Source of the DNA: Macrostomum lignano
Taxonomy: Eukaryota
Length of the DNA: 64,000 nt
Direction of reading: 5' to 3'
Assembly (NCBI GenBank): GCA_002269645.1
Contig: NIVC01000037.1
Location: forward strand, 62,001 to 126,000
The position numbers and the translations under genes were made by a program. This document shows, in pieces, positions 1-64,000 of this stretch (position 1 is its first letter; each line of letters starts with the position of its first letter). Below the pieces are notes generated by a model. The model did not search any database. It was not told the DNA's origin and worked only from the letters and a program-made list of their open reading frames with translations.

Positions 1-260
1 CCGTCTCACTCCCACCCTTCTCACTCCCACCCTTGTCACTATCACCCTTGTCACTCCCACCCGTCTCACTCCCACCCTTCTCACTCCCACCCTTCTCACT
101 CCCACCCTTGTCACTCCCACCCGTCTCACTCCCACCCTTCTCACTCCCACCCTTCTCACTTCCACCCTTGTCACTCCCACCCTTCTCACTCCCACCCTTC
201 TCACTCCCACCCTTCTCACTATCACCCTTGTCACTTTCACCCTTCTCACTCGCACCTGTC
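1..260. repeat. 15-bp minisatellite (ccttctcactcccac)n, running off the window start
   Basis: Direct 15-bp periodicity. Confidence 0.95.
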
Positions 261-1320
261 TCACCATTTCGGAAAATTGCAACCTACACATATTCACAAT
301 GCACCTAGGATAGAGCATACAATAATGAGGTGATGCAGCATGGAACAAGTAACTTACGAGTAGAATTGTGCAGCAGAGAAGCACGCACAATCGCAGCTGT
401 AAAGAAACACGATGCACCGGGAATATAGAGAACAACTTGGGACAATAAAATTCTTGAAAGTATTTCTGCAGCACACCGCCGCCCACTATTTATGGTGCAG
501 TGTTGTCCATATCTGCAACTGTCACGGCCGTATCAAGATAGTTAATGGCGTCGAGCGCAATGCATACAAATAATAGATGAATTCGAGAAGCCTGAACTAT
601 AAAACCTTTATATTGCTGCGGTGGGGTGCCTCGGGCAGCGGGGGCCTGCCTTGCTTGCCGCCTTATTGCCGCCTGTGCTCACATGCATGCCAAGACGCCG
701 CGCGGGTGCTGGACCCTGCTCATAACCATTTTTTGTCTTTATGAGGCCCCTGTAATGAATCAGTGAAACTGTAAAACTCTTTCTTTTTTGAAAAATAGCA
801 AACTGAAAGTAAACAGTAAACTGCTTCGCTTCTCCTATCAACTTTGATTGCTTCTATTCAGAGGGCTAAAGGTATAGAGGGGAGGGATACCCGACCGTGA
901 GAGCTGAGCCGCCTCGATATTGCGTGTCTTCTTAATAGCGGCCGGCAGCGGCCCCGCGGCTCCGGCGCCAGCCCACCTGATGCGGGGGCATCCAACTGAG
1001 ACCATCGTTCACGAACACGCATTGCAACCATCCATAGTTTATGCTGAATATTGCAAATTCAATTTCAATTGTGACTCAATTTAGGAATCTATTTAAGGTA
1101 CTCAATCTAGCTTTCATTTTGCTTGTTCATCCCGTTTTCTCTCTCAGCAATCGGTTCCAGAACTGTGCTTTGAGTCTGAAATTTGGTTCGAAAAATTCTT
1201 TACGATTTAAGAAACAATATATAAGAATTTCCCTACTGATTCAAGTTCCTGATGTTACTACTGACACAAGTAGGTTAGTGGCGAATATTGCATTCGAAAC
1301 TTAACATGCTTCACCCACAG

Positions 1321-1676
1321 GCGTCCGGCCCTACAAATGTGAAGACTGCGGCAAGGCGTTCACCCAGCGCTGCTCGCTGGAGTCGCACAGCAAGAAGGTG
1401 CACCACCGGGTGTTCACCTACGCGCACAAGGAGCGTCGGGAGAAACTGCACGTGTGCGAAGACTGCGGCCATACTACTAAGAGTGCCGAGGAGCACTATC
1501 ACCACGTGAAGCTGCACCATCAGCAGCGACAGCCCGGGGACTCCGCCAAGGCTGCCAGCTGTTCTCCCTCGCCGCCGCAGCCTCCGCCGCATTCGCAGTT
1601 GAAGCTGCCGCCTCATCACCCGGCCCAGCTGCTGCCCGGCTATCCGCCAATGTTCCGCCAGCTGCCCGGCCTGTGA
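1321..1676 (+). CDS. ovo: Terminal exon of an Ovo/OVOL C2H2 zinc-finger transcription factor (last two fingers plus a Pro/Gln/His tail); upstream exons not identified
   Basis: Acceptor ttcacccacag|1321. Translation (G)VRPYKCEDCGKAFTQRCSLESHSKKVHHRVFTYAHKERREKLHVCEDCGHT matches the Ovo signature KAFTQRCSLESH...Y.YKERR.KLYVCE.CG. TGA at 1674-1676. Confidence 0.9.
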
Positions 1677-1927
1677 CTTTGTTTGTTAGTTTCTTTTTTA
1701 TCCTCCCCTTGTGTCTTTGTTGTGTCCTTGTGTCTTTGTCTTTGTTGGCAAGGTGCGACGGCTTTGTGCTGTGGGTAAGAGTAGGAGTTGTTTGTTATAT
1801 CCCTTCCCCATGAATCTCCAATCTGCACGTGTCATTTGGACAATGTCGCCATAAATGCAACTTCATTCGATTGCGTGCGTTCGCGAACTGGCTGCGGTTT
1901 GGTTGAGAAATTGGATGAGTCAAGCAC

Positions 1928-3015
1928 GATGCAGACATGATTCTGACATGATGCACGCATGATTCTGACATGATGCACACGATTCTGACATGATGCACAC
2001 ATGATTCTGACATGATGCACACATGATTCTGACATGATGCACGCATGATTCTGACATGATGCACGCATGATTCTGACATGATGCACGCATGATTCTGACA
2101 TGATGCACACATGATTCTGACATGATGCACACATGATTCTGACATGATGCACGCATGATTCTGACATGATGCACGCATAATTCTGACATGATGCAGACAT
2201 GATTCTGACATGATGCACACATGATTCTGACATGATGCACACATAATTCTGACATGATGCACACATGATTCTGACATGATGCACACATGATTCTGACATG
2301 ATGCAGACATGATTCTGACATGATGCACACATGATTCTGACATGATGCACACATGATTCTGACATGATGCACACATGATTCTGACATGATGCACGCATGA
2401 TTCTGACATGATGCACGCATAATTCTGACATGATGCAGACATGATTCTGACATGATGCACACATGATTCTGACATGATGCACACATAATTCTGACATGAT
2501 GCACACATGATTCTGACATGATGCACACATGATTCTGACATGATGAAGACATGATTCTGACATGATGCACACATGATTCTGACATGATGCACACATGATT
2601 CTGACATGATGCACACATGATTCTGACATGATGCACACATGATTCTGACATGATGCACACATGATTCTGACATGATGCACACATGATTCTGACATGATGC
2701 ACACGTGATTCTGACATGATGCACACATGATTCTGACATGATGCACGCATGATTCTGACATGATGCACGCATAATTCTGACATGATGCAGACATGATTCT
2801 GACATGATGCACGCATGATTCTGACATGATGCACACATGATTCTGACATGATGCACACATGATTCTGACATGATGCACACATGATTCTGACATGATGCAC
2901 ACATAATTCTGACATGATGCACACATGATTCTGACATGATGCACACATGATTCTGACATATGCAGACATGATACAGACATGATGCACACATGATTCTGAC
3001 ATATGCACACATGAT
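1928..3015. repeat. 22-bp minisatellite (atgattctgacatgatgcacac)n, about 49 copies
   Basis: Direct periodicity; it explains the three overlapping 22-aa-period ORFs. Confidence 0.97.
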
Positions 3016-3544
3016 GCGCTCATGATGTAGACGTAGACTCAGATGTAAGCCTCTATATCTGTCTTGCTCAGCTATTTGTTGTTTGGGCTGTTCCCAATAT
3101 TTCCTCTTTGTTTTTCCCGGCAATTTTTTATTTCAATCAGATTTGTTTTCAGCTCTTTAGCGGCAACTGACATTATTTGCTAGATTTGTTATTCACGTCA
3201 GACTGACCGCTTCTGAAATTTGCTGCTTTGCTCGTTTCTGCGCTTTGATATTGGATCATTTTTTTCAACAATTTGTGACGACTTTGGACCTTATTATTAT
3301 TATAATATTCCATTTACAATTTAACTAACTCGCCTGCCCACTTTGTACTTCTTGGCGTTGACCTCGCACTGACACCAGCTCAGCTCCCGCACCTGTTATT
3401 CTTGCAGTGCAATCTAATCATATTTAAAAAATCAACCCATTCTTTGCATGCGAAATTCTCCAAGTAAAAATATCGATTACCACTTCATGGTTGAGTGTCT
3501 TGTATGCACTTGCCTTTGCTCTGCCTTCCTACTCCCAGCTAAAC

Positions 3545-3965
3545 CCTCTATCTACTCCCCAGTCATCCCTCTATCTACTCCCCAGTCATCCCTCTATCTA
3601 CTCTCCACTCACACCTCTATCTACTCCCCAGTCACACCTCTATCTACTCCCCAATCACCCCTCTATCTACTCCCCACTCACCCCTCTATCTACTCCTCAC
3701 TCACCCCTCTATCTACTCCTCACTCACCCCTCTTTCTACTCCCCAGTCACCCCTCTATCTACTCTCCACTCACCCCTCTATCTACTCCTCACTCACCCCT
3801 CTATCTACTCCCCAATCACCCCTCTATCTACTCCCCAATCACCCCTCTATCTACTCCTCACTCACCCCTCTATCTACTCCTCACTCACCCCTCTATCTAC
3901 TCCTCACTCACCCCTCTATCTACTCCTCACTCACCCCTCTATCTACTCCTCACTCACCCCTCTAT
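3545..3965. repeat. 23-bp minisatellite (cccctctatctactcctcactca)n
   Basis: Direct periodicity. Confidence 0.95.
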
Positions 3966-4407
3966 CGACCCCCTTCAGACCCCGCACTTGCGCATGTCAG
4001 CCGCACCCCAGCCTTGTACCAATGCTAAGTTGTAAATCTGTCACTCAGTCGCGGCACTTGCTGTGTACCAATCTAGTGCGCTAACCCTGTCATTAACTAA
4101 AGTGCATGCCACTCTGCACAAGCAATGCTAATTACTATAAATTTATCTAATCTATGAAATTAATTATACGAGTTACTATTTATTTGAGCCTGCTAAATAT
4201 TATTATTATATACTATATACGCTCTCTTCGGACAATTTTATTCTGAGCACTTGAAATTCTGATTTATTGATTGTGTCTTTTAATTCCTTAATTGCTGCTG
4301 CTTATAATTTCAAGTCAGTAGCATCGTTAGCACCTGGGCACATCAGCTCAGCGCCGCGACCCACGACCCGCGATTCACAGCCATGATGGCCAACCAAGCA
4401 CCAAGGC

Positions 4408-6534
4408 TTACTTGACTTACTTGACTTAGCTGCAGGGCGGTCCGAAGACGCAGCGGGGAGGCGAGCGTCGCCCATTCCGCTAATCCCTGAAAGGCCCGCA
4501 TAGGCTAGGGACCGGGGCCGGTCAGGGAGGTCTGCCGGTCCTGTCTGCAGCGTTGTCTTCGGTGGGGAAGACAGAGGCTCGTTTGGTGGCCCGGAGGAAC
4601 CGGATGAGCCGCGGGATGCTCTCGGGCCGGCAAGCGTCGTCCAGGGACGGGTTGGGCCCGAGGTGGTTGAGCCGGTCTCGGCTTGGCGTCTTCGTTCTCG
4701 AGGTTGCAGAAAGGGCAGAGTTCGCAGACAGCCGCACTCCCACTCTCCTCCAGAACTTTAAGGCACAGGTCAGAGTGCGGCAGGAGCTTGCGCTTCGCCA
4801 TCGCTCTTTGTGGCTTGAAGTTAACACCAGCCTCGACGAGCCGGCGGGTGGTTTTAGCAGCCTCGCGACGGACGAAGATGTCCAGAGGCGGGAGGCAGAG
4901 GAAGGCGTTGAGGCCGTCAAAGGGAGCAGAGAGCGGGGCACTCAGGATCATGTGGCACGCGCGTCCCTGCACCTTTTAAGGGCTTCGTGGCAGGTTTTAA
5001 TCTGCAAGGCGCTGGTCCAGACCAGGCCGGCGTAAGTAACGGCCGGCCGGACCATTGCGGTATAGATCCACCAGAGCCGCTTCGGGGTGAGGCCCCAGGT
5101 GGTGCCGAAGGCTCTGCGCAACTGCGCAAGAATCGCGAGGGCTTTTTTGGTTTTGGCCTGGACGTGGGTGGACCAGCTCAGCCGGTGGTCCAGTTTAACG
5201 CCGAGACACTTGGTTCGCTTGCAGGATGGGATTTCCACCCGTAAAGCTTTAGTGGGCGAATACGCCAGTTGACCCTGCTGGTGAACATGATCGCGACAGT
5301 TTTGGTCTCGGAGAGCCTGAGGCCGCACCTGGTCCGCCCATTGTTCAGCAGAGCGAATAAAGTTTTGCAGAAGGTCCCTAAGGGTTTCGGGTGACGGTCC
5401 GGATGCTACGGCTGTGACGTCATCGGTGTAACCGACCTTAAGGATGGGGTCAAGATGGCTGTCCTGGAGGAACTCATCGATGACCATGTTCCAGAGAACT
5501 GGAGAGAGAACACTGCCTTGGGGGCTGCCTTTGCAGACGGTTACCGTCCGTTGGTGGCCCGGCAGGTGTGCGGTGGCAGTACGGTGGCTGATCATTTACA
5601 TGATCCACCGGGTGAGGTGCGAGTGGGTTCCTCTAGCACGTAGAGCTCTGTCAAAAGCCTCAAAGAGGACATTATCGAAGGCTCCAACTGTCCTGGCCTG
5701 GGCTGCGGACCCTCCGCAGCAGGCCCAGTATGCGTTCTCCCACTGACTAAGCAGCACCGATTGCTCCCCTCACTGACTCACCCGAGTCACCCCCACTGCA
5801 CGCTCCTCATTGCTTCATGCTACATATCTCCTGTACGTTTGTGTTCGTGCCACAGCACGCCTATACGGTTCGGGCCCCAGAGCCCAGAAATATAACGGTA
5901 AACACGACCCCCTCAGTCTCTCCACTTTTGTACTGACTGCCTGCCTGCTCACGGGATCCGCTCCCAGGCAGAGCTTTGAACTAAACTCCAAGACTCACTT
6001 TCAAGTCATTACACCAACAATGTCGAGGAAGACAGCGAGAGCGTAGCCATTACCAAGAACGGCTTTCTCCAGCATGTCGACCAAGACGTGAAGCGCGCTA
6101 TCCGTGGACCTGCCTGCCCTAAAGGCGTGCTGGTTCTCACTGAGCGGCTTGTTCTTCAGTTCTACAGAGAGGAGGCGCCAAAGCACCAGTCTCTCCAACA
6201 GCTTCACCAATGAGGAGGTGAGGCTAATTGGTCTGAAGGATTTAATGGACCGGTAGTCCGGTCGGCCGGGCTTGGGGATAAAAATCACCCTGGCCTCGGT
6301 CCAGGTTTTCGGAACAAAGCCGAGTACAACGCAAGCTTCCAGGAGCCGGCAAAGGTTCCGCAGGAAACCGGTGCATTTCACCGCCTCACACAGGAAGATT
6401 GGCACAACGCTGTCCGGTCCTGGGGATTTGAAGGGTTTGAAGGAGGAGACTGCTTTAGTGACTCGGTCCTAGCATCGCCTCCAGCGTTTCTCCTGGATTC
6501 TCAGTGAGCGAGCTGTCGGCTCTCTTTACTGAGG
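4408..6534 (-). mobile_element. 5'-truncated, frameshifted non-LTR retrotransposon (R1/LOA-like RT), interrupted by a solo LTR
   Basis: RT motifs IFIPKPG..FRPISL, FLDIV/GAFDNV, PQGSVLSP.LW, GYTDD, WGLTPKRLWWIYTAMVRP. 3' tail (taagtcaag)n at 4408-4428. 12-bp TSD aagcaccaaggc at 4396-4407 and 6535-6546. Confidence 0.9.
5689..6013. mobile_element. Solo LTR (325 bp) inserted in the LINE RT
   Basis: TG...CA termini and 5-bp TSD ccaac (5684-5688 and 6014-6018). Removing it restores RT motif FLDIVGAFDNV. Confidence 0.8.
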
Positions 6535-6640
6535 AAGCACCAAGGCACAGACAGTGTACATGCCTGACGATTAGAAAGCCCGGGCCGCTGTACATGAGCC
6601 CGAGCGTGTGTATGAGAGCCTGTCTCTGCGTACAGTACTG
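6535..6640 (+). mobile_element. 3' half of a SINE-family copy split by the LINE; 5' half at about 4367-4407
   Basis: Rejoining at the TSD gives gcgattcacagccatgatggccaacc-aagcaccaaggc-acagacagtgtacatgcctgacgattagaaa, matching the other copies in the window. Confidence 0.7.
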
Positions 6641-6884
6641 GCGCAAATATTTAGTTTATAGATCACTAGTAGCTACCAACAGTAGTAAGTTGCAACTCGA
6701 AGGCATCAGCAACAAATTAAAGAGAAGCAATATGGTGAGCGATCTCTCAGGCTATTTTAGCTGTGGTTTTATATTTATTAGCCATCAGTGGGTCATTGCG
6801 CTAACAGTCAGCGCTGGCAGGGGCTGCGTCCAAACAGGTGCTCAGTCAATTCGCGGAGCTCGGCCGGCCGCTCGGCCCGCTGCT

Positions 6885-7070
6885 TCACCAGATGCCCGGC
6901 GGCTTCCTCGGCGGCTGCTTCTTGCCCCGGCGGAACAGCGGGACGCCGTCGCTCACCGTCGCCGCCTCCTCGCCGCCGCCAACCTGGTCGTCGTCGACGA
7001 TGGGCTGGAGGCGTCGGGGCCATCGGCAGGGCGCAGCCTCGGTGACGCAGAGGAGTCGCTCGAGAAGCTC

Positions 7071-7103
<33 letters not shown>

Positions 7104-7208
7104 GGAGTGCGGCGCGGCCTCGGCTCCTGGAAGAAGCTGGGCAAGGCTGGCGGCAGCCAGAAGCATCGAGCCGGCCAATAGAAGAATCTGCAGACGGGCT
7201 GCTGGCAT
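6885..7208 (-). CDS. Candidate secreted peptide/neuropeptide precursor, 107 aa
   Basis: gccATG context, hydrophobic signal peptide MPAARLQILLLAGSMLLAAASLA, polyQ, a Cys pair, basic sites RR, RRGKK and RK, GC-rich coding-like composition. Confidence 0.55.
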
Positions 7209-7599
7209 GGCGGGCTGGGGTGGCTTGCTGCACTGATTGCGCTAGTTTAACAGTTAATTACGATGCTGTTTGCAGTTTCTCCTGATCGAATTGAACAAGC
7301 CTTTGGAAATATTGTGGCCAGCGGAGAAGCGGAGAAGCGGAGAGAATCGCAGCGGGAGGGCCGGTCGCGTCTTTTGTACCGATGCGCTTTCTCTCTGTTG
7401 TTTTTTTTCAGCTCCTGGCTGCAGATTGGATAGGCTGAGGCCCTTGAGCAGTCTCTGGCCACTCCCTGGCTGAGCTCCGTGCTCACTGCTTTCCCCTACC
7501 CATCACTTTTGGCTTCTATTTGCTTCGAATTTTTACCCTACTCTTCGACTTCTGTCTCTTCCTCTGTTTTTGTCTACCCACCCTACTTCTCTGTCTCTC

Positions 7600-8050
7600 A
7601 GCTCTTTCACCTCTACTTCTCAATCTCCTCACTCTACTTCTCCATCTCTCCCTCACACTACTTCTTCATCTCTCCCTCATCCCTCACTCTACTTCTCCAT
7701 CTCTCCCTCATCCCTCACTCTACTTCTCCATCTCTCCCTCACTCTACTTCTCAATCCCTCCCTCACTCTACTTTTCCATCTCTCCCTCACTCTACTTCTT
7801 CATCTCTCCCTCACTCTACGTACTTCTCCATCTCTCCCTCACTCTACTTCTCTCTACTTCTCCATCTCCTCACTCTACTTCTCCATCTCCCACTCTACTT
7901 CTCCGTCTCTCTCTCTACTTCTCTGACTCCCTCAATCTATTTTCCGTCTACTTCACTCTACTACTGAAATCTCGCTCTCTAATTCTCTACCCCCTCTCTA
8001 CTCCTCCGTCTCCCCATCCTACTTCTCCATCTCCTTCACTCTACTTCTCA
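7600..8050. repeat. Degenerate ~24-bp pyrimidine-rich repeat (ctccctcactctacttctccatct)
   Basis: Imperfect direct periodicity. Confidence 0.85.
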
Positions 8051-8616
8051 ATCGCCCATTCGCCTACTTCTCCGTTTCTAACTCGACTTAACCCACTTTT
8101 TGCTCTTCGTGGTGAAAGAATAATTTCTGCATTATCCCTGGTTTCCACTATCCACCCAGTCCTCTATCTCCCTCTTCATTGAACAACCCCTATTCACGTC
8201 TTTCAGCCTCAAGTGCACGGCGAGACCAAGTGTGTTAATCCCCGACCTTCAATTTCGGATCCCGGACGGATAAGCCAACTCGCGGGCCCCTTTCTGCTCG
8301 CGTCTTTCATCATACAGAGACATGGTGGGTCTCCCATTCACTGCCGCCGCCGCCTGCGGCTGGCCCCGGGACAGCAGGGGTGACCAAGCAAGTCCTGATT
8401 GCTCGGGGATCTCTAATTTTATTCAAAACGACCCCCTAGTTGTCCCACGAATTCACTGGCAAAGGAACTCTTTCATTTAACTGCTTTCTGTGGCCATGCA
8501 GACTGTCTGCTAGCGCCAATTACCTGCCAGCCCAAGGGCAACTGATGGAGATAATGGGGATAACCCTGGCTAATGCAGGCCTGCTGGACATGTGGAGCTG
8601 CTTCTCTGGCTGGGCC

Positions 8617-8895
<279 letters not shown>

Positions 8896-9280
8896 GCATT
8901 TAAATCTTTCTGGAAAGTGTTGCCATCGCTTCGTTACTCTGCCTTTACCTGTCTAACATTGCAAGCAATAAATCCTGAACTAAATTGATGCATTTTCAGT
9001 TCGTTTAGTACCTGCTTTCCACGATCATTCCACTGTGTGATAAACTGCCGCCAATCAAGCCAGTTCGTTCACAGTCACTCCAGCCGAGCACTCGCAGCTT
9101 CCTGCTGCTCACACCTTTGCCTGTCCATCACGGGCTTTGTTAAACTGCTACTCAGGAACTGCGGCCAAACAAACTGCGACAGGCTCTCAAGGCTCCACAC
9201 AGCTTCCTTCATCATAAGCACTAGGTCGTGCTTGAAAATATCATCTTTCCTGTTAACCACTAGGCCAGACTGTGTAAGTC

Positions 9281-10165
9281 GCTGTGAGTGTTGGTGAGCC
9301 TCTGTGAGTGTTGGTGAGTCTCTGTGAGTGTCAGTGAGTCTGTGAGTATCTGTGAGTCTCTGTGAATGTCGGTGAGTCTCTGTGAGTGTCGGTGAGTCTC
9401 TGTGAGTGTTGGTGAGTCTCTGTGAGTATCTGTGAGTCTCTGTGAGTGTCGGTGAGTCTCTGTAGTCTCTGTGAGTGTCGGTGCGTCTCTGTGAGTGTCG
9501 GTGAGTCTCTGAGTTTTGGTGAGTCTCTGTGAGTGTTGGTAAGTCTCTGTGAGTGTTGGTGAGTCTCTGTGAGATTTGGTGAGTCTCTGTGAGTGTTGGT
9601 GAGTCTATGTGAGTGTTGGTGAGTCTCTGTGAGTGTCGGTGAGTCTCTGTGAGTGTCGGTGAGTCTCTGTGAATGTCGGTGAGTCTCTGTGAGTGTCGGT
9701 GATTCTCTGTGAGTGTCGGTGAGTCTCTGTGAATGTCGGTGAGTCTCTGTGAGTGTTGGTGAGTCTCTGTGACTGTCAGTGAGTCTCTGTGAGTATCTGT
9801 GAGTCTCTGTGAGTATCTGTGAGTCTCTGTGAGTGTCGGTGAGTCTCTGTGAGTGTTGGTGAGCCTCTGTGAGTGTTGGTGAGTCTCTGTGAGTGTCAGT
9901 AAGTCTCTGTGAGTGTCCGTGAGTATCTTTGAGTCTCTGTGAGTCTCTGTGAGTCCCTGTGAGTGTTGGTGAGTCTTTGTGAGTGTTGGTGAGTCTCTGT
10001 GAGTGTTGTTAAGTCTCTGGGAGTGTCGGTGGGTCTCCGTGAGTGTCCGTGAGTCTCTGTGAGTTTCGGTGAGTATCGGTGAGTCTTGGTGAGTCCCTGT
10101 GAGTGTTGGTGAGTCTTTGTGAGTGTTGGTGACTTGCTATGAGTGTCTGTGAATGTCGGTGAGAG
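9281..10165. repeat. 20-bp minisatellite of two ~10-bp subunits (gtgagtctct/gtgagtgtcg)
   Basis: Direct periodicity. Confidence 0.95.
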
Positions 10166-10538
10166 GCGAGTCTTGCTGAGACTGCCGAAGAACCAGCTAA
10201 TAAAAAGATTTGAAATGAAAATTTAATTTAAAAACCTTCGCCGTAGTCACCCCAGAAAGAAGCACCACCGCCAGTCAGCGATCCCTGGCGACAAATTGGA
10301 TCTCGGCAAGAATTTTGTGAAATCAAAATTGATCCCACGGGACAGGCACCAAATGGTCGTGCAAGGACTCAAAAAGTCGTTAGAAGGCTCTAATTATGGC
10401 TGAGAACTGGTTCTCGGCTGATCGGAATTGGCTTAAAACGCCTTTCAGCAGCTCCTGGTTAACCGGCTAGCGATAATTGGCGGACTCCAAGGACGAACTC
10501 GAGTCGTAGAACTGGTGTTCACGGAATTAGCCCGGTTT

Positions 10539-10796
<258 letters not shown>

Positions 10797-11458
10797 GTAA
10801 TCAAGTCGCCAGCCAAGCGCAGTCTATGGCAGCTGCGGCCAGCAGGCTAGTTTGCATATCACATTAAGCCACGGCGTGTTTTGTCAGACTAAGCCGCCCT
10901 GGCCAGGGCTTTATGCATTTCGCTACGACCACACTGCAGATGCAGCCGAGCGCACCGCACAAGCCCTGTTGCTGGGCGAAGCGCCTTCAGCGTCTCCTTC
11001 AACAGCTCGGACGGTTGACAGACGGAGAACTAGAGAAGACTGGACAGCTTTATCTTCTGGAGGCTGATGAAGTATAATATTGCATATTGGAATTCCTTTT
11101 CCAAGTGCGCGAACTTTTATCCGGAACTGTTCCCGTTCTAGACTCACCCCTATTTTTATCCCTTTTCCCTTTCTTCAACTTGGCCTTCTCGCTTACTTCA
11201 CTCTGCTGTAATGTATAGGGGTCCCACGGGTGGGCTGGGGGGGGGCATCGGCCAGCGGATGCAATCAGGCAAATCGACCTCCCGGAATTTGCCCAACTCG
11301 GGGTGGATATGAAGGCGAAAGTGAGCACTGGGGCTGGGATGCTGCGGCTAAACTGGTGATGAGGACGGATAAATAATAAATCGGTGGGCTGCACTCAAAC
11401 AGATCAGAATCCGACAACCTAGCGGACGGGAATGAGCACACCTGTTCGAATGGGACTG

Positions 11459-11926
<468 letters not shown>

Positions 11927-12239
11927 GTACTCCGTCGCACAAACGCTGGCCGCCTACGCGCCCCGCACCCGATCAGTCATCTGCAGCATCCGCCGCCACT
12001 TCAATTATCCAGAGCCAAAGATTGAGAAAGTTCGGTCAGTTTAGTCGCCAATATGCGTGACGCGGTCCGCTATTTTCTCCCAAGAAAAGTTGCTGGGAAA
12101 TTAGTTGAGAGCTTGGCCATCTGCCATCTGCTTTATCGTCGAGCTTTCGCACTAAGCTTGTTTTAAACTAAACTGGCTACTGAAAGTAGAAAAGCCAGAG
12201 TAGGAAGCCCGTCTGTGCAGAAGTAAATTCAGTAAATGT

Positions 12240-13172
12240 GATCCAGATCCTTCACAATATACCCAGATACGTCACAACCTACCCAGATCCTTCACAATCT
12301 ACCCAGATCCTTTACAATCTACCCAGATCCTTCACAATCTACCCAGATCCTTTACAATCTACCCAGATCCTTCACAATCTACCCAGATCCTTTACAATCT
12401 ACCCAGATACGTCACAACCTACCCAGATCCTTCACAATATACCCAGATCCTTCACGATCTACCAAGATCCTTTACAACCTACCCAGATCCTTCACAATAT
12501 ACCCAGATCCTTCACGATCTACCAAGATCCTTTACAACCTACCCAGATCCTTCACAATCTACCCAGATCCTTTACAATCTACCCAGATCCTTCACAATCT
12601 ACCCAGATCCTTTACAATCTACCCAGATCCTTTACAATCTACCCAGATCCTTTACAATCTACCCAGATCCTTTACAATATACCCAGATCCTTCACAATAC
12701 ACCCAGATCCTTCACAATCTACCCAGATCCTTTACAATCTACCCAGATCCTTCACAATCTACCCAGATCCTTCAAAATCTACCCAGATCCTTTACAATCC
12801 ACCCAGATCCTTCACAATCTACCCAGATCCTTTACAATCTACCCAGATCCTTTACAATATACCCAGATCCTTCACAATACACCCAGATCCTTCACAATCT
12901 ACCCAGATCCTTTACAATCTACCCAGATCCTTCACAATATACCCAGATACTTCACAATCTACCCAGATCCTTCACAATCTACCCAGATCCTTTACAATCT
13001 ACCCAGATCCTTTACAATCTACCCAGATCCTTCACAATATACCCAGATACTTCACAATCTACCCAGATCCTTCACAATCTACCCAGATCCTTCAAAATCT
13101 ACCCAGATCCTTTACAATCCACCCAGATCCTTCACAATCTACCCAGATCCTTCACGATCTACCAAGATCCTT
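12240..13172. repeat. 20-bp minisatellite (acccagatccttcacaatct)n
   Basis: Direct periodicity. Confidence 0.97.
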
Positions 13173-13926
13173 CCCAATTCCTCAGTTTAAGACAGACTCA
13201 GCCTAGACTCACCTACTCACACCTACTCTCATCAGATCTCAGCCGGTCCCGCGCTATGAACTCAAACCAATGCTTCCCAACTAAGAACAGAACGGAACTA
13301 TTTCTCGGAAAGTTTTACGGGCGCATTGCTCACCGCAGACTAGCAGGCCTTGAAGATAATAACTCACAGTCCTCACTTGCGGTAATGAAATGGCAGAGGG
13401 AAATTGAGTCAGAGAGCCCAAAGCAGGCGGTCGTCGCTGGGAAAAGTGCATTCAGTTTTGCCATCTATGGTTTCAGCCAGTAAAGGGGAGGATGGAGAAA
13501 TGGCAGCTTGAGCTCGAATCTAATTTATGACTTCGGGGCGGGGCGAGTCGGAGCCGGGGGGAGGGGGGTTGCGGGCAATAAAATATGGCGATGCGCGAGG
13601 CAGCGGAGGAGTGAAGCAAGGGAAGGAAGTAGATGATGAGGCAGCAGTGCAGGAGAATCTCTGCTGGGAGAGATGGCCGAATGAAGTCTCAAGTGTCGAA
13701 TGATTTATCGAGTTCCGATGAAGGCAGCTGAGGCTCGCACTTGTCAAGGAATTGAAGATTCTACGAGAGAGCCCCTTGTGCTGCTGTGTTGCGTGCGACG
13801 CCCAAGTGAGTTCTCTCGGCTGCTGCTTTCCGCTGTTAATTTAGCGGAATAGAAACAAACACTGTCTTCTGCTGCTTTCGGCTTTGAAACTTTTTCTGCT
13901 TTCAATTTTAGCTGCTTCAGAAAGAC

Positions 13927-14762
13927 TGGAGAGGGTAGCAGTGGCAGCTGATGAAGGGCCGGAGAGGGTAGCAGTGGCAGCTGATGAAGGGCCGGAGAGG
14001 GTAGCAGTGGCAGCTGATGAAGGACCGGAGAGGGTAGCAGTGGCAGCTGATGAAGGGCTGGAGAGGGTAGCAGTGGCAGCTGATGAAGGGCCGGAGAGGG
14101 TAGCAGTGGCAGCTGATGAAGGACCGGAGAGGGTAGCAGTGGCAGCTGATGAAGGGCCGGAGAGGGTAGCAGTGGCAGCTGATGAAGGGCCGGAGAGGGT
14201 AGCAGTGGCAGCTGATGAAGGACCGGAGAGGGTAGCAGTGGCAGCTGATGAAGGACCGGAGAGGGTAGCAGTGGCAGCTGATGAAGGACCGGAGAGGGTA
14301 GCAGTGGCAGCTGATGAAGGGCCGGAGAGGGTAGCAGTGGCAGCTGATGAAGGGCTGGAGAGGGTAGCAGTGGCAGCTGATGAAGGGCCGGAGAGGGTAG
14401 CAGTGGCAGCTGATGAAGGGCCGGAGAGGGTAGCAGTGGCAGCTGATGAAGGGCCGGAGAGGGTAGCAGTGGCAGCTGATGAAGGACCGGAGAGGGTAGC
14501 AGTGGCAGCTGATGAAGGACCGGAGAGGGTAGCAGTGGCAGCTGATGAAGGACCGGAGAGGGTAGCAGTGGCAGCTGATGAAGGGCCGGAGAGGGTAGCA
14601 GTGGCAGCTGATGAAGGGCTGGAGAGGGTAGCAGTGGCAGCTGATGAAGGGCCGGAGAGGGTAGCAGTGGCAGCTGATGAAGGACCGGAGAGGGTAGCAG
14701 TGGCAGCTGATGAAGGGCCGGAGAGGGTAGCAGTGGCAGCTGATGAAGGACCGGAGAGGGTA
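13927..14762. repeat. 33-bp minisatellite (gagagggtagcagtggcagctgatgaagggccg)n, about 25 copies
   Basis: Direct periodicity with very high identity between units. Confidence 0.97.
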
Positions 14763-15340
14763 AGCAGCGGGAAAAATGCTGGGGGTCTTAGAATCGGCAG
14801 AGACGAGGAGTTACGACGCTCCGAGATGAAAAAGTCCGGTGACTAGCGAGGCCGGCCCAGCGTCAGTATATTTTCTGATTAGCTTAAGTTCTCAGTCCGT
14901 GCTCATTAGGAAGGGATTAACTGACACGACTCAAAAATGTAGCTAGAGAAAAGCCTTGCTTTAATCTCAACTCCTACGCTTAAAGTGACTCCTATCCCAG
15001 TTGTTTAACAAGAGATGTCAGCTGCATCATTGATGAGTTACAGCTGCACAATTAGATTAGCGGCTTCCTCGGCAACTATTTTGAAAGAGCAATTGATAAT
15101 TAAGAGAGGCGTCGCATGAGCACAGCTCAATTTGCTATATAGATAATCGAAGCCAGGAATCTGTGACCCGATTGCCACGCAAAAACTCAAGTTGACAGGC
15201 TCAAGCAAAGCCAGCACCTCGTTGCCAGGCAGAACTCAAGCTTCACTATTCAAGCGTATGCGAGCATGCATAGCATGGCCCGGACTCCCGATGGACTGCG
15301 CGCTATCGATTCTGACTGGACGCGATCGACGAACTGAATC

Positions 15341-16419
15341 GAGAGAGGGGGAGAGAGGGAGGGAGAGAGGGAGGGAGGAGAGAGAGGGAGAGAGAGAGGA
15401 GAGGGAGGAGAGAGAGAGGAGAGAGGAGAGAGAGAGGAGAGAGAGGGAGAGAGGAGAGAGAGAGGGGGAGGTAAAGAGAGAGAGGAGAGAGAGGAGAGAG
15501 AGGAGAGAGAGGAGAGAGAGAGAAGAGAGAGAGAGGAAGAGAGAGAGAGAGGGAGGTAAAGAGAGAGAGGAGAGAGAGGGAGAGAGAGGAGAGAGGGAGA
15601 GAGAGAGGTAAAGAGAGAGAGGAGAGAGAGGGAGAGAGAGGAGAGAGGGAGAGAGAGGTAATGAGTGAGAGGAGAGAGAGGGAGAGAGGAGAGAGAGGAG
15701 AGAGAGGGAGAGAGAGAGGGAGAGAGAGAGGTAAAGAGAGAGAGGAGAGAGAGGAGAGAGAGGGAGAGAGAGAGAGGGAGAGAGAGAGGTAAAGAGAGAG
15801 AGGAGAGAGAGGGAGAGAGGAGAGAGAGAGGGGGAGGTAAAGAGAGAGAGGAGAGAGAGGAGAGAGAGGAGAGAGAGAGAGAGAGAGGAGAGAGAGGAGA
15901 GAGAGAGGAGAGAGAGGGAGAGAAAGAGGAGAGGGAGGAGAGAGAGAGGAGAGAGGAGAGAGGAGAGAGAGAGGAGAGAGAGGAGAGAGAGAGAGGAGAG
16001 AGAGAGAGGAGAGAGAGGAGAGGGAGAGGAGAGAGAGAAGAGAGAAAGGCAAAGAGAGAGAGGAGAGAGAGGGAGAGAGGAGAGAGAGGGGGGGAGGTAA
16101 AGAGAGAGAGGAGAGAGAGGGAGAGAGAGGAGAGAGGGAGAGAGAGAGGTAAAGAGAGAGAGGAGAGAGAGGGAGAGAGAGGAGAGAGGGAGAGAGAGGT
16201 AATGAGTGAGAGGAGAGAGAGGGAGAGAGGAGAGAGAGGAGAGAGAGGGAGAGAGAGAGGGAGAGAGAGAGGGGTAAAGAGAGAGAGGAGAGAGGAGAGA
16301 GAGAGGGAGAGAGAGAGGTAAAGAGTGAGAGGAGAGAGAGGAGAGAGAGAGAGGGAGAGAGAGAGGTAAAGAGTGAGAGGAGAGAGAGGAGAGAGATGAG
16401 AGAGAGGAGAGAGAGAGTA
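15341..16419. repeat. GA-rich purine low-complexity tract
   Basis: Almost pure A/G on the + strand, with recurring ggtaaagag units. Confidence 0.97.
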
Positions 16420-16744
16420 GAGGTCACGGGCCCCACGGCGTATTGAGTTCTAAAATTATTGACTATAGGATCCGTTTATAATATGCAACTACATGCATAG
16501 TAACTAAGAGAGTTGTTAGTGAAGGGAAAGACGGGGGAATTTACATGTACAAGGCATGGAGAAACACAGGTCGGAGTGCTAAGCTGTGACAGGAGAGAGA
16601 GAGCTTAAGAAAAATGTTCTTCTCGCATGGGCGAGTACAGCTAGGAGGGCTAAACTAGTATAAAAATATCAAAGATGCGTGGATTGGTGGATTGTCTTAG
16701 ACTCATGTGTTCCAATCCAAAAATTGGGCACTCATACGAACGTG

Positions 16745-16941
16745 TCTCGAAGAAGGGGCGGAGTGCTCAGCTTCGATAGCGGTGAACGCCCACGACAGCC
16801 CCTGGTTCGATTCGGTGCGCAAACACATGCATTTGGGGCTTGGAGTTGTGCGATTCACAGCCATGAGGGCCAACCCCGCCCCCCCCCAAAGCCACAGAGA
16901 GTCTGTCTGTCTCTCTGTCTGACTGTCTGTCTGTCTGCCTC

Positions 16942-16984
<43 letters not shown>

Positions 16985-16989
16985 GCCTC

Positions 16990-17050
<61 letters not shown>

Positions 17051-17300
17051 GTCTGTCTGTCTGTCTGTCTGTCTGTACACCCTGTGTGAGCGTGTGTATG
17101 AGTGCCTGAGTACAGTATTGGCAGTGTGCTTGTGCAGTGTGCTCAAGAGTCGCCGAAATTTGCAGAATTGCCGCCAACGCTGGTTGTGGGACGATGCCGC
17201 CGAAGGCGTTGCGCCAGGGTGCCCGCAGTCCCCTGCCAATGCTAATTCTTTATTTAACACAGGGCTTGACATTGGCGCCTGTGTATCGAGCGCAAATTGA
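16745..17300 (+). mobile_element. tRNA-derived SINE-family copy with an internal (TCTG)n tract at about 16902-17075
   Basis: B-box-like ggttcgattc near 16805, core gcgattcacagccatgagggccaacccc, and tail ctgtacaccctgtgtgagcgtgtgtatgagtgcctg shared with other copies. Confidence 0.6.
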
Positions 17301-17905
17301 AGGACAGGGCTTGCGCACTTGTGAGCGCTCTTAAACATGGCTAACAAAGTGCATCGGGCGCACTTAGGCCAAACTCCGAACGCCCAAAGCAAATAAAGTA
17401 CAGCGTGCAGGAAAAAAGGATTTTGAATATTAGCGGGTCAAAGATTCAATACCTGCTAGAGAACAATCAGTGTTTATTTGCGCCCAGCTAACAAGTAAAA
17501 TTGCTGGAAAATTACATAGAAGATTGCTCGAGAACAAAGAATGCAAAAGACAGTGGCTAGGGGAAAGCATAGCATATTCAAGGTATCGAGGAAGCGCATA
17601 GCATAACGATAAGCGATACGCCCGAATGGCCAGCCCAAGGCTTTCAACCCATAGAGTATAGTATTATAATATCAGATTATTTTATAATTGATGCTACATT
17701 AGGCATTCAGGTCAAACGGCCTACCCCGAGCGTTGGGCTGTATAGGCGAGAGGTGAAAGCAAAAAAAGAGGATCAAACAACCAAATGATTACAGGTAGGA
17801 GCGGTAGCGGATTATGTGCATGGATCTGTGTATGCTTGTTTATGCATTTTTACACTACTGATGCTTATTGCGCACAGCGAAATGGGTGCTTTATATTAGT
17901 ACCAA

Positions 17906-18318
17906 CCCCTGTGCCACTTTGAGGTTGGTGATTTATACCTGTGCCACTTTGGGGTTGGTGATTTATACCTGTGCCACTTTGGGGTTGGTGATGTTTTATA
18001 CCTGTGCCACTTTGGGGGTGATGCTTTATACCTGTGCCACTTTGGGGGTGATGCTTTATACCTGTGCCACTTTGGGGGGTGATGTTTTTTACCTGTGCCA
18101 CTTTGGGGGTGATGTTTTATACCTGTGCCACTTTGGGGGTGATGCTTTATACCTGTGCCACTTTGGGGGTGATGCTTTATACCTGTGCCACTTTGGGGGG
18201 TGATGTTTTTTACCTGTGCCACTTTGGGGGTGATGTTTTATACCTGTGCCACTTTGGGGGTGATGCTTTATACCTGTGCCACTTTGGGGGGTGATGCTTT
18301 ACACATACCTGTGCCACT
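17906..18318. repeat. ~30-bp minisatellite (tacctgtgccactttgggggtgatgcttta)n
   Basis: Direct periodicity. Confidence 0.95.
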
Positions 18319-18664
18319 TGCCGAATGTGTGCTAGGCCACTAATTAGGTGTAATTATTGCATAGTAAATCAAAGGAAATAGAATTATGAAACTAAATAGG
18401 AAAGCGCCCAGCAGTGAAGGACAGTTAATTAGTAAGCTAACAGTTTGCCGGCCCAACAGCTGACTCGTGCTTTAATTGTAAAAACTAGCCCCCCCCCCTC
18501 AGCTAGGAACAGTGATAGTCAATTACAAAGACTTCCCGATACTGTAAGTAAATATGGATATGAATATTCGGCCCGACTATATGTGGCAATTACAATTGGG
18601 AGTCCAAGTCATTAATCAAGATAGTAATTATAATATTAGTAGTACATAATATTAATCAAAATTA

Positions 18665-21600
18665 TTAAGCTTCGGGCTCAGTCTCGTCCAAACTGCTCCG
18701 GCTAGTCTGATGATGCAACGGCGAGGGCAGCCGCTTTTCTCGCCTCTCCGTGCCCGGGTCATCGCCGCCTGTTGGCCTGGCCACCTCGCCAGCTTCGGCT
18801 TGCTGTTCGCAGATCTGCTGGGCGCGCTGTACAACCGACTGTACGAATTGGTCCACCTGGGCCGGGTCCACGTCAGCCTGGCGGTCGGCTGAGTCTTCGG
18901 TTGGAGCGGCCGCTTTCTCGTCTGGCATGTCGTCTGTTTGCGGCTGCTGCTCTTGCTGCTCCTGCGGCTGCTGCTGCTCCTGCGACTGCTGCTGCTCCTG
19001 CGGCTGCTGCTGCTCCTGCTAGAAAATAAAGCAGACACTATCTGCATCTTGAGTATATACGTTGCACTATCCAATAAGAGATGCCTCACTCTCAATCTGT
19101 GAGGAGCGGCCGGGAGGAGGGGGGGGGGCTAAGCCAAGGAGTCCTAGAGCGAGGATCTGGAGTGCCAGAATTCAGATCTCCTTAAAACCGTTTAACCCCG
19201 AAGGCCATATAAACAATCGAGCTCATGACTGCGGATCAGGTGACAAAGTGAATTAGAAGGAATAGATATAGGAGAAAAACAGAGATGAGGGGAGAGCTGA
19301 GAAGAGACACAAAACCTTGAGCTGGCCGGATTGCTATTGTGCAGTTCCAAAGGACCCCGAGAGCCAGATAGAGAGGCCTCGCGGGCCGGAGTTCGCCGAC
19401 CCCTGCCCTAAACCCCCATCTTTATACCGATTATACACGATAAGGCTGATTTTGTGATTTTCTACACATCAATCTCCATGGCTAAACTCCAAGTCATTGC
19501 CTACAAAAGTCCGTTGAAATTAAAAATATAAATTTTCCAGGCTGGCTACTGACAGTAGGTTATCTAGGAAGTGCGTTGGCAGCAAACCCACCTGAGCGAG
19601 AGGTTCAGCCGGCTCAAGTACAATCAAGGGCACAGAGTCTGGAGTCGGTTCCGGTTCACCTTGGCTGCGACCGCTAGCTTCTTCTGGGCTCATCTGAGTC
19701 TGGAGGTTGAGAGTTCGGGTGATAATTATCTAGCGGTTTTCCAGTGTTCTAACTGCCACTAGCTCTTCCTGTACTTTAACGACCTGCCACTAGCTCTTCC
19801 TGTACTTTAGCGGCCTGTCACTAGCTCCTCCTGTACTTTAGCAGTCTGCCAATAGCTCCTCCTGTACTTTAGCGACCTGCCACTAGCTCTTCCTGTACTT
19901 TAGCGGCCTGCCAATAGCTCCTCCTGTACTTTAGCGGCCTGCCAATAGCTCCTCCTGTACTTTAGCGGCCTGCCACTAGCTCTTCCTGTACTTTAGCGAC
20001 CTGCCACTAGCTCTTCCTGTACTTTAGCGGCCTGCCACTAGCTCTTCCTGTACTTTAGCGACCTGCCACTAGCTCCTCCTGTACTTTAGCGGTCTGCCAC
20101 TAGCTCCTCCTATACTTTAGCGGCCTGCCACTGGCTTCTCCTGTACTTTAGCGGCCTGTCACTAGTTCCTGTTTATTTCAAACACCACATTCAGCTGAGG
20201 ACCATTAACTTACCTGATTGCTATTGCTGGCTTGTTCTTGGTCATCTGAGAATGTCACGAGAAACTCGGTGGCTGCATTGTCTGCAGACTCCTGCGGTTC
20301 CTATAGGGGATAACAAGAATAGGGTTGCAATGGTGTGAATTAATGACTCGTGAAAGGAAACGGATCTGCGAGCGATTTACGAGAAGTGACTCATAAAATA
20401 AGTGATCCCTAAAAATTCAGGAGAGTGAGTGACTTATTATCTGCGAGTTAGTTGATTCCTGAAACTAGCTCTTCCCATCTCAGAGCGATGCGATATTGCA
20501 TACAAATCTGGAAGTAAGTGAAACATTGACCGTGTTGACTTTAAACTTTAAACTAACCTGCGGCTGTTTATCAGGCCCGGACTCTTCCACAGTCTGCTCA
20601 ACGTCAAATGTAGCGCCAGCTTGCTGAGGCTCGGTCTCCGCCGCTGCCGCTGCGTCCTCCGCTCCCTGCGTTATAGTCGGTTATGGTTTTGTAAAACTGA
20701 TTCATCATTGACAAGGCAATACTACTCTTCCCCATCACTCAGCTCAGTCTCTAATACTCCTCTCCAGTCTCCGACTCTCCATCACTCAGCTCAGTCTCTA
20801 ATACCCCTCTCCAGTCTCCGACTCTCCATCACTCAGCTCAGTCTAATACTCCTCTCCAGTCTCCGACTCTCCATCACTCAGTCTCAGCTCAGTCTCTAAT
20901 ACTGCTATCCAGTCTCCGACTCTCATACTCTTCCCAATCACTCAGCTCAGTCAATAGAAGCGGACTCTCGACGAACCAAACGACGAGATCAAGATGTCAC
21001 GGCACAAGTCCCAAAAAAGTCGTTAAAGAGTCGTCTAAGAGTCAATTTAAGGCGTTCCATTGTCTCAAACGACTCTGGGGCGCTTTTATGACTCTGGGGC
21101 CGTGGAGTCGTATCTGAGGCGTGCCAGAGTCGCCAAAGAATCACTGAGTTGCGTTTAAAGCGCATCTGTGTCATTTTATGAATTAGAATCGCATTTCGCG
21201 TTTATAACAACACTATTTAGACTACTTGAGTTAGTAGAAAGTTGAGCGCTAACACAATGACTTAGACGACTCTTTTCCGATTCTACAAGAAACTTGATGC
21301 GCTCGTGACTAAACAGTCACCTTGCTGTCGCATTGCAGTCGCTTGAGTCGTTAAAAAGTCACAAGAGTCTTGTAAGAGTGGCTAGAGTCACTGGTGAGTT
21401 GTTTGCAATGACTCTTTAGGCGATTCTTGTCACGGTAACAATTTCAACGGGCCTCCCAATGGCCCCACTACAAATGGGCCAGGGTGCCACGAGGCTCACC
21501 GGCTCCGGCGCAGTGCGCCTCAGGTGCTCCTCAATCTCGGCCAGAGCCAGGCTGTTATTGAACTGGCTGACATCGCTGCGCACCCGGCTCTGCTTGTCCG

Positions 21601-23768
21601 TCAGGTCCTCCTCTAGACGGGCGAGTCGCTGCTCAAACGCCTCCAACGATTCGTCGCCTTCTCCAGCTGGCTCCGAGCTGTCAGCGTTGGCGTTCTTGTC
21701 AGCGTTGGCGTCCTCTCCGTCGCTGAAGTCTATGCCTTCGCCAGCCTCATCGCCAATGGCATCGTCAAGTGGAGCTTGAGGCTGCTGCGGCTGCGGTTCC
21801 TTGACAGCCTCAGTGGCGGCTTCTTCGTCTGGACGGTCGGCCATGGCTTCGAGCAGGTCTTGTCGATTTTCGAACACCGTCTCCACCTCGCCGCCGAGGC
21901 TACTCTGCGAAGTTTCAACTGTAGGTTGGGGCTCGAATCTGGACCCAGACGGCGGGGCAGCCGATTCCGTGTTCTCGGCAACGGCCTCGCTGATTAGCTC
22001 TTCTGTGCTGGCCTCTGCCGGGTTCTCCTGCCGCGGCGACTGAACTGGAACAGGCGCTGGTGCAGCAGCGGCGGTGGCGGCCGGCGCAGAGATGTCCGGC
22101 TGGAATTCTTCGTAGCGAGACAGCGGAGCCAGGAATACAATGCGACCGGCTTCGTGAATCTCGATGAACGGCCGGGCGGTGAGACCTTTTTCCTAGTTTA
22201 AATATTGCGGGCGAATATGATAGCCTTGCCGATATATAATATGGTCATTTAGACAGACCAAATTGGTACTTTAATACGCTTTCAGTACCTGCTGTTGTCA
22301 TGCGCTGCTACCTGCCCCCCCCCCCCCGAGTCCTTCAGTCAGCGCTGCTACCTGCCCCCCCCCCGAGTCCTTCAGTCAGCGCTGCTACCTGCCCCCCCCC
22401 GAGTCCTTCAGTCAGCGCTGCTACCTGCCCCCCTCCCCCAGAGTCCTTCAGTCAGCGCTGCTACCTGCACCCCCCCCCGAGTCCTTCAGTCAGCGCTGCT
22501 ACCTGCCCCCCCCCCCGAGTCCTTCAGTCAGCGCTGCTACCTGCCCCCCCCCAAGGTCCTTCAGTCAGCGCTGCTACCTGCCCCCCCCCTCTGCCCCCCC
22601 CCCCCAAGGTCCTTCAGTCAGCGCTGCTACCTGCACCCCCCACCCCAGAGTTCTTCAGTCAGCGCTGCTACCTGCCCCCCCTTAAGGTCCTTCAGTCAGC
22701 GCTGCTACCTGCCCCCCCCGAGTCCTTCAGTCAGCGCTGCTACCTCCCCCCCCCGAGTCCTTCAGTCAGCGCTGCTACCTCTGCCCCCCCCCCCCGAGTC
22801 CTTCAGTCAGCGCTGTTACCTGCCCCCCGAGTCCTTCAGTCAGCGCTGCTACCTGCCCCCCTCCAGAGTCCTTCAGTCAGCGCTGCTACCTGCCCCCCCT
22901 TAAGGTCCTTCAGTCAGCGCTGCTACCTGCCCCCCCCCCGAGTCCTTCAGTCAGCGCTGCTACCTCCCCCCCCGAGTCCTTCAGTCAGCGCTGCTACCTG
23001 CCCCCCCCCCCCGAGTCCTTCAGTCAGCGCTGCTACCTGCCCCCCGAGTCCTTCAGTCAGCGCTGCTACCTGCCCCCCCCCAAGGTCCTTCAGTCAGCGC
23101 TGCTACCTGCCCCCCCCAAGGTCCTTCAGTCAGCGCTGCTACCTGCCCCCCCAAGGTCCTTCAGTCAGCGCTGCTACCTGCCCCCCCCAAGGTCCTTCAG
23201 TCAGCGCTACTACCTGCCCCCCCCCCCAAGGTCCTTCAGTCAGCGCTGCTACCTGCCCACTAGACTATAGATGCTGACCATAACTAAAAGAAAACGAACT
23301 CACAAGGAGATAGTCTCGCATGGCGGGATACACTCGCCAAACCGATATATAGATGGACACCTTGTTAATCATAGGAAAGGTGCAATAGACAACATTGTCA
23401 GCTTTAGGCAGAGACTTGCGGACATAGCCGGCCGACTCCAGTCGCTGAACAGTGTCAGAATCGGCAGCTGGATCAGGCACAATGGCGCCAATGGCCGAGC
23501 GGCAATTTTCGGACACAGTGTACTTTGGATCGTCCAGATAGATGCCAATGAGCTGGCTGTTGGGTGCCAGTTGTTGCGTCTCGCGAAATAGGTCGCCAAC
23601 ATTGGAGTAGGGCCCGATGTGGCTTTTGTAGAACACTAGCAGTTCGTCGTATGGAGATCTGCGCGCTTCCACGGTAATATCTGCCAGTAGGCCAGAATAC
23701 ACTAGCAAGCCTACCAGCAGGGCTATAGCGATGAATAGCACGACCGATAGAAAAAATGTTAGGTCCAT
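18665..23768 (-). CDS. TEX264: TEX264 homologue, 4 exons: 23768-23304, 22192-21500, 20665-20558, 19018-18665 (about 539 aa)
   Basis: N-terminal TM helix, then YSGLLA..V..., FYKSHIGPY, GIYLDDP, CRSAIGAIV, RVYPAMRDYLL|EKGLTARPFIEIH..IVFLAPL; this aligns by eye with the human TEX264 GyrI-like domain. All introns are GT-AG, phase 0, and the joined frame is open. Confidence 0.88.
19752..20165. repeat. 31-bp minisatellite (actttagcggcctgccactagctcttcctgt)n in TEX264 intron 3
   Basis: Direct periodicity. Confidence 0.93.
20728..20952. repeat. ~47-bp tandem repeat, about 4 copies, in TEX264 intron 2
   Basis: ctccagtctccgactctccatcactcagctcagtctctaatact repeated. Confidence 0.85.
22300..23258. repeat. 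~34-bp minisatellite (gagtccttcagtcagcgctgctacctg + variable C run) filling TEX264 intron 1
   Basis: Direct periodicity. Confidence 0.95.
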
Positions 23769-24831
23769 ATCGACGCTTCTGGCGGAAAGAAAATGACGAT
23801 ACCTTACGTCACGATAGCAGAAAATAATAAACTATGAAGCTTCAGTGCTACAAACGTAAATACATTATTTTTAAAAAAAGCTGGTGTCTCGTCTCTTACC
23901 AGCGCTGTGCGTTGTTAGACGATTCAGCTCACTTGGCTCCTCTGGTTTAGTATGCAACTGCGCTGTGTATCTGCGACGCGCTGCAACCTTGTGCACTGTG
24001 TGCGCTAGTCTTCTTCTTGACTTGTGTTGTCGCAAGTGCAGCGTTGTGCGTGCGTACGTCAGTATCAGATTTTACTCCTGCCCTCTCGCTTGGCCTTCTA
24101 GCTTCGTTTTGCGCTTGCTTCCCGCTGCGCTGCGCTTGGCCTCCAAGTTAAGGCTGTGTGTGGGTTTGGGCTTAGATAGTGGAAGGGGTTAAGTTTTATC
24201 TTTACGAGCGAAAGGAGAGGCGTCTGGGCCTGGGGGAAGGGGCAAGCCAGCCAACCAGCGGCCACCCCCATCTACCGACGCTTGGTCTGTCTATTTTTAG
24301 AAACAGCCAGTGTACAAGACTTCAAGCGCCAGAGATTTTAAGTACACGCGTCTAATTGTACATCTTTATTCATTGCACATTGCACCCCCTGCCTCCGTCT
24401 CATCCCGCAAATGCAATTTTTGTATTGGAGGAGTTTTATCGAAGGATTGAACAGTCAGACGTGTGTATTTTGTGTGTATGTGGGTACAGATGCAGACAGA
24501 CAACCGACTATTGAGCGTAGCATACGCATAGACAGACAAGACAGTCATACGGCATGCAACAAATTATTAATTTAGACTAATGTATGCACGTAGTATTTTT
24601 ACAGCAAAAAACCATTTAAATTTTTTAACCAATAAACTTATTGAAGTGGAGTTACGTCACTGACCTCAATTTAGTAGAAGGCTGGAAGCTCCTTTACTCT
24701 AAATATATACAATACATGTAGTAAAACTTGCTGAGACAACAAGGCCAACCAGTCAGTCGGTGGCTGAGTTGAAATAAAGCTAAAGTTATAATAGAACATA
24801 GTTCCATAAACTTATTTCGGGCTAAAAAATG

Positions 24832-25697
24832 CAGTGTTGGGCACTTCCGTTACCGAGTAACTTGCAAATGGTAACGCAAGTTACTTTTTCGTAAAGCGTT
24901 CCTTACGCAAGTTACTTTTTTATTTTAGTAACGGAGTAACGGTAAGTTACTCAAATTTCAGAAGTCCGTTACAGTTACTTTGCAACAATCGCAATATTTA
25001 AATTTAAAACTGAAATGCTTAGCTATTACGCCGGTTGTCACATTTTTTTTGCATTTTTCATTCCTAATTCAAAATTAAGTGAATAGTATCATTTGGTATT
25101 GCGCTTTAATTAATGAAGAAATACTTAAAACATGTTTTGCTTAGTTATAATTTCAGTAAAATATTTTCGCCTTTCATTTTATTTTTCAATTTTTATTTCT
25201 CATTTTCAATTTACTAAAAATTTTCAAGTTTGATTCAAACAAACAACCAAAGAAAGAAATTCGTCTGTAGCCTCCACAAGTCCCTCCACTGGCACTGCAG
25301 TACACTACACCATTTTATACAGTTATTTATTTTACTCTATTGAATTATTGATATTCGTTTATTTTATCATTTATAATTTTAATTATTGATTGCCATTGCC
25401 CATCGGTCCTTCTACTTGCCTCACATCGTGTCGCCAATTGCTGTCTCTGTCTGTTAATCGGTTAATCCCAATGCCCAATGGCAAATTTCGGTAACAACAA
25501 TGTAAAAAAATGCAATGTGAAAAAAGCAGAAAATTTTGTTAATAACATGGGTAACGGAAGTGAGTAACGGACAGTAACTTAAAAGTTACCGGGTTTTTGT
25601 CTAAAGTTACTAGGCTAACGTAAGTTACTTTTTAAAAATTGGTAACTTAAGTTACAGTAACGCAAGTTACTTTTTTTGAGTAACTTGCCCAACACTG
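24832..25697. mobile_element. Non-autonomous hAT-type DNA transposon (MITE), 866 bp
   Basis: 12-bp TIR cagtgttgggca, 8-bp TSD aaaaaatg (24824-24831 and 25698-25705), many subterminal gtaac/gttac motifs, AT-rich non-coding core. Confidence 0.88.
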
Positions 25698-26344
25698 AAA
25701 AAATGCATATACATGTAAATGTACAATCATGCAAATTGCCACGAACAAAAATCGGCTGAGACAGCCGCTTCGCCTTCCTCCGCCTTAGCTATGCAAATGA
25801 ACACTAATAGGCTCGAAAAATATTGTTAATTTTTGCGAACTTCGTTTTGTACTTTTTGAGCAGTGGAAAAAAGTAGTTTTAAGTGAGACCGTCCCGTCGT
25901 CTAGTTTATTCCCTACCCAAATGCGTGTATTACTAAATTGGACGACAAATTTGGGATCAGAAATTAGGCATTTGAGATCCGATGACTCCGATGAGAAGGA
26001 CAGGGGAGTGTAATCGAAAATAGAACACCCCAATGCTGCATGACTGCACATGAGGCAGGCAGGAAAGGCTCGTTTTATGACGGATAGCTTTTAGTTTGCA
26101 AGGACGCTGCTCTTGCTGCAACAACACACGGCGAAAATCCCCAGACAGATGTAAAATTTCCCCTCTGGTTGGGGGGGGGAGAGTTCGAATCAAGTAAAAC
26201 AAAATATATTATTTATTATCCGTCACTGCACTTTTATGCCGTTACTTAATTATAGAGCACATGAATAACAGTGTAGCAATAGTACTGCCATAATGCTGAT
26301 ACATGCTTAGACACATCTGGGAATATTAAAGCGTCACTGATCCC

Positions 26345-28640
26345 ATCCTTCAGCAGGGGCCTCTCCCCCATCCTTTTGTCTAATCCTTCAGCAGGGGCCT
26401 CTCCCCCCATCCTTCTGTCTAATCCTTCAGCAGGGGCCTCTCCCCCCATCCTTCTGTCTAATCCTTCAGCAGGGGCCTCTCCCCCCATCCTTCTGTCTAA
26501 TCCTTCAGCAGGGGCCTCTCCCCCCATCCTTCTGTCTAATCCTTCAGCGAGGGCCTCTGCCCCCAATCCTTCAGCGAGGGCCTCTGCCCCCCCCCAAATC
26601 CTCCAGCGAGGGCCTCTGCCCCCAATCCTCCAGCGAGGGCCTCTGCCCCCAATCCTCCAGCGAGGGCCTCTGCCCCCAATCCTCCAGCGAGGGCCTCTGC
26701 CCCCAATCCTTCAGCGAGGGCCTCTGCCCCCAATCCTTCAGCGAGGGCCTCTGCCCCAATCCTTCAGCGAGGGCCTCTGCCCCCAAATCCTCCAGCGAGG
26801 GCCTCTGCCCCCAATCCTCCAGCGAGGGCCTCTGCCCCCAATCCTTCAGTGAGGGCCTCTGCCCCCCCAATCCTCCAGCGAGGGCCTCTGCCCCCCCCCC
26901 CAATCCTCCAGCGAGGGCCTCTGCCCTCAATCCTTCAGCGAGGGCCTCTGCCACCCAATCCTCCTGTCTAATCCTTCAGTGAGGGCCTCTGCCCCCCCCA
27001 ATCCTCGAGCGAGGGCCTCTGCCCCCCCCCAATCCTCCAGCGAGGGCCTCTGCCCCCAATCCTTCAGTGAGGGCCTCTGCCCCCCCAATCCTCCAGCGAG
27101 GGCCTCTGCCCCCCCCCCAATCCTCCAGCGGGGGCCTCTGCCACCCAATCCTTCAGCGAGGGCCTCTGCCACCCAATCCTCCTGTCTAATCCTTCAGCGA
27201 GGGCCTCTGCCCCCCCAAATCCTCCAGCGAGGGCCTCTGCCCCCAATCCTCCAGCGAGGGCCTCTGCCCCCAATCCTCCAGCGAGGGCCTCTGCCCCCAA
27301 TCCTTCAGCGAGGGCCTCTGCCCCCAATCCTTCAGCGAGGGCCTCTGCCCCCAAATCCTCCAGCGAGGGCCTCTGCCTCCAATCCTCCAGCGAGGGCCTC
27401 TGCCCCCCCCCCAATCCTTCAGCGAGGGCCTCTGCCCCGCCAATCCTTCAGCGAGGGCCTCTGTCCCAATCCTCCTGTCTAATCCTTCAGCGAGGGCTTC
27501 TGTCCCCCAATCCTCCAGCGAGGGCCTCTGCCCCCAAATCCTCCAGCGAGGGCCTCTGCCCCCAATCCTTCAGCGAGGGCCTCTGCCCCCAAATCCTCCA
27601 GCGAGGGCCTCTGCCCCCAATCCTCCAGTGAGGGCCTCTGCCCCCCCAATCCTTCAGCGAGGGCCTCTGTCCCCCAATCCTCCAGCGAGGGCCTCTGCCC
27701 CCAATCCTCCAGCGAGGGCCTCTGCCCCCAATCCTCCAGCAAGGGCCTCTGCCCCCAATCCTTCAGTGAGGGCCTCTGCCCCCCCCCCAATCCTTCAGCG
27801 AGGGCCTCTGCCCCGCCAATCCTTCAGCGAGGGCCTCTGCCCCAATCCTCTAGCGAGGGCCTCTGCCCCCAATCCTTCAGTGAGGGCCTCTGCCCCCCCA
27901 ATCCTCCAGCGAGGGCCTCTGCCCCCCCCCAATCCTCCAGCGAGGGCCTCTGCCCTCAATCCTTCAGCGAGGGCCTCTGCCACCCAATCCTTCAGCGAGG
28001 GCCTCTGTCCCAATCCTCCTGTCTAATCCTTCAGCGAAGGCCTCTGTCCCCCAATCCTCCTGTCTAATCCTTCAGCGAGGGCCTCTGCCCCCCAATCCTC
28101 CTGTCTAATCCTTCAGCGAGGGCCTCTGTCCCCCAATCCTCCTGTGTAATCCTTCAGCGAGGGCCTCTACCCCCCAATCCTCCTGTCTAATCGTTCAGCG
28201 AGGGCCTCTACCCCCCAATCCTCCTGTCTAATCCTTCAGCGAGGGCCTCTGCCCCCCAATCCTCCTGTCTAATCCTTCAGCGAGGGCCTCTGCCCCCCAA
28301 TCCTCCTGTCTAATCCTTCAGCGAGGGCCTCTGCCCCCCAATCCTCCTGTCTAATCCTTCAGCGAGGGCCTCTGCCCCCCAATCCTCCTGTCTAATCCTT
28401 CAGCGAGGGCCTCTGCCCCCCAATCCTCCTGTCTAATCCTTCAGCGAGGGCCTCTGCCCCCCAATCCTCCTGTCTAATCCTTCAGCGAGGGCCTCTGCCC
28501 CCCAATCCTCCTGTCTAATCCTTCAGCGAGGGCCTCTGCCCCCAATCCTCCTGTCTAATCCTTCAGCGAGGGCCTCTGCCCCCCAATCCTCCTGTCTAAT
28601 CCTTCAGCGAGGGCCTCTGCCCCCACCAATCCTTCGGTCA
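26345..28640. repeat. GC-rich minisatellite, ~27-bp unit (aatcctccagcgagggcctctgccccc) with ~40-bp variants at both ends
   Basis: Direct periodicity. Confidence 0.96.
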
Positions 28641-29807
28641 TCCTTCAGTGAGAGATGTTAATTGCAGAAAGTATAACACTTAAATTAAATGGCATTTAGC
28701 TTGGTAAAATCAGGGTGCCAAATGTGACGTCCCAATTCAGGATAAAGTTCATGCGTCATGATCCACACGATATGACATAAAAAACCAGTATTGGCATGCA
28801 TCCCAGGCAGATGAGCAGTTCAAATAGAAACAGACAGCTTAAGAATTCCAGATCATCAGCATTTTTTTATTTCTACGCATTTCTACCGGCCGCAGCTACA
28901 TAAAATTTGAGCACAGGCAAGATTAAAAAAGCTCGCATATTATAAGCAGCTATTAGAACTCGTGTTTTATCCTCCATTTTCTGACAAAAATTTCAAAACA
29001 AAAAATGACGCGTGCCGAAAGTTAATGAATTTTATAGATGGTAGGGATTAGTTAAATTGGGATTATGCCTTGTGGGAATAAATTGTATATATAACTGTAG
29101 ATAAGCACAGACTAGTCTAGTAAACTATATAATATTATAAAGCTATAAGGAGCGGGTGAGGACAACTAGGATAGGGGAATCAAGTTAAGGATGCGGCACA
29201 GTACAAAGCGTATATATTGATAGAATATAGTTACTTTCTGCCAGGCCAGGAAATGAGGAAAACGGCAACGGCTTGGGGGGAGTAAGGAGGGTAAGGGGAA
29301 GAAAGAGATAGCAAGGATAACGCGGAGACCTCTGTAGGATAGAAGTGGACCAGAATCAAGTATAAGATTGTTAATTTATTTTTTATAAAACCAGATCTCT
29401 CTGTCTAAGCTTCAACAGAATTAGTTTTCACTTCTAAACATACGAGTAGATGGTGTTGTCATCTAGATGTAATCAATTTTGTGTAAATGCGCTTCCGATC
29501 CAATAGTATTCAGAGGTACTTGAAAAAGAGGCAATGGGATTTCTGAACTTCCCGGCTAGAAAAAACGCGATACTTTTATAACCTTCATACAGACAGTACG
29601 CGCTGACATCACAGATATCCAAGTGCATTTTTGTCAGCTGGTCTGTCCACCCCTCACATGCACATACATTTAGCTCCCCATCTGCACTCTCCATACACGG
29701 AATCACCCAAATAGTCAGGCTCGCCCCCACACAAAATTTCTGCTCCTATGCGGCCTTCTGAAACTCTTTCAAGCCCAATTTATTTTAGCTATCGTTTCAA
29801 CAATCAG

Positions 29808-31022
29808 AGCTGGTCATGCAGGGCTCAGTGAGAATGACTCTCAGCTGGTCATGCAGGGCTCAGTAATAATGACTCTCAGCTGGTCATGCAGGGCTCAGTA
29901 ATAATGACTCTCAACTGGTCATGCAGGGCTCAGTGAGAATGACTCTCAGCTGGTCATGCAAGGCTCAGTGAGAATGACTCTCAGCTGGTCATGCAGGGCT
30001 CAGTGAGAATGACTCTCAGCTGGTCATGCAAGGCTCAGTGAGAATGACTCTCAGCTGGTCATGCAAGGCTCAGTGAGAATGACTCATCTGGTCATGCAGG
30101 GGGCTCAGTGAGAATGACTCATCTGGACATGCAGGGCTCAGTGAGAATGACTCATCTGGTCATGCAGGGCTCAGTGAGAATGACTCATCTGGTCATGCAG
30201 GGCTCAGTGAGAATGACTCAGCTGGTCATGCAGGGCTCAGTGAGAATGACTCATCTGGTCATGCAGGGCTCAGTGAGAATGACTCTCAGCTGGTCATGCA
30301 AGGCTCAGTGAGAATGACTCTCAGCTGGTCATGCAGGGCTCAGTGAGAATGACTCTCAGCTGGTCATGCAGGGCTCAGTGAGAATGACTCTCAGCTGGTC
30401 ATGCAGGGCTCAGTGAGAATGACTCTCAGCTGGTCATGCAGGGCTCAGTGAGAATGACTCTCAGCTGGTCATGCAGGGCTCAGTGAGAATGACTCATCTG
30501 GTCATGCAGGGCTCAGTGAGAATGACTCATCTGGTCATGCAGGGCTCAGTGAGAATGACTCTCAGCTGGTCATGCAGGGCTCAGTGAGAATGACTCTCAT
30601 CTGGTCATGCAGGGCTCAGTGAGAATGACTCTCATCTGGTCATGCAGGGCTCAGTGAGAATGACTCATCTGGACATGCAGGGCTCAGTGAGAATGACTCT
30701 CAGCTGGTCATGCAGGGCTCAGTGAGAATGACTCATCTGGTCATGCAGGGCTCAGTGAGAATGACTCATCTGGTCATGCAGGGCTCAGTGAGAATGACTC
30801 ATCTGGTCATGCAGGGCTCAGTGAGAATGACTCTCAGCTGGTCATGCAGGGCTCAGTGAGAATGGCTCAGCTGGTCATGCAGGGCTCAGTGAGAATGACT
30901 CATCTGATCATGCAGGGCTCAGTGAGAATGACTCTCAGCTAGTCATGCAGGGCTCAGTGAGAATGAATCATTTGGTCATGCAGGGCTCAGTGAGAATGAC
31001 TCTCAGCTGGTCATGCAGGGCC
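29808..31022. repeat. 33-35-bp minisatellite (tcagctggtcatgcagggctcagtgagaatgactc)n
   Basis: Direct periodicity. Confidence 0.96.
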
Positions 31023-31747
31023 AGTGAGAAGCTACAATATCTGTCATTAAAGATTCACAAGCCACCAAAGCCGACATGAAGCCGGCATGCATACATTGCC
31101 CAACAGCTAAGTGGTACAAATTAGAAAGAGAATCACTAATAGTAAATATCGCCATTTCATATCGAGCCTCCAACAAGAGAACCGCAGGGTTAGTTGTGAA
31201 ATATGCGCACTGAATACTCGTGAAATTTTCGTCTCGCAATATGCTTTAAATTGGCTCTACTTAAAGAGCTGCGCCCAGAGCATTTGCAGAAAATCTGTCT
31301 GCTTTTAAAACCGCCAGAAGACGGATGGCAGAATTTCACGATAAACGTGCCATATCCGTTTTCGTTGGAAAGCTGCTTATTTTCCTATAGGTTAAAGTGG
31401 CACTGTCTATGGCAATCATCACAGATCAAGAATTATAAGACCAGGACCAAGTGTACATCTGTGTGTATTAGAAACAAATTATTAGTATATGAAGTAGCTA
31501 ACAAATTTGTATCGTATACGTAGTATAGTATAACACGAACGTAGATCATGCTTTCTGTATTGATAACAGAATGCTTTCTGTATTGTTTTTAGGAAGTAGT
31601 CTTGACTATTAATAAATAGAACGAGCTGTGTATAATTGAATAGGTGAAGAAAAAGGGAATTCAGATCATGAATAAATAGAAGTGCGCATTGGGCCGCCAA
31701 ATCTTCATAGTTTTTTTCAACACAAAAGCCGCTCATCCTAACCATGG

Positions 31748-32780
31748 TCAGTTAGGATGAACCATGTGCCAGCTAGCAAAGCAAGCACCCAAGCACAATG
31801 CAGGAACTCCTCGAAAAGCGACGCAAACAGTCACTGTTAACAGGACATGTTCTTTTCACCACGCCATGCTGGTAGCACATTCAGCAGCGCTTGCGTGGGC
31901 GGCTTTGAGCTTCTTGTATTGGCGCCTTAGTCGGCAAATGAGCGCTCGCACCTGCTGCCGCTCCGGCACCCGCACCTGCTGCCGCTCCGGCACCCGCACC
32001 TGCTGCCGCTCCGGCAACCGCACCTGCTGCCGCTCCGGCAACCGCACCTGCTCCCGCTCCGGCACCCGCACCTGCTGCCGCTCCGGCACCCGCACCTGCT
32101 GCCGCTCCGGCACTCGCACCTGCTGCCGCTTCGGCGTCCAAAACAACTCTACGATGCCGGCTCCGCCTAGCATCACCGCTATCCTCAACCAATATCTTAA
32201 TAGCCTGCCTCAAGAACTGCAGAAAAGTTTTGCTGCCACCTGCCTGTTGGCAGACAATCCAAGCATTGCAAACGAGCAGCATGATCAGGTGAAATTCGAG
32301 TTTGTGGAACCACTGTATGCTTTTTCGATTGGCCAAGTACGGGTGTAGAGCGGAATCAATGTTGACGCCACCCATGCTGTTAGAGTACGAGAGCACGCTA
32401 GTCGGTTTGGGGACGATCCGCCTAGATTCGGCAGATCCGGCGGTGTCCAATACGAAAACAGTCTTGATGCCACTCTGCTCCCTGTCAACAAACTTGCAGG
32501 CAAGCACATTTCCAGAGCGTGCAAAGGCGGAAGAAGTTGGCTGCAGATTTACAGCCTGCAGCAGGTTTGGGATGCCGCGGTTTTTGCGCACTGCGCCAGT
32601 GAGAAGAACATCCCGTTGCAGCAACCCACGTAGCAAGTCTGTTTCGGTTAAGCGGCTTTACTACATACGGGTATACTCGTGGAGCTAGCTGCCGTCTGGA
32701 ACGGGGGACACCATGCACTGAGCACGAAACCGCGCCAGCCAGCCGTCGGCAAAGGGTGTGACGCATTTTTTGGTACGCCG
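31748..32780 (-). pseudogene. Decayed piggyBac (PGBD4-like) transposase, C-terminal half
   Basis: TGAVRKNRGIP; KPTSVLSYSNSMGGVN; RKSIQWFHKLEFHL...NAWIV; Cys-rich C-terminus RKRC*MC...C...PALCLGACFASWH with stops and frameshifts; in-frame 24-bp repeat expansion at about 31947-32135. No TIR found. Confidence 0.8.
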
Positions 32781-32877
32781 CGTAGAGGTTTTAAAGCCAA
32801 AAATTTCTAGACTCGTAAATGTGGTTTATATGCCACGAGAATACTCTGCTTTTAAAATGGCCACCACACGTCTAGGG

Positions 32878-35438
32878 CTGCTCAGTGCTCATGCTGGCCC
32901 GCTTCTCACACAGTCCCTCAGTGCTCATGCTGTCCCCCTCCTTCTCACACAGTCCCTCAGTGCTCATGCTGTCCCCCTCCTTCTCACACAGTCCCTCAGT
33001 GCTCATGCTGCCCCCTCCTTCTCACACAGTCCCTCAGTGCTCATGCTGTCCCCCTCCTTCTCACACAGTCCCTCAGTGCTCATGCTGCCCCCTCCTTCTC
33101 ACACAGTCCCTCAGTGCTCATGCTGCCCCCTCCTTCTCACACAGTCCCTCAGTGCTCATGCTGCCCCCTCCTTCTCACACAGTCCCTCAGTGCTCATGCT
33201 GTCCCCCTCCTTCTCACACAGTCCCTCAGTGCTCATGCTGCCCCCCTCCTTCTCACACAGTCCCTCAGTGCTCATGCTGTCCCCTCCTTCTCACACAGTC
33301 CCTCAGTGCTCATGCTGTCTCCCTTTCTCACACAGTCCCTCAGTGCTCATGCTGTCCCCCTTTCTCACACAGTCCCTCAGTGCTCATGCTGTCCCCCTTT
33401 CTCACACAGTCCCTCAGTGCTCATGCTGTCCCCCTTTCTCACACAGTCCCTCAGTGCTCATGCTGTCCCCTCCTTCTCACACAGTCCCTCAGTGCTCATG
33501 CTGTCCCCCTTTCTCACACAGTCCCTCAGTGCTCATGCTGTCCCCCTTTCTCACACAGTCCCTCAGTGCTCATGCTGTCCCCCTTTCTCACACAGTCCCT
33601 CAGTGCTCATGCTGTCCCCCTTTCTCACACAGTCCCTCAGTGCTCATGCTGTCCCCTCCTTCTCACACAGTCCCTCAGTGCTCATGCTGTCCCCTCCTTC
33701 TCACACAGTCCCTCAGTGCTCATGCTGTCCCCCTTTCTCACACAGTCCCTCAGTGCTCATGCTGTCCCCCTTTCTCACACAGTCCCTCAGTGCTCATGCT
33801 GTCCGGCCTGTCCCCTCCTTCTCACACAGTCCCTCAGTGCTCATGCTGTCCCCTCCTTCTCACACAGTCCCTCAGTGCTCATGCTGTCCCCTCCTTCTCA
33901 CACAGTCCCTCAGTGCTCATGCTGTCCCCCTTTCTCACACAGTCCCTCAGTGCTCATGCTGTCCCCCTTTCTCACACAGTCCCTCAGTGCTCATGCTGTC
34001 CCCCTTTCTCACACAGTCCCTCAGTGCTCATGCTGTCCCCTCCTTCTCACACAGTCCCTCAGTGCTCATGCTGTCCCCTCCTTCTCACACAGTCCCTCAG
34101 TGCTCATGCTGTCCCCCTTTCTCACACAGTCCCTCAGTGCTCATGCTGCCCCCCTCCTTCTCACACAGTCCCTCAGTGCTCATGCTGTCCCCCTTTCTCA
34201 CACAGTCCCTCAGTGCTCATGCTGTCCCCCTTTCTCACACAGTCCCTCAGTGCTCATGCTGTCCCCTCCTTCTCACACAGTCCCTCAGTGCTCATGCTGT
34301 CCCCCTTTCTCACACAGTCCCTCAGTGCTCATGCTGTCCCCCTTTCTCACACAGTCCCTCAGTGCTCATGCTGTCCCCTCCTTCTCACACAGTCCCTCAG
34401 TGCTCATGCTGTCCCCCTCCTTCTCACACAGTCCCTCAGTGCTCATGCTGTCCCCTCCTTCTCACACAGTCCCTCAGTGCTCATGCTGTCCCCTCCTTCT
34501 CACACAGTCCCTCAGTGCTCATGCTGTCCCCCTTTCTCACACAGTCCCTCAGTGCTCATGCTGCCCCCCTCCTTCTCACACAGTCCCTCAGTGCTCATGC
34601 TGTCCCCCTTTCTCACACAGTCCCTCAGTGCTCATGCTGTCCCCCTTTCTCACACAGTCCCTCAGTGCTCATGCTGTCCGGCCTGTCCCCTCCTTCTCAC
34701 ACAGTCCCTCAGTGCTCATGCTGTCCCCTCCTTCTCACACAGTCCCTCAGTGCTCATGCTGTCCCCCTTTCTCACACAGTCCCTCAGTGCTCATGCTGCC
34801 CCCCTCCTTCTCACACAGTCCCTCAGTGCTCATGCTGTCCCCCTTTCTCACACAGTCCCTCAGTGCTCATGCTGTCCCCCTTTCTCACACAGTCCCTCAG
34901 TGCTCATGCTGTCCCCTCCTTCTCACACAGTCCCTCAGTGCTCATGCTGTCCCCCTTTCTCACACAGTCCCTCAGTGCTCATGCTGTCCCCCTTTCTCAC
35001 ACAGTCCCTCAGTGCTCATGCTGTCCCCCTTTCTCACACAGTCCCTCAGTGCTCATGCTGTCCCCCTCCTTCTCACACAGTCCCTCAGTGCTCATGCTGT
35101 CCCCTCCTTCTCACACAGTCCCTCAGTGCTCATGCTGTCCCCCTTTCTCACACAGTCCCTCAGTGCTCATGCTGTCCCCCTCCTTCTCACACAGTCCCTC
35201 AGTGCTCATGCTGTCCCCTCCTTCTCACACAGTCCCTCAGTGCTCATGCTGTCCCCCTTTCTCACACAGTCCCTCAGTGCTCATGCTGTCCCCCTTTCTC
35301 ACACAGTCCCTCAGTGCTCATGCTGTCCCCCTTTCTCACACAGTCCCTCAGTGCTCATGCTGTCCCCCTCCTTCTCACACAGTCCCTCAGTGCTCATGCT
35401 GTCCCCTCCTTCTCACACAGTCCCTCAGGCTCATGCTG
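32878..35438. repeat. 38-39-bp minisatellite (ttctcacacagtccctcagtgctcatgctgtcccctcc)n, about 65 copies
   Basis: Direct periodicity; source of the 790-890 aa spurious ORFs. Confidence 0.97.
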
Positions 35439-36455
35439 CTGACTTCCGTATGCCTCACTTCTGATTCAAATTGGCATAAATGGAACAGCTAAAAATGGAG
35501 AAAAAACAGGCACAAATCTGAGAAGCCATTCTCAATTGGTTAACAACAGGCGACAGCGGCCCAGTGCTTTGCAGCAATATCAATATTATTGGCATTAGCA
35601 TTATGTATTATTATAATTGTACATGCAGACGCGCACCTCAAGCACCAAAATCAAGTTTACGGCAGACTTGCCTGCCGTAACTTAAATATTATATATATAT
35701 ATATAACAAAGGAGGATACACAGGGAAGTGCGCAGGATTATGCGACTAAGCTAAATATAAATACATGGATACATATTTGTAATATGCTGAAGCCTACGTA
35801 TTTGTACAATACGCGCTACCGCTACTAGAAGTACAATGGTTAGTAGAATAGCTTCGAAACTTATAGTATGAACTACTAAGTGAAACAAGCCAGAAATGCT
35901 GCACACAAATACACTACTAGCACTACTGAATTTAGTAGCAGATAAGTAAGTATACGTCAGAAAAATAACAAATTCGACAACCTCAACAAAATAAACGGTC
36001 CGTTTGCCACACTTCAAAACAGGCGGAAAGAGAGAGAAGTGAAATGAAAATAAAATAAGATTAAACGCTTCAGTTTGTAAATCGCTACTGTTAGTAGCTT
36101 GAATGAATGCATTGCAAAAATAATACAAAAAATTCTACTGCTAGAAAAGAAGCTGTGCCACTACTTACGTAGCTTACTAGCAGTAGAAATGTAAGCAAAT
36201 GCAAACTGAAATTTTGTGTCCATCGAGAATAAATTAGTGCGCACAAATACCAACTGTTTATTAGTTTGAAAGTAAAATAGAAGCATTTAACTGACAGCTG
36301 TTCAAAAATGACACCGAGCGATCAAAAATAAAAAGCAAATACTAAAATTTTATTATTGAAAATTGTTTAGCACCAAACAGCTTATCGTAACGAGTTGATT
36401 TATTAGTATAGGTACAGTTAGTAAGCAATAAACAGCAGCCTTACAACCTTTGCTT

Positions 36456-36632
36456 CACTGACAGGGTGATCAAATTTAACCTACGTGTCAATCACTGACA
36501 GAATGACAGCCAATCAAATTTAACCTACGTGTCAATCACTGACAGAATGACAGCCAATCAAATTTAACCTACCTGTCAATCACTGACAGAGTGACAGCCA
36601 ATCAAATTAACCTACCTGTCAATCACTGACAG
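36456..36632. repeat. 44-bp tandem repeat, 4 copies
   Basis: atcaaatttaacctac(g/c)tgtcaatcactgacagaatgacagcca repeated. Confidence 0.9.
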
Positions 36633-36732
36633 GATGAAAATCAATAAATCATTACTAAATCGCATGCTCGCAAAAGAGTTGAAAAATAAAAATAGCCGAT
36701 AATCAATCATTAAGGTGAACCAGTCAATCTGT

Positions 36733-39700
36733 TCAGTCGCTCAGAGTCAGGGTTCCCAGCTGAGCCAGGACGACCGTCTTCACAGCGGAGCAGTCGGGAG
36801 CGATGCAGTACTCCGGACTGTCCAGCTGCTGCACCCGGAACTTGCTGATGGAGTCCAGCAGCCAGTCTCTGTTCAGCACTACGATGTCACCAGAGGCCGC
36901 GATGGCCTGGCAGCGGGCCTCGCTGAACTTCGCGTCGTCCTGGTCGGCCACGGCAACGCTCAGACGCCCGGCGGCCTGTCGGCGAGGCAGCGACTCCGGG
37001 CTGGCGGCGAACTGGCCGCCGCACTGCTGCACCAGAGTCTGCAGGGCGAAGCTCGGCATGTTGACGAAGTCGCCGACAGGAGCGATGCAGAACTGCTCCA
37101 GCAGCCGGGACGGACCGGGGCAGCGGTCGCGGCCGCTGCGGCTCCTGGCCGGGCCCAGGTGGTTCACGCCGCACGACAGGTCGCCCTGGATCTCGAAGTC
37201 CGACTCCGGCAGCAGCGAGCCGGCGGCCAGCGACTCCGACACCCAGTCGAAGCTCAGCAGCCACGCGCCGGACACGAGCGCCTGCGGGAAAGCGGGAAAG
37301 CGGCAGAGCTTTGCTCGCACTGTCTACGAGTATCAAGAGCCCTGAATTCATGGCGATGGCTGTTGAATTGAAATCGGTACCCAGGCCAAGAAGGGTCCGA
37401 GTCACTCGCGTCGCCCCAGAGTCGTTCCGGGTAACACAGGTAAAATAGGAAAGAAGTGAGACGTCCACGAGACGTCAGGGCACCACAGGTCGCCAAAAAG
37501 TCGTTAACCCATAGTCGTTTCAGAGTCGCAGACAATAAAGCGCTCAAAATTGACTCTTTGACTTTTGTAACTCAGGTGTTGCACTTTTGCAACACAGTCG
37601 CCTCTCGTGTTGCAGTCGTTTGAGTAGTTTACGAGCTATATACAGATTTTTTGTTGAATTCCTTCAAGAAATTGGACCCTGTGCTAAACGTCCTTTTAGC
37701 TTATACTGCTCGCGTTTCTTAGTTGCGCCCGCCGCCCAGTTAATTAGCTTACCTGAAAATACTTGAGCGTTCTCTCGCTGACCCTAGCAACCGAGCTCTC
37801 CCTGATGACCACGTGAGTGGTGTGACAGTTCGGGTCGAACTGGAAGCGGGTCTGATAGGCGCACCGATCGGAGTGCAGTTCGCACAGGCGTCTCAGCTCG
37901 GCCACCTGGCCGGGGTCCAGGCCGCTGCTGGTCACGTGGGCTGTCTGCGACATCGGCTGCTGGGGCCCCGACGCCTCCTTTAACTTGTCCGATGCTGACG
38001 CCATCGGTGGCAGCATCCGGCCTGTGAGCACGCGGAACGAGTCGCTGGCGAATTCCGGCATGCCGGCCAGCACGGCGTCGATGTTGTCGGGCGAGGCCTC
38101 CGCCGGCTCGTCCTCCTGCTTGCATCGACGCGTTGGCTGCCTGCGACGCTTCAAAGCCGTCGCCTGCTGCTGCTGTGGCGGCTGCTTCTGCGGTCGACGC
38201 GACAGACGAAAAATGGCTGTGCTGCGACGCGGCTGCCGCGCGGTGAGCACCACGGGGCCGGCGTCGGCCACGGGATCGGCGTTATCAACGGTAGACGTTG
38301 TCTGCATGTGCCGGCTCAGCCGGGCGAACGGCCGCTTTAATCGCTTCATTGTGGCCTTCCAGCCGCCTCGGATTGGCGCGCATCCAACTGCCGAAGTTGA
38401 GGTCGACGCAGGATCGGCTTGGCCGTTGTCGGCCTCTTCAGCGAATAGATCCAGCTCCTCCTCGTCATCGTTGTTTTCGTCGTCCGTGACGTCGATATCG
38501 AGATCGACATTGGAATTTTGCGCTACTGGCGGCTCTTCCAAAACTAAGCGACGCTTCCGGCCGCTGCCGCTGTTGACATTGCTGGCCGAGGCGGCGGAAG
38601 CAGCAAATTTAACCACCTTCTCAGGCTTGGCTCTTGGTTCAGCCTCTTCTTCTTTATCTGCAGCCTTTGAATTTGCCGCATCAGCCGGTGCCAAGTTGTC
38701 TTGCTGAGCTCTAAGAAATATTCGCGTTTAAAGAATATCAACGATTAGCAATACCCAAAGGGGGGCAACCGTGCTAGTCCTATATACTAAAAAATTAGCA
38801 CTGCCAGAGGCACCCAAAATAGGCAATATGCTAGTCTTCTTATATACGCATACTCGTATTAATTTTCGACACTGAAAAGTGGCACGTACCCCTGTTGAGC
38901 GGGAGCACTGTGCCGCCTGTTGTTCTCGGCGGCTTGTTGCTTGTCGTTCGCTTCAGCGGATTTGCAGCCGCTCTCTTCAATCACAAGAACAAATCGTTCA
39001 ACCTCGTCCATCTCGCGCAGAAATTTGGCCATCTTCAGTTCGCCTTCATCTTTATTTGAGTTGGCTCCAACCGGGTGGCTGCGCCTGGCTGACGGTTTGG
39101 CCCGCTTTGGCGGTGTCGGAGGCTCAGTAGGTACCGCCGCGTCAGCGGAGTGGCGAGACGCCCTGGCCAGAGTCTTATTGAATGGCTGCAGAGGCGGCCT
39201 AGCACCATCTGACGTGGAGACTACTGCTGTTGATAGGTTTTCAGCATCGCCTATATTCGGATGGCGGGAACCAGTGGCAGATATTGTTGCTTTTGCTGCT
39301 GCTGTGGTTGCTTTAGTTTGTTTAGCCTCGACGGCGCCCATGTTGTCAACTGGTTCAGCTGTCAGCCTGCGCGAGATGGCTGAAATGAGACGCGAGGAAA
39401 TAGTCAAGTAATAATAGCGAAGTACAAACTGTAGGACTTCCTAAATACTTGTACATGTAGCCATTGTTATTGGGTTTTTACTGTACCGATTTCTGCAGTT
39501 ATCACACTTCTGATAGATGTAAATGAAAATACAGGATTTTAGCCTAACATGATGGGTGTTTACAATTGTGAATAAAACTACTCTATAAACTGTCTTATCC
39601 TTAACAATCACAGCGTGTTAAGTATTGTCACACAACCATCTAGAGGCATTACTGCCAACTTCGCCGACTCCCCTGAGCAGGCACAGGCACACAAGCGCGC

Positions 39701-40189
39701 GGATAAGTACGGATCCTCAGGCATGTACACTTCAATGTGCCTTTGGGGGTTGCCCCTCAAAGGGCGTTAATTGCACGAGCAGAGTCAAGCCGAGATTTCA
39801 ATTTAAACTCCAAATTAATGTGACTGCACTTGGAATCGAGCCTGGGCCGCTGGCACATGAGCGCCGCGCTAGGTTGCTGGGCTACGGCCCCCTTATTAAA
39901 CAAGTAATAATATACACTTCTTCTTGGTACCTCTGGATTTCTTGTCTCAGTGGGAAGAACTTCGAATTTGGTTGACGCTTTCTCTATTAAAAACAAATAA
40001 TGGCCCAAGTGTTTTACGAATTCACATTTTAAAATCTTTCCTAGTGAACCTCATTAAGCACAGTGGACTGAGTTAATAAGCACGTGCAATATTTCAATCA
40101 AACTTACTATTATCGTAACAGTCGATAACGTCCTCAATTAGGGACACAATTTTGCTGATCTTCTCGCATTGATGATGAGTGCTGCTCAT
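36733..40189 (-). CDS. BRCA1: BRCA1-like gene, copy A; exons 40189-40108, 39379-38890, 38710-37753, 37281-36733 (about 692 aa); no RING found
   Basis: Tandem BRCT matches BRCA1 (SSGLDP, THVVI, ERTLKYFQ|ALVSGAWLLSFDWV, DFEIQGD, NHLGPARSR, FVNMP, DWLLDSI). Coiled coil MAKFLREMDEVERFV. N-terminal helix ISKIVSLIEDVIDCY. GT-AG introns with compatible phases 1/2/0; total 2079 nt, in frame. Confidence 0.78.
39660..39892 (-). mobile_element. tRNA-derived SINE-family copy with a recognisable Pol III head, in intron 1 of BRCA1-like A
   Basis: Minus strand GGGGCCGTAGCCCAGCAA (A-box-like) ... GGCTCGATTCC (B-box-like), followed by the shared core agtgtacatgcctga. Confidence 0.65.
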
Positions 40190-40494
40190 GCCAATAATAG
40201 TGACCAACTGCGGGACTGTTTGATTAGAGAAATGCACTGATTGGTTTCACTTGTGCGTGCTTGTGGATAATCCATTAACACTAGCTGCGCGCGGTCAGAA
40301 CCTTAACATTCTGCTTCTACCATAGACATATGAATATGATATATAAATATGCCGCATTATTTGTTAGTAAAGTGTGCCTCACAGAATTACACTTACACAC
40401 ACACAGATCATGCATAAGCACTAGCTTACAGTGAAACCCCTTTCTGTCAAAGCATCTTTTAAATAGACTTTAGCCTCGGAGACAGGTAGCACAG

Positions 40495-41072
40495 ATACCT
40501 GCGTCAGTGCGACCTCAGCCTCAGTAATTAGTAACAGGATATTGCTGTCCCTACTAGATGCCTGTGTCAGTGCGACCTCAGCCTCAGTAATTAGTAACAG
40601 GATATTGCTGTCCCTACTAGATGCCTGTGTAATGACTCAGACTAGCTATTTAGTTTGGCGAGAGAAACGATGCACTTAAATGAGCCGACTGCTCAATTCA
40701 ATATATTTATAGGCACGAGAGCATTGCGTAATAAGAGTATTGCTACGAGTTAGTTCATCGACCAAGCCAAGTACATTATTACCGCGCAGAGCGTACACTA
40801 CAGCCTGTGTCAGTGCGACCTCAGCCTCAGTAATTAGTAACAGGATATATGGCTGTCCGTCTTAGATGCCTGTGTCAGTGCGACCTCAGCCTCAGTAATT
40901 AGTAACAGGATATGGCTGTCCCTACTAGATGCTGTGTCAGTGCGACCTCAGCCTCAGTAATTAGTAACAGGATATTGCTGTCCCTACTAGATGCCTGTGT
41001 CAGTGAGACCTCAGCCTCAGTAATTAGTAACAGGATATTGCTGTCCCTACTAGATGCCTGTGTCAGTGCGAC
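40495..41072. repeat. 63-bp tandem repeat in two clusters (about 40495-40630 and 40803-41072)
   Basis: gcctgtgtcagtgcgacctcagcctcagtaattagtaacaggatattgctgtccctactagat repeated head to tail. Confidence 0.9.
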
Positions 41073-41482
41073 CCTAATTCTATAGAACTAGAAAATGAGT
41101 AGAGGCCGAGTTCACCAGAGACTATCAACTGTAGAAGCCTCGACAAATATAGATTTAAGCGTTTACTTTAAAAAGTAGAAAACTGCATTACAATGTCCTG
41201 GACAAATGGACGAGACACCAAATTGAGATAAAATATAATAGAGATATAAGTTAATAAAAGTTTTGCAATACAAACCAGGAGGTTAAAACCAGCAGTACGT
41301 GAAACCTAAGAAAAATATTAAGCACACCAAACGGCGTGCAGAAAAATGCACTAAAATGCCATTATTGAGACTTATACGGCGATATTAACCCGGCCTAAAA
41401 GCTAACAATTTGAAGTTAAAAATTCAAACTGAGTGAACATAAATAAGCCAATTTGCCGCCTTGGTCAACACCCCCAGCTTCA

Positions 41483-44400
41483 TTAAAAGTCATCAAACAG
41501 AGACAGTCGAATTCTCTGCCTTGTCAGAATCTCCGTCACGTCGTAGCAGTCGGGAGCGATGCAGTACTCCGGACTGTCCAGCTGCTGCACCCGGAACTTG
41601 CTGATGGAGTCCAGCAGCCAGTCTCTGTTCAGCACCACGATGTCACCGGAGGCCGCGATGGCCTGGCAGCGGGCCTCGCTGAACTTCGCGTCGTCCTGGT
41701 CGGCCACGGCGACGCTCAGACACCCGGTGGCCTGTCGGCGAGGCAGCGACTCCGGGCTGGCGGCGAACTGGCCGCCGCACTGCTGCACCAGAGTCTGCAG
41801 GGCGAAGCTCGGCATGTTGACGAAGTCGCCCACAGGAGCGATGCAGAACTGCTCCAGCAGCCGGGACGGACCGGGGCAGCGGTCGCGGCCGCCGCGGCTC
41901 CTGGCCGGGCCCAGGTGGTTCACGCCGCACGACAGGTCGCCCTGGATCTCGAAGTCCGACTCCGGCAGCAGCGAGCCGGCGGCCAGCGACTCCGACACCC
42001 AGTCGAAGCTCAGCAGCCACGCGCCGGACACGAGCGCCTGCGGGATACGCACGAGAAATGGAACCAGTTTTGGCCATAGACAGTTCAGCTCCAAAATGGC
42101 AATTTTTTTCGTTTTATTGCCAGTTCATTAGCATAGGGAACCACTCTTGAACTTTCCCACTTAGATCATGCAGATTCCCCCCTCCATCAAATTACACACA
42201 AAAAATGATGATGTTGTCTAACTGAAAGCGATCAGCCTCACAGGTAAATGACAATTGAATTAGTAAATCAAATTTTATTGAAAGTCATAAATTTTTCTAC
42301 AAACAGAAAGGTTTTCAAAACTTAATTGAAATGAAAAGCATTCAAAGTCAAATCAGAGTCGTTGAAATGCAAATTAAAGCTCCACGCGGTGACACGCTGT
42401 TGGCAGTCGGAACACCTCGTCCTGGGAGTCGAGAAGGTCGCGTTGAAACTCTTGCATTGTGGCTGCCAGGCGGTGCCCGTCGGCACTCAACGATAGAGTC
42501 CATCGCTGCTCCACTGAGCAGGCCCAGCTGGCGGCGGCTTCATCCTTCAGAACCCGAACAGCCAGCGCTTCAACAAAGTCGCCGCCGCGATCGCTTCGAA
42601 GCCACAGCTGCCACTGCCGGCTGTAGCCGTGCTGCAGCACCTCGGTGAACCGGCCTGGCCCTTGCAGCAGCTGGTTGGGCGGCTGCAAGACCTGGTCGAC
42701 GCCGATAGCAAAGTCTTTCCGTCGGTTGAATTCGTCCAACTCCAGCCGCTCGCAGTGCCGCAGCCCCAACGGCGGCCAGATGCGTTCGACAATGAAAGCG
42801 CAGCCGAGTCGCTCGCTCAGGTAGACAGCGGGCGCCGAGCCTTGGCCGGGCGTCAGGACGCTGAGCGAGGCCGAGACGGCGACGTCGAAGTTTTGTTCAT
42901 TGGCGAAGGTCCAACTGTCGCTAGCGGTAGAGGAGGCGGCGGCTGTGGCTGTGCGAACGCGGACTTTCCAAGCGTCTCGTCGCCTGCCGCTGTCCGAGGC
43001 GGCGACTGCGCAGTCGGTCGGCGGCACGGCTGCTCCTTTTGATGACGACGATTGGCCGGCGGGGAACCCGTAAAATCCGCCTGCGCCGCCGCCCCCGCTG
43101 ACGGACATCCATCGGGCCAGCAGGCGGCGCTGCATCGGCGACAGTCGGCCAGCTTCGGCACCCAATAGCATTGGCGCCGCTGGCACTAGCGAGAGCAGCG
43201 ACAGCAATCCTATTAGAAGCAGCAAGACTGACTGACTCGGCAACATTGTGTCTCTTGTTGTTATTGCTGCTGCTGTTGGTGTTGCGATGAACTGAGAGCA
43301 GCAATCCTTGCCTGCAGCTTTCTGTCTGTAAGTCTAATCCCTGCTATGCAGTTCGGACATAGACATTACTGTGCGAGCTGGAGAGCTGGCTCTGCCATAG
43401 ATTAAAAACCAACTAATCCCCCAAGGCACAGATAATTAATAACAAATATCTATTCGCTGATTACACTACTCATGATGAGAGAAGTAGTAAGTTGACGATT
43501 TCGTCTTTCAAGAATTAAGAATTGGATGAAACAGTGTTACATGCATGACGATTAGAAATCCAGGGCCGCTGTAAACCCTGTGTGAGCGCGTGCCTGCGTA
43601 TAGTTTTGGCGCGCTTGTATAGATTGTGGGACGATGTCGTCGATAGCGTTGCGCCAGGGTTTGGGTGCCCCAAAGCGGTCTTTGCAGTGACCTTCAAGTG
43701 ACCCATTTTGGCCTATGGACAGTGCAACCGCTTACCTGGAAATACTTGAGCGTCCTCTCGCTAACCCTGGACATAGACGAGCTCTCCCTAATGATGACGT
43801 GGGTAGTGTGCAGTTCGGGATCGAACTGGAACCGGGCCTGGTAGACGCAGCAGCCGGAGTGGGCCTCGCACAGCCGCCTCAGCCGGGCAACCTCTGTTGG
43901 ATCGAGGCCGCTGCTAGTGATCAGCAGTCTCCGCCTTAGCCTAGGAGGCGGCGGAGTTGACATCTGCGGCGATTCGGACTCCGGCTGCTCCAACAGTTGT
44001 CGGACATTTTTTATTTCCTCTTCAATTTTGCGAACCTCGGCGTCCAGTTCGCGACGCTGCGGTGTGGCCAGGACTAGGGACACCTGCTCGGAGTCCTGCT
44101 GCTGCACTCCGCGATCCTCGGAGACGGGGCTTTCAATAACGTCGGCGTTGGTCTCAACTGAGGATGATGGGATACAGACAGGCGGCGGCATCATGGCGCT
44201 GTCAGCTTCCTTGCCCTCGTCTGGATCTGTTGCTTCCTGCTCCTCATCACTGTCGCCGAGGTTTTCCAGCTGGCGACGGAGTTTAGCCGGCAGGCTGCGT
44301 CGTAGCCGACGCGCCCTCGCCATCAGGATGGTGCTGTGCCTGGCCCGCCGGCCGATCAGCACCACCGGCTCGTGTCCGCCAATGCCGAGGCCTTTACGAA

Positions 44401-46665
44401 GCCGTTTCTGTAGCTTAGCCTGGCGGCCGATTTTAGCATTGCCGATGGCCGACGTTGAAGCGGCGGCAGCGCCAGCGGCAGCCGCGGTGGCGCTTTCTGA
44501 ACTGCGACGACGCCAGTTGAAGGTGACGGCTGAGGCCCAACCGAGCGGCACCTTTGAAGTTTTAATAATAGAATCTAATTAATAATATTATTGTTAGCTG
44601 ACTCCTGAACACATACAAGCGCCAATGCTGTACGTAGGCACTCGTACACACGCTCACACAGGGTGTACGGGAGCACAAGAATTGCCCGCCGAGGTTTTCC
44701 CGCAATCCTTTTATCTTTTTAATCTTTTTATTAGGACTTACTACGAGCGTAAGCCAAGGACAATCCAAGAGAGGGGTCAATAAAGCTCATGCATAAGTAG
44801 TGAATGCCACCTCTTGGCACGGCTTAGTAACAAAAGTGAATTAAACGTCAAACACTAACCTGGATCTTTGACCCGCCGCTTTTGTCGCCGTTGCTGTCGC
44901 CGCCGCTGCCAGCAGGCAGGCACTGGCGCAGCAGGCGGCCTAGCAGACCGCGTCGCTGCCTTCGCCGACAGAGCGCACTAGCTGGAGTTGTTGGCAGCCT
45001 CGACGGGATCGAGGTGTCTAGGCTGGCGAGAGACTGGCGCGCCTGCGGCTGCTGCTGCACCTCTGCTAGTGCCGATTCCTGAGCAGAGTGATGACGGCTC
45101 TCTTCTTCCAGCTTCTCGCTTTGTCGGCGCTGCTCCTGGAGCCGGCAATCTGCGGTAAGCGAGAGTAGCGGCGGAGACAGTGCGGATTGGGTGCTAGAAA
45201 TTGGGAGACTGGATTATCAGAGACTAGATTATCAGAGACTGGATTATCAGAGACTGGATTATCAGTGACTGGATTATCAGAGACTGGATTATCAGTGACT
45301 GGATTATCAGAGACTGGATTATAGAGACTGGATTATCAGTGACTGGATTATCAGAGACTGGATTATCAGAGACTGGATTATAGAGACTGGATTATCAGTG
45401 ACTGAATTATCAGAGAATGGATTATCAGTGACTGGATTATCAGTGACTGGATTATCAGTGACTGGATTATCAGAGACTGGATTATCAGTGACTGGATTAT
45501 CAGTGACTGGATTATCAGTGACTGGATTATCAGAGACTGGATTATCAGTGACTGGATTATCAGAGACTGGATTATAGAGACTGGATTATCAGTGACTGGA
45601 TTATCAGAGACTGGATTATCAGAGACTGGATTATAGAGACTGGATTATCAGTGACTGAATTATCAGAGAATGGATTATCAGTGACTGGATTATCAGTGAC
45701 TGGATTATCAGTGACTGGATTATCAGAGACTGGATTATCAGTGACTGGATTATCAGAGACTGGATTATCAGTGACTGGATTATCAGAGACTGGATTATCA
45801 GTGACTGGATTATCAGAGACTGGATTATAGAGACTGGATTATCAGTGACTGGATTATCAGAGACTGGATTATCAGAGACTGGATTATAGAGACTGGATTA
45901 TCAGTGACTGAATTATCAGAGAATGGATTATCAGTGACTGGATTATCAGTGACTGGATTATCAGTGACTGGATTATCAGAGACTGGATTATCAGTGACTG
46001 GATTATCAGTGACTGGATTATCAGTGACTGGATTATCAGAGACTGGATTATCAGAGACTGGATTATCAGTGACTAGATTATCAGAGACTGGATTATCACT
46101 GACTGGATTATCACTGACTGGATTATCAGAGACTGGATTATCAGTGACTGGATTATCAGTGACTGGATTATCAGTGACTAGATTATCAGAGACTGGATTA
46201 TCAGTGCCTGGATTATCAGAGACTGGATTATCAGTGACTAGATTATCAGAGACTGGATTATAAGTTATGGGATTATCATAATATCAGTGACTGGATTATC
46301 AGAATATCAGTGACTTGGATTTCAAGCAACATTGTGTAGAGCATGGGTTACATACAACATGATGATAAAGTCAAGGGCCACTGCACACCATTTATGAGTA
46401 AGCAGTTGCACACACAACTGTATACATGCTCATGGTCAGTATATTCGAAATAACTAATCGATACCTTGCACACTACTGCAAGTTGACTGCCAACCAACTA
46501 TAGGGTAGCAAATCAAATATATAAATCACACAATTTAAGATCCATCAGACACTCCCAAGATTGTACACAAAAAATCTTACCTTCATCATAGGCATTAATA
46601 ACATCTTGTAATTTTGATATTAACGACTTGATGCATTCAGCTTGAGTAGAAGTTGAGGGAGCCAT
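41483..46665 (-). CDS. BRCA1: BRCA1-like gene, copy B; exons 46665-46581, 45149-44860, 44551-43736, 42037-41483 (about 581 aa); no RING found
   Basis: Same tandem BRCT with the intron at KYFQ|ALV. Coiled coil LDAEVRKIEEEIKNVRQLLEQ resembles BRCA1 [21 protein letters not shown]. N-terminal helix IKSLISKLQDVINAYDED. Phases 1/0/0; total 1746 nt, in frame. Confidence 0.75.
42374..43246 (-). CDS. Intronless secreted ependymin-related (EPDR-like) protein, 290 aa, nested in intron 3 of BRCA1-like B
   Basis: Signal peptide MLPSQSVLLLLIGLLSLLSLVPA. Cys spacing PTDC...HCERLEL...ACSVEQ...DEVFRLPTAC parallels EPDR (QCSKMTL, DCYPVQ, DPSVFTPPSTC). AATAAA (minus strand) at 42279-42274. Confidence 0.65.
   Translation of the reverse strand: MLPSQSVLLLLIGLLSLLSLVPAAPMLLGAEAGRLSPMQRRLLARWMSVSGGGGAGGFYGFPAGQSSSSKGAAVPPTDCAVAASDSGRRRDAWKVRVRTATAAASSTASDSWTFANEQNFDVAVSASLSVLTPGQGSAPAVYLSERLGCAFIVERIWPPLGLRHCERLELDEFNRRKDFAIGVDQVLQPPNQLLQGPGRFTEVLQHGYSRQWQLWLRSDRGGDFVEALAVRVLKDEAAASWACSVEQRWTLSLSADGHRLAATMQEFQRDLLDSQDEVFRLPTACHRVEL
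45205..46315. repeat. 15-bp minisatellite (gactggattatcaga/gt)n with a ~253-bp higher-order period, in intron 1 of BRCA1-like B
   Basis: The variant actgaattatcagagaatgg recurs at about 45401, 45654 and 45907. Confidence 0.95.
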
Positions 46666-46949
46666 TTCAAAGACTGAAATTAGTGAAAGATTAGTGAAAG
46701 ATTACACAAACTTAGTTATTATCATTTCTTTGTATTTCATTCAATGTTTTCTCATATTTTTTTAAAAAATATCTAATATGATAAAAAATAGGTACATTTG
46801 AATCCATACTCTTAAGAACCTCATCCTAAATAGAATTCACTTTTATAATAACTATAGCTCACATTGAAATCTTTTATTAGAAGTTTAAAGTATAAACACA
46901 ATTATAATAAATTAAAAGAAAAAAATGGAAATATAGAAAATTGAAACTA

Positions 46950-47748
46950 TAGCTTTTTGCAGCCCATTTGGGCCTATGTGCATTGAATCTAATCTAAGAT
47001 AGGTTTGTCAATGTAATGGAGCTTTTGTCTATGGTAGCAAGAATGGCACAATGACATTTAATTTGGTCCAACAAGCATCAATTTGGTCCATAGCTTCATT
47101 TGCAACTGCTGTGGAAGAGCAAGATCAGCATGAGCGGTGGGAGCTTGTGGCACCAGGGGCCCCCAGAAAATGAGTCCACGTGGTAATTTTTAGTGTTTTT
47201 TCTGATTTTAGGTCCTAATTAGCAGCTTATAAAGGTACATGTGCCCCCCTTGCCCTGTGCCCGGTGCCCCCTCAAATATTAGGCTCTGCTGCCCCTGAAG
47301 ATCAGACCCAGAATTGTGGACCATATGCTAGGCTGTTGAACAAATGCCATTGGCTTGTGATCGAAGCACTCGACAGAGCTGCGAACCCAAAGGACATTGC
47401 AAGGTTGCTGAATGTAAAAGAAAAGATGATTTATAGCATCTATAAATATGTTGAAACTTTGAAGGAACAGATCCAAATGTTTATCAGATTTTGAATATTG
47501 ACAGAGCTTGAGAAAAGTGACTAGAAATTGTTGGTAGACACACTGATATTCTAGCAATATGCAACAACCTGAAAATAGTTTTGAGAGGGCGAGAATTTGC
47601 CAAATAGCTCACAGGCATTTGGACCAAATTAAATGCCGCTGTGCTAGCCTTGCTACTAGAGACAAAAGCTCCATTGCATTGACAAACCTATAAGTGTATC
47701 TTGGATTAAATTCAATGAATGTAGGCCCAAATAGGCTGCAAAAAGCTA
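46950..47748. mobile_element. Putative Tc1/mariner deletion derivative with ~150-bp imperfect inverted repeats
   Basis: Arms at about 46950-47090 and 47610-47748, flanked by TA. Internal + strand HTH-like peptide LDRAANPKDIARLLNVKEKMIYSIYK. Confidence 0.55.
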
Positions 47749-48374
47749 TATTAATAACATGCCATAGAGTTGGATCATAATCATCAATGATTGATGATAT
47801 TTTATTTATAGGTATAGTTATAGCTATTTTATTTAAGATAGGCTACTATCAGGAAATAATTGTATTTTAAATGCATCAAATGGCACAAAAGATAAATTTG
47901 AGTGAGCTCAGAACAACTGTTGAAATATCTAGAAAATTGGTGTTGTCAACAATTGGTGGCATAGCTTGGCACAAATATAATTATGCTAAGCTGTTCTATT
48001 TGGCTTAAATGACAAAAATAGATTTTTTACTTGTGCACTATACTATACCACAAATGTGCCACAATTGTCAGTCATCTAAGCTCTTTTTAGATGTTTATAA
48101 TAATGTAAAACTGTGCTAAAAATGTGCCATTTGGCCCTTGACAAGTAAATTTGCTGTTTAAAGCAGTTGAACTAGGTGCATAAATGTGCAATTTGATTAA
48201 AGTGTTTGGAATAGCTAAAATTTTGTACAAAGTACATATTTAAAGGAAAGAAGATAAATTAAAAAAATTTGCCTATGTAAAATTAAACTTTAAAAAAATA
48301 ATCTCAAAGTTGAACATAAAGAAATTGAAATAGTCTAAAAAATGGATACTGCCTATATATATTTATTCATTGCA

Positions 48375-51300
48375 CATATACACCATTTTACCCTCAATTT
48401 TGAACAAGGAGAACTTTGCTTTTGGGATATAAAAGTATTGATAAAAATTGTTTTCCTCTATCATTTTACACACAGACTTAAATAGCCTGACTGGTTGGGC
48501 TGCAAAGTCCAATTCTATTTTGACAGAGTTGCTTCAAAATTGACACTCTATGGTTTGTCTAGCCCAAAAGTCTGCTTCATTTTTGACAACTCCTAATCAA
48601 TATTGAACAGTTTACAATCAATTCTGACTGCCACTTTATTACATTTGTGTTTGTTTTAGAAAAATACTATAAACATGTAGCCCTGTTAATGGTTTAAAAG
48701 AAGTATTGTACAAGTATTTGTATTTTTAATAACATGCAGATGTTAGATTTCTAGGTTAGGTTAGGTATCTGGACGTGGCTGGTAGGAGCTTGTAGTATAG
48801 CGGGCACAATTTTGTATGCCATGGTCCTCATCCTCTTTATCCCTAACTGATTCACCAGGTGCACAAAGTCATCTTGGTTCTCATGAGCAGAAATCAGGTG
48901 CTGTCAGTCCTAGAAGGATATAGACTGATTTTTATGGTGGGCATACTGTTTCTGCTCCTCTTCAAAAAACCTTCAGTGGCATTGCCATCAATCATCTTAG
49001 ATAAATTAGTCCTTTAGATTAGCAATTAAAAGTGACAAACACAAGCAGATCAAGAATTGCTTTTATGCTCTTTTGAATTCTTCTGTGCCATGATGTGTAT
49101 ATGTTGGTCTGACCAACCATCTATGATAAAAACTGAAGCAGTGGCCAATTAAATTTGAGGCGCAGGCTGCCTCAAGACATAGACAAAAAACAAACTGCCA
49201 TAGACAAAAGCTTGCCTCAAAATTTCCAAGCTTAACAATTCTTTGTCAAAACTATTAAAATCTTAGTCAAAAAGTCTCTTAGTCAAATTTGATTGTAAAC
49301 TGTTCAATATTGATTATGCTAAGGAATTGTCAAAAATGAAGCAGACTTTTGGGGTATACAAACTATAGAATCTCAGTTTTGAAGCAACTCTGTCAAAATA
49401 GAATTAGACTTTGTGGCCCAACCAGTCAGGCTATTTAAGTCTATGTATAAAATGATGGAGAAAAACAATTTTTATTAATACTTGTAGATCCTGAAAGCAA
49501 AGTCAGAATGAGCTAATTTTGCATAGATAACTTTTGTCCTATTAAGGCTTTCATTGGATTACTTTGTTACATAATTCTCCTATAAAAAATTGACTTAATG
49601 TACATTGTCAAAATTGAACTAGAGTTTGTCAAAATTGAAGCTTGATCTGTCAATATTGATTGCAGATTTTGAGTGCCCAACTATAGAGTATCAATATTGA
49701 AGAGGAGTTGGTTGGTTTCAAAGTTCTTATTCAAAATTGAGAGTATAATGGTGTATTATATGATCCAAAGTGTAGGATTCAATTTCTAGTTTTTACTAAA
49801 AAGAATGTTTAATTAAATAAATATAGGCCTAATTTTACAATTATTCAACTAATCAATTCATGAATCATGTGCTATATTATTAAAAAGTATTTTTCCTATA
49901 GAATATTCATACATGCGCAACAGTTGGCCGAGTTGGCCAATCTGGCCGACCAATTTGGCGGCCAACCAAGGAAGTTGCAAAAATTCCCACCCGAAAAAAT
50001 ACCAATGTAGTAGTACTAAGTAGCTGATGAGGCATTTTGACTTAGTAAGACAGTCATAGTTACTCCTGCTGTTTACCCAAAGTTGCGTTAATTTTGCATT
50101 AGGGTTTTTTACATGTAAGTCGCATTTTTGGCCAAAAACTATGTCGCATTTTTGTTAAAACTAAGTCGCATGGCCAACCGAATTTTGGAGGTTGCGCATG
50201 TATGAGAATATTTCTTCCTAGGCTATATCACCCACTTTTCTTTTTTAGTTATATAGGTTATTTTTTAACTAAAAAATACATTTTTTTACATTTATTCATT
50301 TGGTCACATTTCTATTTTCTATTTATTTTACTGAAAATGAAGTCCCTAATCTAGGCAAAATAATAAAACCTAATAATGTTTAAGGCTTAATAAGGCCTAA
50401 TCTTAGCCTTAAAAGAATTGGATATATTGATTATTATAAGTATATAAAATAATAGGTCATTTCACACAATGCAAAAAATAGCAAAAAGTTTTCTAACAAT
50501 TAGGCCCCATATCTACAAGTTACAAAGAAAAAATAAATTAGGCCTATTCAACAGTTTTGTTTAGCAACTTCAGGTTTTTATTAGGCCACCCTATTGCTTA
50601 TTCAAATTAGGCATTGTCAAGTTCCCATACACTGTCCTTTACAATGGCACTTTCTTTATCTTAACACCAATGGCTTAACCTTTATAGACTAATAATTAAG
50701 GTCTATTTAAACATTCAGTCAATAACCTTCATCTCATAATTTCATCATATTCTAGGGCCTATCTGGCTGTGGAACTTTCGTCAACAGGCAGTGGAAGATT
50801 TGGAATATTCGTCAACTGCAGAAATGAGGGTTGGAACATTCGTCAACCAAGTTGACGAAAAAAAGTTGACGAAAATTCCATAAACCATCTGTACTCTGTA
50901 GGCTGTAGCCTAATCCGTAATTATAATCCCTAATATAGGCTAATCCCGACCCTTGCAATGATACCAGAGCAAGTCGAAAAGTGTAAATTTAAAGGGTTTA
51001 CTTTGGAAATTAAATAGGTGGTAAAATATGTGCGACGCCGCTTTAACCTTTTGTAATGACTATGCATGCGCGTGACACTCGGCCCGCGCACGACTTGAAT
51101 AATTTTTGCAGTTTTAAATATTCACGGCGAAATGGCCATTTAATCACGTTACGAAATATTACGCAGTGTCCTATTTATTACCTCTGATCGCGTTGACTTA
51201 TCTAGCGAGCGGAGAGCTTTAAATACTGGCTAAAAACTGGCCAATTTTCGATACAGCAGCAGTTCTTGACATGCTTTTTTGATTGGTGCTGGACCAAATA

Positions 51301-51995
51301 AATAATGCCGATAAATTTGGAAAATTATTACCAAAAGTTGCGTGCAAAATATGGGCATATAAATATCTTTAATAAGGTATTTTCGTAAATAGGAGATAAA
51401 CAGTCAGACTTATTGTTCACAGCTGTTCAAAGCAAATATAATTTGTCTATGTTATGTAAAGCTAAAATTAGACCACTCCTTGAGTACGTGTTGTTCCATT
51501 GTATGGGGATCTGCCGGTGAGTCTCATCTTTCTGTATTGGACCCGTGTCCAATATTGATTAGGAGTTGTCAAAAATGAAGCGGAGTTTTGGGGTACACAA
51601 ACCATAGAGTGTCAGTTTTGAAGCAACTCTGTCAAAATAGAATCGGACTTTGCGGCCCAACCAGTCAGGCTATTTTAGTCTCTGTGTGTAAAAAGATGGA
51701 GAAATTTTTTCATCAATACTTGTAGATCCCAAAAGTCAGAATCAGCTGATTTTGCACAGATAACTTTCGCCCCGTTCAGGCTTACATTTGATTACTTTGT
51801 TACCGAATTCTCCCAGGAGAAGTTGACTAAACGTGTATTGTCAAAATTGAACCAGAGTTTGTCAAAATTGAAGCTTGATCTGTCAATATTGATTGTAGAT
51901 TTTGAGTGCCCGACCATAGATTGTCAATATTGAAGAGGAGTTTGTCAGTTTCGAAGTTCTCCTTGTTCAAAATCGAGAGTAAAATGGTGTAATTA
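48375..51995. repeat. AT-rich dispersed module in three copies (about 48375-48625 inverted; 49290-49755 and 51545-51995 direct)
   Basis: Shared gaagcaactctgtcaaaatagaat...cccaaccagtcaggctattt and ttgtcaaaattgaagcttgatctgtcaatattg segments. Confidence 0.7.
49908..50204. mobile_element. 297-bp MITE (hAT or P type)
   Basis: 14-bp TIR catacatgcgcaac and 8-bp TSD agaatatt (49900-49907 and 50205-50212). Confidence 0.85.
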
Positions 51996-52719
51996 GTCTA
52001 ACTTTTTATTAAAATTTCTGTTAGGCGACATTCAATGTGTTACCGGTCACCAGAGGCCAGAGTCGGTTCAGATGAGGTACACAAAGCGGATCTCACCAGG
52101 GAAGAAGCGTCAACTGTCCGATGCTCTGACACTGAATTCTTCACCGCCTGGTCCAATCGTTAAACGAGTCACGAGCGAAGTCCCACTTCAATCGCCTGGT
52201 TTTAGCGTTGAGCGTGACAACCTAAAAATATCTGCTGTTGACTGCGAACAAAAAGGACTTTAATGGAGTTCTGCCGACTGCAGTGCTAGAGAAAAATGGA
52301 TCCCATGTTATATTTTTCCTATAAGTGAGTACCTCTGAACGCCACTTGGGCATTGAACTACCCTATGTACTGTAAAGACGGCGTGGGTTGCACGACAAGA
52401 CTTGTATTAAATCGTTACTGTTGTCCTCTTTGTAATGTTGCACTTTTAACGTTTTAAATACAATCTTTTCGGCTTCGTCTATGGCCCAGCCCGATATCGG
52501 GCAGAGAATGGGCCGTTTCTTAAGCAGTCTTTCCCGCAAAATCAAGCAGGAATATCGCCCCTTGGTGCCTATCATTTCTTTGGCCCGGTCCAAGTTTGGA
52601 AGAAATCTTTCCGTTTCTTTCTGTCTATGGCCCAAAGTCCCCGGATAATATAATAGAGCAAACATTGGCGTAACAAGAAATTTGTTGAGGAGGAGGGGGC
52701 GATTCTGGATAGTAAAGAC

Positions 52720-55700
52720 CACAGATAATAAATACCCTAGATGGTTCACTCAGCATTATCTTTATGCGTCAGTTTGATTTGCTACTCTCTGTCCAGTGGC
52801 ATAAGCGCATATTTGCTCTATTTTTTGTCTTGACATAAAATATTTGGAGAGAATGATGGTCTAGATGCCCGCGTCACACGCGCACAACCTTGGCGCTTTC
52901 AATTCTTTTATCTATGGCCAAGCTTGGCAGTGGATCGGAATTCTCAGGCGTAAAAACCACTAGTAAAATCTGCACCCACCCCAAAAAGGCGTTGGTCTTG
53001 GCCATAGACAGTCGAAGAAATCGATTGACTTCGTTTCTAGCTAGCAGTCAAGTGGGACGAGATACGGAGTTTAAAGTAATAAGGCAGGACGGAGAAAGAA
53101 AAGATTTTACTTCGCACTTTACCAGCAAGCAGTGCAAGAACGACAAAAACACCAGCAACGCTTCTTGCAATCACCATACTGACATGGAATTCAGCTCAAA
53201 GCGCTGCTGTGCAGCCACCTGCACCCATACAGCGCAATCTCTAACGGACGAGGGAGTGGCTGTGCGAATGCACAGGTTTCCAGCGGACGACGGAGTTGCG
53301 AATCGATGGAGGCAAATGCTGGAAATCGACTTGGACATCGGAGCCATTCGCAAGATGGGATTGCGAGTGTGCAGTGTGCATTTTACTGACAATGATTACA
53401 GCTGTCCTTCTCTGCGACATGAATATACCACACGTTTGCGATGGAATGCCGTTCCAGACAGGGAGCTGACTCTACCCCGCCTCATTGCACATGACCTGAC
53501 ACATTTGGTTTTTCGCAGTGACGAAGAGGCTGACAATCTCTATCCACCTGAACTGCAGCCATTCAACAGCACCGATGGTGAGCCGCCACAGGCCGAAGAG
53601 CAGCAGACAATGCCAACAGCCAACAGCTCAACCAACCAAGGTCATGCTGAACAACGAAGCAATAACATCATCGCTCAGCTGCGCAGCAAAGTTCGCCGCC
53701 AAAAAACCACCATCCGACAGATGCAAGCGCGAATAGAAAAAGCAAAAGCAGTCCAGTCGGGTAGCAGCAGCTCAATAGCTACTCGTCTGATGCAGCAGAA
53801 AATCAGGCGTGATGTTCGCAGTCGCGGCATGCGCTGGACCAAAAAAGACATTGCGTGCTCAATTCAGCTGCATCACAAAGGCTCGTCAGCTTACCGACTG
53901 GTCCGCAATAAGTGGAAAATTCCGCTACCATCAAGTTCGACAATTAGGCGGCGAATTCGACAGTATTTCGTATTGCCTGGGATTTGCAACTTGACGATAC
54001 GATCCTTGCAGTCCAAGTTTGATGCATCATCGACAAATCAGCAGCGGATTGCTACCCTTTGCTTCGATGGAATGAGTCTCACACCCAGCCTGCGCTACCA
54101 GCAACATCGTGACGTGGTGGTGGGCTGCGATCCACGAACCGCTGATGACAGCAAGGAGCAGTTGCCCAGACCTGTAAACGAGGCCATCGTCGCTGTGCTT
54201 CGAGGAGTCTTTCAGGACTGGAAACAACCAATCGCATATTATCCTGTTTTTCGAACTCTTGGCCAAGAAGGATTCGGGATAGCTATTGATGAGTGCCTGA
54301 CAGCTAGCCACAAGGCCGGGATTAAGGTCGTTGCACTGGTTGCGGATCAAGAGTCAACCCAGTGGGCTCACCTTTCCAGACGGGCTGACACTGCAAATCC
54401 TTTTTTACGTCACCCTGTAACCGGTGAGCCAGTCTACGTCATCGTGGACATCCCACATTGCCTAAAAAATGCTAGAAAAGCCCTGATGAAGAACGACATC
54501 AAATTCAACGAGTGCAAGCTAGCTAAGTGGCAGCATCTCATCCAGTTTTATCAGAACGACAGCGGCCCATCTCTCCGATTAGCAAGCAAGCTCACCGACG
54601 CTCATTTCAGCTTAGCTCTGGGTCAGAAGATGAAAGTATCGCTCGCAGCACAAGTGTTAAGCCATTCTGTTGCAAGTGGTATCAGGACTTTGGTCCATCA
54701 TAATGAGTTATCTGAGGATGCGTTGCAGACAGCTGAATTTGCGAAGCGTCTGAATGACATTTTCGACATGCTGAACTCAGCGCATCTCTATGGCAAAGGC
54801 TTCCAGCAGCCGATTCATCGCGATACTCTATCGGCGCAGATCGACCGTCTGACAGAGGCGGAAGACTTCGTGCGGAGCTGGCGCTTTCTCCCACTGAATG
54901 GGCGCGCTGTTAAGCCTACGATGCCATTCAAAGAAGGGTGGCTCCTATCGCTTTCTGCTACCAAGCAGCTGTGCACTACTCTCATTCGGGACCACCACTT
55001 TGACTACGTGTGTACTCGCCGATTTACTCAAGATCACGTTGAGGTAAGTTCACAAAATTTATTAAAAGCGAGACTATATTTCCATAATTAAATATTTAAA
55101 GATTACTTCACCCTAATTAGTGGTTCAGCAATGTACAAGAATTTGCATTGATGAAACAAAGGGCATCGTACAATTCTCCTCTTCAGAACCTTTTCTGCAT
55201 CATCCGCGGGCACAACGGTTTTAACGACAGACCAGAGCTCAGCTCCTTCGTCGGTGCCCTGCGGTCCGTGGCTGCCAGCGGCCTGGCCCAGCCTGACTCG
55301 ACGTCTCGCAACTGCGAAGACGACAACTGTGAGGCTGCCATCATAGCAGCCTGCGCCCCCACCGGTGCCGGAGACTGTGTGACTACCAAAGCGGGTCCAC
55401 AGAACTCAAGCAGTGTTGTATGCCAGGCACCACAGCAGCAGCTGCTCCAAAAAAAACTGGACTCCTGGCAGGGCGCAAGCAATGTCTCGCTGGAAGCTGC
55501 TGAGTACGTTGGCGGATATGTGCTAAAGCGAAGCCGAGTTCTTCACTGTCAGGTGTGCAACTCTTTGCTTACAGCATCCGAATCTGCAGGGGTTCACATC
55601 CAGCACAAGACCTACTCGCATGCATTCCGCGGGTTGACTGCGCCCTCGCCGGTGGCGCTTGTTGCATTTATGAAGATGGAAGCCGAGTTCGCAGCCCTGA

Positions 55701-56293
55701 CATCCAGCTTCATAATCCAGCCTCGTGTGGCAGCTCGGTTTGTTAACCACCTCCGGGAACAATTAGTAGCACTGCCTGCCTGCGAGCTGCATCACACGCG
55801 GGTGCATAATCAGGTTTTTAAAAATTTTGCTCACCTACGGCTGCACCATTGGTGCCGACGTGAAATGAAGAACCTGCGTGCAGTGGCCCAAAAAAAGAAA
55901 ACTATGGGGAAAATTCGCAAACTACACTAACTTTGTTACACTAGTATAACTTAAGAACTTTATAGTCGCATCCTTTTATTCTACGGTAATTTTAATTTCA
56001 CTGTATTATAAATATTACCCCGTTTTGTTCTTTTTTCTCACTTGCAATGCGCAAAAATGTTGCTTGCTTGCTAAATAAATAAAAATAATTACTGAGTATA
56101 CCAGTAGCAATGTAGCATTAAAGTTTGACTTACGATTGTGTAGACAACGTCAATAATCAATGTTTTAGCTTAATTATTCACAGCTACATGCAGTTGAATA
56201 AATAAATATAGCTTTTTACGATCATACTACCGAACAGAGAGTAGTTTTGCTAAATATAGTCGAGTGAACCATCTATGGTATTTAGTATCTGTG
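52720..56293 (+). mobile_element. Complete P-element-superfamily DNA transposon, 3574 bp
   Basis: 32-bp TIRs cacagata(a/c)taaatacc(c/a)tagatggttcactc with 2 mismatches; perfect 8-bp TSD gtaaagac (52712-52719 and 56294-56301); encodes a THAP transposase. Confidence 0.93.
53184..55930 (+). CDS. THAP-domain P-element (THAP9-like) transposase; exons 53184-55043 and 55187-55930 (867 aa)
   Basis: THAP C2CH motif (CCAATC, HRFP, W, CSVHF, AVP). Catalytic motifs CFDGM, ADQES, DIPHCLKNAR, QDHVE|NLF..IRG.NGFND.P. 143-bp GT-AG phase-0 intron; no stops in either exon. Confidence 0.92.
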
Positions 56294-57050
56294 GTAAAGA
56301 CCCAAGGGGGCGAAAATGCGCTGGGTACGAGTTTTTTTCAGTTCTCCGATTAAAAAGGGGGCGACCGGCCCCTTTTGCCTGTGGCGCCAAAACAATCGTG
56401 CCTAAAGCTGCAGGGGTCAAAGTGAGTGTCTGCTGCGCCAAAAATCAACAATTGCAACACCGCGATTGCCAATTTAATATAGGAATTTTTCATTCAGGAT
56501 TCTTGGCTTTGTCGGCCGGCTCCTACTACCATAAAATCCATGACGACGTCGACATCTGTGAGATAAATTTCCAGCTTGTGAAATGTAGAGGTTGTGTGGA
56601 ATTTTCTGATGAAAGGCTCCGCCTTCCAGTTTCAGCTGCAGCAAGGTAGCTGCACTCTTTGCAAATTTTCGCCAAAAGTTCTCCACCCTGGACAATGCAG
56701 TTCATAGATCGATTTTACAAGCTAAAAGTACAATAATTGATATTGTATACACCACCGTACTCAAAGTGTCCAGCTGTACCGCTGAAAATCAACATTCAAT
56801 CGGCATGGCTGATTTTATTGCAAACAGAAACAGTTAAATTAAAAACATCTATCAAAGAAACACAAAAAATTACTCAGCATCGCTGCTTTACAGTAGTACA
56901 TAGCGGAAATATAAAAAATGTAAGGAAAAGCAAACTTTTCGATTAAAATGCAATGAGGATGGTTGAGGCGCAGAGAAACAATAGACTAGAGAACTGGTCC
57001 GAAGCACATCTAACTGTCTGAGATTCAATTATTGGGCAAAACAATTAGAT

Positions 57051-57304
57051 CAGGGGTCGGCAAATTTTTTAAGAGGGAGAGGAGAGGGTAGAGGAGAGGG
57101 AATAAAGGAGAGAGAAAAGGAATAGGAGAAAGAAGAGACAAGGGAATTAAAAGGAGAGAGGAGACGTGAGGAGAGGAGAGAAGAGAGAGGAGACGAGAGA
57201 GAAGAGACACAAACCTTGAGCAGGCTAGATTGCTATTGTGCAGTTTCAAAAGGACCCGAGGGCCGGATAGAGAGGCTTTGCGGGCCGGATTTTGCCGACC
57301 CCTG
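57051..57304. mobile_element. hAT/Charlie-like MITE; a related partial copy lies at about 19295-19405
   Basis: TIR caggggtcggcaaa / tttgccgacccctg. No TSD recognisable. Confidence 0.7.
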
Positions 57305-57566
57305 ATTTACTCGTAGATGAAGCAGGAACCAATCGATAAGATTCTGTCTTAGCAAAAACCTCTGAGCAGTCAGTCGATTTCGACCCGGTCAGCTCCGGGA
57401 ACCCGGCTGTCCGAGTGCACCATGGCCTCGCGAATTCGCTTTCAGCTTCTGCTGCCGCGATTTGCTCAAATTATGCTGCGGAAATTCAGAGTTTTGCCGG
57501 CTTTATAGTCTTTGTTTATTAGTGTCAGGTATTTCAGTTGACTGACACAGATTGACTGCCGAACCG

Positions 57567-57656
57567 AACCTAATTAACCTAATTAACCTAATTAACCTAG
57601 TTAACCCAATGAACCTAATTAACCTAATTAACCCAATTTACCTAATTAACCTAATT
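57567..57656. repeat. 9-bp repeat (aacctaatt)n
   Basis: Direct observation. Confidence 0.9.
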
Positions 57657-57679
57657 ATTCTACATTAACCGCGCCTATA

Positions 57680-58521
57680 CTGTACCAAGGACTACTAGAA
57701 GAAGAAGGACAGGACACTTCGTTTCTTGGAAAATTTATTAAAGGCTGATTTTCACGGAAAAATGCATTAGCGAGATAGGAACTTTTCACTTTTTTCACTT
57801 TAAAATGATGATAGCTTTTTATTGGAAGCAGATACAAAGCTCTTCTTTTGATATAACTTACAAAACATGTTGCTTCAACGGATTTTATAAATATTTTTTT
57901 TACAATTAATTGATCTTCATATTACTTTAGTTACTAGCTATATCATGCAGCAATTATAGTTTAAAGCTAACTAGTGACTAACTTGAATTTTACAATATCT
58001 TTTTAATCGAATGCATATATTTATTAGCAATATCATAAAAAACAGTTGGCTATAATTATATGCCCAATTCACTGCTTATTCATTTTAGTTTTATACTTTT
58101 CATATAAAATAAGTATTTAATTATCTAGCTACCTTAGCTATGCATATAATTATAGCCAACTGTTTTTTATGATATATTGCTAGTAAATATATGCATTCGA
58201 TTAAAAAGATATTGTAAAATTCAAGTTAGTCACTAGTTAGCTTTAAACTATAATTGCAGCATGATATAGCTAGTAACTAAAGTAATATGAAGATCAATTA
58301 ATTGTAAAAAAATATTTATAAAATCCGTTGAAGCAACATGTTTTGTAAGTTATATCAAAGAAGAGCTTTGTATCTGCTTCCAATAAAAAGCTATCATCAT
58401 TTTAAAGTGAAAAAAGTGAAAAGTTCCTATCTCGCCCGTGCATTTTTCCGTGGAAATCAGCCTTTAATAAATTTTCCAAGAAACGAAGTGTCCCGTCCTT
58501 CTTCTAGTGGTCCTTGTACTG
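57680..58521. mobile_element. Foldback MITE with ~380-bp near-perfect inverted arms and an ~80-bp loop
   Basis: About 57680-58060 is the reverse complement of about 58140-58521. Flanked by TA; the right end reads cagtac in reverse (Tc1/pogo-like). Confidence 0.85.
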
Positions 58522-58650
58522 TACACAGGCAGGCACTCACACACACGCTCACACAGGGTGTACAGCAGCCCCGAATTTCTAATCGTCAGGCATGTACACT
58601 CTCTGTTGGGTTGGCCCTCATGGGTGAAATCGGACGACATTCAAGTTTCA
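58522..58650 (-). mobile_element. SINE-family core copy abutting the foldback MITE
   Basis: Minus strand catgagggccaacccaacagagagtgtacatgcctgacgattagaaattcggggctgctgtacaccctgtgtgagcg. Confidence 0.7.
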
Positions 58651-59144
58651 GGGTCTCACCGCCATAAGGTAGCCCTTGCCGTCAGCGGAACTGGCATTAG
58701 ACGAGAATGAGTCATCAAGAGGCGCCCACTTGAGCCGGGATCCAAAGCCGCTGGCCGCCTAAATAGGTGCAGAGTGGAAGAAGTAAGCAGGTGAGTAGGC
58801 CGCACCTGTGCCTTATAGATAACAACTAATTGCTCAACAAGTACCTGGTGACCTCCTGCTGGTTGCCTTGAGCCAACGCCAGCCATTGCGCTTGTAATCT
58901 GAGGAAAAAGTTGATGATAATATATGACATAAATCATTTCATTGTACATGTGTTAGTAGTGATGCTAATGTGTGTAGCGTGTGTTAGTGTTGGAGCATTT
59001 TCGAGTATTGTGAGTATTAGATAGCAGGTGTAAAATTTTAGCAGTCATATTTTTTACTACAACGTGCCGCAGTAACTTTAGCAGCGATGTGAGCTAAATG
59101 CACCTGATCACGGCTTTAAAGGTGTAGGCTGTGTGATTAGTAGA

Positions 59145-59837
59145 GGGGCTAGCAGAGAACAGGGGATAGCAGGGAACAGGGGCTAGGAGGGGACGGGGGC
59201 TACCAGGGGACAGGGGCTAGCAGGGGACAGGGGCTAGGAGGGGACAGGGGGCTACCAGGGGACAGGGGCTAGCAGGGGACAGGGGGCTAGCAAGGGACAG
59301 GGGGCTAGCAGGGAACAGGGGCTAGCAGGGGACAGGGGCTAGCAGGGGATAGGGGCTAGCAGGGAACAGGGGCTAGCAGGGGACAGGGGCTAGCAGGGGA
59401 CACGGCTAGCAGGGGACAGGGGCTAGCAGGGGACACGGCTAGCAGGGTACACGGCTAGCAGGGGACAGTGGGCTAGCAGGGGACAGGGGGCTAGCAGGGG
59501 ACACGGCTAGCAGGGGACAGGGGGCTAGCAGGGGACACGGCTAGCAGGGGACAGGGGGCTAGCAGGGGATAGGGGCTAGCAGGGAACAGGGGCTAGCAGG
59601 GGACAGGGGCTAGCAGGGGACACGGCTAGCAGGGGACAGGGGGCTAGCAGGGGACAGGGGGCTAGCAGGGGACACGGCTAGCAGGGGACAGGGGGCTAGC
59701 AGGGGACAGGGGGCTAGCAGGGGACACGGCTAGCAGGGGACAGGGGGCTAGCAGGGGACAGGGGGCTAGCAGGGGACACGGCTAGCAGGGGACACGGCTA
59801 GCAGGGGACACGGCTAGCAGGGGACAGGGGGCTAGAA
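59145..59837. repeat. ~17-19-bp G-rich minisatellite (ggctagcaggggacaggg)n
   Basis: Direct periodicity. Confidence 0.95.
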
Positions 59838-60124
59838 GTCGAGTTAAGCAGGGGAGTCAATGAACACAAATAACAAGAGGAGCTGCAGCAAGAAATTGCG
59901 TAAAAATGCATCATCAGTGTTGATGAAGCTCCTATCTGCACAAATTCCAATCAACATTAATAATCGCAGCAGTGAGCAGTTGTTAGTGCCGGCAAACAAA
60001 ACTGTTAATTACAGTATGCTCAAATCCTTGCACTGATTCCGTTTGCATGAGTCTGAAACATACTCCGGCCACGGAGTCGAAGACAAAAAACTAATGCATT
60101 TACATGTTCAAAGTTTTACATTGT

Positions 60125-60418
60125 TCACAAGCTCGAAAGTTCACAAGATCGAAAGTTCACAAGCTCGAAAGTTCACAAGCTCGAAAGTTCACAAGCTCGA
60201 AAGGTCACAAGATCGAAAGTTCAAAGCTCGAAAGGTCACAAGCTCGAAAGTTCACAAGCTCGAAAGTTCACAAGATCGAAAGTTCACAAGCTCGAAAGTT
60301 CACAAGCTCGAAAGTTCACAAGCTCGAAAGTTCACAAGCTCGAAAGGTCACAAGCTCGAAAGGTCACAAGCTCGAAAGGTCACAAGCTCGAAAGGTTACA
60401 AGATCGAAAGTTCACATA
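60125..60418. repeat. 16-bp minisatellite (aagctcgaaagttcac)n
   Basis: Direct periodicity. Confidence 0.93.
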
Positions 60419-60511
60419 GTCTAAAACGTGAAGTTTTGAGCTTGTGAACTTTCGAACTTATAAAACGTCAATAAGGCACCCGAGCTCTTCACTTTTCCCA
60501 ATCTGTCTCAC

Positions 60512-63500
60512 CTTGTTCAACTCGCGGCTGTCGATCATTTTGGCCATTTTGGTTGTTGCTCTTACTGGCTGCTGTCGATGGTGATGAGGAGGAGGCGATG
60601 GCTGCTGAGCGGTTGGTCGAGACGGAGCGGCGGCGACAGCAGCCCGAGGCTCAGCTATCGGAGGCAGGGAGCTCGCAGTCTGCTGCTGGTGCTTTGAACT
60701 TGCCGGCTGTCCGTGCGGATGCTGCTGCTGGTGCTTTGAACTCGCCGGCTGTCCGTGCGGCGGATGCTGCTGCTGCTGGAGTGCCGCAGTTCGGGTTTCA
60801 GACAATGTCAGACAATCAGACATCGATCTTTTCCATTTTTCCCGTTTTATTTGTTTCCTAAACTGTCGCTAAACTCTGATGCTAAAACTGTCGTTTCTCA
60901 TAGATCGATCTCTTTGCTTCTCAGTGCCATAATCACTTCCGGTTATTCACAGGCCCATTTTAACTTCTGCTTTTAACCCAAAACCTTATCACCTTTAGTT
61001 GGTTACCAGTCTGTCTTCTCACTTCCGGTTGATTACCAGTCTTTCTTCTTACTTCCGGTTGCCAGAAACCTTCTCACTTCTGGTTGGTTACCAGTCTCCT
61101 TTCTCAGTTTCGGTTGGTTACCAGTCTCTCTTCTCACTTCCGGTTGATTACCAGTCTTTCTTCTAAGTTCCGGTTTCCAGAAACCTTCTCACTTCTGGTT
61201 GGTTACCAGTCTCTCTTCTCACTTCCGGTTGATTACCAGTCTTTCTTCTAAGTTCCGGTTTCCAGAAACCTTCTCACTTCTGGTTGGTTACCAGTCTCTC
61301 TTCTCACTTCCGGTTGATTACCAGTCTTTCTTCTAAGTTCCGGTTGCCAGAAACCTTCTCACTTCTGGTTGGTTACCAGTCTCCTTTCTCACTTCCGGTT
61401 TGCTACCAACCATACCTGTATCAGCATACCAACCATACCTGTATCAGCACACCAACCATACCTGTATCAGCACACCAACCATACCTGTATCAGCACACCA
61501 ACCATACCTGTATCAGCACACCAACCATACCTGTATCAGCACACCAACCATACCTGTATCAGCACACCAACCATACCTGTATCAGCACACCAACCATACC
61601 TGTATCAGCACACCAACCATACCTGTATCAGCACACCAACCATACCTGTATCAGCACACCAACCATACCTGTATCAGCACACCAACCATACCTGTATCAG
61701 CACACCAACCATACCTGTATCAGCACACCAACCATACCTGTATCAGCACACCAACCATACCTGTATCAGCACACCAACCATACCTGTATCAGCACACCAA
61801 CCATACCTGTATCAGCATACCAACCATACCTGTATCAGCACACCAACCATACCTGTATCAGCACACCAACCATACCTGTATCAGCACCGGCGCTGAGGGC
61901 GGCGTCTGAAACTGCAACTGCGGCTGCTGTTGGAACTGCTGATAAGGCAGCATGGTAACTAACGGAGACTGCGCCGGATGCTGCAGCACCTGCGGATACA
62001 CTGGCAGGATGATTGGCTGGCCGAAAGCGCCACCGCTGAGTAGGTAAGCCGGCGCCTGTTGCTGGGCAGACGGGGGCCAGAAGGCCGGTGCGGGGGCAGC
62101 TCGAACCGGAAGCATCCTCTCAGGGGGAACCGAGTGGCGGTGCTGCTGAGTCAGCTGCGGCTGGAAGGGTGAGAGATGCAGCTGAATGACATTCTAGCTA
62201 CAGAGGGGGCGCCAGCTATACAGGGGGCGCCAACTACAGAGGGGGCGCCAACTACAGAGGGGGGCGCCAGCTACAGCTACAGGGGGCACCAGCTACAGGG
62301 GAGGGGGCGCCAGCTACAGGGGAGGGAGCGCCAACTACAGAGGGGGCGCCAGCTACAGAGGGTGCCAGCTACAGAGGGGGCGCCAGCTACAGAGCGTGCC
62401 AGCTACAGAGGGGACGCCAGCTACAGAGGGGGCGCCAGCTACAGAGGGGGCGCCAGCTACAGAGGGTGCCAGCTACAGAGGGGGCGCCAGCTACAGAGGG
62501 TGCCAGCTACAGAGGGGGCGCCAGCTACAGAGCGTGCCAGCTACAGAGGGGACGCCAGCTACAGAGGGGGCGCCAGCTACAGAGGGGGCGCCAGCTACAG
62601 AGGGGGCGCCAGCTACAGAGGGGGCGCCAGCTACAGAGGGTGCCAGCTACAGAGGGGGCGCCAGCTACAGAGCGTGCCAGCTACAGAGGGGACGCCAGCT
62701 ACAGAGGGGGCGCCAGCTACAGAGGGGGTGCCAGCTACAGAGGGGGCGCCAGCTACAGAGGGGGCCAGCTACAGAGGGTGTCAGCTACAGAGGGTGTCAG
62801 CTACAGAGGGGGCGCCAGCTACAGAGGGGGCCAGCTACAGAGGGGGCCAGCTACAGAGGGTGTCAGCTACAGAGGGTGTCAGCTACAGAGGGGGCACCAA
62901 TACAATAACTATGATGCGCCAATAAAAAGCTGGAGTTATTCTTACCAGCGAGTCCTCGCTGCGTACTCGCGGCATGACGGATGCGCCACCACGCTGCGGC
63001 GGCGGTTGCGACAGCAGCTTGGTTGGAGTTCTTGGCCGAAGCGGCGGCAGCGGCGGCGATGGTTTCGCCGGCCGGGACTCCGTCGGCCAGGATCGGTTCA
63101 GGCCGGAGCCGCGCTGCGCCGGAGCCAAGGGAGGCAGCAATCGGGGCGGCGGCTTCGCGGGTGGAGGCTGGGGCGGCGGCGGCCGATCAACGCCGCCGTA
63201 GTCGAGGTCCCGCCGGAGGCGGCTCAGCTCGGCTAACTGACCTGGCGTTGCCGGACCGTCGCCACCGTCGCCGTCGCCGTCATCGGCCTCTTCGCCGTCT
63301 GACGATCGAAAGTCGAGATCGATGGCGCCGCGCATGAGCAGCCGGGACTCGCTGGGCTCCGCCATCTGCACCAGGTCCAGCGGTGGCACCCGCTGTCGCT
63401 CCAGGTCGGCGAGGTCACCAGCGATGCGGTCGAGTCGGCGACGTAGCCGACGTTGGTACTGAGCCTCTTGGTGAAGCTCACGCGCCGCGGCCACGGAGTC

Positions 63501-63872
63501 GCGGGCGAGGCCGGCGGCCACCTCGGCAGGGCCAAAGACGACAGCGCGCCGCTGCTGGGACGTGAAGGAGGCTGCGGCGGTATCGCTGTCGAGGCTTCGC
63601 TCAAATGGCTGCCACGCGCTGTCGTTTGACCTGTTGACTGTCCAGCTGCTCATAAAGCGATAGTCGAATTCGTCGTCGCTCTGGCCCGGATAATCGACGT
63701 AAACTCGCTGCTCGACATTGTCGAAGCCATAGTCTTCGTAGTCGCTGTAGGCTTCGGCGGAGTCGGGGCGCGGACTTGGCAGCATTGAGTCCGCTCGCTT
63801 GAGTTTCGACCTTGGCACGATGAAATATTGACACAATGAAAGCATATTTGTTGAGTAGGAAGGCATAAACAT
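60512..63872 (-). CDS. Unknown Pro/Gln-rich protein, partial model: exons <=63872-62946, 62181-61876, 60775-60512; possible further exon from 58898
   Basis: GC-rich ORFs joined by phase-0 GT-AG introns (CTG|gtaaga, cattcag|CTG, CAG|gtatgg, ctccag|CAG, AAG|gtgaga). No family recognised; the start is uncertain. Confidence 0.5.
60995..61400. repeat. ~85-bp higher-order repeat of ~28-bp subunits (ggttaccagtct..ttctcacttcc)
   Basis: Direct periodicity. Confidence 0.85.
61403..61887. repeat. 23-bp minisatellite (accaaccatacctgtatcagcac)n, about 21 copies
   Basis: Direct periodicity; overlaps a predicted exon/intron junction. Confidence 0.96.
62195..62895. repeat. ~18-19-bp minisatellite (gccagctacagagggggc)n
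   Basis: Direct periodicity; intronic in the model above. Confidence 0.95.
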
Positions 63873-64000
63873 TTTGTTTTCATGAACTATTCTTATTATG
63901 CTTTGTAACTTTATAAGCTATAAAATAGTATCTATAAAACATTGGATTGAGGTGTCAGTATGCTTTTGTTCAGCATAGCCTAATTTTTCTATTAAAGACA

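What the first reader, a model, noticed from the sequence alone, without database searches (positions are those of the whole stretch)
42274..43291. Intronless ependymin-like gene nested on the same strand inside the BRCT-splitting intron
Seen: a 290-aa signal-peptide ORF with EPDR-like Cys spacing and its own AATAAA (42279-42274) sits in the intron that cuts B's first BRCT at KYFQ|ALV. The equivalent intron of copy A (471 bp) has no such gene. A 3' splice site (ctctcag|43291) lies 45 nt upstream of its ATG, stop-free and in phase 0, the same phase as B's donor at 43736. Inference: a retrocopy or young insertion. It could cause intronic polyadenylation or a BRCA1-half-BRCT/EPDR fusion transcript, switching off B's phosphopeptide binding. 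The phase match alone has a 1-in-3 chance of being coincidence.
Basis: partly seen in the sequence, partly recalled or inferred. Interest (0 to 1): 0.7.

Follow-up and report, generated by a model that had tools for sequence, protein, structure and literature searches.

The report
Orphan secreted-protein gene nested in intron
A real-looking, already annotated flatworm (Macrostomum lignano) gene for a small secreted protein with no known relatives sits inside the last intron of a BRCA1-like gene; it is not an ependymin, and nested genes of this kind are ordinary.

Summary
The window is Macrostomum lignano DNA. Every positional claim checks out. A 290-codon intronless ORF (43246-42374, minus strand) has a hydrophobic signal-like N-terminus and an AATAAA about 95 nt after its stop. 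It lies on the same strand inside the 1,698-nt intron that splits the first BRCT domain of BRCA1-like gene B at KYFQ|ALV. Tandem paralog A has a 471-nt intron there and no such gene.

The ORF is probably coding. Only 1 of 3,000 shuffles reaches its length. Its codon-position GC matches the local exons. It is the only frame of six with a positive codon score. A second genomic copy differs by 3 synonymous and 1 nonsynonymous change, with no indels. GenBank already annotates it as a hypothetical protein.

"Ependymin-like" is not supported: no PF00811 hit, hhalign probability 0.13%, and -2 bits with filters off. The cysteine count is wrong and there are no glycosylation sites. An exhaustive search of 1.84 billion proteins finds only itself. 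AlphaFold models were too poor to test the fold.

"Retrocopy or young insertion" has no support either: no poly(A) tail, no target-site duplication, no parent gene, and the nesting is present in both genomic copies.

The acceptor 45 nt upstream is at least as well explained as a spliced-leader trans-splice site, as at neighbouring genes A and B. The interference model remains untested. Interest is low.

The parts
42374..43246 (-). Nested intronless ORF: 290 aa plus stop. It encodes an orphan protein with a signal-like N-terminus, a G/A/S-rich stretch (residues 26-78), and a beta-rich region with 5 Cys.
   Evidence: Searches show the ORF. It is annotated in GenBank as a hypothetical protein; the 99.7% identical paralog is PAA73452.1, BOX15_Mlig002011g1. 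The shuffle test gives 1 of 3,000. GC by codon position is 0.68/0.52/0.73, like the local exons. It is the only frame with a positive codon log-likelihood ratio. Against L001 it shows 3 synonymous and 1 nonsynonymous change and no indels.
43177..43246 (-). Putative signal peptide, about residues 1-23/25 (MLPSQSVLLLLIGLLSLLSLVPAAP).
   Evidence: It is the single strong hydrophobic peak, KD15 = 3.01 at residues 7-21. AlphaFold predicts a helix at residues 4-19 with the only pLDDT above 70 in the model. No SignalP run was available.
43247..43293 (-). Candidate 5' UTR (43291-43247) and its 3' splice acceptor, TCTCAG|43291 (AG at 43293-43292). It lies 45 nt upstream of the ATG, in frame and stop-free.
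   Evidence: It differs by one position from the published SL trans-splice acceptor motif [T/C]TNCAG (PMC8629364). The SL ends in ATG, which would be in frame and add MFIATPTAAAITTRDT. Its use is inferred, not shown.
42274..42279 (-). AATAAA poly(A) signal of the nested gene, 95 nt after the stop codon.
   Evidence: It is intact in the second genomic copy. Its use is not shown.
42038..43735 (-). Last intron of host gene B: 1,698 nt, GTAAGC...CCCGCAG, phase 0. It contains the nested gene as a GC-rich island (64%) between AT-rich flanks (46% and 36%).
   Evidence: The junction is used in UniProt models A0A1I8IDV1 and A0A1I8IHY7.
43736..44551 (-). Host gene B exon 3. It encodes the first half of BRCT1, including the S-G and T-x-K phosphopeptide-pocket positions (SSGL..., ERTLKYFQ).
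41483..42037 (-). Host gene B exon 4 (the last exon). It encodes the second half of BRCT1, BRCT2 and the stop codon.
   Evidence: It is 98.6% identical to the last exon of copy A.
44860..46665 (-). Host gene B exons 1 (46665-46581) and 2 (45149-44860), with intron 1 between them. TTTCAG|46673 lies 8 nt upstream of the ATG.
   Evidence: tblastn of P0126 and sequence reading.
37282..37752 (-). Equivalent intron of tandem paralog A: 471 nt, same KYFQ|ALV position, no nested ORF.

Best explanation
This is an independent, lineage-restricted (orphan) protein-coding gene of Macrostomum lignano. It is nested on the same strand in the last intron of a BRCA1-C-terminus-like gene (B).

It encodes a 290-aa precursor with a cleavable signal peptide, a short low-complexity linker, and a cysteine-containing, beta-rich domain of about 210 aa. 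The product is most likely secreted or luminal, and its biochemical function is unknown.

The likely mechanism has three steps, all inferred.
1. The gene is made as its own mRNA. Its 5' end forms at or near the acceptor TCTCAG|43291, most plausibly by spliced-leader trans-splicing of a transcript that starts inside the intron.
2. Its 3' end forms at the AATAAA at 42279.
3. The host removes the whole unit by ordinary splicing from 43736 to 42037.

What is shown: the ORF, its statistical and compositional coding signature, the host exon junction, and the presence of the arrangement in two genomic copies. What is inferred: the signal peptide, the ends of the mRNA, and its independence from host transcription.
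For: The ORF is far longer than chance.
- Only 1 of 3,000 shuffles reaches 290 codons.
- It has no internal stop, while the other five frames carry 4-8 stops each over the same span.

Its composition looks like coding sequence.
- GC by codon position matches the neighbouring exons.
- Its frame is the only one with a positive codon log-likelihood ratio: +8 bits against -25 to -130.
- It is a GC-rich island within an AT-rich intron.

A second genomic copy is collinear at 98.7%. That copy differs by 3 synonymous and 1 nonsynonymous change, where 74% nonsynonymous is expected by chance. It has no indels in the ORF, while the 3' flank has 5 indel columns.

The protein and gene features fit a stand-alone gene.
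- There is a single N-terminal hydrophobic peak directly after the first ATG.
- AATAAA lies 95 nt after the stop codon.
- The transcript-based GenBank annotation (StringTie/TACO, TBONE and TransDecoder; PMC5730564) calls exactly this CDS at both loci.

The host intron is real. The spliced product is a contiguous BRCA1 BRCT (E = 6e-29). The Pfam BRCT hit spans the junction. Two UniProt models use the same junction.

SL trans-splicing is common in this species, and neighbouring genes A and B have close-range acceptors before their ATGs.
Against: - There is no homolog anywhere and no Pfam domain.
- AlphaFold confidence is very low, with pLDDT 39 and 34.
- The codon score is only marginally positive, and it is negative over roughly the first 100 codons.
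- The synonymous-to-nonsynonymous contrast rests on four substitutions, giving p of about 0.07.
- The GenBank CDS could have been called by TransDecoder on an unspliced host pre-mRNA, because the nested ORF is the longest ATG-ORF there. Annotation is therefore not proof of an independent mRNA.
- The protein was not found in any Logan transcriptome-derived source.
- The gene ID was not found in four sets of supplementary expression tables.
- The n-region of the signal peptide lacks a basic residue.
Confidence: 0.65

Rival explanations
1. This is a highly diverged ependymin-related (LolA-fold) secreted lipid-binding protein. It would be recognisable only at the level of three-dimensional structure.
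For: - It has a signal peptide followed by a mainly beta-strand domain of about 210 aa running from the first Cys to the C-terminus. EPDR1 has about 182 aa over the same span.
- The only segment hhalign or hmmsearch align is the family's C-terminal motif: ORF DEVFRLPTAC against EPDR DPSVFTPPSTC.
- The distance from the first to the second Cys is 70, against 71 between EPDR1 C45 and C116.
Against: - PF00811 is not reported even at E <= 1. The family-wide survey defines EPDRs by PF00811 at E <= 1e-5 plus conserved Cys (PMC6280359), and even sponge EPDRs are detected by pfam00811 (PMC10470211).
- hhalign probability is 0.13%.
- Unfiltered hmmsearch gives -2.0 bits.
- phmmer against the PDB and Foldseek give no EPDR1 or LolA hit.
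- The Cys number is odd (5), there is no N-glycosylation sequon, and invariant EPDR motifs (PC.AP.QWEGR, DIP.NST, VQEWSDR) are absent.
Confidence: 0.05
2. This is not a gene. It would be a fortuitous or decaying open frame in a GC-rich stretch of the host intron, annotated only because TransDecoder picked the longest ORF on an intron-retaining transcript of gene B.
For: - It is an orphan.
- Structure predictions are poor.
- The N-terminal third is low-complexity and has a negative codon score.
- Overlapping ORFs of 102-137 aa in other frames show that the segment is stop-poor.
- The two public annotations are mutually exclusive. GenBank calls the ORF but not B, and UniProt/WormBase calls B but not the ORF.
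- There is no trace in Logan sources or expression tables.
Against: - The shuffle test gives 1 of 3,000.
- The frame has no internal stop, against 4-8 stops in each other frame.
- The frame-specific codon signal and codon-position GC are exon-like.
- All three silent differences fall at third positions, and the ORF has no indels.
- A signal-peptide-like segment follows the first ATG immediately, and a poly(A) signal lies at a normal 3' UTR distance.
Confidence: 0.22
3. The ORF is an alternative 3'-terminal exon of gene B. The donor at 43736 would splice to the acceptor at 43291. This would give a protein with half a BRCT domain fused in frame to the 305-residue ORF-encoded tail and polyadenylated inside the intron. 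It would lower the output of full-length B.
For: - The donor and the acceptor are both phase 0, and the 45-nt bridge is stop-free.
- According to work cited in PMC8629364, an acceptor that has a cis donor upstream tends to be cis-spliced rather than trans-spliced. On a host pre-mRNA this join is therefore mechanistically possible.
- Shared-5'-exon nested loci do exist, for example the cholinergic locus (from my own knowledge).
Against: - No annotated model or database protein contains the fusion.
- The phase match has a prior of 1 in 3, and four in-frame stop-free AG sites exist.
- The fusion would place a signal-peptide-like hydrophobic helix in the middle of a nuclear BRCT protein and truncate the BRCT fold.
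- The ORF starts with its own ATG followed by the hydrophobic core, which suggests independent translation.
- The authentic acceptor at 42037 has a better pyrimidine tract.
Confidence: 0.08

Closest known systems
Same-strand nested (intronic) protein-coding genes of metazoans
   Same: A complete small gene, with its own start codon, stop codon and poly(A) signal, lies inside an intron of a larger unrelated host gene. The host must splice across it. The paralogous host copy lacks it.
   Different: Here the organism uses SL trans-splicing. The nested gene's 5' end may therefore be made by trans-splicing rather than, or as well as, by a conventional capped start. The nested gene has no relatives, and its expression has not been shown.
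Cholinergic gene locus (VAChT/unc-17 nested in the first intron of ChAT/cha-1, sharing a 5' exon). This comparison is from my own knowledge and was not tested here.
   Same: The nested gene is on the same strand. Its acceptor can be joined to a host donor.
   Different: In the cholinergic locus the shared exon is non-coding and the two products are functionally linked. Here the host donor lies in the middle of a BRCT coding exon, and the two products are unrelated. No junction evidence exists.
SL trans-spliced genes and polycistronic transcriptional units of M. lignano (Wudarski 2017, PMC5730564; Ustyantsev and Berezikov 2021, PMC8629364)
   Same: An AG acceptor lies shortly upstream of the ATG. 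TCTCAG at -45 differs from the motif YTNCAG at one position. Neighbouring genes have acceptors at -8 and -18. The species' SL ends in ATG. About 7% of transcripts are precursors that contain several genes.
   Different: The described operons are tandem, not nested. No SL read has been tied to this site with the tools available.
Ependymin-related proteins (Pfam PF00811; EPDR1 structures 6E7O and 6JLD)
   Same: A secretory signal, similar domain length, beta-rich prediction, and a C-terminal VFxxPxxC-like motif.
   Different: There is no profile or sequence similarity. The Cys count is wrong. There is no glycosylation sequon. There is an extra low-complexity stretch of about 50 aa before the first Cys.
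Taxonomically restricted (orphan) secreted proteins of Macrostomum, a genus in which reproduction-related genes evolve rapidly (PMC7336406)
   Same: A short secreted protein with no detectable homolog outside the species' own duplicated genome copies.
   Different: No tissue or expression information is available for this gene. The link to reproduction is only an analogy.

Membership tests
Ependymin / EPDR (PF00811) | A match to the Pfam ependymin profile. The family survey PMC6280359 uses E <= 1e-5. | tested here: not met
   PF00811 is not reported even at E <= 1. hhalign against 20 EPDR1 sequences gives probability 0.13%. hmmsearch --max gives -2.0 bits.
Ependymin / EPDR (PF00811) | Four (or six) conserved cysteines forming two (or three) intramolecular disulfides at conserved positions. 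| tested here: not met
   The ORF has 5 Cys at 79, 149, 165, 243 and 285, with gaps 70/16/78/42. EPDR1 gaps are 46/25/59/38/12. Only the first and last distances can be made to fit.
Ependymin / EPDR (PF00811) | A secreted glycoprotein: signal peptide plus N-glycosylation sequons. | tested here: inconclusive
   A signal-like N-terminus is present, but there is no N-x-S/T sequon at all.
Ependymin / EPDR (PF00811) | A LolA-like fold: a curved antiparallel sheet of 11 strands forming a hydrophobic pocket. | tested here: inconclusive
   The AlphaFold single-sequence models have pLDDT 39 and 34. Foldseek against the PDB gives a best E of 0.18 with no EPDR1 or LolA hit. The model is too poor to decide, and no alignment can be built for an orphan.
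Processed retrocopy | A poly(A) tract following the 3' end, flanking target-site duplications, and an intron-containing parent gene elsewhere. | tested here: not met
   No A-run follows the AATAAA at 42279. The only A7 run sits 4 nt after the second AATAAA. Direct repeats are at chance level. No paralog exists in 1.84 billion protein representatives. The M. lignano genome itself could not be searched at the DNA level.
Nested intronic gene (same strand) | A complete ORF with its own start, stop and poly(A) signal lying wholly within an intron of a bona fide host gene. | tested here: met
   The host junction is verified. The ORF and its signals lie within 43735-42038.
Nested intronic gene (same strand) | Independent expression of the nested unit. 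| not testable with these tools
   The only evidence is indirect. The transcript-based GenBank annotation calls the CDS. No read-level data were accessible.
SL trans-spliced gene of M. lignano | [quoted passage not shown] | tested here: inconclusive
   TCTCAG|43291 has one mismatch to the motif. An exact TTACAG|43325 lies 79 nt upstream but is out of frame with the SL ATG.
BRCA1-type tandem BRCT protein (host gene B) | Two BRCT repeats with the S-G ... T-x-K phosphopeptide pocket. | tested here: met
   E = 6e-29 to BRCA1 BRCT structures. SSGL and ERTLKYF align with the BRCA1 SG and T-L-K positions. Pfam BRCT scores 28.3 bits, above the 21.3 cut-off.

The most novel reading that the evidence does not exclude
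A young, taxonomically restricted secreted-protein gene has become established inside the BRCT-splitting intron of only one of two tandem BRCA1-like paralogs. Its processing inside the host pre-mRNA (SL trans-splicing at 43291 and cleavage at the intronic poly(A) site) would compete with host splicing from 43736 to 42037. Expression of the nested gene and of full-length paralog B would then be mutually exclusive. This would act as a built-in switch that separates the functions of duplicated DNA-repair genes in a regenerating, recently polyploid flatworm.
Probability: 0.1. Interest if true: 0.5.

Novelty: new member of a known kind. Interest (0 to 1): 0.2.

Why it matters
As it stands, the result matters mostly for annotation. 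At this locus the two public gene sets are each incomplete. GenBank has the nested ORF but not host gene B. UniProt/WormBase has B but not the ORF. The 'ependymin' label should not be propagated.

If the ORF is truly expressed, it is one more orphan secreted protein of Macrostomum. It would also be a tidy case for studying how a same-strand nested gene is handled in an organism with SL trans-splicing. Only the competition model would be of wider interest, and it has no evidence yet.

Tried and rejected
- Ependymin membership: rejected. I tested it with Pfam, PDB phmmer, hhalign against a purpose-built EPDR1 alignment, an unfiltered hmmsearch, and Cys and glycosylation features.
- Structure route: uninformative. 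Two AlphaFold runs (full length and residues 72-290) both gave pLDDT below 40. Foldseek against the PDB gave nothing significant.
- Homolog search: only the protein itself and its 99.7% identical copy came back, from both the word-indexed search and the exhaustive phmmer of 1.84 billion representatives.
- Retrocopy hallmarks: none found. I looked for a poly(A) tail, target-site duplications and a parent gene.
- Defining an insertion by aligning the A and B introns: impossible, because the introns share no similarity.
- Outgroup paralog to decide gain versus loss: P0005 is only another B-like model and is not on record with DNA.
- Expression tables: the gene ID was not found in full-text search or in the supplements of four M. 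lignano papers.
- Other features in the region: there is no Rfam family and no SL RNA gene in the window. No Pfam hit exists for the overlapping alternative-frame or antisense ORFs. P0126 (570 aa) was checked as a possible B-ORF fusion and is not one; it is simply a longer model of B.
Full report
IDENTITY OF THE WINDOW. The 290-aa ORF is an exact match to a GenBank protein on Macrostomum lignano contig NIVC01000037.1 (assembly GCA_002269645.1). A copy that is 289/290 identical, PAA73452.1 ('hypothetical protein BOX15_Mlig002011g1'), lies on NIVC01001010.1. The window is therefore nuclear DNA of a free-living flatworm with a recently duplicated genome. The species uses spliced-leader (SL) trans-splicing.

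CHECK OF THE OBSERVATION. Reading the minus strand and listing ORFs confirms every positional statement.
- The ORF runs from the ATG at 43246 to the stop at 42376-42374.
- AATAAA lies at 42279-42274, which is 95 nt after the stop. A second AATAAA lies at 42118-42113.
- The host donor is ...TAT TTC CAG|GTAAGC, with 43736 as the last exon base and phase 0.
- The host acceptor is CCCGCAG|GCG CTC GTG, with the exon starting at 42037.
- The intron is 1,698 nt long.
- TCTCAG|43291 lies 45 nt upstream of the ATG, and the 15 intervening codons are open.
- Copy A has its intron at the same KYFQ|ALV position (37752-37282, 471 nt). It has no similarity to the ORF.

THE HOST GENE IS REAL. Splicing the two host exons in silico gives a continuous BRCA1-type tandem BRCT. 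The match to human BRCA1 BRCT crystal structures has E = 6e-29, and the alignment runs straight through the junction. The S-G and T-x-K pocket positions are conserved. The spliced product is 100% identical to UniProt A0A1I8IDV1 (380 aa). A longer model, A0A1I8IHY7 (570 aa), uses the same junction.

Mapping the longer model gives the full host gene in the window.
- The four exons are 46665-46581, 45149-44860, 44551-43736 and 42037-41483.
- All four are flanked by GT-AG.
- The frame is intact and encodes 581 aa.
- The nested ORF lies in the last intron.

The Pfam BRCT hit on the host (28.3 bits, above the cut-off) covers residues 365-415. It therefore spans the junction at 396/397.

IS THE ORF A GENE OR CHANCE?
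- Length. Only 1 of 3,000 dinucleotide-preserving shuffles of the intron gives an ATG-ORF of 290 codons or more. The mean is 112 and the 99.9th percentile is 261. Across the same 291 codons, the other five frames carry 4-8 stops each.
- Composition. GC at codon positions 1/2/3 is 0.68/0.52/0.73. This is the same rank order and magnitude as the A and B exons: 0.65, 0.46-0.50 and 0.70-0.89.
- Codon usage. A codon log-likelihood score was trained on only 876 codons of the A and B exons. It is positive only in the ORF's own frame: +8 bits against -25 to -130. The signal is weak, and it is negative over the G/A/S-rich first third.
- Setting. The ORF is a 64% GC island between intron flanks of 46% and 36% GC.
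- Conservation. The second genomic locus, L001, is collinear over 5 kb at 98.7% identity, including the host exons, the intron and the nested ORF. Within the ORF there are four substitutions. Three are synonymous and at third positions, and one is Q188K. The random expectation is 74% nonsynonymous, which gives p of about 0.07. There are no indels in the ORF, while the 336-nt 3' flank has five indel columns.
- Protein features. The protein begins with one strong hydrophobic segment, VLLLLIGLLSLLSLV (KD15 = 3.01, against at most 1.20 elsewhere), followed by PAAP. This is the layout of a signal peptide.
- Annotation. The GenBank gene set is transcript-derived (StringTie/TACO, then TBONE cutting at SL and poly(A) evidence, then TransDecoder; PMC5730564). 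Some assembled transcript therefore contains the ORF. That transcript could be an intron-retaining host pre-mRNA on which this is simply the longest ORF.

I put the probability that this is a genuine protein-coding gene at about 0.7-0.75.

IS IT AN EPENDYMIN? No evidence supports this.
- Pfam does not report PF00811 even at E <= 1.
- phmmer against all PDB sequences at E <= 10 lists no EPDR1.
- I verified a human EPDR1 sequence against PDB 6E7O (100% identity). I then collected 283 family members and aligned 20 that span mammals to sharks.
- hhalign of the ORF against that profile gives probability 0.13%. It aligns only 18 C-terminal residues, DEVFRLPTAC against DPSVFTPPSTC.
- hmmsearch with all filters off gives -2.0 bits. 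BLASTP gives nothing.
- The invariant EPDR motifs are absent.
- The ORF has five cysteines, not four or six. Only two inter-Cys distances can be made to fit. There is no N-x-S/T sequon.

The family-wide survey defines EPDRs by PF00811 at E <= 1e-5 plus conserved cysteines (PMC6280359). Even sponge members are recognised by pfam00811 (PMC10470211). A negative result for a flatworm protein is therefore meaningful.

The fold could not be tested. Two AlphaFold single-sequence models have pLDDT 39 and 34. Foldseek on the first gives nothing, with a best E of 0.18 and TM of at most 0.17. The models do predict a mostly beta domain, which is compatible with many folds. A structure-only relationship keeps a residual probability of about 5%.

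IS IT A RETROCOPY OR A YOUNG INSERTION?
- No homolog other than the near-identical second copy exists among 5.8 billion clustered proteins (word-indexed search) or 1.84 billion representatives (exhaustive phmmer). No parent gene is therefore visible.
- No A-tract follows the poly(A) signal, and the flanking direct repeats are at chance level.
- The arrangement is shared by both genomic copies.
- The A and B introns cannot be aligned, and the adjoining upstream exons are only 79% identical. Neither an insertion boundary nor a direction (gain in B or loss in A) can be inferred.
- Being intronless carries little weight in a locus where genes have only three introns.

HOW IT MOST LIKELY WORKS. About 30% of M. 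lignano genes are SL trans-spliced at [T/C]TNCAG acceptors, and the 35-nt SL ends in ATG (PMC8629364). About 7% of assembled transcripts are multi-gene precursors (PMC5730564).

At this locus, gene B has TTTCAG 8 nt before its ATG and gene A has CCGCAG 18 nt before its ATG. The nested ORF's TCTCAG at -45 fits that architecture.

The most economical reading has four parts.
1. The nested gene yields its own mRNA.
2. The 5' end of that mRNA is made at or near 43291, probably by SL addition to a transcript that starts inside the intron.
3. The 3' end is made at the AATAAA at 42279.
4. The host splices across the whole unit.

On a host pre-mRNA the same acceptor would have a cis donor upstream. However, no database protein shows such a fusion, and the product would be an implausible BRCT fragment with an internal signal-like helix. 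The SL ATG would be in frame at 43291 and would add MFIATPTAAAITTRDT. That is a curiosity with a prior of 1 in 3.

COMPARISON WITH WHAT IS KNOWN, AND VERDICT. This is a same-strand nested intronic gene, a well-known arrangement in animal genomes, and it encodes an orphan secreted-type protein. The CDS is already in GenBank as a hypothetical protein.

The contributions here are modest.
- The nesting relationship is identified. Neither public annotation shows both genes.
- The full four-exon host model is defined.
- The ependymin and retrocopy readings are rejected.
- SL trans-splicing is offered as the likelier role of the upstream acceptor.

Interest is low, at about 0.2. The only reading that would raise it is competition between nested-gene processing and host splicing as a switch between the two BRCA1-like paralogs. 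That reading has no evidence yet, and I give it a probability of about 0.1.

Noticed in passing
window 41545-42045 versus 36789-37289; L001 16031-16531: The last coding exons of tandem paralogs B and A are 98.6% identical, starting 8 nt upstream of the acceptor. The preceding exons are only 79% identical, and the introns cannot be aligned. B's last exon is 99.8% identical to A's last exon at the other genomic locus. This looks like exon-limited gene conversion among the four copies.
   Followed up: partly
window 46673-46675 and 40207-40209 (minus strand); 41483-40207: Gene B has an exact SL-acceptor motif, TTTCAG, 8 nt before its ATG. Gene A has CCGCAG 18 nt before its ATG. The B-to-A spacer is about 1.3 kb, of which about 0.4 kb is a 63-bp tandem repeat. 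B and A may form one trans-spliced transcriptional unit, that is, an operon.
   Followed up: no
window 41483-46665 (minus strand); L001 and L002: The two public annotations disagree. The transcript-based GenBank set calls the nested ORF and the 700-aa gene A but not gene B, at either locus. UniProt/WormBase models call B (380 and 570 aa) and A (652 aa) but not the nested ORF.
   Followed up: partly
window 45205-46261: A tandem array of about 71 copies of a 15-bp unit (GAGACTGGATTATCA) lies inside intron 1 of gene B. Its length differs between the two genomic copies.
   Followed up: no
window 32881-35438: A large tandem array of a 37-38-bp unit, about 67 copies at 94% identity, produces spurious ORFs of about 800-900 aa in three frames on the + strand.
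   Followed up: no
window 43531-43592; also 58542-58600 and 6551-6592: A dispersed repeat of about 60 bp (88-91% identity) lies in the intron's 5' flank upstream of the nested ORF and recurs elsewhere in the window. A second fragment of about 37 bp (43624-43660) matches 17184-17220.
   Followed up: no
window about 52914 and beyond (+ strand; L002 1-333): GenBank calls a 957-aa THAP / TNP-like (P-element-type) transposase gene about 6 kb upstream of gene B.
   Followed up: no
P0126 versus window 41483-42037: UniProt model A0A1I8IHY7 lacks 11 residues (TGCLSVAVADQ) of BRCT2 relative to the window's exon 4. This is either a difference between copies or a mis-called mini-intron in the older assembly.
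   Followed up: no
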